Shown here piece after piece: positions 1 through 47,794 of a stretch of 47,794 bases of DNA (positions within the stretch are counted from its first letter, which is position 1; every line of letters begins with the position of its first letter). Under the pieces are notes generated by a model that was given only the letters and a program-made list of their open reading frames with translations, was not told where the DNA came from and did no database searches. The position numbers were made by a program, and so were the translations under genes. Source of the stretch: Candidatus Planktophila sp. (GTDB lineage: Bacteria; Actinomycetota; Actinomycetes; Nanopelagicales; Nanopelagicaceae); NCBI GenBank assembly GCA_046070745.1, contig JBJTMX010000044.1, positions 1-47,794 of the forward strand, written 5' to 3'.

Positions 1-99
1 ACGCCATCAACACATAAGGGCGAACCAATATTGCGTTTTGCCATCGTTAATCCTTGGACTCAAGTCAGCGATATCGAAGCGATTCTTGCAACTCTGTAA
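1..99 (+). CDS. 3' end of a PLP-dependent (group II) amino-acid decarboxylase-like gene, partial
   Basis: Frame 1 reads TPSTHKGEPILRFAIVNPWTQVSDIEAILATL*; the LRFxxVNPxT..DI tail is typical of group II decarboxylases. Confidence 0.65.
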   Translation, partial: TPSTHKGEPILRFAIVNPWTQVSDIEAILATL

Positions 100-1098
100 T
101 TAGCGGTCGAGAACGTTGCGCGCTGCGTTGTAAGTTCCACCTTTGCGACGGAATGCGATTCCGCTGAGGGCTTCTAGAACTACGCGATTGGCAAGCATCG
201 CCGTAATATCTGAACTATCGAATGGTGGCGACACTTCAACAACGTCGATACCAACGACTGGAAGTTCAATACAGATTCGACGTACTGCTTCAAGAAGTTC
301 GCGTGAGGTAAGTCCACCCGGCTCTGGTGTGCCAGTGCCCGGTGCCATTCCTGGATCGACAACATCGATATCAACCGAAAGGAATACTCCTTCGGTTTCA
401 TCGGTGAGAATTGCAAATGATTCATCGAGAACTGCTGTGAGGCCGCGGTTATGAATCTCAGTCATCTCATACGAACGCATCTTCTGATCTCGCATCCACT
501 TGAGAGTGGCATCTTCTGGCCAGTAACCGCGAAGACCGACTTGCAAGAAACGATCACCGCGTACATCGCCAGATTCAATGAGGCGACGCATTGGTGTGCC
601 ATGCCCTACTAATGAGCCATTTTGAAGATCACCTGTATCTGCATGCGCATCGAAGTGAATCATTGAAACTTTACCTTTGCCGAGGTGATCGGCAATTCCT
701 GCAACATCTGCAGATGTAACAGAGTGGTCGCCGCCTAGCACCAATGCAATTGCGCCAGCGCGAGAAATTTTTTCGGTAGCTTCACGCAGCAGTGCTAAGC
801 ACTTCACTAAGTCATCAGAGGGCATCATTAAATCGCCGGCATCAACAACTTTTAGATCCTTAAGTCCATCGACGCGAAGTGCCATATGTGGACGTTCGCC
901 ATCATGAGGCAGGTAATCAGTGCCACGAATGGCTTGCGGCCCAAACTTTGCACCAGAACGGTATGAGGTGCCGGCATCGATAGGTGCACCGACAATTACG
1001 ACATTAGCATCTGCATATGTTGCGGGATCATCCAGATCGCAGCGCGGGACGCCAAGGAAAGTGAAGTCTGGACCATACATGTTGCCGATGTTTGCCAT
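100..1098 (-). CDS. speB: Agmatinase / ureohydrolase family
   Basis: GGDHS, DAHAD and SVDIDVVDPGMAPGTGTPEPGG arginase-family Mn-binding motifs. Confidence 0.9.
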   Translation of the reverse strand: MANIGNMYGPDFTFLGVPRCDLDDPATYADANVVIVGAPIDAGTSYRSGAKFGPQAIRGTDYLPHDGERPHMALRVDGLKDLKVVDAGDLMMPSDDLVKCLALLREATEKISRAGAIALVLGGDHSVTSADVAGIADHLGKGKVSMIHFDAHADTGDLQNGSLVGHGTPMRRLIESGDVRGDRFLQVGLRGYWPEDATLKWMRDQKMRSYEMTEIHNRGLTAVLDESFAILTDETEGVFLSVDIDVVDPGMAPGTGTPEPGGLTSRELLEAVRRICIELPVVGIDVVEVSPPFDSSDITAMLANRVVLEALSGIAFRRKGGTYNAARNVLDR

Positions 1099-1145
1099 GG
1101 TTTAAGCATAGTATTCCCACTGACTTAAAGGGAACGAGGAGTGCA

Positions 1146-2051
1146 ATGATTTCGACAACTGAGTGGGTACTTACGATTGCTTTTCTCTCAGCAATTATTC
1201 TCTTCGATCTCACTCTTGCAATAGTTCGACGCAATAAAGAGACATCATTCGCCGAAGCCGCCACATGGACATTTATCTATATCGGTGCCGCAATTGCCTT
1301 CGGAATTTTTCTTCCACAGTGGTCTAGCCAAGAGATTGGAACTCAATACTTCGCAGGTTGGCTGACAGAATATGCGCTCTCTGTCGACAACATTTTCGTT
1401 TTCATTATTCTTTTAACATCTCTCAAGATTAAGAAGGAAGCTCAACAACTAGTTCTGCTTCTAGGAATTCTCCTCACAATCGCAATCCGTGGCCTACTCA
1501 TTCCACTCGGCGCAACTCTAATTTCTCGCTTTGAAGATGTCTTCTTCCTCTTCGGCGCATTCTTGATCTACACAGCTTATAAACTCATCAACGAAAAAGA
1601 AGAAGTTGAAGAAGATGAAGGCAAGCTTGTAAAGGCACTGAAGAAGCGAGGTCTTAGCACCTTTGCTATCGCTCTCATTGCACTAGGAATTACCAACTTG
1701 GTCTTCTCTCTCGATTCGATTCCTGCAATCTTTGGTCTGACAAAGAGCGCCTACGTTGTCACCACTGCAAACGTCTTTGCTCTGATGGGCCTACGTCAGC
1801 TCTACTTCTTACTTGAAGGCTTGCTATCACGCCTTATTTACTTATCTCGCGGCCTCTCATTTATCTTGGCATTTATCGGTATCAAGATGATCTTCGAAGC
1901 AGCTCACGCTCACGGTATTCACACTCCGGAAGTCTCCATTCAAATCAGCCTTGCTGTCATTCTCTTAACGCTTGGTGTCACAGCGGTTTCGAGCCTTGCT
2001 GTTACCCGCGAAGGCGGAAAGCATCACGCGGCTCATCCAGCAAAAAAGTAG
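1146..2051 (+). CDS. TerC/Alx family metal-homeostasis membrane protein
   Basis: EYALSVDNIFVF and FSLDSIPAIF motifs, multiple TM helices; GAGGA RBS before ATG 1146. Confidence 0.9.
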   Translation: MISTTEWVLTIAFLSAIILFDLTLAIVRRNKETSFAEAATWTFIYIGAAIAFGIFLPQWSSQEIGTQYFAGWLTEYALSVDNIFVFIILLTSLKIKKEAQQLVLLLGILLTIAIRGLLIPLGATLISRFEDVFFLFGAFLIYTAYKLINEKEEVEEDEGKLVKALKKRGLSTFAIALIALGITNLVFSLDSIPAIFGLTKSAYVVTTANVFALMGLRQLYFLLEGLLSRLIYLSRGLSFILAFIGIKMIFEAAHAHGIHTPEVSIQISLAVILLTLGVTAVSSLAVTREGGKHHAAHPAKK

Positions 2052-2081
2052 CATGCCTTTCTTCCCGTACTATTAAGCCAA

Positions 2082-2454
2082 GAAGAGTCGCCTGGATCAC
2101 CGCGTTATTGCGAAAGTAATACCGAGGAAAGTCCGGACTTCACAGAGCAAGGTGGTGGGTAACGCCCACTCGGAGAGATCCGCAGGAAAGTGCAACAGAA
2201 AGCAAACCGCCTTTATTTTCTGAAAAGAAAATATCGGTAAGGGTGAAACGGTGGTGTAAGAGACCACCAGTAATTGCAGCAATGCAGTTAGCTATGTAAA
2301 CCCCACCTGAAGCAAGACCAAGAAGATAGTGTGCTGCTCGCACTCAAGCTATCGGGTAGGTCGCTTGAATCTGTAAGTAATTACAGATCTAGATGGATGG
2401 TGATCACAGTCAGCAATGGCGATGACAGAATCCGGCTTATAGGGCGACTCTTCT
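2082..2454 (+). ncRNA. rnpB: RNase P RNA (type A)
   Basis: GAGGAAAGTCCGG, AGTGCAACAGAAA, GGGTGAAACGG, TAAACCCCAC and ACAGAATCCGGCTTA conserved blocks; termini pair (GAAGAGTCGCC / GGCGACTCTTC); TACTAT -10 just upstream. Confidence 0.97.
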
Positions 2455-2455
2455 T

Positions 2456-3070
2456 TTACTCAATTCCTAAAGATCGCAAGACGGAGTTCAAAACAATTTT
2501 CATCGATGCTTTTGTCTCACGCTCTGTGCCAGTAAAGCCCTGAGCGGCAAGCCCTGCAAACCCATGCACCATGCTCCATGCAATCATGGGCGCTTTGTCT
2601 CGTACTGCGTTTGAAATTACTTGAGCTTCAAGAAGATCGTCCAGGCATTTATTGAGAATCCCCCACGGGCTCGGATCTTCGACTTCGAGTTCTGGTGATA
2701 GAAATGTGACAAAAGCGATCTCAAATTGATTCGGGTGACGAATTCCGAACTCGATATACGCAGCGCCTGCCTGCCAAAGGCGGTCGATACTCACCTGCTT
2801 AGAGCCAATTCCCCTTACGGACTTTAATTTCCTCAACATAAGCGTACCGAGCGCTTCACGTGCAGCTTTCGAAACCTCTGCCTTTAAATGTTCTAAATCT
2901 TGAAAATGCCTATATGCAGCCGTCTGACTAACGCCGGTCGCAAGAGAGAGTTGCCTCAAACTCAGCGAGTTAAGTCCGCATCTATCAACTTGTTTGACCC
3001 CGGCAGCTATCAGCGAGGCTTTCAGATCGCCATGATGAAAATTAGATGCGGATTTCTTTAATGTTGACAT
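2456..3070 (-). CDS. TetR/AcrR family regulator (WHG-type C-terminal domain)
   Basis: FHHGDLK...LSLRQLSLATGVSQTAAYRHF HTH; WSMVHG motif; start reassigned to MSTLKK. Confidence 0.88.
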   Translation of the reverse strand: MSTLKKSASNFHHGDLKASLIAAGVKQVDRCGLNSLSLRQLSLATGVSQTAAYRHFQDLEHLKAEVSKAAREALGTLMLRKLKSVRGIGSKQVSIDRLWQAGAAYIEFGIRHPNQFEIAFVTFLSPELEVEDPSPWGILNKCLDDLLEAQVISNAVRDKAPMIAWSMVHGFAGLAAQGFTGTERETKASMKIVLNSVLRSLGIE

Positions 3071-3093
3071 TGTTAACATTATTCCATTATTCT
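3060..3093. promoter_or_regulatory. Putative TetR operator overlapping a TTGACA-N18-TATTCT promoter
   Basis: Imperfect 21-bp inverted repeat AATGTTGACATTGTTAACATT (3060-3080) contains TTGACA (3064-3069); TATTCT at 3088-3093. Confidence 0.6.
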
Positions 3094-3122
3094 GCGTTTC
3101 AGTCAATATTAAGGAGATTCTG

Positions 3123-4136
3123 GTGAAGGTACTTATAACGGGTGCAAGTGGATACATCGGAAAGCACATAGCGCTTCAGCTTCTTAATGATGGATTTGAA
3201 GTGCGTGCGTCGGTGCGCAATCTGAGCAAAGCTTCAGAAGTGAGGAATGCAGTACTCCCCCTCTTGCAGAGTGAGGACAAATTAGATTCGAGACTTACCT
3301 TCGTTGAACTCGATCTCGAGAAGGATTCTGGATGGCGTGAAGCTCTCGTAGGTGTAGACGCGCTCCTCCACACTGCATCCCCCTTCCCAATCGCTTCCCC
3401 AAAGAATGAAGATGAACTCATCATTCCGGCCGTCCAAGGAACTTTAAGAGCGCTTAAGGCTGCGCATGACGCGGGAGTTAATCGCGTCGTTCTCACATCG
3501 TCGATTGCTGCGATTTACGGTTCGGATTTACCCGCAGGAAAGTCTGCCTTTGATGAGAGCATCTATTCAGACGTGACTCATCCGGTTGGACGCCAGGCAT
3601 ATACAAAATCCAAAACTCTGGCAGAGGCAGCTGCCTGGGAATATGTAGAAACCACCGCACCAGAAATTCAATTGACGACAATTAACCCCGTACTCGTCCT
3701 CGGTGCACCTTTGGATAAGAATTTTGGTTCTTCAGTCTCGATCATTGAAAGAATTCTCAAGGGTAGTGACCCGATGCTTCCGGATCTCTCTTTCTCGATT
3801 GTTCACGTTAAGGACGTTGCGAAAATGCATATTCTTGCACTCAAGAATGATGCAGCAATAGGTCAGAGAATTATTGCAAGTGCGAGTGCAATGTCTTTTG
3901 TTGATATTGCCAAGCTTCTCAAAGTGACTTTCTCGATGCGCAAAATTAAAACACTGCAGGCTCCCAATTTCATTATTCGAGTTCTGTCATTCTTTGATAC
4001 CGACATCAAGGCAGTATTACCGCTACTCGGAGATAGAACACCTGTGGATTCATCGAAGGCAAAATCACTTTTGGGGATCAATTTCATCAGCGCTGAGGAA
4101 ACGGTGATTGAGACTGCCGAGTTCCTCATTCCATAG
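3123..4136 (+). CDS. NAD(P)-dependent extended SDR / aldehyde reductase (dihydroflavonol reductase-like)
   Basis: ITGASGYIG, HTASPF, TSS and YTKSK motifs; AAGGAG RBS before GTG. Confidence 0.9.
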   Translation: MKVLITGASGYIGKHIALQLLNDGFEVRASVRNLSKASEVRNAVLPLLQSEDKLDSRLTFVELDLEKDSGWREALVGVDALLHTASPFPIASPKNEDELIIPAVQGTLRALKAAHDAGVNRVVLTSSIAAIYGSDLPAGKSAFDESIYSDVTHPVGRQAYTKSKTLAEAAAWEYVETTAPEIQLTTINPVLVLGAPLDKNFGSSVSIIERILKGSDPMLPDLSFSIVHVKDVAKMHILALKNDAAIGQRIIASASAMSFVDIAKLLKVTFSMRKIKTLQAPNFIIRVLSFFDTDIKAVLPLLGDRTPVDSSKAKSLLGINFISAEETVIETAEFLIP

Positions 4137-4189
4137 CTCCGGCTTGAAAAGGGACTCGTCTTCTTTCGAGTCTGGGTTAGTCTCCACAT

Positions 4190-4402
4190 ACGTCTGAAAC
4201 AGAAATCACAGTCGACGATGACATTGTGCAAGCTCACGCAGAATTACATGAATGCCTAAACGCAGTTCGCGTCTTGATTCGCGAGGTAGCCCCTGATACC
4301 CATGAGTGCACCGACTACTTTCAGCTGCCTGAATATTGTAATTCAGACTACGACTATGACGGTATGTCCGTTTGGTTTAGTGATAAGAAAACAAAGGACT
4401 AG
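4190..4402 (+). pseudogene. Degenerate DUF1801/YdhG-like gene (start ACG, early stop)
   Basis: Frame reads (T)SETEITVDDDIVQAHAELHECLNAVRVLIREVAPDTHECTDYFQLPEYCNSDYDYDGMSVWFSDKKTKD*; TAGTCT-N6 leaderless -10 sits exactly before the ACG. Confidence 0.6.
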
Positions 4403-4459
4403 TTACTTCGGCACGAATGCAGCTATTTGGGGATCTTCTGTAAAAAGTTTTTGCATTAC

Positions 4460-4891
4460 CTAGTGTTGATTGATTCCAACAAATCCAGCGACAGCTGGCT
4501 CATGAATATCAACCACTTTATGGGCGAAGTCCCAGAAATTCTCCAACTGCGGAGTTACGGCAATTTTTGCATCGGTATGAAGTAAGAAATACAGATGGCG
4601 TACTGCGTGGCATTCAATGGGTGGTAAAGACGCGGCATCGTGATACGAAGATCCAATTTGCAAAATATCTGGCGCTAGGCGATATCCATCAGGAAATACT
4701 TGTACAAAGGTCAAGATAACTCGATTATCCAACCATCTCCACGAAGTCGAATGGGTAAGAGCATCCGGCTCATCATCCTCAAGCATGGCTACCGGGTCTA
4801 CGGAATCTTCTAATTCTCGGTGGCTCGTTTGCAGAAATAGTCGATCATCACTAATTGTCATCTTGATGACTTCTAGAAGTATTTTGGCCAC
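4460..4891 (-). CDS. Hypothetical protein (HSTSWR...HAVRHL motif)
   Basis: 143-aa ORF with TACCAT-N6-GTG leaderless start. Confidence 0.7.
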   Translation of the reverse strand: MAKILLEVIKMTISDDRLFLQTSHRELEDSVDPVAMLEDDEPDALTHSTSWRWLDNRVILTFVQVFPDGYRLAPDILQIGSSYHDAASLPPIECHAVRHLYFLLHTDAKIAVTPQLENFWDFAHKVVDIHEPAVAGFVGINQH

Positions 4892-4981
4892 GAGGAGATG
4901 GTAAACGAGTATCGAAAGTCCAATGTTATTTTCCTTGAGTTATTACCCTTTCAAAATCTCACATACCACTACGCTTGCATC

Positions 4982-5194
4982 ATGGCCGAGAAAAAAGTGA
5001 TGGGTCCCGCCTCATATTTTCCTTCAATTGAGAAGAAATATGGCAAACCAATAGATTTCTGGATGAGAGAGCTGAAGAAAGTTTCCCAGCTTGCCCATAT
5101 GGAGCAGGTCGCTCATCTAAAGGAGAAATTTGAGATGGGCCATGGCCACGCCAATGCATTGGTTGCTCAATTTCGCAAAGAGAACGGTCTCTAA
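4982..5194 (+). CDS. DUF4287 domain protein
   Basis: GPASYFPSIEKKYGKPI...GHGHANALV signature; TACGCT-N6-ATG. Confidence 0.88.
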   Translation: MAEKKVMGPASYFPSIEKKYGKPIDFWMRELKKVSQLAHMEQVAHLKEKFEMGHGHANALVAQFRKENGL

Positions 5195-5200
5195 GGCGCA

Positions 5201-5214
5201 GACTTTTAAAAGTC
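5201..5214. promoter_or_regulatory. Perfect 14-bp palindrome, possible operator
   Basis: GACTTTTAAAAGTC upstream of TAGAAT (5228-5233) before the Asp-box gene. Confidence 0.35.
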
Positions 5215-5287
5215 GATACTCCGTCAGTAGAATCGGACCCTCCTTAGCGGGCATAAATCGGATTTTGTTGAAGGGCAGCAGCGGCAG

Positions 5288-6769
5288 ATGAATCACGACG
5301 ACACTTACTTCGACGATCCAATGCATGACGATGATGCAGCGCCGCGAAGCAAGAAATCAAAGCCCCTCTTTGTTGTAGCTTTATTGGCAGTTGCAGGTTT
5401 CTTGATTCAGAACACTTTGGCGGCGAATATCTCAATCTCCTCCGGTGCAGTCTTGGAATTTGGTCAGGGAATTCAGGTGCTCACTCCTTGTTCCGGCAGC
5501 CAATCAATCACGATGACCCCAGGCTCAACTTTTGTAAACGTAACGAATGCAGGCAACCATAAATTTGGCTCGTTAACTGTCAGCAATATTCCTTCATCGT
5601 GTTACGGCGACTACTTCACTATCTCTGCGTATGACACTTCAACTAACTCTGCACTTCCACTATATGGAAGTTCTGCTACTAGCTTTACCGTGCATGACTG
5701 GAACGGAACTTTCTACAGTCCTAGTTCGCAGGCAGGTTTGAGTGTTGTAACCAACTCGACAAGTTCTTTTACGGCAACATTTGCAACACCTATTACCGCT
5801 TCAACTTCGGTCTATCGATTGACAATCCAGAGCGGTAAGAGTCAGATCACTCTTACCTGTGTGATTGTTGGATCCACATGTACCTTCACAAGTCGTGCAG
5901 CAAGCAGCAATTACACGGCTGCGGCAGCATCGGATGATTTGAGTGTTCTCTATGCTGGCCAAGATGGAGCACAAATTGTTAAATCTTCAAATGGTGGCGT
6001 GACCTGGTCAACTTTATCGACTACCGCATATGCACATTGGTACGGACTGGATACGAGCTCCGATGGAAGCAAGGTCGTTGCTTCCGAACTTGTCTCAGGC
6101 AATGTCTGGACTTCATCTGATGCTGGTGCAACCTGGACTGCACGTACAGGAGCGGGAACGCGAAGCTGGAACTCGGTTGCGATGAGCGGAAGTGGAAGCA
6201 AGATTATTGCGGCAGCAGATAACGCATACCTGCAAATTTCAACTGATTCTGGTGCAACATGGACAGCGCAGACATCTGCTGGGCAGCGCAACTGGGCCGC
6301 TGTATCCATGAGCTCTGATGGCAGCAAGTTAGTGGCTCTCACAAGCGGCGGAGCTAACAGTGTCTGGACCTCTGCAGATGGCGGCACAACGTGGACCCAG
6401 CGCACAAATCCAGCTGGACCACCATCCTGGAGATTAGTACGCAGCAGTGGTGATGGCGCCAATGTTGTTGCAAGTAGCTACGGCGGATATGTCTGGGTTT
6501 CTAACGACTATGGAGTCACTTGGAGTTCAGCGACAAGTATTGGGTCAACGAACTGGAAGGCGGTTGATGTCAGCAAAGATGGCTCAACTATGGTCGCAGG
6601 TGTTGGTTGGACTGCAAGTGGCTTGCTCTACATTTCCACCGATAGCGGTGCTACGTGGCGATCGGTTGCGGGGTCACCCACAAAGGATTGGCATTCAGCC
6701 CACCTAGACACAACTGGATCAAAGTTATTCGTTGCTGCCTACTCTGACTATCTCTTTACAACGTACTAA
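5288..6769 (+). CDS. Exported/membrane-anchored Asp-box (BNR) repeat beta-propeller protein
   Basis: N-terminal TM/signal; six S-x-D/N-x-G-x-T-W repeats at ~42-aa spacing. Confidence 0.85.
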   Translation: MNHDDTYFDDPMHDDDAAPRSKKSKPLFVVALLAVAGFLIQNTLAANISISSGAVLEFGQGIQVLTPCSGSQSITMTPGSTFVNVTNAGNHKFGSLTVSNIPSSCYGDYFTISAYDTSTNSALPLYGSSATSFTVHDWNGTFYSPSSQAGLSVVTNSTSSFTATFATPITASTSVYRLTIQSGKSQITLTCVIVGSTCTFTSRAASSNYTAAAASDDLSVLYAGQDGAQIVKSSNGGVTWSTLSTTAYAHWYGLDTSSDGSKVVASELVSGNVWTSSDAGATWTARTGAGTRSWNSVAMSGSGSKIIAAADNAYLQISTDSGATWTAQTSAGQRNWAAVSMSSDGSKLVALTSGGANSVWTSADGGTTWTQRTNPAGPPSWRLVRSSGDGANVVASSYGGYVWVSNDYGVTWSSATSIGSTNWKAVDVSKDGSTMVAGVGWTASGLLYISTDSGATWRSVAGSPTKDWHSAHLDTTGSKLFVAAYSDYLFTTY

Positions 6770-6794
6770 CGGAAGCAAAGGATTGGAGTCGTAA

Positions 6795-7127
6795 TTGGCA
6801 CAGTACATCACTTATTTCAATCAACAATGGGTGGGCAATCATTCCGCTGAATGGTTTCAATCTCGAGGTCCGCTTGCACGGGCTGTTGTTTCGGAAATGA
6901 AGGAAGCAGGAATTCTAATTTTCGCAGGTGGTCTCGTAGAGGAAATTGAAGAGGCCTTTGGCGCTGATGAGTCCGGCACTCTTGGCGCTGCAATTACTCA
7001 AGACGGCGAATTTATCGGTGGTCTAACAATTTTTGAAGCAGCATCAGATGAAGAAGCGCAGATGTGGGGAGCAAAGATTGCAGTTGCCTGCGGGTGGCCG
7101 CAAGAAACTCGTAGATTTAAGGGGTAG
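6795..7127 (+). CDS. YciI/DGPF-like protein
   Basis: AGILIFAGGL, EFIGGLTIF, EEAQMW..KIA, ETRRF pattern; GGAG RBS before TTG. Confidence 0.75.
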   Translation: MAQYITYFNQQWVGNHSAEWFQSRGPLARAVVSEMKEAGILIFAGGLVEEIEEAFGADESGTLGAAITQDGEFIGGLTIFEAASDEEAQMWGAKIAVACGWPQETRRFKG

Positions 7128-7152
7128 CAACTTCTGCTAGTAAACTCACGGC

Positions 7153-7497
7153 ATGAGCGAGCAACTTCCCCCATGCCCTGAATGTAAATCCGAGTACTCC
7201 TATGAGTTGGGCGAACTTCTCATCTGCCCAGAGTGCGCACATGAATGGAACCCGCATGATGTGGCGGTAGAAGATGCTCAAGTCATCAAAGATGCTTCAG
7301 GGAATGTCTTAGCTGATGGAGACGATGTGACCATCATCAAAGATATGAAGGTAAAGGGCAGCTCCAACATTCTAAAAGTTGGGACAAAAGTTCGCAGCAT
7401 TCGCCTGGTTGCAGGACCCGGCGATCACGATATAGAAGCCAAAGTCGATGGCTTTGGTCCTATGAATCTAAAATCCAGCATAGTTAGAAAGGCTTGA
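7153..7497 (+). CDS. yjdM: PhnA/YjdM zinc-ribbon protein
   Basis: [10 protein letters not shown]...CPECAHEW; [23 protein letters not shown]. Confidence 0.92.
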
Positions 7498-7501
7498 GTC
7501 C

Positions 7502-7900
7502 ATGATTAACGCCATCTTCTTAAATCTCCCCATTAAGAACCTCGAAAAATCGGTTACTTTTTTTAAAGGCTTGGGATTTACATTTAATCAACAATTTACA
7601 TCTGAAGAATCAACTTGCATGATTATTGGCGAGAACATGTATGCAATGTTGTGCGTAGAAGAGCGTTTTCAAAAGTTCTTGGCCAAGCCCATTGCGGATC
7701 CCTCAACTACAGAAGTTCTGATATCACTGTCATGCCAATCAAAGGACGAAGTTACTGCTCTTGCTGAGAAAGCTTTCACCCTCGGCGGCCGAAAGATAAA
7801 TGAACCTGATGATTTGGGCTTTATGTATAGCTGGGGCTTTGAGGATCTTGACGGGCATGTGTGGGATCTTTTCTGGATGGACCCAGCCCATGTTCAGTGA
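7502..7900 (+). CDS. VOC/glyoxalase family protein
   Basis: IFLNLPIKNLEKSVTFF; GFMYSWGFEDLDGHVW. Confidence 0.9.
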   Translation: MINAIFLNLPIKNLEKSVTFFKGLGFTFNQQFTSEESTCMIIGENMYAMLCVEERFQKFLAKPIADPSTTEVLISLSCQSKDEVTALAEKAFTLGGRKINEPDDLGFMYSWGFEDLDGHVWDLFWMDPAHVQ

Positions 7901-8753
7901 TGCGACTTTGCTCGACGGTGGCTTTTCAACCGCTCTTGAAGAGTTAGGCAACACGCTCAATACCTCTCTGTGGTCAGGAGAGCTATTAAAGAGCCACCCC
8001 GATCAAGTACGTGCAGCTCACAAGCTTTTTGCTGATGCGGGTGCGCAAATATTGATTACTAGTTCGTATCAAATTACCTTTCCAGGTTGTGAATCTTTAG
8101 GCTGGAGTAAGGCCGATGTCGATAAAGCTCTCGCTGATTCGACAGAGCTTGCCCGTTTTCCTGGAGTTAAGGTTGCAGCATCTGTCGGTCCCTACGGCGC
8201 CTACCTTGCTGATGGATCTGAATATCGCGGCAATTACGGGTTGAGTAGAGAACAACTCAAAGATTTTCACCGAGATCGATTGAAGGCGCTGATTGATACC
8301 GACCCTGATCTGCTCGCCGTTGAAACAATTCCTGAACTCACTGAAGCAGAAGCGGTAATCGAGCTCATCAACGAGATAAAGCCAGATATGCCTTTCTGGA
8401 TATCATTTTCGTGCAGATCAGAAAGTGAATTATCCTCGGGTGAAAAATTCGCAGATGCTGTTGGGTTAGTGAATTCAGCCCCATCTGCTATTGCCGTAGG
8501 CATAAATTGCACAAAGCCAACATTTATTGCGCCACTGCTTCAGAGCGCGGCCTCATCAATTCCGTATGTTGTATATCCAAACTCCGGTCGCGAATGGGAT
8601 GCAGTTGCAAAAGAGTGGCTCGGTCCCATTGATGCAAGTTTTGAAATTACTGACATTCAGGAGTGGAAATCACAGGGTGCCACCGTTATTGGTGGGTGTT
8701 GCGGCGTAAGTCCAAGCGATATTGCGAAACTTGGCACTCTCATCACCGGTTAG
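7890..8753 (+). CDS. mmuM: Homocysteine S-methyltransferase
   Basis: LLDGGFST, SVGPYGAYLADGSEYRG, GINC, YPNSG and IGGCCG Zn ligands. Confidence 0.92.
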   Translation: MFSDATLLDGGFSTALEELGNTLNTSLWSGELLKSHPDQVRAAHKLFADAGAQILITSSYQITFPGCESLGWSKADVDKALADSTELARFPGVKVAASVGPYGAYLADGSEYRGNYGLSREQLKDFHRDRLKALIDTDPDLLAVETIPELTEAEAVIELINEIKPDMPFWISFSCRSESELSSGEKFADAVGLVNSAPSAIAVGINCTKPTFIAPLLQSAASSIPYVVYPNSGREWDAVAKEWLGPIDASFEITDIQEWKSQGATVIGGCCGVSPSDIAKLGTLITG

Positions 8754-8817
8754 AATTACCTCTACTAATGGCAGCGTTGCCTCAATTCATTTCACTTATC
8801 TCCTAGAGGATCTCATT

Positions 8818-9651
8818 ATGAACTCAGTTCTTAAGCGTGCCGTTATTGCATCTGCAATTCTTGGCTTAGCTTTTACATCTACTTCATCTGCAACTGCTGC
8901 AACAAAGCTGCCTGCAAATATCACAAAATCTGGCATTATTAACATCGGTATCGATGCGACCTATAGCCCAAATGAATTTAAGGATAAGAACGGCAAAGTG
9001 ATCGGATGGGAAGTAGATCTCTTCAATGCGGTTGCGAAGAAGCTTGGTGTAAAGACAAATTACGTGATCGCAGGATTCGACACAATCATTTCTGGCGTAA
9101 AGGCAGGAAAGTACGATGTCGGCGTTTCGTCATTTACGGATACTAAAGAGCGCCAAGCCTCAGTTGATTTCGTTAACTACTTCAGTGCAGGAACGCAGTG
9201 GGCCGTCAAGAAGGGTGTAAAGCTCGACCCAAATGACGCTTGCGGCAAGATCGTTTCAGCAATGACAGGATCTGTTCAGGCAGATGACATCGCAGCAAAG
9301 TCAGCAGATTGCACAAAGGCTGGCAAGAAGGCAATCACACTCCTTACCTACGATTCAGGCGAGCAGGCGACCTCGGCTGTTGTTCTCGGTCGCGCAGATG
9401 CAACCGCGGCTGATTCACCAGTACTTGCTTACGCTGTCTTGCAGACAAAGGGCAAGCTTGCTCTCGCAGGTAAGATCTACGGTGAAGCTCCATACGGAAT
9501 CGCAGTTGCTAAGGCATCTGCTCTCTCACCTGCAATCCAAGCGGCTTTTGTTGCAATTAAGATAGACGGAACATACGACTCAATCTTGAAGAAGTGGGGC
9601 GTACAAGCTGGAGCAGTTTCAAAGTTCACAATCAATGGTGCAACCGCCTAA
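8818..9651 (+). CDS. Polar amino-acid ABC transporter substrate-binding protein
   Basis: Signal peptide; DATYSPNEF, SSFTDTKERQASVDFVNY; GAGGA RBS. Confidence 0.9.
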   Translation: MNSVLKRAVIASAILGLAFTSTSSATAATKLPANITKSGIINIGIDATYSPNEFKDKNGKVIGWEVDLFNAVAKKLGVKTNYVIAGFDTIISGVKAGKYDVGVSSFTDTKERQASVDFVNYFSAGTQWAVKKGVKLDPNDACGKIVSAMTGSVQADDIAAKSADCTKAGKKAITLLTYDSGEQATSAVVLGRADATAADSPVLAYAVLQTKGKLALAGKIYGEAPYGIAVAKASALSPAIQAAFVAIKIDGTYDSILKKWGVQAGAVSKFTINGATA

Positions 9652-9668
9652 TTAGGTAGATTACCTCT

Positions 9669-10541
9669 GTGAGCAATAAGGGAAGTATTCAAGCAGTGCC
9701 GCTGCGCCACTATAAAAGGTGGGCAGTGGCACTGCTACTTCTTGTTGCTCTTGCAGGAATTGCAGTCGATGCTGCATCTCGTGAAGCATATGAATGGGCT
9801 TCATTTAGAAAGTATCTCTTTGATCCTCGCGTTGTTAAGGCTTCACTCGTAACGCTAGAACTGACACTGCTATCTATGTTCTTTGCAATCGTGCTTGGTA
9901 TCGCACTGGGCGTTATGCGCCGCACAGATAACCCAATCTTCAAAAACTTTGCCTGGCTCTTTATCTGGATTTTCCGTGGAACACCTGTCTACGTGCAGCT
10001 CGTCTTCTGGGGTCTTTTCTCGACCATCTACAAGGAAGTCTTCCTCGGTATCCCCTGGGTTCATATTGGTGACTTCCAACTTGGTTTCCACATCACCTTG
10101 TCTCAGACAGCTTCGCTTTTTTGGATTGCAGTACTTGGTTTAACTCTTAATGAAGCTGCCTACATGGCTGAAATCGTTCGCGGAGGCTTGCTCTCTGTAG
10201 ATTCAGGTCAAGAAGAGGCTGCAAAATCAATTGGCATGAGTAGTTGGAAGACGATGAGATACATTGTTATTCCTCAAGCGATGCGCGTGATCATTCCGCC
10301 AACAGGTAATGAAGTTATTTCAATGTTGAAAACTACATCGCTTGTGACTGCAGTTCCACTTGTGACTGACCTTTATGCGCGCACTCGCGATATCTCAAAT
10401 GAGACATATAACCCGATTCCGCTGCTCTTGGTCGCATGTGCTTGGTATTTAATTTACACGTCAGTGCTGATGATTGCCCAATACTTCCTTGAGAAGCGCT
10501 TTGGTCGCGGATTTAATCGAAATGCGGTGATTTCAGCATGA
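9669..10541 (+). CDS. Amino-acid ABC transporter permease
   Basis: [22 protein letters not shown] and [13 protein letters not shown] loop. Confidence 0.93.
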
Positions 10542-11302
10542 GCACTGTGATGGTTGATGCACAAGCAATTAATAAGTCATACGGTCACCACCATGTTTTA
10601 AAGGATGTCTCCCTTACCGTTAAAGCTGGTGAAGTGGCATGCATCATCGGTCCATCTGGCTCTGGAAAGTCAACTTTTCTTCGTTGCATCAATCACTTAG
10701 AGAAAATTGATGGAGGCCGAATATCTGTCGATGGCAAAATCATTGGGTATCGCGAAGCACACGGAAAGTTGTATGAGCTCCGCGAATCTGAGGCCGATAT
10801 TCAGCGCCGAGATATTGGCATGGTCTTTCAACGATTTAATCTCTTTCCACATATGACGGCTCTTGAGAACGTAATTTCTGGACTAATTCATGTTCAGAAG
10901 ATTGATAAGAAGATCGCTGAAGCTGAAGGCTTCACTCTACTTGAGCGCGTCGGCCTCGCAAATAAGCATGCACATTACCCATCACAGCTTTCAGGCGGTC
11001 AGCAGCAACGTGTGGCTATTGCACGAGCGCTAGCTATGAAACCTAAATTGATGCTCTTCGATGAGCCAACGTCAGCACTTGATCCAGAACTCGTAGGTGA
11101 TGTTCTCCAAGTGATGAAGGATTTGGCCGCTACTGGAATGACGATGATTGTCGTCACCCACGAGATGGGTTTTGCTCGCGAAGTTGCCGACACGGTTTTC
11201 TTCATGGATGAAGGCGTTGTTGTTGAATCAGGCTCTCCTAACGCTGTACTTGGAAATCCTCAAGAACCACGCACGCGAGAGTTTTTATCTAAAGTTATCT
11301 AG
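10538..11302 (+). CDS. Amino-acid ABC transporter ATP-binding protein
   Basis: [16 protein letters not shown] and FDEPTSALD motifs. Confidence 0.95.
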
Positions 11303-11316
11303 TGTTTAATTTCGGC

Positions 11317-11775
11317 ATGGATATCTCAACTGCTGCCGAGCAATATAAAGAAGCTACAGATCTCTTCCTAAACCTCATCAATGGATTAGATGAAAAGTCC
11401 CTTGATATCTCCAATGGCGATGGCTGGACTCCTCGTCAGGTAATTCACCACGTTGCAGATAGCGAAGCTCAGTCATATGCACGTCTTCGTCGCTTAGTTG
11501 CAGAGCCTGGCACAATGATTCAGGGCTACGACGAAGGTGCATGGGGCGAAAATCCGACACTTGGATATTCGGAAATGCCGATCAATATTTCAATCTCCGT
11601 CTTTGAAGCAGTGCGCGCATCATCTCTTGAAATCATCAAGCGCCTTACCGAAGAACAGCTCAATAACTCCGGTAATCACAGCGAAAGTGGCGCCTATACA
11701 ATCCAGAATTGGCTTGAAAATTACATCAACCATCCGCGCGACCACGCTTCTCAAATTCAGAAGATTTTGAGTTAA
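11317..11775 (+). CDS. DinB/YfiT-like thiol S-transferase
   Basis: WTPRQVIHHVADSE ... HPRDH metal-binding His pattern. Confidence 0.85.
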   Translation: MDISTAAEQYKEATDLFLNLINGLDEKSLDISNGDGWTPRQVIHHVADSEAQSYARLRRLVAEPGTMIQGYDEGAWGENPTLGYSEMPINISISVFEAVRASSLEIIKRLTEEQLNNSGNHSESGAYTIQNWLENYINHPRDHASQIQKILS

Positions 11776-12980
11776 GCCTTCTTAGCTGCTGCCGGCAAAA
11801 CAATCACACGATAGAGAGCAGTATTAGCCAGGAACATCACTGCAAGTAAGAGCCACCCAGGCTTGCCAAGTGTGACTAATGCAAAGGTGATAATCATCGG
11901 TCCTGCAATTTCGCTGAGGCCATTTCCCAGAGTCCAGATACCGTAATAAGCACCCTGGCGAGTTTCATCGGCAAGGTCGAATGAGATTTGCCAGTGAATC
12001 ATCGAGATGAATAATTCAGCGGTGACGTGGAGGACCATGCCGATTAGGAAAATCACTGATGCAATTCGTGCAGAAGGCCCTTCGGCGAAGGCATAGAGAA
12101 GACATGCGCCAGCCAAGAGCAATCCCGTAAATAAGTATTGATTGGCAGAGTCCTTGAGCGGTTTGGTGCGCTTACTTACTCGCATCTGGAATAGCACCAC
12201 TGCAGCTGTATTGAAGATCAGCATCGCAGAGACCCACCAACGAGGAGCGTCTGTATATCGAACTATCCAAATTGGAATGCCTACGTTTTGGACGACAAAT
12301 TGAATATTGGTAACTGCTGCCATCGCTGTTGCTGCGAGATAGCGACCGTCCTTAAATATGCTCCAGTCAAACTTTTCTCTATCTTGCAAAGTCGCCGGAA
12401 AGTGTGGCACGAGCTTGTAAATATACGCACCTATTAAGAAAGTAATTCCGTCAAGAATGATTGCAACTTGGTAACCGAAAACAGAGTTGATAGAGAGCGC
12501 GATTCCTGCACCTAAGCTTCCCAATCCGATTCCTAAGTTATTAATCGAACGAGTATATGCACGGTTCCGGGGATTGGTTCGAGAGTCCCCCACGCGAGCA
12601 ATCAAAGTCTGCTGCGAGTTCCGGCTAAATACATTTGCGATTGAATCCAGTGCAAAGCAAATAGTCAGCCAAAGGAAGCTATGAACAAAGGCAAGCGAGG
12701 CAATTGCAACACCATTGATAATCATTGAGATCACAACAACGGGGCGCTGTCCGACTCGATCGACAACATGGCCGGCTGGAATTGTGCAGATGAGTCCTGC
12801 AGCAGCACCTATTGCCAGAGCCAGGGCCGTTTTATGGGGGCCAAGACCGACAGTAAATGAAAAGTAAATGACGAGAATTGAGATAAGTAATCCATTGCCG
12901 AAACGATCAATCAGCGATGCAAGTGAAATCTTGCGAATAATGGGGTCTTCGTGAACTACTTTATTGAGCCATGATGGCAT
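11772..12980 (-). CDS. MFS transporter
   Basis: GHVVDRVGQR motif A, ~12 TM helices; start 12980 or 12989. Confidence 0.88.
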   Translation of the reverse strand: MPSWLNKVVHEDPIIRKISLASLIDRFGNGLLISILVIYFSFTVGLGPHKTALALAIGAAAGLICTIPAGHVVDRVGQRPVVVISMIINGVAIASLAFVHSFLWLTICFALDSIANVFSRNSQQTLIARVGDSRTNPRNRAYTRSINNLGIGLGSLGAGIALSINSVFGYQVAIILDGITFLIGAYIYKLVPHFPATLQDREKFDWSIFKDGRYLAATAMAAVTNIQFVVQNVGIPIWIVRYTDAPRWWVSAMLIFNTAAVVLFQMRVSKRTKPLKDSANQYLFTGLLLAGACLLYAFAEGPSARIASVIFLIGMVLHVTAELFISMIHWQISFDLADETRQGAYYGIWTLGNGLSEIAGPMIITFALVTLGKPGWLLLAVMFLANTALYRVIVLPAAAKKA

Positions 12981-13320
12981 CGTGGACATATTGAGCCAGC
13001 CCCCTAGCTCGTCCTTCGTAATATGCCTTGAAGCGATGATCCTCGATATACATTAAGGCTAGATTCTTCTGCATAGCTATAGAACAGTCGTAAAACCATT
13101 TAGAAATTGCTGCACGGTGCGCCACTACAGCTGCTTGTGCCTGCTCTGATCGCACTGAATAGCTATTGCCAAAAGCCATCGCAAACATTTCTGTGGCTGC
13201 TTCTTGATCAACCTTTGCTGCAGCGAAGTCATCCTTTGTGTACTTGGACGCGCGAGCAGTGGATTGCTTGTAGGCCTCAGTATCGCCCCAGCGATCTTTG
13301 ACTTCTTGCTCGTAATCCAT
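12961..13320 (-). CDS. Stand-alone TipAS antibiotic-recognition domain protein
   Basis: YEQEVKDRWGDTEAYKQS, FYDC, MYIEDHRF, GLAQYVHDAI; no MerR HTH. Confidence 0.88.
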   Translation of the reverse strand: MDYEQEVKDRWGDTEAYKQSTARASKYTKDDFAAAKVDQEAATEMFAMAFGNSYSVRSEQAQAAVVAHRAAISKWFYDCSIAMQKNLALMYIEDHRFKAYYEGRARGLAQYVHDAIMAQ

Positions 13321-13329
13321 CAGTGAGGC

Positions 13330-13758
13330 TTAGTTGAAGTACGCGATGATGGCGCCAGCAATGGTGAGGTTGATTGCATCATTAGCAGTCTCAATAACCC
13401 AGACCTTCAATGAATCTCCACCGAAGAGGCGGTGTGAAAGCGAAGCGAATGCTGCAATACCCACGCCCACTGCAAAGCCGACGCCGGCCCCGTCTAGAAT
13501 TCCAAAGTCAGTATTTGCGGCCTGCAGTGAAGTTACAAGAACCCCAACGGTCAACGTTTGAATAAGTACGCCGATGATAGTTCCGCCAAAGAGCAACGCC
13601 GGCTTGTTCTGCTGGGTAGTTAGCTGACCAGAGGCGATTCCTTTAGCTTTCATCCAAACTGGATAAAACGTCTTAGGACCAAACCAGATTCCGCCGCTGA
13701 TAAATGAAACGGCGAAGGCGATGAGTACTCCGAGAAAATTAAGGCCTGTGAATGTCAT
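13330..13758 (-). CDS. DUF1761 membrane protein
   Basis: LNFLGVLIA...GGIWFGP..F...W pattern, 4 TM helices; TATCCT-N6-ATG. Confidence 0.8.
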   Translation of the reverse strand: MTFTGLNFLGVLIAFAVSFISGGIWFGPKTFYPVWMKAKGIASGQLTTQQNKPALLFGGTIIGVLIQTLTVGVLVTSLQAANTDFGILDGAGVGFAVGVGIAAFASLSHRLFGGDSLKVWVIETANDAINLTIAGAIIAYFN

Positions 13759-14356
13759 GCGACAAGGATAAATCTGCAAGCGCCTTGAGTCCAGCAACGG
13801 CGTACTTCTGGGCCATCACAATTTCTGCATCCGCATCTTTGCCTGACTCAATGCGAGTTGCTGCTGTATCCAAAGAGTTTTGAACATATGTAAGTGCTGC
13901 GTGAAGATCATGGATTCCAATTGCCTGAAGCTGGCTTGCGATTGTTCCCATCAAGGCACGGTGGCCTTGAGCAATTTCAGATTTTCGATACTCAGGAAGC
14001 GTGATGCTATTGAGTGACTTCACCAGAAGGTGGCGACCATCTGCCACATAGTGCAGCGCTTCTGCAATCCAGGCCTCAATATATTCAATTGAATCAGTCG
14101 AACCCTCAACAGCATTGAGCAATCGATCTTGATAGGTGCCAAGTTCTTCCATCACTAGGTCAGCAATCAGATCGGCCGACGATGAGAAGTACTCGTAAAA
14201 AGTAGTTCGTGATAAACCTGCTCGCGTAGCCACCGCGGTCACAGTGACCGCCTCAGCACCAGATTCGAGTGCCAAAGAAAGTGCGGCATCAATGAGCTGA
14301 CGCTGGCGGAGCTCGCGCTGCTCAGGGATAGAAGGTGCATCAATACGTGGCGCCAT
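13739..14356 (-). CDS. TetR/AcrR family regulator
   Basis: MAPRIDAPSIPEQR, VTAVATRAGLSRTTFYEYFSS HTH; GGGGAG RBS. Confidence 0.9.
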   Translation of the reverse strand: MAPRIDAPSIPEQRELRQRQLIDAALSLALESGAEAVTVTAVATRAGLSRTTFYEYFSSSADLIADLVMEELGTYQDRLLNAVEGSTDSIEYIEAWIAEALHYVADGRHLLVKSLNSITLPEYRKSEIAQGHRALMGTIASQLQAIGIHDLHAALTYVQNSLDTAATRIESGKDADAEIVMAQKYAVAGLKALADLSLSHDIHRP

Positions 14357-14411
14357 ATCTCCCCCTTTGCATCTGCTGAAGTAGGAGATTATCAGCGAAA
14401 TTTTCGTACTT

Positions 14412-14425
14412 CCTCTTGAAAGAGG
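14412..14425. promoter_or_regulatory. Inverted repeat, possible operator
   Basis: CCTCTT-GA-AAGAGG between the divergent TetR and protease genes, overlapping TTGAAA upstream of TACGCT. Confidence 0.35.
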
Positions 14426-14449
14426 TGATATTTCTCCTACGCTTTCCCA

Positions 14450-15757
14450 ATGAAACGTAGCTTAGTCGCCATTGGCGCTCTTATTCTCGTAGCCACATCA
14501 CCTCCATCAGCAGATGCTGCCGGTAAAGCGGGCACTGCATGTGCCAAGGTAGGTCAGTCAACAACTGTCGCTGGCACTAAATTCACTTGTGTTAAATCAG
14601 GGAAGAAATTGGTGTGGGATAAGGGCAGCAAAGTTTCTATCGCATCCGCACCTGCTACTCCCGCCAAGATAGATCCACTTGCAGCATGCAAGTTGCCTGT
14701 GGCAGATGGTCGTGGCGACGTGTCAATCGGCGGATGGCCACGCATTGATGAGCGCTCTAAAGTTCTCGGCGATATCAACGTAACTGTCATTCTTGTTGAT
14801 TTCCCTGATGCTCCTGCGAAGCTCACTCCTGCAGAGGCATTTGCAAAGATTTCACCTGCGACTGATACTTTCAAGGAAGTTTCATACGGCAAAGCAAACT
14901 ATGCAATGAAGCCACAGTTGAAGTGGTATCGCATGAGCAAGAAATCATCTGATTACGTTGGGGGTGGTTGGTCGTTTGAGAAGCAGCGTGACTACATGCT
15001 TGAAGCAGCAAAGCTTGCCGATGCAGACGTTGATTTCAGCAAAACAGATAGCTTGATTATTCTTGCAAATCCAGATGCCGAAGGAATGGGTTACTCAGGT
15101 CCTGCATTTTCTGCAATTCGCGGAAATGGCTTGACTCTCGATGGTCACTACATTTCTAATGGAGCAACATCTGCTTACGATTTGAATAACTGGAAATCTA
15201 TCTGGCTCAATCACGAAATTTCACACAGTATGGGGCTTGTTGATCTCTACGCAGCAACCCAAGAGGATCAATCCAATCGCTACGACGGATTCCGATACAC
15301 GGGCGAATTCAGCTATATGGGCTACAGCAGTTTCGATAGCAACTCGCCAAGCCTGCTTGCTTTTGAGCGCTGGAACTTAGGCTGGATTTCAGATGAGCAG
15401 GTTCAATGTATAAGCACTCCTTCAACAACACACACCATTACTCCTGTTGAATTAATCGGTGGCTTGAAAGCTGTCATAGTCCCAATCTCTCGCACAAAGG
15501 CGCTCGTCATAGAATCACGTCGCGCACTTGGAATTGATAGCGCGATGAAGAAGTCAGGCGCCCTTGTATATGTAGTTGATTCTTCAATTCAATCCGGAAT
15601 GGGTCCAGTCAAGGTTTATCCATCTAACGTAAAGACGGATCCTCGCTATCTTGATGCACCACGTGCGAACGGTGAGTCAGTAACCGTTGAAGGCATTACC
15701 GTGAAGGTCACAGCATCCGATGCAAATGGCGACACTATCGAGGTTTCTCGTTCATGA
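14450..15757 (+). CDS. Secreted M6-like (immune inhibitor A-type) metalloprotease
   Basis: Signal peptide; VILVDFPDA, EVSYGK, HEISHSMGLVDLY, FERWNLGWI. Confidence 0.82.
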   Translation: MKRSLVAIGALILVATSPPSADAAGKAGTACAKVGQSTTVAGTKFTCVKSGKKLVWDKGSKVSIASAPATPAKIDPLAACKLPVADGRGDVSIGGWPRIDERSKVLGDINVTVILVDFPDAPAKLTPAEAFAKISPATDTFKEVSYGKANYAMKPQLKWYRMSKKSSDYVGGGWSFEKQRDYMLEAAKLADADVDFSKTDSLIILANPDAEGMGYSGPAFSAIRGNGLTLDGHYISNGATSAYDLNNWKSIWLNHEISHSMGLVDLYAATQEDQSNRYDGFRYTGEFSYMGYSSFDSNSPSLLAFERWNLGWISDEQVQCISTPSTTHTITPVELIGGLKAVIVPISRTKALVIESRRALGIDSAMKKSGALVYVVDSSIQSGMGPVKVYPSNVKTDPRYLDAPRANGESVTVEGITVKVTASDANGDTIEVSRS

Positions 15758-16107
15758 GCAAAGCTGAAATCACAGCACACCTGAAGAAGTTCGATAAGCC
15801 ACAGCGTGAGGCACTTCAGGCGGTTCGTGTTGCTATTGGCGAGTTGTTACCAGATGCAGAAGAAGTTATTAAGTACGGGATTCCGACCTTTGCAATTAAC
15901 GGCAAAGGGGTCATCGGCTTCGATGGTTGGAAAAACCACAACAGCATCTTTCCGTACAGTGGATCTATGGGAGTAATTCTCAAAGACGACCTAGCGAAGT
16001 ATGAGCAAACAAAGGGTTCGATTCACTTTGAAAAAGAGAAGCCATTTCCTAAGGCGCTCCTCAAGAAAATTATTAAGGAGCGCCTCAAGCAAATATCAGA
16101 ACGCTAA
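15754..16107 (+). CDS. DUF1801/YdhG-like protein
   Basis: LPDAEEVIKYGIPTF, KNHNSIFP, TKGSIHF. Confidence 0.88.
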   Translation: MSKAEITAHLKKFDKPQREALQAVRVAIGELLPDAEEVIKYGIPTFAINGKGVIGFDGWKNHNSIFPYSGSMGVILKDDLAKYEQTKGSIHFEKEKPFPKALLKKIIKERLKQISER

Positions 16108-16655
16108 ATATTTGCGAGAGAATCCTTCACGATTGATTGAAGAAGTTTACTATCTACTTCCCAATCATTTGGAACCTGGATGGTTTTCTTATTCACCTTG
16201 TAATCCTTGAGCTTTGGTAGGTAGCTCTTGAGAACATCTTGATCCCATGGCGCAATCAGAATGTGGTTCTTAGCAGTTGCGATCCCGAATACATATGTCT
16301 TGCCGTGCATCAGCATGGGCTTATTCCAGGCGATAACTAATTCAAGCTTTGGGTATTTGCTCTGGATAGCTTTGAAAATCGCCTTTGCCGTCTTTGCCTG
16401 CGCAGGTTCAAGAGATTTAAAGAAATCTGCTGGTTTTTCAAATCGTTTAGAGCTTTCTGATCCCCGTGAATACATAACAAGTGCATTGGCATGGGCTTGT
16501 GAAAATCCAAAGTTTTCCCGCAAGTGCGCAATCTGAACAGGGTACTTCTCCCCTTCGAGCTGTTTCATAACTTTGAACCAGTAGGCCATCTTTTCGCCAT
16601 ACTTCTTTTCAATGGCAGGAAAGTGCTTCTCGCGAGATCCATCTTGAACGGGCAT
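16104..16655 (-). CDS. DUF4287-DUF1801 fusion protein
   Basis: N-half HFPAIEKKYG...SQAHANALV; C-half LELVIAWNKPML...KNHILIAP; TACCAT-N6-ATG. Confidence 0.82.
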   Translation of the reverse strand: MPVQDGSREKHFPAIEKKYGEKMAYWFKVMKQLEGEKYPVQIAHLRENFGFSQAHANALVMYSRGSESSKRFEKPADFFKSLEPAQAKTAKAIFKAIQSKYPKLELVIAWNKPMLMHGKTYVFGIATAKNHILIAPWDQDVLKSYLPKLKDYKVNKKTIQVPNDWEVDSKLLQSIVKDSLANI

Positions 16656-16674
16656 AACAGAATGGTAGGGGCAT

Positions 16675-16711
16675 AAAGAAAGACCCCGCAAATATCTGCG
16701 AGGTCTTTCTT
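16675..16711 (-). terminator. Intrinsic terminator of yceI
   Basis: Minus strand AAGAAAGACCTCGCA-GATATT-TGCGGGGTCTTTCTTT hairpin with U tract, 20 nt after the stop. Confidence 0.8.
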
Positions 16712-16730
16712 GGAAGGTTTTACTGAATTG

Positions 16731-17270
16731 TTATTTCGCTTGGATAGCTGAGATTTCGAACTCAAGCTTGATGTTCTCAGAGACGAGAATTCCGCCTGTC
16801 TCAAGAGCTGCATTCCATGTAAGTCCGAAATCCTTACGATTAATCTCAGCAGCGCCTTCAAAACCAAAACGAGCATTTCCAAATGGGTCAGTTGCTGTAC
16901 CTGTGTACTCAAATGCGATTGAGATTGCCTTTGTTACATCCTTGATTGTGAGGTTTCCATCAACAACAATTCCATCGCCTGAGTCCTTTACAGATGTTGA
17001 AGCGAAAGTAATCTTTGGGAAGTTAGCAACGTCAAAGAAGTCTGGTGACTGAAGGTGGCCGTCGCGATCTGCGCTGCGTGTATCAACTGAGGCAACATTG
17101 ATCTCAATAGAGATAGAGGCTGCACCATCAGCAATTACTGCTGAACCTGTGTAATCGTTAAATGAACCACGAACCTTGGTCACCATTGCGTGACGGGCAC
17201 TGAAACCTACGCGGCTATGTGAGGCATCGATGTTGTATGTACCTGCTGGAAGTGTTGAAAGAACTGACAT
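16731..17270 (-). CDS. yceI: YceI family polyisoprenoid-binding protein
   Basis: IDASHSRVGFSARHAMVTKVRGSF, RDGHLQSPDFFD, INRKDFGLTWN. Confidence 0.95.
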   Translation of the reverse strand: MSVLSTLPAGTYNIDASHSRVGFSARHAMVTKVRGSFNDYTGSAVIADGAASISIEINVASVDTRSADRDGHLQSPDFFDVANFPKITFASTSVKDSGDGIVVDGNLTIKDVTKAISIAFEYTGTATDPFGNARFGFEGAAEINRKDFGLTWNAALETGGILVSENIKLEFEISAIQAK

Positions 17271-17316
17271 TTGTTGCTCCTTTTAATTGTTGTTGAAAGG
17301 ACCGCCGTGAACGGTA

Positions 17317-17355
17317 TGGTTGAATCGTAAACTAATGTAGTTGAAATTTCAACTA
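17317..17355. promoter_or_regulatory. Tandem MarR (RosR-like) operators
   Basis: Perfect 18-bp palindrome TAGTTGAAATTTCAACTA (17338-17355) plus degenerate copy TGGTTGAATCGTAAACTA (17317-17334). Confidence 0.7.
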
Positions 17356-17430
17356 AACCACATTGAAGCACCTGCAAGCCATTTGCAATATTGCCCCCAT
17401 GAAATCCTCCATCTCGCTATCGTTCTCGCC

Positions 17431-18330
17431 ATGGATATCAAAGGCTCGCTTAAGGCGCGTGAAGTCGATCTCGCACTCCTTCTCGTGGCAGCTTTGTGGG
17501 GTGCCAGTTATCTCTCTGCAAAGACTCTGACTGAGCATGCACCGGTTCTAACAGTCTTAAGTCTCAGATTTATAGTGACATCGGCTGCCATGGCAATAGT
17601 GTGGTCTCTTAAATCGGAACGAATTACTAAGCCTGAATATCTCCTTGGAGTCGGCTTAGGTTCATCGCAAGCAATCATTCTCTTCTTTGAAACCAGTGGT
17701 GTCGCAAAGACGTCGGCAACAAATGCCGGATTAATCATTAGTCTTGCAATTATCTTCACTCCCATTCTCGAATCGCTCGCATCAAAGAACTGGTTGCCAC
17801 GTTCATTCTTCGTAGCAACGGTGACTGCAGTTGTAGGTGTTGCGCTATTGGTCTCAGATAAAGGCTTTGCGGCTCCTGGTATTGGTGACTGGCTAATGTT
17901 GGCCGCCGCAGTTACGCGTGCCATCCATGTGACCGCGATGGGCCACCTCACATCAGGAAAGAGTTATAGCTCTGTAAGTATCACCCTGCTTCAAAGTGCT
18001 ACCTGTGGTGTTATTTACTCGGTTTTTTCACTCAGCGGTATTAAAAAAGCTATTCAGGAATTCGACACTGGCCTATGGCTTGATCTGCTCTTCTTAAGCC
18101 TTCTATGTGGAGCATTTGCATTCCTGGTAACGATGTGGGCTATCCGACAAACATCTTCCTCGCGGGCAAGTTTGCTCCTTGGAACAGAGCCAGTGTGGGC
18201 TGTGGTTGTTGGCATTTCACTTGGAGGTGAAAGCCTTGCCCTGCTCGGCGTCTTTGGTGCGCTTTTGATTATCGGTTCTTCCTACTTCGGTCAGAGAATC
18301 GAAACTCGCCACCGTTTACTTAAGCAATAA
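17431..18330 (+). CDS. DMT/EamA family transporter
   Basis: LLLVAALWGASY, TSATNAGLI, ASLLLGTEPVWA; ~10 TM helices. Confidence 0.9.
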   Translation: MDIKGSLKAREVDLALLLVAALWGASYLSAKTLTEHAPVLTVLSLRFIVTSAAMAIVWSLKSERITKPEYLLGVGLGSSQAIILFFETSGVAKTSATNAGLIISLAIIFTPILESLASKNWLPRSFFVATVTAVVGVALLVSDKGFAAPGIGDWLMLAAAVTRAIHVTAMGHLTSGKSYSSVSITLLQSATCGVIYSVFSLSGIKKAIQEFDTGLWLDLLFLSLLCGAFAFLVTMWAIRQTSSSRASLLLGTEPVWAVVVGISLGGESLALLGVFGALLIIGSSYFGQRIETRHRLLKQ

Positions 18331-18331
18331 C

Positions 18332-19135
18332 TTAAACCTTTTTCGGCTTCTTAAAGAATGTGTAGCCCACAGGGATTACATATGCCGCCCACACCAGAGA
18401 CTGAAGAACTGATGGAGTTGGCGTAAAGTTAAGTGCGCCCTTTAATACTGAGCCAAGGATGCTCTCCTCGCTAATAACTCCTGAAATATCAAAGAGCTTA
18501 GATGAATCACCTGGCAGCAAATTAATTTCCTGGAACTCATGAACTGCATAACTCAACATTCCGCCTGCAACAAGGACGAGCGCCATGCCGCTGTAACGGA
18601 AAAACTTACCCAGATTAATCTTGAGCGAACCGAGATAGAGCAACCAACCAAGTACTACAGAAACTGCGAGGCCCAGGAATGTTCCTGCGACTACAGTCTT
18701 AGCGCCGCTTGAAGCGAGCGCGCCATTCCAGATAAAGATTGCGGTCTCAAGGCCTTCGCGACCTACGGAGAAAAATGCAAGAGCAAAGAGTGAACCCACT
18801 CCAGTTGCGATTGCGCGATCCATCGCACCTTCAAGCTCTTGCTTCAGAAAGCGCGCCTTCTTTGCAAGCCACAAGATCATCCAGGTGATGAGTCCGCCTG
18901 CAATAACGGAGAGAGTTCCAGATACAAATGGCTCTGCATTTCCCTCAAGTTCGAATGAAGAAATCGTAAAGAATGAGCCGAATGCCGTAGCGGCCGCAAT
19001 CGCCGTGAAAACACCTGCCCAAATGACTCGCGTGCGCTCTGCCTGACCAATTTTCTTTAAGTAGGCAATCAGAATTCCCACAACAAGAGCAGCCTCAAGC
19101 CCTTCGCGGAGCCCGATCAAGAAATTTGCCAGCAT
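18332..19135 (-). CDS. efeU: FTR1/EfeU family iron permease
   Basis: Two REGLE motifs (LREGLEAA, GREGLETA), ~7 TM helices. Confidence 0.92.
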   Translation of the reverse strand: MLANFLIGLREGLEAALVVGILIAYLKKIGQAERTRVIWAGVFTAIAAATAFGSFFTISSFELEGNAEPFVSGTLSVIAGGLITWMILWLAKKARFLKQELEGAMDRAIATGVGSLFALAFFSVGREGLETAIFIWNGALASSGAKTVVAGTFLGLAVSVVLGWLLYLGSLKINLGKFFRYSGMALVLVAGGMLSYAVHEFQEINLLPGDSSKLFDISGVISEESILGSVLKGALNFTPTPSVLQSLVWAAYVIPVGYTFFKKPKKV

Positions 19136-19149
19136 CGCCTAGCCCTTCG

Positions 19150-19177
19150 ATTTACGCAACATTGGTGTTGCGTAAAT
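19150..19177. promoter_or_regulatory. 28-bp inverted repeat, SufR-type operator
   Basis: ATTTACGCAACA-TTGG-TGTTGCGTAAAT, core CAAC-N6-GTTG, directly after the minus-strand -10 TAGGCT (19178-19183). Confidence 0.7.
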
Positions 19178-19268
19178 AGCCTAGCATCGAGAGATTCCCG
19201 CTCACAAATCGAAAGCGTCACCATAACGAGTGTTTTAGATAACGCCCCTCAGCGTGAATACTGCTCCT

Positions 19269-20123
19269 ATGAGCCTCGGTTACGCCTACCCCCCTCCAGC
19301 AGATGGCAAGCCCTTCCGTCTGATTATGGGCCTTCGCTCGGTGGACCCTGCAGCGTGGCTAGAAAGCGGCGAAGATCTGATTCAACAAATCCCTGAGCGT
19401 TTGACCTTAGCCCGAGATTCACGTGAGGTCGTCTATCAAGAGCTTTCAGGCTATCGCAATGCGATTGGCGACCTCGTTGCCTTGGTTGTGGCAAATTTAC
19501 AAGAATTTCATAGCAATCGATATTCATTTACTTCAACATCCATCACACACCTGGCGACCTCTACCACCATTGATCTAAGTGCCGAAGATGTACTTCTTGG
19601 GTTGGCGTCGATTATTGGCGAAGATCTTGTTCTCCTTGCTCGAGAAAATAATGAGTGGCGAATCGTTGCTGGGGCTGTCATCTTTCCTTCGCGATGGAAG
19701 CTGACTGAAAAGATCGGCAAAGGTATGGATGTGGTTCACACTCCCGTCCCAGGATATGCAACAGCACTGGCACCTTTCATGACGGCAACATTCGACAAGA
19801 TCACCGCAGACCGACCGGCATGGCGAAAGAATTGGTCACTTCACAGCACCGAGGATTTATTTCAACCCACATCGATTCATGCACCTGCAGATCCGAAGGA
19901 TTACTGGTGGCGCACTGAGCGGCAGACATTAACTCGTTCTGCACAGGGAGAATTCCTTTACTTCACTATTCGCAATCGGGCAGAACCGCTTGCATGGATT
20001 AAGGAAGATTCAGAAGCGGCGGCACAGTTTGCGCAAACTCTGGCTAGCTACTCCCCTGAAACCATTGAATACAAAGGGCTTCAAAGGGACCATCAAGCGA
20101 TAATTGATTACCTGCGTACTTAA
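19269..20123 (+). CDS. DUF3445 / heme-dependent oxidative N-demethylase alpha-subunit-like
   Basis: PFRLIMGL, EDLVLL, FPSRW, VHTPVPGY, RKNW, RTERQTLTR, FTIR; start 19254 or 19269. Confidence 0.85.
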   Translation: MSLGYAYPPPADGKPFRLIMGLRSVDPAAWLESGEDLIQQIPERLTLARDSREVVYQELSGYRNAIGDLVALVVANLQEFHSNRYSFTSTSITHLATSTTIDLSAEDVLLGLASIIGEDLVLLARENNEWRIVAGAVIFPSRWKLTEKIGKGMDVVHTPVPGYATALAPFMTATFDKITADRPAWRKNWSLHSTEDLFQPTSIHAPADPKDYWWRTERQTLTRSAQGEFLYFTIRNRAEPLAWIKEDSEAAAQFAQTLASYSPETIEYKGLQRDHQAIIDYLRT

Positions 20124-20911
20124 CCGAGCAAAGATTTCATCTGCTTGTAAATCATATTTGCAGCAAAGACTGGGTTTAGTCGAGAGATTCGGTCGAGCAT
20201 CGTCGCATCTTTTCCGACAGTAACTCGTGGCTTGTTCTTCTCGATTGCATCGACCATGATCTTTGCGGCAACGGGTGCGGCAGTTTGTTTAAAAGCCGGA
20301 GCATCCGTTGAAACTTCAGGCATCGCAATACCTGAATTAGCAGTGATATTTGTGGCTACTGCACCCGGAAATGCAATGGTGACGCCAACTGTGGTTTCTT
20401 TTAACTCAGAGCGCAACCCTTCTGTCATCAGCTTCAGGGCTGCTTTTGATGCTCCATACATACTTTGGCCTGGAACTGGCGCAAAAGCACCCATGGAAGA
20501 AACATTGAGAATGTGCGCTTCGGGACGAGTAAGAAGTCCAGGTAAAAAAGCTTTGATCATTGCAAATGGACCATAGAAATTAACATTCATTACTTTTTCG
20601 GCCTGTTCGAACGAAAGGTCATTAATCTTGATAAAGGGTTGAATGATTCCTGCATTATTGACCAGAATGTCAACAGCGCCTAGCTTTGCTTCAATCGCTG
20701 CGGGTAGCGCTGAAACAGCTGCGCGATCGGTGACGTCGAGAGTGAATACTTCCACCCCCATGCCGGCCAACGTTGCAGTCTCTGCAACTGTAGCTCGATG
20801 CATATCTACAGCAGCAACCCTTGCGCCTCGGCGCACTAGCTCTAGCGTCATTTCTCGACCCATGCCGCTACCTGCACCTGTGACCACTACTACTTTGTTG
20901 AGAAGATTCAT
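20120..20911 (-). CDS. Short-chain dehydrogenase/reductase
   Basis: TGAGSGMG, NNAG and YGASK motifs. Confidence 0.93.
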   Translation of the reverse strand: MNLLNKVVVVTGAGSGMGREMTLELVRRGARVAAVDMHRATVAETATLAGMGVEVFTLDVTDRAAVSALPAAIEAKLGAVDILVNNAGIIQPFIKINDLSFEQAEKVMNVNFYGPFAMIKAFLPGLLTRPEAHILNVSSMGAFAPVPGQSMYGASKAALKLMTEGLRSELKETTVGVTIAFPGAVATNITANSGIAMPEVSTDAPAFKQTAAPVAAKIMVDAIEKNKPRVTVGKDATMLDRISRLNPVFAANMIYKQMKSLLG

Positions 20912-20933
20912 AATTGCAGTCTACGCTTGCACC
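20912..20933. promoter_or_regulatory. Bidirectional leaderless promoter
   Basis: Minus TAGACT and plus TACGCT share the TA at 20922-20923, each 6 nt from its ATG. Confidence 0.65.
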
Positions 20934-21488
20934 ATGGCTATAAATAAGGGCGAACGTGGTGGGTCAGCACTCATTGTTATTGATGTCCAGGTCAATGTTG
21001 TAAAGGATGCTTTCAAGCGCGATGAGAAAGTCGCCAATATGGCCAAAGCAGTTGCAAAGGCGCGCACTGCCTCAATTCCTGTTATCTGGGTGCGGCATTC
21101 AGATGAAGGCCTCACCATTAATTCTGATGGCTGGCAGATTGTTCCCGAGTTAGTTCCTGCCACAGGCGAACCAATCATTGAGAAGAAATTCCGAAGCACA
21201 TTTATTGAAACTAATTTTGAAGAGGTTTTAGCAACTCTCAAAATTAGCCACCTCTATATCTGCGGCGCAGAGACGAATAACTGTGTTCGCCACACTTCAA
21301 TGTCAGCTCTCGAGTACGGGTATGACATCACATTGATTGAAGATGCGCACACAACAACAGGATTTGACTGGAATGGCTATGTAATGGATGCCGCTCGCAC
21401 CATTGACGAACAGAACACCAACTTTATGGGTTACCGTCTGCCAACAAATAGTGCCGAAGTGAAACCGGTCGGTTCGCTGTGGAATTAA
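20934..21488 (+). CDS. Isochorismatase-family cysteine hydrolase
   Basis: ALIVIDVQ (D), IEKKF (K), ETNNCV (C) triad; EDAHTT. Confidence 0.9.
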   Translation: MAINKGERGGSALIVIDVQVNVVKDAFKRDEKVANMAKAVAKARTASIPVIWVRHSDEGLTINSDGWQIVPELVPATGEPIIEKKFRSTFIETNFEEVLATLKISHLYICGAETNNCVRHTSMSALEYGYDITLIEDAHTTTGFDWNGYVMDAARTIDEQNTNFMGYRLPTNSAEVKPVGSLWN

Positions 21489-22504
21489 AGTTTGGCCTCG
21501 ATACCTTCGGGGATATGCAGAACGATGAGAACGGTCATCCAATTCATGCAGCCCAGGTCATCCGCAATCTTGTTGATCAAGCCGTACTTGCAGATGAATT
21601 AGGGATCGACAACATCAATATCGGCGAGCACCACCGCGATGATTTTGCCGTATCGGCGCCGGATACCGTTCTGGCAGGAATTGCTACACGTACCAAGCGC
21701 ATTGTTCTTGGAACAGGCGTCACCGTTCTCTCAAGTGATGACCCGGTTCGCGTCTACCAACGCTTTGCCACAATTGATGCCCTCTCTCACGGGCGCGCCG
21801 AGATCACAGCGGGCCGTGGCTCATTTATTGAATCATTTCCACTCTTTGGCTACAGTCTCGATGATTACAGCATTCTCTTTGAAGAGAAGTTACAAATACT
21901 GAGCGAACTGATAAAAGAAACTCCAGTCAATTGGACAGGGTCCATCCGTACACCTTTGATGAACCAAGAGGTCTATCCAAAAACTGAAGGTGGTCACATT
22001 CCTGTTCGTGTAGGTGTTGGCGGCACACCTGAATCAGTCGTTCGAGCTGCACGTCTTGGAATGCCAATGGCACTTGCCATCATCGGTGGAGATCCGGCTC
22101 GCTTTGCACCTTTTGCTCATCTCTACCGCAATCGCTTAGCAGAATTTGGAATGCCCGATCTTCCAATCTCGATTCATTCTCCCGGACACTGTGCAGCTAC
22201 TGATGAACAAGCGCTCAATGAGTTATGGCCGAATTACGACGCGCTTTACAACAAGATAGGCCGCGAACGAGGTTGGGCTCCAACTACCCAAGATCACTTT
22301 ATGGCTGAAGCTGAGCATGGATCTCTCTACGTTGGTTCACCCGAGACAATTGCAAAGAAAATTGTTTATGCACTTAAATCAGTCGGAGCGCAGCGCTTTG
22401 ATTTTAAGTATTGCAATGGACCAATGCCGCATCTGCAATTAATGCGCTCGATTGAACTCTATGGAACAAAGGTAATCCCACTTGTACGCGAAATGATCTC
22501 TTAA
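21479..22504 (+). CDS. LLM-class (luciferase-like) flavin-dependent oxidoreductase
   Basis: FGLDTFGD, GEHHRDDF, LSSDDPVRVYQRF, GRGSFIESFPLFG. Confidence 0.93.
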   Translation: MELKFGLDTFGDMQNDENGHPIHAAQVIRNLVDQAVLADELGIDNINIGEHHRDDFAVSAPDTVLAGIATRTKRIVLGTGVTVLSSDDPVRVYQRFATIDALSHGRAEITAGRGSFIESFPLFGYSLDDYSILFEEKLQILSELIKETPVNWTGSIRTPLMNQEVYPKTEGGHIPVRVGVGGTPESVVRAARLGMPMALAIIGGDPARFAPFAHLYRNRLAEFGMPDLPISIHSPGHCAATDEQALNELWPNYDALYNKIGRERGWAPTTQDHFMAEAEHGSLYVGSPETIAKKIVYALKSVGAQRFDFKYCNGPMPHLQLMRSIELYGTKVIPLVREMIS

Positions 22505-22701
22505 AGCGCGGCAAACAAGAAATGCCAGCCTAGCCACCACCAGATTATTCCTAGCGCCAGACGATTGGCTCTCTGCTCCATCAATCCGGAGAGCAAGGTT
22601 GGTAACGAAATGAGCTTTTTTGGGTTTCTTACTGCGTAAAAGTTCAGCAGGAGTATTAGAAATAGCGAGAATAAGTACATCAATGAGAGAAAATTCCTCA
22701 T
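22501..22701 (-). CDS. Small membrane protein (DUF6186-like)
   Basis: C-terminal WWWLGWHF; ATGA overlap with the upstream gene; GGAGGAG RBS. Confidence 0.7.
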   Translation of the reverse strand: MRNFLSLMYLFSLFLILLLNFYAVRNPKKLISLPTLLSGLMEQRANRLALGIIWWWLGWHFLFAAL

Positions 22702-23258
22702 TTTCTCCTCCAATGTCGAACCACTATATATCCAATAAAAATCCAGATTAACCCGAATAGAAACCTGTTGAATTGGGTATCTAGCTGTGGAACGAGAAGC
22801 TCAGAAATCGTTGCATAGCGCTCATCCTCACCGGTGACTCTCGCCATTACCAATGCACTGAGCTCAATGAGCGAGATAGAAAGTGCAACTGTCCCCCACA
22901 CCCAAGCGCCCTTGGTATGAAGTCGGTCTAGTTTGCTTTTATGTTCGCCTACTCCCCACAGTTCAAGGAAAAGTATTACTCCAAGAATTATGAAGAGGAT
23001 TGATAGAAGAAGACTTTGGCGAGGAAGGAAACTTGCAAGCAAAATGAAAAAAGAGATTAGCGTCCATATTGCACGCTTATCGATTTTTAAGAGTGGGAAT
23101 GCGCTTTTTGTAAGATGAAACAAAGGCTGGAGTAATAAAACTATTGTGGCTCCACCAAAGATAAAGGCATCCACCAACTCTTTTCTAAAGAGTTGAAACA
23201 AGAAAGTAATGGCGAAAATTCCCGTCCATGGGCTGAGGCCAAGAATTTTCCCTTTCAC
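22698..23258 (-). CDS. Hypothetical membrane protein
   Basis: ~6 TM segments; TISELL motif; TACCAT-N6-GTG. Confidence 0.75.
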
Positions 23259-23321
23259 AGGTCAATGGTATGTGATTTCCTGCTAGGGAATAAAGTCATT
23301 CGTTTCTCAGTTTTAGTTTTC

Positions 23322-25460
23322 ATGAATGAGAACTTAAATCAAGATAACAAATCGGCACTTGAGCAATACGGAGTGGATTTAACCGCGCGGGCGCGAGAGG
23401 GAAAAATCGATCCTGTGATCGGGCGCGATAATGAGGTACGTCGAGTTATTCAAGTTCTATCGCGTCGCACCAAAAATAACCCTGTATTAATTGGAGAACC
23501 AGGAACAGGAAAGACTGCAATAGTAGAAGGTCTTGCACTGCGAATCGCTACTGGCGATGTCCCTCTTGGGTTGAAAGAGAAGCGAGTTATTTCCCTAGAT
23601 TTAGGCTCACTCATCGCTGGTGCAAAGTACCGTGGAGAATTTGAAGAGCGTCTTAAGGCTGTACTCGACGAGATCAAGGAAGCTGAAGGTGAAGTAATTA
23701 CCTTTATTGACGAGTTACATACCGTTGTCGGCGCAGGCGGAATGGGCGGGGCTATGGATGCGGGCAATATGCTCAAACCTCTTCTTGCACGAGGTGAGCT
23801 CCATATGATTGGCGCAACAACACTGGATGAGTATCGACAGTACATTGAGAAGGATGCAGCGCTAGAACGCCGATTCCAACAGGTCTTAGTTGGCGAACCG
23901 AGCGTTGAGGAAACTGTCGCAATTCTGCGCGGAATTCGTGAAAAATACGAAGCCCATCACAAGGTAACAATTTCCGATAGTGCCCTAGTGGCGGCTGCGA
24001 CTCTTTCACATAGATACATCACTCACCGGTTCTTACCGGATAAGGCAATAGATCTAGTTGATGAAGCAGCATCTCGACTCCGCATGGAAATCGATTCCTC
24101 TCCGGAAGAGATAGATCAACTACAGCGAGCCGTCGATCGCTTGACCATGGAGGAGTTCGGACTATCAAAGGAGAAGGACACTTCGTCGAAGGAACGTCTT
24201 CGGACTTTGCGAGATGAACTTGCCCTGAAGAAATCAGAACTTTCTATGCTGAAGAAAAAGTGGGAGAGCGAAAAGGGCTCACTTGACCATATCGGTCTGT
24301 TGACGGAAGAGATGGATCGCATCCGAAGCGAGGCAGAAATGGCGCAGCGCAATGGTGAATTAGAAAAAGCTGCACGCCTGATGTATGGCCGTATGCGAGA
24401 AATTGAGCATGAGCTTGCCGAAGCCCGTTTAAACGCTGTGAGCAAATCGTCTATGGTGAAAGAAGAGGTTACCTCTGATGAAATCGCCGAGGTCATCTCC
24501 GCATGGACAAAGATCCCTGTGGGGCGGTTGCTTCAAGGTGATTCTGAGCGACTTGTTCACCTAGAGAATGAGCTCTCTCAGCGCGTTGTTGGCCAAGAGC
24601 AGGCTATCCAATCTGTTGCCGATGCGATTCGTCGCTCTCGTGCTGGAATATCCGATCCTCATCGACCAACTGGAACCTTTTTATTCCTGGGTCCTACTGG
24701 TGTTGGAAAGACAGAGCTGGCAAAGACTCTTGCACAATTTCTATTTGATGATGAGCGAGCAATGGTACGAATTGATATGAGTGAGTACGGAGAGAAATTC
24801 TCGGTTTCTCGTCTTGTAGGGGCTCCTCCGGGCTATGTTGGTTATGAAGAAGGTGGCCAATTAACCGAAGCAGTTCGTCGCCGTCCGTATTCAGTAATCC
24901 TCCTCGATGAGATAGAGAAGGCGCATCCAGAAGTTTTCGACCTACTTCTACAAGTATTCGATGATGGTCGCCTCACTGACGGTCAAGGCCGTACTGTTGA
25001 CTTTCGGAATTCCATCATCATTATGACGTCAAATTTAGGTTCTCAATTCCTAGTTGAAGCATCGCGCAGCCGTAGCGAAAAAGAGGACGCTGTAATGAAG
25101 GTGGTTCATGGCTCCTTCAAGCCAGAATTTCTCAATCGCATTGATGATGTATTGATATTCGAAGCTTTGGAGCGCAAAGCGATTTCTAGAATTTTGGAAT
25201 TACTTATTCAAAATCTCCAAGAACGCCTTCAAGACCGTCATATTGAAATTAAGGTTGATGACCGAGCAAAGAGCTGGTTGATGGAGAAGGGTTACGATCC
25301 ACGATTTGGAGCAAGACCACTGCGTCGAACAATTCAGAAGGCAATTGGCGATCCAATTGCTAAAAAAATTCTCTCTGGCGAAGTATCTGATGGCGCTATT
25401 GTTGAAATTTCTGTATTAGCTCCGGATGCGGATGAACTACTAATTTCTGTTGCAGCTTAA
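23322..25460 (+). CDS. clpB: ClpB-type AAA+ disaggregase lacking the N-terminal domain
   Basis: [15 protein letters not shown], coiled-coil M-domain, [30 protein letters not shown]; starts ~25 aa before NBD1. Confidence 0.92.
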
Positions 25461-26539
25461 CGGTGATGCCCGCGCTCATTAAATGAGCGCAACGCACGGA
25501 GTCCATCTGATGGCCAGATTGAAATCGATGAGATCGAACACGGTGTTGCATCCATATGGAAGACGCCATCGTTAGGTCCACCTATTGCGATATTGGCAGC
25601 TGACTTAATAACTCCATTGTGAGTGACTACAACTACTTTCTTGCCAGGGTACTCCGCAACGACTTTCTCCATCGCAGCTTCAATACGTACACGGGCTTCG
25701 TCATATGACTCTCCCCCACCTGGACGATATGAAGATGAGTTGAGCCATGCTTGGTAATCATCCGGCGATTCAGCCTTTACCTCTTCAATTGATTTTCCAT
25801 CCCAAGTACCGAATGAAAGCTCGTACCAATCCCTATCAAAAATAATCTCAAGACCAGTTGCTGCTGCGATTGCTTCTGCGGTTTGTCGAGTGCGCTGCAA
25901 AGGTGAAGCAATCAAAACTTCTGGCTTAATTTTTGCGACTTCTTTTGCAACTCGAGCAGCCTGTGCCAAACCATCTGCTGTTAGTTCTGGGTCAAGAGCG
26001 CCAATGCCTGAAAATTTACGAGTGGGCGTCAAAATGGTTTCACCGTGACGCACGAAGTAAATCGTTGTCGGCACTTCATCGCTGCGGAGGCGATCAGTTA
26101 AAAAATTTTCTTGAACAACTGCAACTGGCTTATGTGCACTTCCACCATCGAGCGCCTTATTGGCCAAGCGATCTGCATGTGAGTTTTCATCACGTGGTAT
26201 CCACTTATAGGTAATAAGCGAAGGATTATGTGCATCGCGGCATTGCTTTGCAAGATCGCGCATATCTGCATGCTTGATCTGCCAACGACCTGACATCTGC
26301 TCGACAACAAGCTTTGAGTCCATCGCTACTTCAACAGTTGCCTCAGGGTCTAATTGATGAATATGCGTTAAGCCTGCAAGGAGTCCGCTGTATTCAGCAA
26401 CATTGTTAGTAGCGATTCCGATGACATCAAAGAGTTCGGCGAGGATCTTGCCATTTTCTGAGACCACGGCGCCAAAGCCAGCTGGACCAGGATTTCCTCG
26501 TGAACCACCGTCAGCGGTTAAGCGAAAATTGCGTGCCAT
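25457..26539 (-). CDS. rnhC: Bifunctional RNase HI / histidine phosphatase (Rv2228c-like)
   Basis: [19 protein letters not shown] and DSKLVVEQM, plus RHGET phosphatase motif. Confidence 0.93.
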
Positions 26540-26545
26540 AAGTGA

Positions 26546-27271
26546 TTAACCGCGTACCAAGATGCAACGGCATTGTTCACAACGTACTACTTCTTCGGGA
26601 GGAAGCGTTGAAATACGACCAACCTCTGTTGTGTTAATCGTGAGGTGGCAACCTTTGCACTCGTTTCCAACGAGAAGTGCGGCACCATTTCCATTGTTAT
26701 CTGCGACCAACTTCGCGTATAAATCCTTGAGATCCTGAGCGATTGGAGCAGCAATTGATGCGCGCTTCGCTGCAACTTCTTCACGCTCTTTGTAGATAAC
26801 AGTGAGTGCGTTCTCTTTCTTCACTTCAAGATCAGCAATCTCAGCCGCGAACTTCTCTTCTTCTGCAACGAGTTCATTGATTCGATTGGTGATGCCTTCG
26901 ACCTGAACCATGATTGCGAGTTCTGCTTCTTCAAGTTCTGCTCGGCGCTGGCCAAGAGTGACGATTTCGTGCTGAGTCTGCTCGAGCTCTTTTGGTGTTC
27001 CGGTGCCTGAATTAAGTCGGGTCTCATCGCGCTGGATGCGAGTAACAATTTGTTCGACGTCACCTTCAGCGCGCGAAAGTTCACGCTTCACATCGGTGCG
27101 CTCTGTCTCCGCCGCAATACGCAGGTCGCGAACGTTGTTGCGCTTGATTGTGAGTGAGTTAAGCGCGATTGACTCAGGAAGAGTTGCTTCGCGTTGCGCC
27201 AAAGCTGCTAGTTGATCATCGAGAAGCTGTACTTCAAGAATTGCTTGCTGGTCGTGATGGGATGCTTTCAT
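26546..27271 (-). CDS. Coiled-coil C4 zinc-ribbon protein (Rv2229c/DUF164-like)
   Basis: MKASHHDQ start, long coiled coil, CKGC and CEQCRCIL. Confidence 0.88.
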   Translation of the reverse strand: MKASHHDQQAILEVQLLDDQLAALAQREATLPESIALNSLTIKRNNVRDLRIAAETERTDVKRELSRAEGDVEQIVTRIQRDETRLNSGTGTPKELEQTQHEIVTLGQRRAELEEAELAIMVQVEGITNRINELVAEEEKFAAEIADLEVKKENALTVIYKEREEVAAKRASIAAPIAQDLKDLYAKLVADNNGNGAALLVGNECKGCHLTINTTEVGRISTLPPEEVVRCEQCRCILVRG

Positions 27272-27882
27272 GCGAATAAGTCCTGACCATATTTGAAGTA
27301 GATAGCGAGTATAAGCACTGCATATGTAACTGTGTAGAGAACTCGACCCCAACCGCGATCGAGGAATTTAATGAGCTTGCCTTGGATTTCTTCAGAGAAG
27401 TTCCAAACATTCTCAAGAATGACAATACGTGTGATGGTTGAAAAGACAGTTACGGTTGAAATTGTGACAAGTAAGCACCATGGGCAGAGTGCGTGAATCA
27501 CAAAGAGAGACTGTGACAGCAGCCAGAGTGCAAAGAGAAGTCCTAGCCCATATCCAACATGGGCGACGCGCATAAATTTACGCGGAAAGACCACCAGCGA
27601 GAGGCCTGCAATGGCGATAGTGATTACAACAGGCTCGAGCATTAAACCTAAGAATGAATTAGGAAATCCTAAAAGTGTTGACTGCCACGACTTTGCAACC
27701 TTGCCACATGAAACCACAGCGTTAATGTCGCATGAGAGCTTGCTTGCAGGTGAACCAGCGAGCTTGACCGCATCGTATGAAAGCACAAGGGATGCAATAA
27801 GGCTGAGAGTCGATGAAACGAGCATCGCCCAATAAGTTTTGCGATATGTGCGTAAACGTTTGGCGGTGCCAGTTTCAGACAT
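27268..27882 (-). CDS. Vitamin K epoxide reductase (VKOR) family disulfide-bond protein
   Basis: CDINAVVSC, GFPNSFLG and CPWC motifs. Confidence 0.92.
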   Translation of the reverse strand: MSETGTAKRLRTYRKTYWAMLVSSTLSLIASLVLSYDAVKLAGSPASKLSCDINAVVSCGKVAKSWQSTLLGFPNSFLGLMLEPVVITIAIAGLSLVVFPRKFMRVAHVGYGLGLLFALWLLSQSLFVIHALCPWCLLVTISTVTVFSTITRIVILENVWNFSEEIQGKLIKFLDRGWGRVLYTVTYAVLILAIYFKYGQDLFA

Positions 27883-27891
27883 GGCGGCAGT

Positions 27892-28575
27892 TTACCGTCT
27901 TTCGCAGTAAGTGAAGTTATGCATCAAAGTGAAGCCCATCCCTTGATAAAGTCGTTGCGCGCTCTCATTCTGATGGCGAACGCCTAAAGCTAGGTACTTC
28001 TCGCCCCATTGATCTCCGGCGATGAGAGTTTTCTGCATCAGCTCTTTGCCCAAACCTTTGCCACGCAGAGCTGTGTGCGTTGCCACGGATGAAATCACAA
28101 TACGACCAGATTCCCAGCGACAGAGCGCAGCCACTGCAGCCAATTTTCCATCTCTCATAATCTCGATCCATTGCAGAATTTCATCATTTCCTGGAAAAAC
28201 TGATGAATCTGGTGCATGTTCTTTCAAGAAGGTATCAATTTCGCCATCGGTAGAAGTCGTTGTTGCAATCTTTTCCCCTGCGGCCGTCGGAGCCCAGTAG
28301 CAATCCCATTCAACAATTGCGGTACATGATTCCGGGAGTGAGCCGACTGCTCTCGAATCAAGTGAGAAGCTCTTCCAATCCGATGGAATTACAGGCGATG
28401 AACCAATCGCGATTCCATAAATTCCATTATCTTCTCGGCCAGATGTGAAATTTCCTTTTTCATCTATTTCCGCACTGATGAAGTGGCTCTGTGGAACCCA
28501 CGTTGCGAAGAAAGGTGAGCCTGGATAAAGGCGCGAATACTCAGCTTCTGCTTTTGCGAAATCGGTCGTAATCAT
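27892..28575 (-). CDS. GNAT acetyltransferase
   Basis: VATHTALRGKGLG acetyl-CoA motif; NESAQRLYQGMGF. Confidence 0.85.
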   Translation of the reverse strand: MITTDFAKAEAEYSRLYPGSPFFATWVPQSHFISAEIDEKGNFTSGREDNGIYGIAIGSSPVIPSDWKSFSLDSRAVGSLPESCTAIVEWDCYWAPTAAGEKIATTTSTDGEIDTFLKEHAPDSSVFPGNDEILQWIEIMRDGKLAAVAALCRWESGRIVISSVATHTALRGKGLGKELMQKTLIAGDQWGEKYLALGVRHQNESAQRLYQGMGFTLMHNFTYCERR

Positions 28576-28587
28576 GTTCGTTCCAAC

Positions 28588-28632
28588 TCATTTCTCATCA
28601 GTGATGCATTGGATTCGTAGATTCTCGGCCAT
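28588..28632 (-). other. 14-aa leaderless mini-ORF / possible gene remnant
   Basis: TAAACT-N7-ATG then MAENLRIQCITDEK*; ends 12 nt before the GNAT start. Confidence 0.45.
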
Positions 28633-28661
28633 ATCCCAGAGTTTACCGATAGATTCTGATT

Positions 28662-29540
28662 ATGAACCAGGTTTTAAAAGATAGATTAATTTCAATCTTT
28701 TTGATGGTCTTTGCAGCTCTCTGGCTCTTGCCGATTCTCTGGACTATTTGGAGTTCGTTTCGTCCCTATTCGGACATCCTCAATAATGGTCTTTTGTCTC
28801 TGCCACATACTATGAACTTTGCGAATTACCACCAAGCACTTCAAAAAATGGCGATTGTGAAGTACTTCATTAATACTTTAATAATCCTGATTCCCAGCGT
28901 CTTTTTTATACTCTTCTTCGGAAGTTTGCTTGCCTTTGCAATCTCAAAGTATCGAATTAAATTTAAGAAAACGCTCTTGCTTACATTTACTGCAGGAAGT
29001 ATGTTGCCTGCACAATTTATTTACTATCCGATCTTCAAAATGTATATCGCCTTCGGAAGCGCCTTCGGCGACAAGACTTTGCTCTATGACAACTACATCG
29101 GAGTTGTCTTGGTGCATATTGCACTTCAAACGGGATTTGCAACATTTGTGCTTCATTCGCATCTTGAATCTATTCCTAAAGAACTATCGGAAGCTGCACA
29201 AGTAGATGGCGCTTCAGTATTAAGACATTACTTCTCGATAATTCTTCCGATGCTCCGCGCGCCGCTTGCTGCGCTCGGCATACTCTTGAGCGTCTGGATA
29301 TATAACGACTTTTTCTGGGCGTGGTCTCTTCTTAAACGCGATCAATTCTTTCCCATCACAACATCGCTCACCCGTGTTGGCGCTTTTAACCGAGTTATTC
29401 CAGATCAGGGAGTTTTAGCAGCGGGAGCAATGTTGGTTGCTCTGCCGTTACTAGTGCTCTACTTGACCATGAGACGCCACTTCAGCATGGGTGTAATGCT
29501 CTACCGCGCTAGACCAGCGGGTTCACATTCAGTGAGATAG
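28662..29540 (+). CDS. Carbohydrate ABC transporter permease (MalG/UgpE-like), orphan
   Basis: LLPILWTIWSSFRP, IPKELSEAAQVDGAS EAA loop, YNDFFW. Confidence 0.9.
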   Translation: MNQVLKDRLISIFLMVFAALWLLPILWTIWSSFRPYSDILNNGLLSLPHTMNFANYHQALQKMAIVKYFINTLIILIPSVFFILFFGSLLAFAISKYRIKFKKTLLLTFTAGSMLPAQFIYYPIFKMYIAFGSAFGDKTLLYDNYIGVVLVHIALQTGFATFVLHSHLESIPKELSEAAQVDGASVLRHYFSIILPMLRAPLAALGILLSVWIYNDFFWAWSLLKRDQFFPITTSLTRVGAFNRVIPDQGVLAAGAMLVALPLLVLYLTMRRHFSMGVMLYRARPAGSHSVR

Positions 29541-29996
29541 GACTTCAACTGCAAGCAGGTGATCTTCGACTTGTGGCAATCCACTTATCAAGAGAATGCC
29601 ACGCAATTTCCCTGAAGTCTCGGTCAGTGGAAATCCACCGCCGTGAATAGCATGAGTTTCGTCTTTCATGCCATGTACTTCATGCCAATCAATTTCCAAT
29701 TCTTCTGCCCGCACGCGTTCAAACATTGTTGAATGTCCCGTCATGCGAACAACATTTGCTTTACGTGTAATCCAACCCGCATGGGCATCATCTGCTCCCG
29801 GTAGCGCTTTGCGGAAAACCTCTTGGCCATCTAGTTCGACCGAGATAGTTATTGGGAGATTGCGACTGGCCGCTAGCAGTGCAGCTCTCTCCCCTACGCC
29901 AATAGCAATCTCGCCGTTCAACGTCTCAAATCGAGCCGACTCTTCCTGCTTGAGAATTTCAGAACTTGTGAAATTTCCGGTTGTTGGCTGCGACAT
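29529..29996 (-). CDS. Heme-binding GlcG/HbpS-like (UPF0303) protein
   Basis: WITRKANVV, HAIHGGGFPL, ISGLPQVEDH. Confidence 0.85.
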   Translation of the reverse strand: MSQPTTGNFTSSEILKQEESARFETLNGEIAIGVGERAALLAASRNLPITISVELDGQEVFRKALPGADDAHAGWITRKANVVRMTGHSTMFERVRAEELEIDWHEVHGMKDETHAIHGGGFPLTETSGKLRGILLISGLPQVEDHLLAVEVLSH

Positions 29997-30052
29997 GCGA
30001 CAACTATATGCACCTACTATCGTCGTGAGAAAGCCTGAGGTATGGTTTTGGC

Positions 30053-30541
30053 GTGCTTATTCGTGACGCAGTAGAGAGTGACATTTCTGCCATCACTGAA
30101 ATATTTAACTCTGTTATCGATTCATCAAATTCGGTCTACCGTGAAGAGCGCGTACCCGAGTCAGAGCGCACGGCATGGTTTCATGAGAAGCGCGATCACG
30201 GTTTTCCCATCATTGTCGCCGAAGCAGATGGGTTGGTCATTGGGTATGGAGGATACGGAACTTTTCGTGCTGCCCAGGGATATCGCCTCACGGTCGAACA
30301 TACGATTCATATCAATGAGGCACACCGCGGTAAAGGTTTAGGCAAAACCATTTTGGCAGAGCTCATCAAGCGGGCAACCGATGCAGGATTTCATATAATG
30401 ATAGGAGCCATCGATTCAGGAAACGAAAGCTCAATCAAACTTCATGAAAAGTTTGGCTTCACAGAATGTGCCCGCATTAAAGAAGTGGCCATTAAGCATA
30501 GCCAGTACCTTGACCTAGTTTTTGTAGAAAAGTTTCTATAA
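30053..30541 (+). CDS. GNAT N-acetyltransferase (Pat/MnaT-like)
   Basis: IRDAVESD, YRLTVEHTIHI, RGKGLG, NESSIKLHEKFGF. Confidence 0.88.
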   Translation: MLIRDAVESDISAITEIFNSVIDSSNSVYREERVPESERTAWFHEKRDHGFPIIVAEADGLVIGYGGYGTFRAAQGYRLTVEHTIHINEAHRGKGLGKTILAELIKRATDAGFHIMIGAIDSGNESSIKLHEKFGFTECARIKEVAIKHSQYLDLVFVEKFL

Positions 30542-30548
30542 ATTTTTT

Positions 30549-30875
30549 CTATCGAATATATGGACGAAGTTCTACCTTGCGATTACAGCAGAGCGAACCT
30601 TCCATTGCTAACTCGTGAGCCATCTCCGAAGTTTCTGCCTCGATAATCCAGAAGCCGCTATAGAACTCTGGGGAGTCGAAGAGTGAACCAGCTGTCACAT
30701 CACCTTTATTGGCGCGGTTATCAATCAATGTTGCAGAAGAGCAAGGTTGGATACCGGCGGCTGTAATCCAGTGGCCGTTACTCTGAAGCTTCTCGTTAAA
30801 TGCATCAATATGGTGCATCTCATCTGGGCTCGCTGGATTGTTCGGGCCATCGATAACAAAAATGATAAATCGCAT
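30549..30875 (-). CDS. YciI/DGPF-like protein
   Basis: IDAFNEKLQSNGHWITAAGI, EFYSGFWIIEA, KVELRP. Confidence 0.82.
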   Translation of the reverse strand: MRFIIFVIDGPNNPASPDEMHHIDAFNEKLQSNGHWITAAGIQPCSSATLIDNRANKGDVTAGSLFDSPEFYSGFWIIEAETSEMAHELAMEGSLCCNRKVELRPYIR

Positions 30876-30920
30876 GCGGGCTCCTCAACTTGACTAGGAG
30901 CAAAAGTATCAAACAAAATT

Positions 30921-31295
30921 CTATTTTGACTGATAGTAGAAATAGTAACTTCCCTCAACGGGATGACCATCCTCAGAGACGATTCGATACCTTACTTGGT
31001 ACCTACCTTGAGGTATTCCTAACTTTATTTTGCATGATATTCGAGCACCTCCAACTATCGTGCCACCGATATCTACCCGTTTGAGCTTAGAATCTACAAC
31101 CTTAATCTCATTCGGATTCTTATCACCAAAAGTCATGAGATTGCCATCAAATTCAATCCACACAAGCTTTGGCAAACCCTTAACAATCTGGTTACTCAAG
31201 GGCATGCTGGCTGTCAGCTGGGCATGAGCAATCGCCGCTTGAGGCGAAAATGTAAATGCAACTATTGCCATAACTGTGAATACTTTAATTTTCAT
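30921..31295 (-). CDS. copC: CopC family copper-binding protein
   Basis: Signal peptide then AIA|HAQLTASMP (N-terminal His); YRIVSEDGHPVEG. Confidence 0.9.
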   Translation of the reverse strand: MKIKVFTVMAIVAFTFSPQAAIAHAQLTASMPLSNQIVKGLPKLVWIEFDGNLMTFGDKNPNEIKVVDSKLKRVDIGGTIVGGARISCKIKLGIPQGRYQVRYRIVSEDGHPVEGSYYFYYQSK

Positions 31296-31305
31296 TGTGA
31301 ATGTA

Positions 31306-31331
31306 CCCCCAGCCGCGTGAACGACTGGGGG
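31306..31331 (-). other. Intercistronic RNA hairpin between ycnI and copC
   Basis: CCCCCAGUCG-UUCACG-CGGCUGGGGG 10-bp stem (one G-U) on the coding strand, no U tract. Confidence 0.65.
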
Positions 31332-31342
31332 CTGTTCCATTT

Positions 31343-31900
31343 CTACTTTGCTGTGGCCGCAACAGTTGTCACGGTTGGTGCAGGTCCATACTCAGTATCT
31401 TCTGTTGGAGCCATCTTTGATCCATCAGTAATGATCCACTGAAGGTAGAGCGGCTTCTTGCCAGGTGCGAAACAAGTCTGTGTTACTGGAAACGCAATGG
31501 TCTGAGGGGTTGCGCTCCAGGTCAGTTTCAAACCGAAATCGTAGAAAGTTCCATCGTCAATTGCGTGACCCAAGGTTTTGGCAGTCCAAGTGACTGTGTA
31601 ATTGAGTGGGGCATTCTTGGCATCTACTTCGGAACTTGCAACAACCGACGATTTGTATCCGTAGTGAAACTCTGGAGTTGGCTTTCCCGCGGCTGCAGGA
31701 ACTACTACTTTAAAGATACTGGTTGGGTACTTGACGTTGTTATATGTACAGCCATGGCCAAGTGAGAGCCAAAGTCGGCTCGACTGCCCTGCCACAAGCG
31801 TGTAGCCCTTCGATTGCGCTGAAACATGAGCCGATGCAGGCGATACGGATGCAACCAGCGTAATAAGGGCAGCAGAAATTATGAGTAATACTTTTTTCAT
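31343..31900 (-). CDS. ycnI: YcnI/DUF1775 family copper-binding exported protein
   Basis: ASA|HVS N-terminal His, GHGC, VTWTA, FPVTQTC, conserved W, PAPTVT. Confidence 0.85.
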   Translation of the reverse strand: MKKVLLIISAALITLVASVSPASAHVSAQSKGYTLVAGQSSRLWLSLGHGCTYNNVKYPTSIFKVVVPAAAGKPTPEFHYGYKSSVVASSEVDAKNAPLNYTVTWTAKTLGHAIDDGTFYDFGLKLTWSATPQTIAFPVTQTCFAPGKKPLYLQWIITDGSKMAPTEDTEYGPAPTVTTVAATAK

Positions 31901-31930
31901 TGGAAATCCTTTTTTTGAAGTAAAAGTGTA

Positions 31931-32044
31931 TTAGCGGGATTTCTTAGAGAAATACCACCAGGCAGCAATTGCGATAAGAGCTACTGCTGTTTCAAGAATG
32001 TGCGTTGAATGCACATGGAAGAAAGATTCGTGATTCATATTCAT
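31931..32044 (-). CDS. 37-aa His-rich single-TM microprotein (not in ORF track)
   Basis: MNMNHESFFHVHSTHILETAVALIAIAAWWYFSKKSR*; GGGAG RBS; ATGA overlap with the upstream stop. Confidence 0.72.
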   Translation of the reverse strand: MNMNHESFFHVHSTHILETAVALIAIAAWWYFSKKSR

Positions 32045-32538
32045 ACAATCTCCCTGGTAGGTGGACCTCTAAATAGTCGAGATGAATAAAAAAGATGAGA
32101 AATTGACAATCGCGTTTCAACTTGGTTAGCGCAGATATAAAAAACTTTAAGCGAAATGACTCTGAAAATCGACATGAAGAAAACATGAGCAAGTCCTGCG
32201 AGGAACTCCCAGAATCGATCAAAATGAACAACTGTTTTGTACGAAATTATTCCTGCTAATAAATGTGCCCCGCTCATCTGGACATCATTAGATTTGTCCG
32301 CTCCTCCGAGAATAAAGTGACCAGAGCTCTGGAGAATCAAAATCATGAGTGCTAGTTGAGGTCCTTCATGAGAATGATTTCTTGTGAGGAAGAGGCTCGC
32401 ACCGATTAATCCTGACAGTACAAGAAATCGATGAATTTCTATGACTGCACCACCTGAAAGTAGGTGAGCCAAGATTCCTGATAAAAAAAGGACGAGCGAC
32501 TTGGTGAAGTTATCACATTTCGCCGTTACAGGAAGCAT
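32041..32538 (-). CDS. His-bearing membrane protein with C-terminal RGPP motif
   Basis: AHLLSGG, QSSGH and MSGAH in TM segments; ends RLFRGPPTREIV; TATCAT-N6-ATG. Confidence 0.78.
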   Translation of the reverse strand: MLPVTAKCDNFTKSLVLFLSGILAHLLSGGAVIEIHRFLVLSGLIGASLFLTRNHSHEGPQLALMILILQSSGHFILGGADKSNDVQMSGAHLLAGIISYKTVVHFDRFWEFLAGLAHVFFMSIFRVISLKVFYICANQVETRLSISHLFYSSRLFRGPPTREIV

Positions 32539-32597
32539 GGCTTCATGATAGTTCAGTATGAAATGTTCATTGGAGACTTACCTGATAGCGTTTTCAT

Positions 32598-33191
32598 ATG
32601 GCGACACTTGAATCCATGTTGGCATCGCCCGATCAATCCACGCGGCTGAAAGCAGCTCTCGGCGCTGGCACCTATCCACAACCCGAATACATCGAAATTC
32701 TTATCAACCAATGTTCGCACGAGCCTGACTTCTTTGTGCGAGACACACTTTCCTGGGCGCTCTTGATGCACGACCACAACTCTGTAGTAAGTCGCCTCAT
32801 TCCAGAGCTAGCTTCTGCGAACAAGCAAGCAAAGAGTCAAGCAATTCATACTCTCTCAAAAATCGGCGACAAGAGAAATTTCAATCTTATCTCCGATGCG
32901 ATGTTATTTGATCCGGATGATTTGATTGCCTCGACCGCCTGGCGAGCAGCCTCTGTACTAGTTCCGGAAGAAGACAAGCCGGCACTTGTCGCCAAGCTTG
33001 TTACTCAGCTGGGTCGTGGAGACTCAGATCTCCAATTCGCACTCACCCGCTTCCTCTGCGCTATTGGAGAATCTATAGTTGTGCCACTGAAGCAAGCAGC
33101 AAAAAGTAAAGAACCTGACATACAGCAGCAGGCCGAGTTCACCTTGATTCGATATCAAGAGATGAAGCGAGAGCAGAGAGAGAAGCGGTAA
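32598..33191 (+). CDS. HEAT-repeat protein
   Basis: RLKAALGAGT, EPDFFVRDTLSWAL, SQAIHTLSKIGD. Confidence 0.85.
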   Translation: MATLESMLASPDQSTRLKAALGAGTYPQPEYIEILINQCSHEPDFFVRDTLSWALLMHDHNSVVSRLIPELASANKQAKSQAIHTLSKIGDKRNFNLISDAMLFDPDDLIASTAWRAASVLVPEEDKPALVAKLVTQLGRGDSDLQFALTRFLCAIGESIVVPLKQAAKSKEPDIQQQAEFTLIRYQEMKREQREKR

Positions 33192-33196
33192 TTATC

Positions 33197-33670
33197 ATGG
33201 GCGCGGTGAAAAAAATTGCAGGCGGAAAGCTGATTGGCGTTAAGACAAGCACCTACACAATTTTCAATCAAGAAAAATATGATCCGAAAGTTATTCCTGC
33301 GGCATGGAGTTTATTCTTCGAGCAATATCGTCAATCCTCGCTACCTCACTCAGCAATTTTTTATAGCGCCGCGATTCCAAGCATGTCCTTTGATATTCCA
33401 ATGGATTATTACGCAGGAGCAATATTTGAAGAGAGTGTTGAAGTTCCTGTTGGATTTGAATCGGTATCTATCCCTGAGGGCAATTACTTCTGTGTCACAC
33501 ACAATGGACCAATTTCAAACCTTGCTGCAACCTTTGCTCAAGCCTATGGAGTTGAACTTCCAGAATCTCAGGCAGAGATGAGAAATGCCCCTCACTTGGA
33601 AATCTATAACTCAGATAAGGATCCGATGGCTGAGGAATATTCGATGGAGCTTGGGATTCCGGTCCAATAA
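33197..33670 (+). CDS. GyrI-like small-molecule-binding protein
   Basis: IPEGNYFCVTHNGP, HLEIY, ELGIPV. Confidence 0.82.
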   Translation: MGAVKKIAGGKLIGVKTSTYTIFNQEKYDPKVIPAAWSLFFEQYRQSSLPHSAIFYSAAIPSMSFDIPMDYYAGAIFEESVEVPVGFESVSIPEGNYFCVTHNGPISNLAATFAQAYGVELPESQAEMRNAPHLEIYNSDKDPMAEEYSMELGIPVQ

Positions 33671-33695
33671 TCCCGGTTGTGGAAAGTTTCAACTG

Positions 33696-33767
33696 TGGGC
33701 GGCGAGGGGTTCGAACCCCCGACATCCTCGGTGTAAACGAGGCGCTCTACCACTGAGCTAGCCACCC
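33696..33767 (-). tRNA. trnV: tRNA-Val(TAC), CCA not encoded
   Basis: GGGTGGCTAGCTCAGTGGTAGAGCGCCTCGTTTACACCGAGGATGTCGGGGGTTCGAACCCCTCGCCGCCCA cloverleaf. Confidence 0.97.
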
Positions 33768-33888
33768 GGCTATGTATTGCTCGCGAATAGTACTTTATGA
33801 AGGCCGTAATCTAAAAACCGGCTGAAAATACGCGGGGAATATACATATTCGTCATCGCGATGTAACCCGCAAGGTTTAGAGTTTTGCC

Positions 33889-34125
33889 ATGGCACTCTTT
33901 CAAATGCAGATCACCCTCCCAGACCGTCCCGGCTCATTAGGCGCAATCGCTTCAGCAATTGGTGCTGCAGGCTGCGATATCCGCGAACTTATTGTTGTGA
34001 AGTCAGAAGATGGCAAGGGTTACGACGACATTACGGTCGCAGTGCCAGGCACCGATCCTTCAGATTTGGTGAGCGTCCTCAACTCCATTGGCGGCGTTGA
34101 TGTGATCGGCATTAAGCCGCTTTAA
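33889..34125 (+). CDS. Stand-alone ACT domain protein
   Basis: LPDRPGSLGAIASAIGAAGCDI. Confidence 0.88.
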   Translation: MALFQMQITLPDRPGSLGAIASAIGAAGCDIRELIVVKSEDGKGYDDITVAVPGTDPSDLVSVLNSIGGVDVIGIKPL

Positions 34126-34137
34126 ATTTTAAATTGA

Positions 34138-34596
34138 TTACAGTGCAGCGAGCGCAGCTTTGTAATCATCGTTGCTTCGAGCATCGCCAAGTCCATTGAC
34201 CACGCTCCAACGAATGATTCCTTCCTTATCAATCACAAATGTTCCGCGAAGTGCGCACCCGCGTGCTTCATCAAAGATTCCATATGCAGTTGCTACTGCT
34301 CCATGTGGCCAGAAATCTGCAAGAACTGGGAACTTGTAACCCTCTTGCTCTGCCCAGACGCGCTGTGTGTACATCGAGTCACACGAGACTGCAAGAAGTT
34401 CAACGTTGTCATTCTGAAAGGCAGAGAGATCATCGCGCATCGCACAGAGTTCGCCTGTGCATGTTCCTGTAAATGCAAAAGGAATAAAGAGGAGCACGAC
34501 GTTCTTCTTGCCCTTAAAGGATGCAAGAGAAACTTTATTTCCGTGCTGATCGTTAAGTTCGAAGTCTGGTGCTGCTGTTCCGAGTGAAAGAGTCAT
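34138..34596 (-). CDS. ahpE: Peroxiredoxin (AhpE type)
   Basis: PFAFTGTCTGELC and DFWPHGAVA motifs. Confidence 0.92.
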   Translation of the reverse strand: MTLSLGTAAPDFELNDQHGNKVSLASFKGKKNVVLLFIPFAFTGTCTGELCAMRDDLSAFQNDNVELLAVSCDSMYTQRVWAEQEGYKFPVLADFWPHGAVATAYGIFDEARGCALRGTFVIDKEGIIRWSVVNGLGDARSNDDYKAALAAL

Positions 34597-34622
34597 GCGG
34601 CGAGAATAACTTACTTAGCCAA

Positions 34623-35015
34623 CTATCTCTTCACGGATTTGCGAGCGACAAAACGTGTGGCGGTCCAATCAGGTGCGACCGATATGGTTGAAGTCTGCGA
34701 AAGTCCTGCGTTAGGTGCAGCGCTTTGAATGTCACTGGGCTCCACATGGCCATCGCGTCCGGCCTTTGGAGTTAATAACCAGACTGGACCGGTATCGGTC
34801 AGATAGGTGAGTGCATCTACGAGTTCATCTTCAAGGTCACCATCGTCTTCACGCCACCAGATAATGACTGCATCGACTACCTCTGAGGTGCTCTCTTCAA
34901 TCAGGGGCGAGCCCACTAATGTTGCGATCGCCGACCTGAGGTCTCCATCAGAATCTTCCCCGCGACCGATCTCGAGTACGAGCTCTCCCGGCTCAAAGCC
35001 CATGCGCGCTGCCAC
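34623..35015 (-). CDS. DUF3052 protein
   Basis: WWREDDGDL, WLLTPKAGRDGHVEPSDI; start GTG 35015 or ATG 35003. Confidence 0.88.
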   Translation of the reverse strand: MAARMGFEPGELVLEIGRGEDSDGDLRSAIATLVGSPLIEESTSEVVDAVIIWWREDDGDLEDELVDALTYLTDTGPVWLLTPKAGRDGHVEPSDIQSAAPNAGLSQTSTISVAPDWTATRFVARKSVKR

Positions 35016-35138
35016 TGGATAAGTGCAGTAGATACTGGCCAGTTTCGCAAGGGTTTGCGGGAAAAGAAGCTGGCAGGCGTAATGGGATTCACGCCCATCT
35101 ATTTTGCCTAGGACCCCCAATCGAGCGAGAATATGCCT

Positions 35139-37853
35139 ATGAGCGAATTCCAAGGCCAGGCGGATTACCTACTCAATCAGTTGGTGGATACAGATCCATC
35201 TGAGACGCTCGAATGGCAACAGTCACTCGATGCTGCGCTCGCAGCTGCAGGACCGGTTCGCGCTCGCTTCTTGATGCTTGCACTCTTGCGCCGCGCACAC
35301 GAACGCAATGTGCCGATCTCAAATCTTCGCACAACTGATTACATCAACACGATCACACCAGAAGCAGAACCTCAGTTCCCTGGTGATGAAGATATCGAAC
35401 GTCGCATCCGCGCCTATGTTCGTTGGAACGCTGCGATGTTGGTGCATCGCGCACAGCGCCCAGGCATCGGAGTCGGCGGACACATCTCGACTTATGCATC
35501 ATCTGCATCTTTATATGAAGTTGGCTTCAACCACTTCTTCCGCGGACAAGATCACCCAGGTGGCGGAGATCAGGTCTTCTTCCAAGGACATGCATCTCCT
35601 GGAATGTACTCGCGTGCATTCCTTGAAGGACGATTCACCGAGCACCAGCTCGATGGATTCCGTCAAGAACTTTCACATCAAGGTGGTGGGTTATCTTCAT
35701 ACCCACACCCACGTTTGATGCCTGACTTCTGGCAGTTCCCAACAGTCTCAATGGGTATTGGTCCACTCAACGCGATTTACCAAGCACGTTACAACCGCTA
35801 CTTGCATAATCGCGGAATCAAAGACACATCCGATCAGCGCGTATGGGCATTCCTCGGCGATGGTGAAATGGATGAGGTCGACACTCTTGGTGCAATCGGT
35901 CTTGCTTCACGCGAGAAGCTAGATAACCTCACATTTGTTGTTAACTGTAATTTGCAGCGCCTCGATGGCCCTGTTCGCGGAAATGGCAAGATTATTCAAG
36001 AGCTCGAGTCAATCTTCGGTGGCGCAGGATGGAATGTCATCAAGGTCGTTTGGGGTCGCGGTTGGGATCCACTTCTCGCACAAGATCGCGAAGGTGCACT
36101 CGTTAACATCATGAACACAACTCTTGATGGCGATTATCAAACATTTAAGGGCGAAAGCGGCGCGTATGTTCGCGAGCACTTCTTCGGTAAGGATCCTCGT
36201 ACAGCTGCAATGGTTGCAAACTATTCAGATGACGATATTTGGAACCTCAAGCGCGGTGGCCACGATTACCGCAAGCTCTACGCTGCTTATTTAGCTGCAA
36301 CACAGAACAATGGAAAGCCAACTGTCATTCTTGCAAAGACAGTTAAGGGTTGGACACTCGGTTCGCACTTCGAAGCACGTAACTCGACTCACCAAATGAA
36401 GAAGATGACACTCGAAGACATCACTGAATTCCGTGATCGTCTCGAAATTCCACTTCCAGATAGCGCACTCGATAAGTACACACCTGCATACTTCAAGCCA
36501 GCTGCTGACTCTGTTGAAGCAAAGTACTTGGCAGAACGTCGTGCAGAGCTAGGTGGTTCAGTTCCACGTCGTCGCTCAGTATCAAAGCCACTTCCAACTC
36601 CTCCAGATTCTGTCTATGACTCAGTCAAGCGCGGATCAGGCCAACAAGAAGTTGCCACAACAATGGCCTTCGTTCGTATGTTGAAGGATCTCGTGAAGGA
36701 TGAAGGCATCGGAAAGCGCCTTGTTCCAATCATTCCCGATGAGGCTCGCACATTCGGTCTTGATTCATTGTTCCCATCACTGAAGATTTACTCACCACAT
36801 GGTCAGCAGTACACATCTGTCGACCGCGAATTGATTCTCTCTTACAAGGAATCAACAGCAGGTCAGATTCTTCATGAAGGTATCAACGAGGCTGGTTCTG
36901 TTGCTTCATTTACAGCAGTCGGATCTTCATACTCCACACATGATGAACCAATGATTCCTATCTACATCTTCTATTCAATGTTCGGATTCCAGCGCACAGG
37001 CGATGCATTCTGGGCAGCATCAGATCAGATGGTTCGTGGATTCGTTCTCGGTGCAACTGCAGGTCGCACAACACTTAATGGCGAGGGTCTGCAGCACGAA
37101 GATGGTCACTCACACCTTCTTGCAGCAACAAACCCTGCAGTTGTTTCTTACGATCCTGCATATGCATACGAGCTCGGACACATCTTTAAAGATGGCCTCC
37201 GTCGCATGTATGGCGAGAACAGTGAAAACATTTACTACTACCTCACTGTTTACAACGAGCCTTATCAGCAGCCAGCAGAGCCAGAGAACCTCGATATCGA
37301 TGGTCTTCTTCGCGGTATCTATCTCCTTAAGTCAGGTGAGAAGCAGCGCAAGAAGAATGCACAGATCCTCGCATCAGGTGTTGGCGTTAACTGGGCACTG
37401 AAGGCACAAGAGCTTCTGCAGAAGGATTGGGGCGTATCAGCATCTGTCTGGTCTGTTACATCATGGAATGAACTTCGCCGCGATGGTCTAGAAGTCGATA
37501 GCCATAACTTGCTCAACCCAACTTCAAAGAAGGTTGCGTATGTGACTTCTAAACTCAAGGGAACTGAGGGTCCTGTCGTTGCAGTCTCTGACTTCATGCG
37601 CGCAGTTCAAGATCAGATCGCTCCATGGGTACCAAACGAGTTCTACGCCCTCGGCACTGATGGCTTTGGTCTTTCAGATACTCGCGGAGCACTCCGTCGC
37701 CACTTCAAGGTTGATGCAGAATCAATCGTAGTAGCAACACTTGCTCAGCTCGCAAAGTCTGGTGAAATCAAGGAATCTTTGATCACTGAAGCTATTAACA
37801 AGTACCGCATCTTTGATGTAACTTCAGCAGATGCAGGAAATACAGAAGGCTAA
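35139..37853 (+). CDS. aceE: Pyruvate dehydrogenase E1, homodimeric type
   Basis: [16 protein letters not shown] ThDP motif, EGINEAG, GEGLQH. Confidence 0.98.
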
Positions 37854-39819
37854 TTCCATCAACCGAATTCCCGTTGCAGATATCTCCCCCGCAGTTTTCT
37901 TCGGGGGAGAATTTGTACCGGTTAAAACTATTCCGGGCGAATCTCTTGATGTTAGCGCGACTGTATTCCGCGAAGGCCATGATCAACTCGGCGCAGATGT
38001 AGTTCTCTTTAATTCAGCTGGAAAGGAAATTAGCCGCGCAGTAATGCACGAGGTGTGGCACGGTGGAGATAGATACAAAGCCACCATTACGATTCCTGAT
38101 CGCGGTGAATTTTCATACGCAATAGAAAGCTACGACCACCCTCTGGCCACATGGCTCCATGATGCTGAAATCAAAATCGGTGCTGGTGTGGATTCTGAAC
38201 TCATGTGTGCAGTAGGCGTTGAACTTCTCAGTGAGGTTCTTGCCTCAGATTCAGCTGCAAAATCACTCCTGAAAAGTGCCATTACAACCCTCAAGGATTC
38301 GAAAATCTCTCCTGCAGATCGCTTTGCAGCGGCTTCAACTTCAGAAATTCGCTCGTATTTCGCCGCTCATCCAATTCGCAGGTTTGCGGCGATAAGCGAA
38401 AAGTACCCGGTACGTGCCGATCATCCTCGTGCGCTCGTGGGTTCTTGGTATGAGTTCTTCCCACGCAGTGAGGGCGCAATTCAAAATGCAGATGGCTCAA
38501 TTGTGAGCGGAACTTTTAAGTCTGCGGCCCTTCGTATTCCCGCTGTTGCAGCCATGGGTTTCGACATTCTCTATCTCCCACCGATTCATCCAATCGGCGT
38601 CGCGCACCGTAAGGGTCGCAACAACACCTTAACTCCAACTGATACTGATCCAGGAGTCCCTTGGGCAATCGGCGGTGCAGAAGGTGGCCATATGGCTATC
38701 AACCCAGTGCTCGGCTCTATGAAGGATTTTGAAGATTTTGTTGCTGTTGCAAAGAAGAACAAAGTTGAGGTGGCGCTGGATTTTGCACTTCAAGTTTCAC
38801 CTGATCATCCTTGGGTGAAAGAACATCCAGAATTTTTCACACACCGCCTCGATGGTTCGATTGCATATGCAGAGAATCCGCCTAAGAAGTATCAAGATAT
38901 CTATCCAATTAATTTCGATAACGATTACAACGGCATTCTTAATGAATCACTGAAGACGCTACGCTTCTGGATTTCAAAGGGCATCACGGTATTCCGCGTT
39001 GATAACCCACATACAAAGCCAGTTCACTTCTGGGCAGATGTGATGCGCACTATTCACATCGAATCTCCTGATGTTATCTTCTTGGCTGAGGCATTTACTA
39101 AAGCCCCCATGATGCATGCTTTGGGCAAGGCCGGCTTCCATCAATCATATACATACTTCACTTGGCGCACTTCAAAGCAAGAACTCATTGAGTACAGCAA
39201 CGAGGTTGCACATCAGACATCTGCCTTCTTCCGCCCCAATTTCTGGGTCAATACTCCAGATATCAACCCATTCCATTTGCAAACAGGCAATCCAGCAATC
39301 TTTGCTATTCGCGCAGCACTTGCTTCAACACTCACGCCATCATGGGGAATGTATGCAGGCTTTGAGCTATACGAACACCGCCGTTTTAAAGAAGGTGGCG
39401 AAGAGTATTTAGATTCAGAGAAGTACGAGATAAAGGTCCGTGATTGGGAAGGTGCTACTAAGAAGCAGTTGACTCTCGCTCCATTTATTACCGTGCTCAA
39501 TAAAATTCGTCGAGAAAATGTTGCACTTCAACGACTTCGTAATCTCCGATTCCATCATTGCGATAACGACCAGATCCTCGCGTACTCAAAGCGAGAAGGC
39601 GATAATCTCATTCTCGTTGTCGTTAACCTCGACCCCAACTTTGCTCAAGAGACAACAATCAATTGGGATATGAATAGTCTTGGAATCTCATCAGATAACT
39701 TTGAGGTAACGGATTTGATTGATTCTGCAAAGTATCAATGGTCTCCGCAGACATATGTCCGACTTGATCCAACAAGGTTATCGGGCAAAGTCGTTCACAT
39801 TGCAAAGGTTAAGCTTTAG
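37831..39819 (+). CDS. glgE: Alpha-1,4-glucan:maltose-1-phosphate maltosyltransferase
   Basis: [35 protein letters not shown]. Confidence 0.96.
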
Positions 39820-39828
39820 AATTGCGGC

Positions 39829-41760
39829 ATGAGTTTTCTTTCGAAGTTATTTAAGCCCCACACTTCTTCGGAAGAAAACCAACAAGCGGCGAGCTACCTC
39901 AATCCATATTCAACTCTCGGCGAACTCGACTTCCATCTCATCAATGAAGGTCGCCATGAGAAGTTATGGGACGCTCTAGGCGCACACGTTATGCGCGATA
40001 AAGATGGTGCACTTCTCGGAACAGCTTTCTCTGTCTGGGCACCAAATGCACAAGCCGTTAGCTTGATTGGTGACCATAATTTTTGGGATAGGTCAGCACA
40101 TCCCATGATCCGACATGGCGCTTCAGGAATTTGGGAAATCTTTATTCCTGATATTGGTGCGGGTACGAAATATAAGTTTGCAATCTGTGGCGCTTTTGGC
40201 CATTGGGTAGATCACGCAGATCCACTTGCGCGACAGACAGAGACTCCACCGCTGACAGCATCGATTGTGAATGAGAGTGAGTACATATGGAGCGATCAGG
40301 ACTGGATGCGCAATCGTTCTGATTTCCAACCATGGCGTTCCCCTGTTTCTGTCTATGAAGTGCATTTAGGTTCATGGCGCCTTGGTCTTACCTATCGTCA
40401 AATGGCTACCGAACTCGTTGACTATGTAAATGCCAATGGATTTACCCACGTTGAATTTCTCCCGGTAACAGAGCATCCATATGGACCATCATGGGGCTAT
40501 CAAGTTACCTCTTTCTTTGCGCCAACTTCACGTTTTGGAACTCCTGATGATTTCCGTTTCTTGGTAGATGCTCTTCACCAAGCTGGAATCGGCGTCATTC
40601 TCGATTGGGTTCCTGCGCACTTTCCCAAAGATGAATGGGCACTTGCTCGCTTTGATGGCACAGCTCTCTACGAACATGAAGACCCACGACTTGGAGAGCA
40701 CCCAGACTGGGGCACTTTAATCTTTAACTTTGGCCGCAACGAGATTCGCAACTTCCTTGTGGCAAGTGCGCTCTATTGGCTAGATGAATTTCATATCGAC
40801 GGTCTACGCGTCGATGCTGTGGCATCAATGCTCTACCTTGATTATTCACGCAAGGATGGCGAATGGCTCCCTAACCGCTTTGGCGGTCGCGAAAACCTTG
40901 AGGCTGTACAGCTTCTCCAAGAGGCGACATCAACTGCCTATAAGTCTCATCCAGGCATCATGATGATCGCAGAAGAATCAACAGCGTGGCCGGGCGTAAC
41001 ACGCGATACATCGAGCAATGGTCTAGGTTTTGGATTTAAGTGGAATATGGGTTGGATGCATGACACCCTCGAATATCTTCAACACGAGCCGGTGCATCGC
41101 GTCTATCACCATAACGAGATCACATTCTCAATTCTCTATGCATGGTCTGAAAACTTTATGTTGCCGCTCTCCCATGATGAGGTTGTTCATGGCAAGGGTT
41201 CACTTGTCAATAAGTTCCCAGGAGATCGCTGGCAGAAACTTGCAACTCTTCGCGCGCTCTACGGATTTATGTGGGCGCACCCCGGCAAGAAATTGCTCTT
41301 TATGGGTCAAGAGTTTGCTCAGAATGATGAGTGGAACCAAGAAGCTGGTTTGCAGTGGTATTTAACTGACTACGCAGAACATAGCGGAGTTCGTTCGGCT
41401 CTTGCAGATATCAATCTCAACTACAAGCGTCACCCTGCCCTGTGGGAGAAAGATGTTCACCCAGATGGATTCCAATGGATCATCGGCGATGACGGCGCAA
41501 ATAACATTGTTGCATTCGTGCGTTGGTCAGATGCTGGATACCCACTCGTTTGCATCACTAACTTCTCGCCAGTTCCGCAGGAGTATTACTCACTTCGTAT
41601 GCCAACAGCTGGCGTTTGGCGAGAGACCATTAATACAGATGACTTGAAATATGGCGGCAGTGGAATCACTAATGACTCATTTGCGGTCGATGTTGATACA
41701 GATTTGTATACAACTCTTCGCATCCCACCACTTGCAACAGTCTGGTTTGAGCGAGCTTAG
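39829..41760 (+). CDS. glgB: 1,4-alpha-glucan branching enzyme
   Basis: [37 protein letters not shown]. Confidence 0.97.
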
Positions 41761-41765
41761 TTACT

Positions 41766-42956
41766 TTACTTGCGGTCGGCAGCGATCACAGGAGTAAAGA
41801 AGGCGGCAATAATCATCAAAGTGCCTGGGATCATCATCGCCAGAGCAATGGATCCTGTGGCACCGATAACGCCTGCCACAATCCATTTAATAACTGTAGT
41901 AATCACGTTATTTGCGACCCCCACCTGACCTACCACTACAGCGCTCGGATTGGGTGAGCGACGGTTTGCTGCTGCAGTAAAGCTTGGACCGAGGATCGAA
42001 GAACCGATTCCTGCAAGGGCAAAGCCAAGAAGGAAGAGTCCATATGAAACCCACATGGCGGATTCGGGTAGGTGCGTGGCGACAGTAATAGTTGAAACGA
42101 ATCCAACTCCTGCAACTAGCGTCATTACACGAGCGAGGATATGTAGCGGATATCGCTCGGTAAATCGATGGATTGAAAGACGACCTGCAATCATAAAGAT
42201 CGTAAAGACAATATATGGCAGCGTGCTTAAACCTGAGTTCACTCCTAAGCGCTCTTTAGTAAAAATTGTGCCCCAGTCACCGATTGCAAACTCCAGATAC
42301 ACCGCAGATGCCAGACCAAGGCTCACTCGCCAATCAAAGTGAAAGGTCGTAAAGATATCTTTAATTGAGTAATCGGTTTCCGGATGTTGATTGGCTGGAA
42401 CGAGAGAAGCTCCGAATCGGAAAACAATGATCAGAGAAGCGATAGCGGCAGCAATTGCAACTGCACCAATATGCGGGCCGAGTGCCACAGTGTCCACAAG
42501 AAAGCCTGAAAGAATGGCAGTAAAGAGGGCACCTGCACTCCAATATCCTGCGCTACTGGTTACGACGTTTTCTCCACTCCGCTCTTGGATATGAAATGCT
42601 TGTGCATTGATTGCAACATGTGTTGCGGTAATTCCAAATGCGATTGCAATATTAAGGATTGTAAATATCCCCGCAGAGTGCACTTGAACAATTGCAAAGA
42701 AAGATGAATAGAGAAGAAGTGTTGCCGCTATAAATACATTGCGGACTCCGACTTTATGAACAATATGTCCAACAGTTAAGAGACCGGTGAATGCACCGAT
42801 TGCACCTGTTGTGAGAATAGAACCGAAGGCTCCATTGCTTAAGCCCAAGTTGGCCTTTACCTCAGGAAAGCGAGGCACCCAGGCCATGATTCCAAAGCCA
42901 AAGGTGAAGAAAAGGGCCTGTAATAAGCGCTTTTCGCTGCGATGTGAGATTGTCAT
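41766..42956 (-). CDS. MFS transporter
   Basis: AWVPRFPEVKANLGLS, EFAIGDWGTIF, ~12 TM helices. Confidence 0.88.
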   Translation of the reverse strand: MTISHRSEKRLLQALFFTFGFGIMAWVPRFPEVKANLGLSNGAFGSILTTGAIGAFTGLLTVGHIVHKVGVRNVFIAATLLLYSSFFAIVQVHSAGIFTILNIAIAFGITATHVAINAQAFHIQERSGENVVTSSAGYWSAGALFTAILSGFLVDTVALGPHIGAVAIAAAIASLIIVFRFGASLVPANQHPETDYSIKDIFTTFHFDWRVSLGLASAVYLEFAIGDWGTIFTKERLGVNSGLSTLPYIVFTIFMIAGRLSIHRFTERYPLHILARVMTLVAGVGFVSTITVATHLPESAMWVSYGLFLLGFALAGIGSSILGPSFTAAANRRSPNPSAVVVGQVGVANNVITTVIKWIVAGVIGATGSIALAMMIPGTLMIIAAFFTPVIAADRK

Positions 42957-43817
42957 TTAGAAGAGCGCATTGGCAAGTGCTGCACGGGCTTTGATCACGC
43001 GAGGATCTGCCGAATCAACGAGAGCAAAGAACTCAAGCAATCGATCCTTAGCGTTCTTCTGGTCATCCCCAGCAAGAATCGAGATGAGGTTCAAGAGGCG
43101 CTTAAAGCCCTGTTCGAGATCGCCCTGCATGACCTCTATGTCCGCGCACTGCATCTGAATTTCAACGTTATCTGGCTCTTCAATTGCCTTCTGCATTACA
43201 AGTGCAGCATCAAGCCCTTCTGTACGCATGAGAAGCTGTACCTGCGCTAAACCGATTTTGCCATAGACATCATTTGGCTTGCGAGCAAGTAGCACGCGAT
43301 ATGCAGATTCTGCTGCTGCATAATCACCACGGTCGATTGCTGCGATTGCTTCATCTTCCTCCGGTTCTGCCTGCTCTACCGGAGTCTCGCCGATACCTTG
43401 TTGAGCTGCAAGAGTCAGAATCTTAGTGATGACTTCACGGAGTTGGGTCTCATTAAGAGCTTGTTCCACAAATGGAATGGGTTGTTCGGCAATAAAAACA
43501 AGTCCATATGGAATTGTGCGAGTTTGCAAAGCTTGAGCGACTTGAGGTTGTTCATCAATATTGACTCTCGCCAAGACCCACGCGCCTTGATCGACAAGCG
43601 CGAGCTTTCCAAGATCGCGAAGCATTTGAACTGACTCAGGTGAGCGCGCTGACCAACAGAGAACCACCACTGGCTTCTGCGCTGACATTGGAAGAAATTC
43701 GGCAGTGAGGTTTGTCGCGTTGATTTCAAGACCTGGCATCGGTGTAGAGGTATCTGCTGGAGGTTTTCCTAGTCCGCTGAGATCATATGCTTGACCGAAA
43801 TTCGGTGGAAATGTCAT
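42957..43817 (-). CDS. Thioredoxin-like/TPR co-chaperone (YbbN/CnoX-like)
   Basis: Trx domain without CxxC (WSARSPES); ARAALANALF C-terminus. Confidence 0.85.
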   Translation of the reverse strand: MTFPPNFGQAYDLSGLGKPPADTSTPMPGLEINATNLTAEFLPMSAQKPVVVLCWSARSPESVQMLRDLGKLALVDQGAWVLARVNIDEQPQVAQALQTRTIPYGLVFIAEQPIPFVEQALNETQLREVITKILTLAAQQGIGETPVEQAEPEEDEAIAAIDRGDYAAAESAYRVLLARKPNDVYGKIGLAQVQLLMRTEGLDAALVMQKAIEEPDNVEIQMQCADIEVMQGDLEQGFKRLLNLISILAGDDQKNAKDRLLEFFALVDSADPRVIKARAALANALF

Positions 43818-45061
43818 TGGGTACTCTCTTCTTCAAGATCGACTCCAGAGTCGCGACGGAATGGCAAAATCTCATTAACGTACGACTTCGCTGCAAATTC
43901 AAGACCAACGTCATGTCCTGCTTTTTCACTTAAATACCAGCGATGTTCAAGGGCTTCATGAAAGAACTGAGCGACTTCAATACGTCCTCGCAGTTCAGTC
44001 GGGATAAGTGCCACTGTCGGATTAAAGGTCTCTTCCAGCCAACGACGTGCCGATTCGTGTAACGGAGGCTTTGGTGATTTCTCGCGTCCTCGATAACGAT
44101 CAAAAGATGCAAGCAGGCGCTTTGCTTGAAGCTCCTCTGTATCAAGTCCCATTAATTCTCGTAGGCGGTTCTTGTGGTAACCAGCTGCAACAAGTTTTGG
44201 CTGGAAGTACAGCTTTCCAGAATTTTCATTCCCTTCTTCAATTTGCACTGAGACTTCTTCAACCGCAAAACCAAGGTCATGTAATTGACGCATCGCACGT
44301 TCTACCGCATGGCGATCTTTGGGATCCAGGACCTGGCGCTCTTTAAGCGCTGCCCATAAACGGTGGTATCTCTTGATCAAGGCATTACTTGCACGGATTG
44401 GATCCATGCCGGCGTAGAGGACACCGGAGAGTGCTAGGTCTTCAAGCTCGGCGGCAACGTTAAAATGCGCAATTTCCAAATCGTGTTCGCGCTGGCCATC
44501 TGAAAGTGAGCGTTGGAATTCACCAGTTTCAGCATCGACGAGATAGGCCGCAAATCCTTCTGCGTCACGACGAAAGAGAGTATTTGAGAGCGAACAGTCT
44601 CCCCACCAGAAGCCCAAAAGATGCAAGCGGACTAAGAGCAAGGCGAGTGCATTCGCCATCAAAGTCACATCCTCTGCGGTGACATCTTTTCCGCTGAGCA
44701 GAACGCGATATGGCAACGAATACGGTAAGAAACGAGTCACTAATGCGCATGGAAGTTCTTCGCCATCGTTATCTGTTCGACCTTCAACTACTGCAACTGA
44801 TTGCACGCTAGGAGCATCGAGCTGTTTGAGTTCGCGCAAAATTTTATATTCGCGGTTTGCAAATTCCGAGACAGTCTCCTTGACTGCGTAGACCTCCGAG
44901 TCAGGATCATTAGTCGAACGTACGAGTCGCACAATGTGGCGAGAGATACCTCGCTTCTCCGTGAGGAACGGATCTTCTGGCCAGATCTCCAGGCTTTGAT
45001 TCCAAGGCAGGCCAGAGACAGCTGCGATCTCTTCGCCGACTCCAGTAATCCTTAACGCCAT
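43814..45061 (-). CDS. DUF4032 kinase-like protein
   Basis: RGISRHIVR, WGDCSLSNTLFRRDA, YLVDAETGE, LEHRWYLSE. Confidence 0.88.
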   Translation of the reverse strand: MALRITGVGEEIAAVSGLPWNQSLEIWPEDPFLTEKRGISRHIVRLVRSTNDPDSEVYAVKETVSEFANREYKILRELKQLDAPSVQSVAVVEGRTDNDGEELPCALVTRFLPYSLPYRVLLSGKDVTAEDVTLMANALALLLVRLHLLGFWWGDCSLSNTLFRRDAEGFAAYLVDAETGEFQRSLSDGQREHDLEIAHFNVAAELEDLALSGVLYAGMDPIRASNALIKRYHRLWAALKERQVLDPKDRHAVERAMRQLHDLGFAVEEVSVQIEEGNENSGKLYFQPKLVAAGYHKNRLRELMGLDTEELQAKRLLASFDRYRGREKSPKPPLHESARRWLEETFNPTVALIPTELRGRIEVAQFFHEALEHRWYLSEKAGHDVGLEFAAKSYVNEILPFRRDSGVDLEEESTQ

Positions 45062-45101
45062 AGAGCCATTCTCTCATCCTTCAATCAACTTATAATTAAC
45101 T

Positions 45102-46235
45102 ATGACGATTTCAAACCGCATCAGTGGCAAAATCACAAAGAAAAGCGCCCCAAAAGAGGCTCCAGTCACACCCAACTATGGAAGCGCTGGTGCTCCTATC
45201 GATCGAGGTCACCCCTTCTACTTTGGTTTTGTCGCAACAACCGGTGCACTTGCAGCCTTTGTATTGATGCGCGCCCTCGCTAGCGCAAGTCAGGTCTTTG
45301 TCATCATCTTGGTAGCGCTCTTCCTTGCAACTGGACTTAATCCTGCGGTGGAGGCAATTCGTAGACGCGGAACTACACGCACCACTGCAGTAGCAATCAT
45401 CTTTGTTGGAGTCTTGGCATTTGTAGGACTCTTCTTAGCATTAGTCGTACCTCCACTTGTAAAACAAAGCGCACACTTGATCAATATTGCTCCTTCGCTT
45501 TTACAGGATTTGAAAGCAAATCCGCAAATAGCTGCGCTCAATGATCATTACGCATTTATCGACACAATTCAGAAGAAGTTGGCAAGCGTCTCCTCCGATG
45601 GAACCTTGCTGGTATCGGCCTTCGGCGGAGTTATCGGTGTAGGAAAAACTGTTCTCTCAGGCACCTTCACAGGGCTCACAATTCTCGTTCTTACTCTCTA
45701 CTTCATCACCTCACTTCCTGAGGCGACTGAGATTGCGCTCAAACTTGTACCTGGTTCCCGTCGTCCACGCGTTGCGCTACTTACCAATGCAATCATCGCT
45801 CGAGTTGGAGCGTTCGTGGGAAGTCAGATTCTCGTCTCTGCGCTGGCATCGCTATTTGTGACTGTACTCGCTCTTGTCTTGGGACTTCCATCTCCAATTG
45901 CAATTGGAATCATTGTCTTTATTTGTGGCTTGGTGCCACTCATTGGCCACTTCCTCGGCTGCACGGTAGTCACTCTGATTGCAGCAACTCAGTCGGTCAC
46001 GATTGGCATCGTTGCATTTGTGGCATACGTTCTCTATGTCCAAGTTGAAAATTACATCGTGACTCCGAAGATCATGAAGCGCACACTTGCTGTTCCGGGG
46101 GCAGTAACAATCGTCTCAGCCCTCATCGGTACATCATTGCTTGGGCTTGTAGGTGGATTGCTTGCGGTTCCAGTTGCTGCTTCAATAATTTTGATTCTTG
46201 AGGAAGTTGTCTTTCCTCGCACAGATCAGAACTAG
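45102..46235 (+). CDS. AI-2E (PerM) family transporter
   Basis: LALFLATGLNPAV-type segment, QVENYIVTPKIM, GGLLAVPVAA. Confidence 0.9.
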   Translation: MTISNRISGKITKKSAPKEAPVTPNYGSAGAPIDRGHPFYFGFVATTGALAAFVLMRALASASQVFVIILVALFLATGLNPAVEAIRRRGTTRTTAVAIIFVGVLAFVGLFLALVVPPLVKQSAHLINIAPSLLQDLKANPQIAALNDHYAFIDTIQKKLASVSSDGTLLVSAFGGVIGVGKTVLSGTFTGLTILVLTLYFITSLPEATEIALKLVPGSRRPRVALLTNAIIARVGAFVGSQILVSALASLFVTVLALVLGLPSPIAIGIIVFICGLVPLIGHFLGCTVVTLIAATQSVTIGIVAFVAYVLYVQVENYIVTPKIMKRTLAVPGAVTIVSALIGTSLLGLVGGLLAVPVAASIILILEEVVFPRTDQN

Positions 46236-46945
46236 TTGAGCTCTGTAGGTAAAGGCAGTCTCGATGGCGCGATAATGCGCACGATTTCACTCAAGACTCT
46301 ATGAACGTACGGTTCACCAACCCATAAGTGCTTTGCGCCATCTACCGCAATGAGATCAATCTGCGGAATGACAGCAAAACGCTTACGAGCTTCTTCGGGT
46401 TTTAAGTAATCATCGTGCTCGGGAACAAGTGCTGTGATGGGGCGACCATCTTCTGCCCAGAATAGTAAATCCTTCTCTTCCACCTTCATTAGTGGTGGGC
46501 TTAAGAGAATCAAACCCTTTACCCGCTTATCGTGAGCATGAAGGAGTGCGATTTCGGTACCAAATGACCAGCCTACAATCCATAGCTCGGAAACATTGAG
46601 AACACCAAAACAATAATCAATCGCTGCCTGTACGTCGTATTTTTCAGCAACGCCACCGTCGTATTCGCCGGTACTTGTGCCAGCTTCACTTGTGGTGCCG
46701 CGAGTATTGAATCGAATGACAGTCACTCCAGCCATGTCAGGTAGACGATTCGCTGCCTTCTTATACAAGTGGCTATCCATCATTCCCCCACCAGTGGGAT
46801 TGGGATGAAGACATAACAATGCGGTAGCGGGGTTTGTGAGCGGCGCAGCAACTTCACCGATCAGAGTCTGACCATCGCTGGTAGTAAGTGTGAAAGGTGT
46901 ACGAAGTGCCGGCAACACTGTGCTGGGGCGGATTGGTTCCGTCAT
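46232..46945 (-). CDS. Alpha/beta hydrolase
   Basis: HPNPTGGGMMDSH, GWSFG, DD and H catalytic residues. Confidence 0.88.
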   Translation of the reverse strand: MTEPIRPSTVLPALRTPFTLTTSDGQTLIGEVAAPLTNPATALLCLHPNPTGGGMMDSHLYKKAANRLPDMAGVTVIRFNTRGTTSEAGTSTGEYDGGVAEKYDVQAAIDYCFGVLNVSELWIVGWSFGTEIALLHAHDKRVKGLILLSPPLMKVEEKDLLFWAEDGRPITALVPEHDDYLKPEEARKRFAVIPQIDLIAVDGAKHLWVGEPYVHRVLSEIVRIIAPSRLPLPTELN

Positions 46946-46974
46946 AGTTGCATTCTAGTGACTACTCTTTAGCT

Positions 46975-47794
46975 ATGGCCAAGAAGAGCGCAACATTTGA
47001 ATCACTCAACCCTGTCAACGGCGAAGTTGCTGGCAGCTATCCAATCTTTACCGAGAAAGATGTTTATGCCGTAGTGACACATGCCGCGGATGCCGCTCTT
47101 CGCTGGGCAGAGCTCGGGCATAAAGCTCGTCGAAAAATATTACTCAGTTATAGCCGCTTGTTATTGAGCGAGATTGATTCACTTGCCGAGCAGGTAACTC
47201 TTGAAACCGGAAAGCCGCACTCTGATGCTAAGTTGGAGATTTCCTTGGCCGCGCACCATGTGGCATGGGCTGCTCGCAATGCCGAGTCGGTTCTTCGCAC
47301 AACGCACAGGTCTCCTGGCGCACTTATGGCAAACATGTCAGCCACAGTTGAGCGATCTCCCCTTGGCGTTGTCGGCGTAATTGGACCGTGGAACTATCCA
47401 GTCTTTACTCCAATGGGTTCTATTGCTTATGCGCTTGCTGCCGGAAATACCGTTGTCTTTAAGCCAAGTGAGTACACACCAGGTGTTGGCATTGCTCTCG
47501 CTGAACTATTCGAGCATGCTGCAGGAAGTTCTGAGTATTTTCATGTCATCACAGGCTTTGGTGAAACTGGAGCTGCGCTCTGCACGAGTGGCGTCAAGAA
47601 GTTGGCATTTACCGGATCAACTGCGACCGCTAAGAAAGTTGCAGCGCTCTGTGCGCAGACGCTCACCCCTGTCATAGCAGAGTGTGGCGGTAAAGACCCC
47701 GTCATAGTTGCTCGCGATGCAGACATTACCAAGGCCGTTGATGCAACGGTCTGGTCGGCTCTTTCCAATGCAGGACAGACTTGTATCGGTGCAG
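46975..47794 (+). CDS. Aldehyde dehydrogenase, 3' partial (absent from ORF track)
   Basis: MAKKSATFESLNP...ETGK...GVIGPWNYP...KPSE...FTGS...ECGGKDP...NAGQTC; TACTCT-N6-ATG. Confidence 0.93.
   Translation, partial: MAKKSATFESLNPVNGEVAGSYPIFTEKDVYAVVTHAADAALRWAELGHKARRKILLSYSRLLLSEIDSLAEQVTLETGKPHSDAKLEISLAAHHVAWAARNAESVLRTTHRSPGALMANMSATVERSPLGVVGVIGPWNYPVFTPMGSIAYALAAGNTVVFKPSEYTPGVGIALAELFEHAAGSSEYFHVITGFGETGAALCTSGVKKLAFTGSTATAKKVAALCAQTLTPVIAECGGKDPVIVARDADITKAVDATVWSALSNAGQTCIGA

Follow-up and report, generated by a model that had tools for sequence, protein, structure and literature searches.

The window, i.e. the complete stretch of 47,794 nucleotides analysed, is contig C44 of a 1.25-Mb genome (48.7 % G+C) of Candidatus Planktophila sp., a member of the same class as Streptomyces. 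Four genes are arranged on its minus strand in the order leader, microORF, ycnI and copC. The leader (32538–32041) encodes a protein of 165 aa with the C-terminal end RLFRGPPTREIV and harbours an RGPP arrest motif (residues 157–160; 32070–32059) five codons ahead of its stop. The Shine-Dalgarno (SD) sequence AGGGAG of the microORF (32055–32050) is located 4–9 nt past the A-site Pro codon, and the microORF itself (32044–31931; 37 aa) overlaps the leader stop in an ATGA. Downstream follow ycnI (31900–31343; DUF1775, Pfam E 1e-6) and copC (31340–30921; CopC, Pfam E 2e-15). Gene order, the RGPP codons with their distance to the stop and the position of AGGGAG, which begins 3 nt downstream of the last Pro codon, agree with a preceding sequence-only reading of this DNA, as does the lack of a CsoR box, for which a pattern scan near the locus returned none. 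The locus is flanked by a divergent HEAT-repeat gene (32598–33191, plus strand) and, downstream of copC, by a YciI-family gene (30549–30875, minus strand; both assigned by Pfam), the latter not being seen in four close relatives. Elsewhere in the genome, a perfect CsoR-type palindrome was detected by pattern scan ahead of genes for a flavoprotein, a CsoR-family repressor and rhodanese-like proteins (G000:C19:13255 and 14996–15337). The flavoprotein presumably resembles sulfide:quinone oxidoreductase, and this region more likely represents a sulfur-sensing than a copper-sensing regulon.

The leader does not match any Pfam or NCBIfam family. A phmmer search yielded 132 matches, and 139 homologous proteins were found in total, 137 of which (including the window's own) were retained after removal of two proteins of 978 and 356 aa. 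The arrest motif and the ligands, on which the sequence-only reading had built its proposal of a His-based copper-sensing leader, proved to be conserved, as did their spacing. R[AG]PP is present within the last 30 residues of 119/137 homologues (RGPP 74, RAPP 45); the other 18 carry TSPP (6), RSPP (4), other xxPP or nothing. This enrichment is not merely a product of the search, since 40 of the 53 matches whose aligned stretch stopped at or before residue 144 still possess the motif. Likewise, R[AG]PP forms the C-terminus in 34/34 class-level leader loci examined, and RGPP occurs in 73/74 Streptomyces ycnI leaders. In the six-frame ORFs of the genome that reach 100 aa, RGPP (2) and RAPP (1) are rare vs. 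AGPP (6) and AAPP (7), and the leader is the only such ORF with RGPP or RAPP not more than 30 residues from its C-terminus.

The predicted metal site (His25, Gln70, His74, Met88 and His92; 32263–32466) was delineated by conservation: His74, Met88 and His92 are kept in 137/137 homologues, His25 in all 133 that cover the position and Gln70 in 134/137. The distance from His92 to Arg157 is fixed (median 66, sd 1.4, n = 115) and amounts to 60–72 in 33/34 class-level loci, while the linker sequence is free to vary. AlphaFold2 modelled the leader (mean pLDDT 85.7) with helices at residues 8–27, 35–51, 59–77 and 85–104, followed by a fifth helix (106–122), the variable linker and RGPP. Four transmembrane segments are indicated by these helices together with hydrophobic peaks and the inside/outside charge skew; the Lys+Arg counts point to an N-in topology with both termini inside. 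Provided that the N-terminus is inside, the ligands are predicted to lie on the outer side, at the ends of helices 1, 3 and 4. Foldseek with the model returned no match at E ≤ 0.001 and the best Z-score in a fold comparison against 48,161 chains was 6.8; both searches are uninformative, because the protein is a helical bundle.

A likely -10 element (TATCAT, 32545–32550) is situated 6 nt ahead of the leader ATG. TAnnnT is conserved exactly 6 nt ahead of the start in 18/30 loci of the genus and at 5–8 nt in 20/30, for which reason the leader transcript is likely leaderless, starting at its ATG. In Actinomycetia, 91/401 genomes match the leader. Consistent with the copper-gene context proposed initially, the gene following the leader in the 34 class-level loci mostly codes for YcnI (19), PCuAC (4), CopC (1) or PepSY (1), next to SigC-like sigma factors (7); in two loci it was not matched to any of the families named.

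Small RAPP/RGPP proteins, mostly transmembrane, have been described as enriched before YcnI genes (Fujiwara et al., EMBO J, Dec 2025, PMC12992588; this and the following as given in its accessible text). Their representative SLIV_18480 of Streptomyces lividans has four helices and, in an AlphaFold3 model, three His and one Met that form a copper site, with Cys40 near Cys127; its arrest was demonstrated in vitro as well as in B. subtilis, with an about tenfold effect of R273A in vivo. Whether arrest controls the next gene is left open in these sections of the article, the downstream reporters having been silent. For comparison, 80 Streptomyces loci were collected, 74 of which could be parsed. 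All 74 have YcnI downstream and conserve His35, Gln80, His84, Met181, His185 and a second Cys, whereas Cys40 is present in 62/74; the motif Arg is located at 241–282. These leaders fit the published residue numbers of SLIV_18480, from which we infer that it belongs to this group.

Direct hhalign comparison of the leader with the Streptomyces group is weak (13 %, E 0.002), and the leader profile alone reaches 30/80 Streptomyces leaders at E < 1e-3. A bridged profile, built via 25 class-level loci and truncated ahead of the RGPP motif, retrieved 80/80 at E ≤ 5.8e-10 (next best 1.1; 4148 segments), and hhalign pairs His25, His74, Met88 and His92 with Streptomyces His35, His84, Met174 and His178. 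Judged by the bridged matches and the ligand alignment, the leader is thus a member of the published transmembrane RGPP/RAPP class and not a new kind of protein, so that the motif, the His/Met set and the spacing of the initially proposed analogue stand but its novelty does not (PMC12992588, accessible text). Shared with SLIV_18480 are the prediction of four membrane helices, a set of three His plus a Met, a C-terminal R[AG]PP, a size under 300 aa and a co-directional copper gene downstream. The present leader differs in length (165 vs. about 280 aa), in lacking a long helix 3–helix 4 loop, in its His-to-Arg spacing (65 vs. about 85) and in being followed by a coupled microORF rather than by ycnI after a long gap. 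The Cys40/Cys127 pair is absent as well, and Cys8 and Cys136 of the leader are not conserved among its homologues. The pair is a Streptomyces-level trait, which by eye is also missing from most leaders in the accessible list of PMC12992588.

Two further copper-related arrest systems, both of the DUF2946 type, are known from proteobacteria; the features cited are those in the available parts of the reports. CruR of Bordetella pertussis (PMC9426467) is likewise a uORF with a conserved metal site at a fixed spacing to a RAPP-type motif, heads copper-acquisition genes and has a demonstrated Rho-dependent output; it is, however, non-homologous, and its CXXC motif, secretion and long intergenic gap are absent here. 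CutF of Rhodobacter capsulatus (10.1101/2025.02.05.636593) also senses extracytoplasmic copper across the membrane through its nascent chain, as predicted for the present leader. In contrast, it is Cys-based with a signal peptide, and its copper-induced stalling, which opens a stem-loop over cutO, is of opposite polarity to the model favoured here. CruR and CutF are analogues of opposite copper polarity and non-homologous to the leader. In agreement with the non-homology assumed at the outset, CXXC is absent from the leader sequence and DUF2946 was matched (Pfam/NCBIfam) neither in the leader nor in 133 family members.

The microORF product combines a His-rich N-terminus with one predicted membrane helix and does not match any Pfam or NCBIfam family. 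It had been noticed in the sequence-only reading and is present as placed there, but its origin had escaped notice. An alignment (hhalign) of 8 microproteins with 12 CopC tails (98.7 %, E 2.6e-16) identifies it, by homology, as the detached His-rich C-terminal anchor of related CopC proteins, an element for which Pfam holds no family. Common to both are F-x-x-x-H-x-x-H, a hydrophobic helix, a Trp and a basic tail, the anchor of CopC in related small-genome actinobacteria differing in that here it is a free protein ahead of ycnI while the local CopC is tail-less. Downstream of the leader, the 30 genus loci have microORF-ycnI-copC (5), ycnI-copC directly (11), PCuAC (13) or the contig end (1); CopC possesses the His-rich membrane tail in all 11 direct loci and lacks it in all 5 microORF loci.

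Among 401 genomes of the order, 40 contain a match to the microORF: 18 clean stand-alone copies spread over 5 genera, one damaged copy and 21 matches in long frames, 14 of which were inspected and all found to be C-terminal tails. No genome among the 40 carries both the stand-alone and the fused form. The leader is located directly upstream of 17/18 stand-alone microORFs, and of these 18 clusters, 14 contain a tail-less CopC and 2 a long CopC fusion, CopC not being seen in the remaining 2. The microORF-bearing genomes are kin rather than independent, and these counts therefore overstate the number of events; in a tree of 50 leaders, the arrangement needs three changes. Synonymous exceed non-synonymous differences in 66/66 pairs (pS > pN) of 12 microORF copies, marking the microORF by its sequence as a real gene under purifying selection. 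It was either born by CopC fission or is itself the source of the CopC fusion. A description of the microprotein or the CopC tail was not found in the open-licence PMC and bioRxiv literature. As far as this literature goes, the putatively release-coupled microprotein is the new part of the system; the leader itself is of a known kind.

Several loci deviate in arrangement. A lipoprotein-like gene instead of ycnI follows the microORF in L190–L192, L194 and L195 (SCO1/SenC in the two scanned), the leader end and microORF start appear to be deleted in L193 (G766), the microORF is kept without a detected leader in L196 (G801), and it stands ahead of the leader in the near-identical contigs L150/L151. 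A possible hairpin over the last codons of the microORF, followed by a U-rich tract (31932–31960), was not called by the terminator scan; hairpins at this position surpass synonymous recodings (p < 0.05) in 5/18 microORFs, all close kin, vs. 1/13 fused tails, and a terminator-like role is a weak lead. Pairing of the microORF end with the ycnI SD (GAAATCC/GGATTTC) was rejected, being confined to the window and absent in four close relatives.

The expected N-terminal His of YcnI and CopC was recovered together with the Pfam domains. YcnI has a signal peptide (ASA-H), an N-terminal His, its own SD (AAGGA) and no membrane anchor; CopC shows AIA-H with an N-terminal His after the signal peptide, a DGH motif and no His-rich anchor. 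Both score above the Pfam cut-off, CopC below that of NCBIfam's CopC. The start of copC is more likely at 31295 than at 31340. An intergenic hairpin over its likely SD (31303–31334; -24.9 kcal/mol) is conserved in 7 close loci, with compensatory changes in 8/13 pairs; its possible functions are coupling of copC with ycnI or mRNA stabilisation. Two additional CopC genes, with plain membrane anchors, were observed in the genome (G000:C110:425–2778 and C82:17777–18280), one of which adjoins a gene for a 612-aa CopD protein (C110). The previously suspected absence of CopD thus holds for the locus only and not for the genome.

A stalled ribosome covers about 10 nt beyond the A site. The sequence-only reading placed the microORF SD within this footprint, which is correct here but not a general trait: in 16 microORF loci, the start varies from 8 to 50 nt past the last Pro (≤ 20 nt in 9) and is 28–50 nt away, i.e. 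at or beyond the footprint edge, in five. It lies between -11 and +3 nt from the leader stop in 15/16, and the conserved trait is start-stop coupling rather than an SD under the footprint. In naked RNA, the microORF ribosome site is predicted to be closed (9.6 kcal/mol here). By folding prediction, the ycnI site is not opened by the stall here (4.4 vs. 3.3 kcal/mol) nor in the other 15 microORF loci. In all 15 PCuAC-led or TSPP loci (13 and 2, respectively), in contrast, the stall cuts the predicted opening cost by at least 4 kcal/mol, mostly beyond shuffled controls. Folding misses some outputs, since among 9 ycnI-led relatives without microORF a stall-ON signal was obtained in only one. The closed microORF start and the ycnI access unchanged by the stall suggest that the direct output is most likely translation of the microORF upon release. 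For ycnI and copC, three possibilities are to be considered: that they follow microORF translation, so that stalling turns both down, is the leading one but falls short of an even chance; stall-ON control is unlikely, and independence from the arrest slightly more so.

In the 13 PCuAC-led loci (L009–L011, L013, L014, L016, L018–L022, L024 and L026), pairing of the next SD with the RAPP codons and the bases flanking them is predicted, stall opening amounting to 4–14 kcal/mol; in 10/13, not more than 2/40 shuffles reach the real value. A subgroup of leaders (L012, L017; P0092, P0108, P0116, P0118, P0131 and P0138) keeps the ligands but ends in QYW[TS]TSPP instead of R[AG]PP, possibly a non-Arg arrest motif by its sequence; the two loci folded display a predicted stall-ON RNA switch (0/40 controls). 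In L028–L033, the stretch after RAPP, inside the stall footprint, is by eye complementary to a stretch about 35 nt past the stop in six of six loci, with base changes that preserve pairing; folding showed no effect on the ycnI site.

In other RAPP peptides, stalling is known to involve a Pro-Pro pair in the P and A sites. Taken together, it appears probable that the His/Met four-helix RGPP leader keeps its own ribosome stalled until copper binds, the overlapping microORF being translated only after release. Translation of a leaderless mRNA, judged by its conserved upstream element, would begin at the leader ATG, and the four helices would insert while the ribosome is still attached, bringing His25, His74, Met88 and His92 to the outer side, as predicted. 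The ribosome would then stall with Pro159 and Pro160 occupying the P and A sites, respectively, and binding of copper to the tethered bundle would pull the 65-residue linker and free the stall. The stalled ribosome would hide the microORF SD and, once released, would terminate and re-initiate on the overlapping ATG: the anatomy is seen in the sequence, and the behaviour would quite probably follow. From the microORF, ycnI and copC would be served by ribosome hand-over across the 30-nt gap and by protection from polarity. That copper drives the release is somewhat better than an even proposition, by analogy with CruR and given the fixed spacing and the cargo of the relatives. Release rather than stalling is preferred as the copper-triggered event, because the PCuAC- and SigC-led relatives would then be induced by starvation, which agrees with CruR and with SigC of M. 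tuberculosis, reported to prevent copper starvation (PMC7924339). Against the model, the TSPP loci without R[AG]PP still show a predicted RNA switch, the microORF start is at or beyond the footprint edge in five of 16 loci, the microORF occurs without a detected leader (G801) or ahead of it (L150/L151), and it is difficult to see why the sign should be inverted when the cargo is unchanged. The silent downstream reporters of PMC12992588 and the copper-induced stalling of CutF likewise speak against it.

An unchanged sign relative to PCuAC- and SigC-led relatives is what a CruR-like scheme with two outcomes offers, which we regard as possible though rather unlikely: under low copper, the stall would shield the transcript from Rho and ycnI-copC would be read from the open ycnI SD, while after release the microprotein alone would be made as a copper buffer or shut-off. 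The CruR model itself (PMC9426467, available part) is a precedent, the ycnI site is cheap to open in every state (2.3–4.4 kcal/mol), and YcnI/CopC-type proteins are reported, in the accessible literature, to serve copper acquisition in B. subtilis. On the other hand, a marked C-over-G stretch, as for a Rho site, was not found in the leader, the microORF would also be covered once the stall is released, namely by the re-initiating ribosome, and the long untranslated gaps of CruR loci, as far as described in that part, are absent here. Clearly less probable still is that what the stall senses is membrane insertion (Sec/YidC pulling) or a metal other than copper, or that copper strengthens the stall. 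The arrest of ApcA, ApdA and ApdP does respond to protein-localisation force. Moreover, CutF stalls in copper according to its accessible report, and the copper site of family members is in the accessible text of PMC12992588 a prediction only. The invariant His/His/Met/His set and the near-exclusive copper cargo, however, argue against insertion or another metal, and with a copper-strengthened stall the SigC-like and PCuAC genes would be switched on by copper, at odds with the starvation role of M. tuberculosis SigC as given in the available text.

The sequence-only reading had also considered the leader as the missing copper permease, with ycnI driven by its own promoter TACACT. The cluster does lack CopD, and the leader does comprise four helices with His and Met; yet it has no CopD domain (Pfam), and the idea is not needed because CopD is encoded elsewhere in the genome, on contig C110, adjoining another CopC. 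In addition, the ligands are all predicted on the same side, a strong arrest motif would keep the protein yield low, and family members also lead sigma factors. TACACT is not among the promoter-scan matches, which do not exceed those in shuffles, and is not kept in four close relatives. A main role as permease replacing CopD is therefore very improbable. The long CopC fusions in G709, G801 and L150 match CopC and not CopD at E ≤ 1e-5 and were therefore not counted against the permease idea.

Returning to copper-triggered release, the broadest version is put forward only tentatively: small-genome actinobacteria may have rewired a copper-gated arrest switch by splitting off the His-rich CopC anchor and turning it into a microprotein gene beneath the stall site, the expression of which is coupled to release. 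The output would thereby be inverted (stall = off), or the switch would have two opposing outputs, among them a copper-binding membrane peptide of 37 residues that is produced only with copper. For the question posed for this class, namely if arrest governs the downstream genes and in what way (PMC12992588, accessible text), the locus provides a direct read-out, as a gene starts within the leader stop codon. Natural relatives combine the same sensor with a predicted opposite RNA logic. While the leader itself is ordinary by now, the locus adds an unannotated, conserved His-rich microprotein.

In 7 of 9 fetched loci from Streptomyces-type genomes (L060–L063, L065–L067), a leader of the same family, with RGPP and the His/Met set, precedes a gene for an ECF sigma factor. 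The best NCBIfam matches of these sigma factors are SigC/PRK12535, below cut-off, and judged by sequence the leader could represent the copper-sensing route of SigC-like sigma factors.

What the first reader, a model, noticed from the sequence alone, without database searches (positions are those of the whole stretch)
31931..32044. Unannotated 37-aa His-rich membrane microprotein inside the copper locus
Seen: MNMNHESFFHVHSTH (2 Met, 4 His), a hydrophobic helix, WWYF and a basic KKSR tail, with a good SD and ATGA coupling. Inference: by the positive-inside rule the His/Met N-terminus faces outside, making it a minimal Cu-capturing peptide reminiscent of Ctr ectodomains, or a relay for translational coupling.
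Basis: partly seen in the sequence, partly recalled or inferred. Interest (0 to 1): 0.7.

Follow-up and report, generated by a model that had tools for sequence, protein, structure and literature searches.

The report
CopC's His anchor as free microprotein
This 37-residue gene encodes the histidine-rich membrane tail that related lake bacteria carry on their copper-binding protein CopC, here made as a separate peptide right behind a predicted copper-sensing ribosome-stalling gene, where it likely holds copper at the cell surface.

Summary
The ORF is a conserved gene: 33 distinct orthologous coding sequences in five genera of Ca. Nanopelagicaceae, dN/dS 0.21. It is not a Ctr relative. It is homologous to the His-rich C-terminal membrane anchor on CopC in sister operons. 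The two forms never met: of 45 readable ycnI loci, 22 have free peptide plus tail-less CopC, 20 have tailed CopC, 3 neither, 0 both. His12, His15 and Trp29 lie on one conserved helical face in both forms; the Met residues are not conserved. The free form is always the first ORF after a four-helix RGPP/RAPP leader of a published arrest-peptide class, coupled to its stop. It has two additions: a His3 (ATCUN-type) N-terminus in 25 of 33, and an mRNA hairpin over its last codons (30 of 32 free, 1 of 37 tails). Best reading: a membrane-surface copper-holding peptide made when the leader's stall is released. Copper binding, translation and partner are untested. A stall-driven switch on the ycnI start was not supported. 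The scan had reported this leader type on other DNA (e1-5225379); my look-ups returned no note on this peptide.

The parts
31931..32044 (-). 37-aa His-rich single-helix membrane microprotein, the free form of the CopC C-terminal His anchor
   Evidence: Translation; 33 orthologous CDS; omega 0.21; aligns with CopC tails; AF2 helix 6-36, mean pLDDT 84.7
32036..32038 (-). Second in-frame ATG (Met3); a start here would put His at position 3, as in most orthologues
   Evidence: Sequence; His3 in 25 of 33 orthologues; which ATG is used is untested
32050..32055 (-). SD-like AGGGAG of the peptide ORF, inside the last codons of the leader, 3 nt after the RGPP codons
   Evidence: Sequence
32041..32538 (-). 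165-aa four-TM-helix leader ending in RGPP (arrest-peptide type); invariant H25, Q70, H74, M88, H92, P159, P160
   Evidence: Alignment of 50 homologues; AF2 model pLDDT 86.5; class described in PMC12992588
32059..32070 (-). RGPP codons (predicted stall site); first Pro codon 20 nt before the peptide ATG
31932..31960 (-). mRNA hairpin from the Trp-Trp codons to the stop codon, typical of the free form
   Evidence: -11.1 kcal/mol, z -3.1 against synonymous recodings; covariation count
31901..31930 (-). A/T-rich 30-nt spacer holding the ycnI SD (AAAGGA, 31912-31907)
   Evidence: Sequence; gap 23-33 nt and mean 77% A+T in 32 orthologous loci
31343..31900 (-). ycnI-like gene (DUF1775); signal peptide and mature N-terminal His read by eye; no C-terminal TM helix
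   Evidence: PF07987 E 1.1e-6; sequence
30921..31295 (-). copC lacking any C-terminal anchor (124 aa; a longer start at 31340 is possible)
   Evidence: PF04234 E 1.9e-15; ends at the CopC domain

Best explanation
The ORF is a conserved gene for the His-rich membrane anchor that sister operons carry on CopC, here encoded on its own; it is likely translated by ribosomes re-initiating as they finish the upstream RGPP leader, is predicted to sit in the membrane as one helix with its histidines outside, and likely holds copper there for the secreted, anchor-less YcnI and CopC. SHOWN by sequence analysis: gene status, homology to the CopC tail, mutual exclusion with tailed CopC, position coupled to the leader stop, a conserved helical face (8/12/15/19/22/26/29), and a 3' hairpin favoured by codon choice. 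INFERRED: (1) N-out topology; (2) Cu binding by His12/His15 plus His3 or His5; (3) packing of the conserved face against a partner helix, itself or another membrane protein, to complete a site; (4) a ribosome stalled on RGPP blocks the peptide start, so the peptide is made on release, which by the CruR precedent would be when copper is available; (5) origin by fission rather than fusion.
For: Homology: the peptide alone finds C-termini of CopC ORFs in five genomes (E 8e-5 to 0.01); 71 free and fused modules align with H12, H15, W29 invariant. Exclusion: 22/20/3/0 in 45 readable of 62 ycnI-selected metagenome loci; 7 free, 5 tailed, 5 neither, 0 both in 17 genome loci; of 40 matching genomes among 301, 12 free, 27 tailed, 1 spurious, none both. 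Selection: omega 0.21, close to the leader's 0.185. Conservation peaks at 103-105 degrees per residue, permutation p 0.004; AF2 gives one helix, residues 6-36. The two other CopCs of this genome have plain TM anchors without His, so the His motif is not a general anchor feature. His3 is kept in both length classes (9 of 10 and 16 of 17). The genome encodes COX1 and a CopD-CtaG fusion, so it has a copper demand. B. subtilis YcnI and the CopC domain exchange Cu(II) at the outer membrane face (PMC12362106, abstract and opening text seen).
Against: No binding, expression or partner data. The module is dispensable: 3 of 45 and 5 of 17 ycnI loci have neither form. 'Invariant His' holds only for the 71 best-scoring rows: among weaker hits two tails (L173, L181) and one free ORF (L166) lack both His, and one free ORF (L163) looks degenerate. 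An ATCUN site needs a deformylated N-terminus (recalled), and this window has His3 only from its second ATG. The sign of regulation is borrowed: CruR releases on Cu (PMC9426467, passages seen), CutF is delayed by Cu (PMC9973294, abstract seen). Direction of the split is unproven: free loci fall in two groups, one clade is rejected (p-AU 0.005, 28 of 44 rows), and the tree has no outgroup. Loci were not de-replicated and kin are not independent.
Confidence: 0.55

Rival explanations
1. The ORF works mainly as an mRNA control element between the arrest leader and ycnI-copC. Translating it melts the 3' hairpin (a pause, terminator or stability element), and the peptide itself matters little.
For: 3'-end folding beats synonymous recodings in 30 of 32 free ORFs (mean z -2.64) against 1 of 37 fused tails (0.04) and 18 of 93 ycnI control windows. 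Five of 12 pairs change on both sides, 0 of 500 shuffles reach the covariation score (relatedness not controlled). W30 is 33 of 33 in free, 7 of 38 in tails. Synonymous divergence is low (pS 0.46 against 0.73-0.78 in neighbours). In tailed loci the same position holds predicted hairpins. The His-less free ORF L166 keeps WW. In this window the WW codons pair with the RGPP/SD region (probability 0.91) unless a stall is modelled.
Against: His12, His15 and the helical face are kept in both forms, where the RNA context differs. Out of sample the hairpin held in only 3 of 5 further free ORFs (one a near-copy) against 2 of 14 tails. The alternative pairing appears in 9 of 32 loci only. The stall effect on the next start seen in a short fold (12 lower, 1 higher) vanished in a longer one (5 and 5; control block 3 and 8). 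No canonical U-tract follows (5 or more T in 8 nt: 9 of 32) and the terminator scan did not flag it.
Confidence: 0.2
2. The helix binds the four-helix RGPP leader itself and delivers copper or adds ligands to its His/Met site, giving feedback on the stall. The CopC fusion would be one way of bringing copper to that site.
For: All 32 free peptides with upstream DNA held follow a leader. Most tailed CopCs with enough flank lie beside one, including head-to-head layouts without ycnI. Both have conserved intramembrane faces, and coupling would put them together in the membrane.
Against: Leaders also occur without the module. Some tailed CopC loci show no leader in the flank held (e.g. L114, L116, L170, L171, L174, L177). 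Co-location is not binding.
Confidence: 0.13
3. The peptide self-assembles into a trimer or tetramer whose stacked His layers pass copper across the membrane: a minimal Ctr-like or viroporin-like importer.
For: Conserved positions follow a 4-3 heptad (8, 12, 15, 19, 22, 26, 29) with His at two core positions and small residues at 22 and 27. This operon has no CopD.
Against: The TM part has no conserved metal ligands below His15 and no Met-x3-Met. The genome has a CopD-CtaG fusion elsewhere. The module is dispensable.
Confidence: 0.08
4. It is a decaying leftover of a deleted copC gene with no present function.
For: It is a fragment of a longer gene type. One locus (L163) shows decay of both leader and peptide.
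Against: omega 0.21 over 33 sequences in five genera, intact frames with varied start/stop junctions, and features specific to the free form.
Confidence: 0.03

Closest known systems
Tail-anchored actinobacterial CopC (PF04234 plus C-terminal TM helix)
   Same: The peptide is homologous to the C-terminal His+TM+basic segment of the CopC proteins in sister operons. C-terminal hydrophobic tails on CopC are noted in PMC10924467 (passages seen).
   Different: Here the segment is a separate gene upstream of ycnI and CopC is anchor-less. The His motif is missing from the genome's other CopC anchors and was not found outside the family in 400 phylum genomes (one weak hit, E 9e-4). My paper searches showed no description of it.
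RAPP/RGPP arrest-peptide leaders upstream of ycnI (S. lividans SLIV_18480 type; PMC12992588), and CruR and CutF
   Same: The upstream gene is under 300 aa, has four predicted TM helices, three invariant His plus one Met and a C-terminal RGPP, and heads a ycnI-copC operon.
   Different: The first downstream ORF is a coupled microprotein starting mostly 19-37 nt from the predicted P-site codon, not a gene behind a long intergenic region (162 bp for cruR). Such a short ORF would be passed over by analyses that classify the next annotated gene (inference from the methods passage).
Human Ctr1 ectodomain (ATCUN, bis-His, Met motifs)
   Same: Extracellular His-rich N-terminus before a TM helix; His3 in 25 of 33 orthologues. 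Ctr1 motifs from the abstract starts of PMC9117721 and PMC8953729 (search listing).
   Different: One helix, no conserved Met motif, no Pfam match, independent origin from CopC. An analogy, not homology.
B. subtilis YcnI/YcnJ (CutI/CutJ) surface copper exchange
   Same: YcnI and CopC domains encoded together, proposed to hold and exchange Cu(II) at the outer membrane face (PMC12362106 abstract; PMC8424229 passages).
   Different: There both proteins are membrane-tethered and controlled by the YcnK repressor. Here both lack anchors and control appears to run through an arrest leader.

Membership tests
His-rich C-terminal anchor of leader-associated CopC (undescribed module) | F-x3-H-x2-H followed by a TM helix, Trp and a basic tail, alignable without gaps | tested here: met
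   F8, H12, H15, I26, W29 shared by free and fused forms
His-rich C-terminal anchor of leader-associated CopC (undescribed module) | Covalently joined to a CopC domain | tested here: not met
   Separate ORF with own start and stop; CopC ends at its domain
Ctr/SLC31 copper transporters | Three TM helices per chain (recalled) | tested here: not met
   One helix, residues 6-36
Ctr/SLC31 copper transporters | Met-x3-Met in a TM helix (recalled); family profile match | tested here: not met
   No Met in the TM segment; no Pfam match at E 0.05
Ctr/SLC31 copper transporters | N-terminal ectodomain with ATCUN, bis-His and Met motifs | tested here: inconclusive
   His3 in 25 of 33 orthologues, in this window only from the second ATG; Met motif absent; free amine unknown
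Ctr/SLC31 copper transporters | Homotrimer that conducts Cu(I) (recalled) | not testable with these tools
   Needs experiment; no complex model was obtained
RAPP/RGPP arrest leaders upstream of ycnI (upstream gene) | Under 300 aa, TM segments, RGPP/RAPP near the C-terminus, upstream of a YcnI-family gene | tested here: met
   165 aa, four helices in residues 10-104, RGPP at 157-160, ycnI two ORFs down
RAPP/RGPP arrest leaders upstream of ycnI (upstream gene) | Three conserved His and one Met, as predicted for SLIV_18480 | tested here: met
   H25, H74, H92, M88 invariant in 50 rows; described for SLIV_18480 in PMC12992588
RAPP/RGPP arrest leaders upstream of ycnI (upstream gene) | Direct sequence homology to SLIV_18480 | not tested
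   That sequence was not fetched; the profile search returned 36 proteins, none with an informative name
RAPP/RGPP arrest leaders upstream of ycnI (upstream gene) | Arg-dependent ribosome stalling | not testable with these tools
   Needs in vitro translation or toeprinting
Intrinsic terminator (3' hairpin) | GC-rich stem followed at once by a U-tract | tested here: not met
   Not flagged; 5 or more T in the next 8 nt in 9 of 32 loci

The most novel reading that the evidence does not exclude
A CopC anchor became a free, dual-coded microprotein, possibly twice. It is the direct output of a copper-sensing arrest leader, made only when the stall is released. It self-assembles through its heptad face into a His-layered copper store or pore with a new ATCUN N-terminus, while its own last codons fold into a hairpin that gates ycnI-copC. 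This would be a 35-40-residue convergent mimic of the Ctr ectodomain in ultra-small freshwater bacteria.
Probability: 0.15. Interest if true: 0.85.

Novelty: new variant of a known kind. Interest (0 to 1): 0.62.

Why it matters
It gives a traceable route by which a microprotein gene arises: a membrane tail appears as a separate ORF, keeps its metal-ligand face and shows N-terminal and RNA-level features that the fused form lacks. It points to an undescribed His motif on CopC anchors and shows that the first gene behind a copper arrest leader can be a short ORF that gene callers often skip, which changes how these leaders' outputs should be read. The peptide is short enough to synthesise, so copper binding, oligomer state and stall-dependent initiation are cheap to test. 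It bears on how streamlined freshwater Actinomycetota keep copper near the membrane when YcnI and CopC have no anchors.

Tried and rejected
Family scans of the peptide found nothing in Pfam or NCBIfam. The all-protein HMMER search with the single peptide gave 2 hits, both free peptides. A tail-region search gave 4 proteins, all CopC. The Atlas search, run on homologue P0006, gave only unnamed 34-47-aa clusters at scores of 0.81 or less, within chance. The leader model had no PDB fold match at E 0.001. No RNA holder was listed for the stretch, which is no evidence either way. Complex prediction (leader plus peptide) was not available; no model was obtained. A general stall-driven switch on the next gene's start was considered and dropped: 12 lower and 1 higher of 32 in a short fold, but 5 and 5 in a longer one, control block 3 and 8; it holds in this window alone (6.7 to 5.1 kcal/mol, control 7.0). 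The intrinsic-terminator reading is weak. Pairing of Pro-Pro codons with Trp-Trp codons appears in 9 of 32 loci only. A single origin of the free form was rejected under one model; the leader-only tree did not finish. Met as a conserved ligand was rejected. Four short-frame or weak profile hits were spurious (L165, L167, L168, L180). One tail (L102) was dropped from the hairpin count because the anchor pattern was not found. A CopC family paper sought by a recalled id was not held; the paper library lacks most subscription journals and no supplements were read, so a mention there cannot be excluded.

Full report
OBSERVATION. Window 32044-31931 (-) encodes MNMNHESFFHVHSTHILETAVALIAIAAWWYFSKKSR. 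An SD-like AGGGAG lies 5 nt upstream and the ATG overlaps the upstream stop as ATGA. The operon reads: 165-aa membrane ORF, peptide, DUF1775/YcnI (E 1.1e-6), CopC (E 1.9e-15). The peptide matches no Pfam or NCBIfam family. Record titles of related loci name Ca. Nanopelagicaceae; the genome is 1.25 Mb and 85% complete.

IT IS A GENE. The peptide finds syntenic ORFs at 73% and 69% identity in 2 of 150 relatives. A metagenome scan with a YcnI alignment (62 loci) and profile searches of 401 and 301 family genomes gave 33 distinct free coding sequences among the 118 loci then held, in five genus codes (g1, g60, g61, g64, g73). On these 33 (34 codons) omega is 0.212 and omega = 1 is rejected (lnL -1724.2 against -1795.1). 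On 26 shared loci omega is 0.20 for the peptide, 0.185 leader, 0.115 CopC, 0.077 YcnI. Translation itself was not observed.

WHAT IT IS. The weaker hits lie at the C-termini of CopC proteins. Free peptides (33) and fused tails (38) align over the whole module with H12, H15 and W29 invariant and F8 and I26 at 90% or more. The forms exclude each other. Among the 62 ycnI-selected loci, 45 are fully readable: 22 free peptide with tail-less CopC, 20 tailed CopC, 3 neither, 0 both; 17 were cut by contig ends and rows were not de-replicated. Among 17 genome loci: 7 free (one degenerate), 5 tailed, 5 neither, 0 both. Among 40 matching genomes of 301: 12 free, 27 tailed, 1 spurious. These sets overlap. 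The genome's two other CopCs have plain TM anchors without His. In 400 phylum genomes the profile found one weak hit outside the family (E 9e-4). Against my reading: weaker hits include two tails and one free ORF without the two His, and one decayed locus, so invariance holds for the best-scoring rows only, and operons without the module exist.

HISTORY. Fission is the more likely direction, because actinobacterial CopCs commonly carry C-terminal anchors (PMC10924467, passages seen) and tailed CopC occurs in several gene layouts while the free form has one position. It is not shown. Free loci form two groups on YcnI and concatenated trees, and one clade is rejected (p-AU 0.005; 28 of 44 rows, LG+G4, no outgroup). 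Two fissions, one fission with a re-fusion, or recombination all fit.

PROTEIN ANATOMY. AlphaFold2 gives one helix, residues 6-36, mean pLDDT 84.7. The hydrophobic core is I16-F32 with a basic C-end. Since the homologous tail follows a secreted domain, the His end is inferred to face out. Conservation is periodic at 103-105 degrees (permutation p 0.004), on positions 8, 12, 15, 19, 22, 26, 29: one face, which suggests a partner helix. His stands at position 3 in 25 of 33 free peptides, in both length classes (9 of 10, 16 of 17); this window has it only from its second ATG. That is the ATCUN pattern of the Ctr1 N-terminus (abstract starts of PMC9117721 and PMC8953729); it needs a free amine (recalled). 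Internal Met is not conserved.

CONTEXT. The upstream gene ends in RGPP, has four predicted TM helices and invariant H25, Q70, H74, M88, H92, P159, P160. This fits the RAPP/RGPP transmembrane uORFs upstream of ycnI in PMC12992588 (passages seen), where SLIV_18480 is among the S. lividans proteins reported to arrest and has a predicted 3-His/1-Met site. In all 32 free loci with the leader held, the peptide start lies -16 to +3 nt from the leader stop; it is 19-37 nt from the first Pro codon in 30 of them and 11 and 13 nt in two. That paper places the two Pro codons in the P and A sites. With usual footprints (recalled), a stalled ribosome would block the peptide start, at least at the shorter distances, so the peptide is inferred to be made on release. 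For CruR release follows copper sensing (PMC9426467, passages seen); for CutF copper prolongs the delay (PMC9973294, abstract seen). The sign here is therefore open.

RNA LAYER. Synonymous divergence in the peptide is low (pS 0.46 against 0.73-0.78). From the Trp-Trp codons to the stop, free ORFs fold better than synonymous recodings: z below -1 in 30 of 32 (mean -2.64), against 1 of 37 tails and 18 of 93 control windows. Five of 12 pairs change on both sides (0 of 500 shuffles for the covariation score; relatedness not controlled). W30 is fixed only in the free form (33 of 33 against 7 of 38). Out of sample the signal was weaker: 3 of 5 free, 2 of 14 tails. The window's junction folds at z -3.09 with the Trp codons paired to the RGPP/SD region, but this alternative appears in 9 of 32 loci, and a modelled stall has no consistent effect on the next start. 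The next gene begins 23-33 nt after the stop behind an A/T-rich spacer with its own SD, and there is no regular U-tract. The hairpin is probably real; its job (pause, stability, insulation, non-canonical termination) is unexplained.

MECHANISM. Most likely (0.55): a membrane-surface copper-holding peptide, made by re-initiation after leader release and serving the anchor-less YcnI and CopC; in B. subtilis these two domains exchange Cu(II) outside the membrane (PMC12362106, abstract and opening text seen). Rivals: mainly an RNA control element (0.2), a partner of the leader (0.13), an oligomeric pore (0.08), a relic (0.03). No complex model, binding or expression data were obtained.

NOVELTY. 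The leader class, YcnI and CopC are known. Searches for RGPP/arrest/copper/CopC, CopC/histidine-rich/transmembrane/Actinobacteria/YcnI, Nanopelagicales/copper/CopC/small protein, small membrane protein/copper/histidine/uORF/translational coupling and CopC/C-terminal transmembrane/membrane anchor/Streptomyces/histidine showed no description of the His anchor or its free form in the listings; subscription papers and supplements were not seen. Earlier scan notes: none by sequence or in relatives; one on the leader type in another genome. Verdict: real, a new variant of a known kind, interest 0.62.

Noticed in passing
L004, L079, L082-L084, L098, L100 (leader-ycnI junctions): Leaders ending in TSPP or PAPP instead of R[AG]PP. 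A hairpin covers the ycnI start and a modelled stall lowers its opening energy by about 6-8 kcal/mol: candidate Arg-less arrest motifs with a SecM-like switch.
   Followed up: partly
L049-L078 tailed loci, leader-ycnI gap of about 70 nt: Predicted two-layer hairpins (leader 3' end pairing plus an SD-covering stem) occupy the place where free loci have the peptide ORF.
   Followed up: partly
L008:1474-2511, L011:569-1602, L012:572-1605: Tailed copC and the leader-pcuAC-like pair are head to head with only 17-18 nt between the start codons, which suggests leaderless transcripts.
   Followed up: no
L107:1638-2477 (similar-sized gaps in L103, L113): A 279-aa lipoprotein-like ORF with a CxxxC motif (Sco-like by recall, not scanned) sits between the free peptide and ycnI; a similar N-terminus follows copC in L055, L056, L060.
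   Followed up: no
L104:1501-3099, L105: Free peptide followed by a divergent YcnI-like gene and a CopC fused to a long membrane domain (CopD-like by eye).
   Followed up: partly
L166:1382-1540; L163/L159; L047; L086: A free ORF with both core His replaced by Asp but WW kept (L166); a locus with frameshifted leader and degenerate peptide (L163/L159); a leader remnant without peptide (L047); a frameshifted ycnI (L086).
   Followed up: partly
G000:C110:425-2778 and G000:C82:17777-18280: A 612-aa CopD-CtaG fusion next to a CopC with a plain TM anchor, and a third CopC with a plain anchor; no PCuAC match in this 85% complete genome.
   Followed up: partly
window 32598-33670 (+): HEAT-repeat protein and GyrI-like protein transcribed away from the leader, 60 nt from its start; a similar HEAT gene lies downstream of copC in L007.
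   Followed up: no
window 23193-25460 (+): ClpB-like ORF (by eye, not scanned) of about 755 aa that seems to begin at the first ATPase domain, without the usual N-terminal domain.
   Followed up: no
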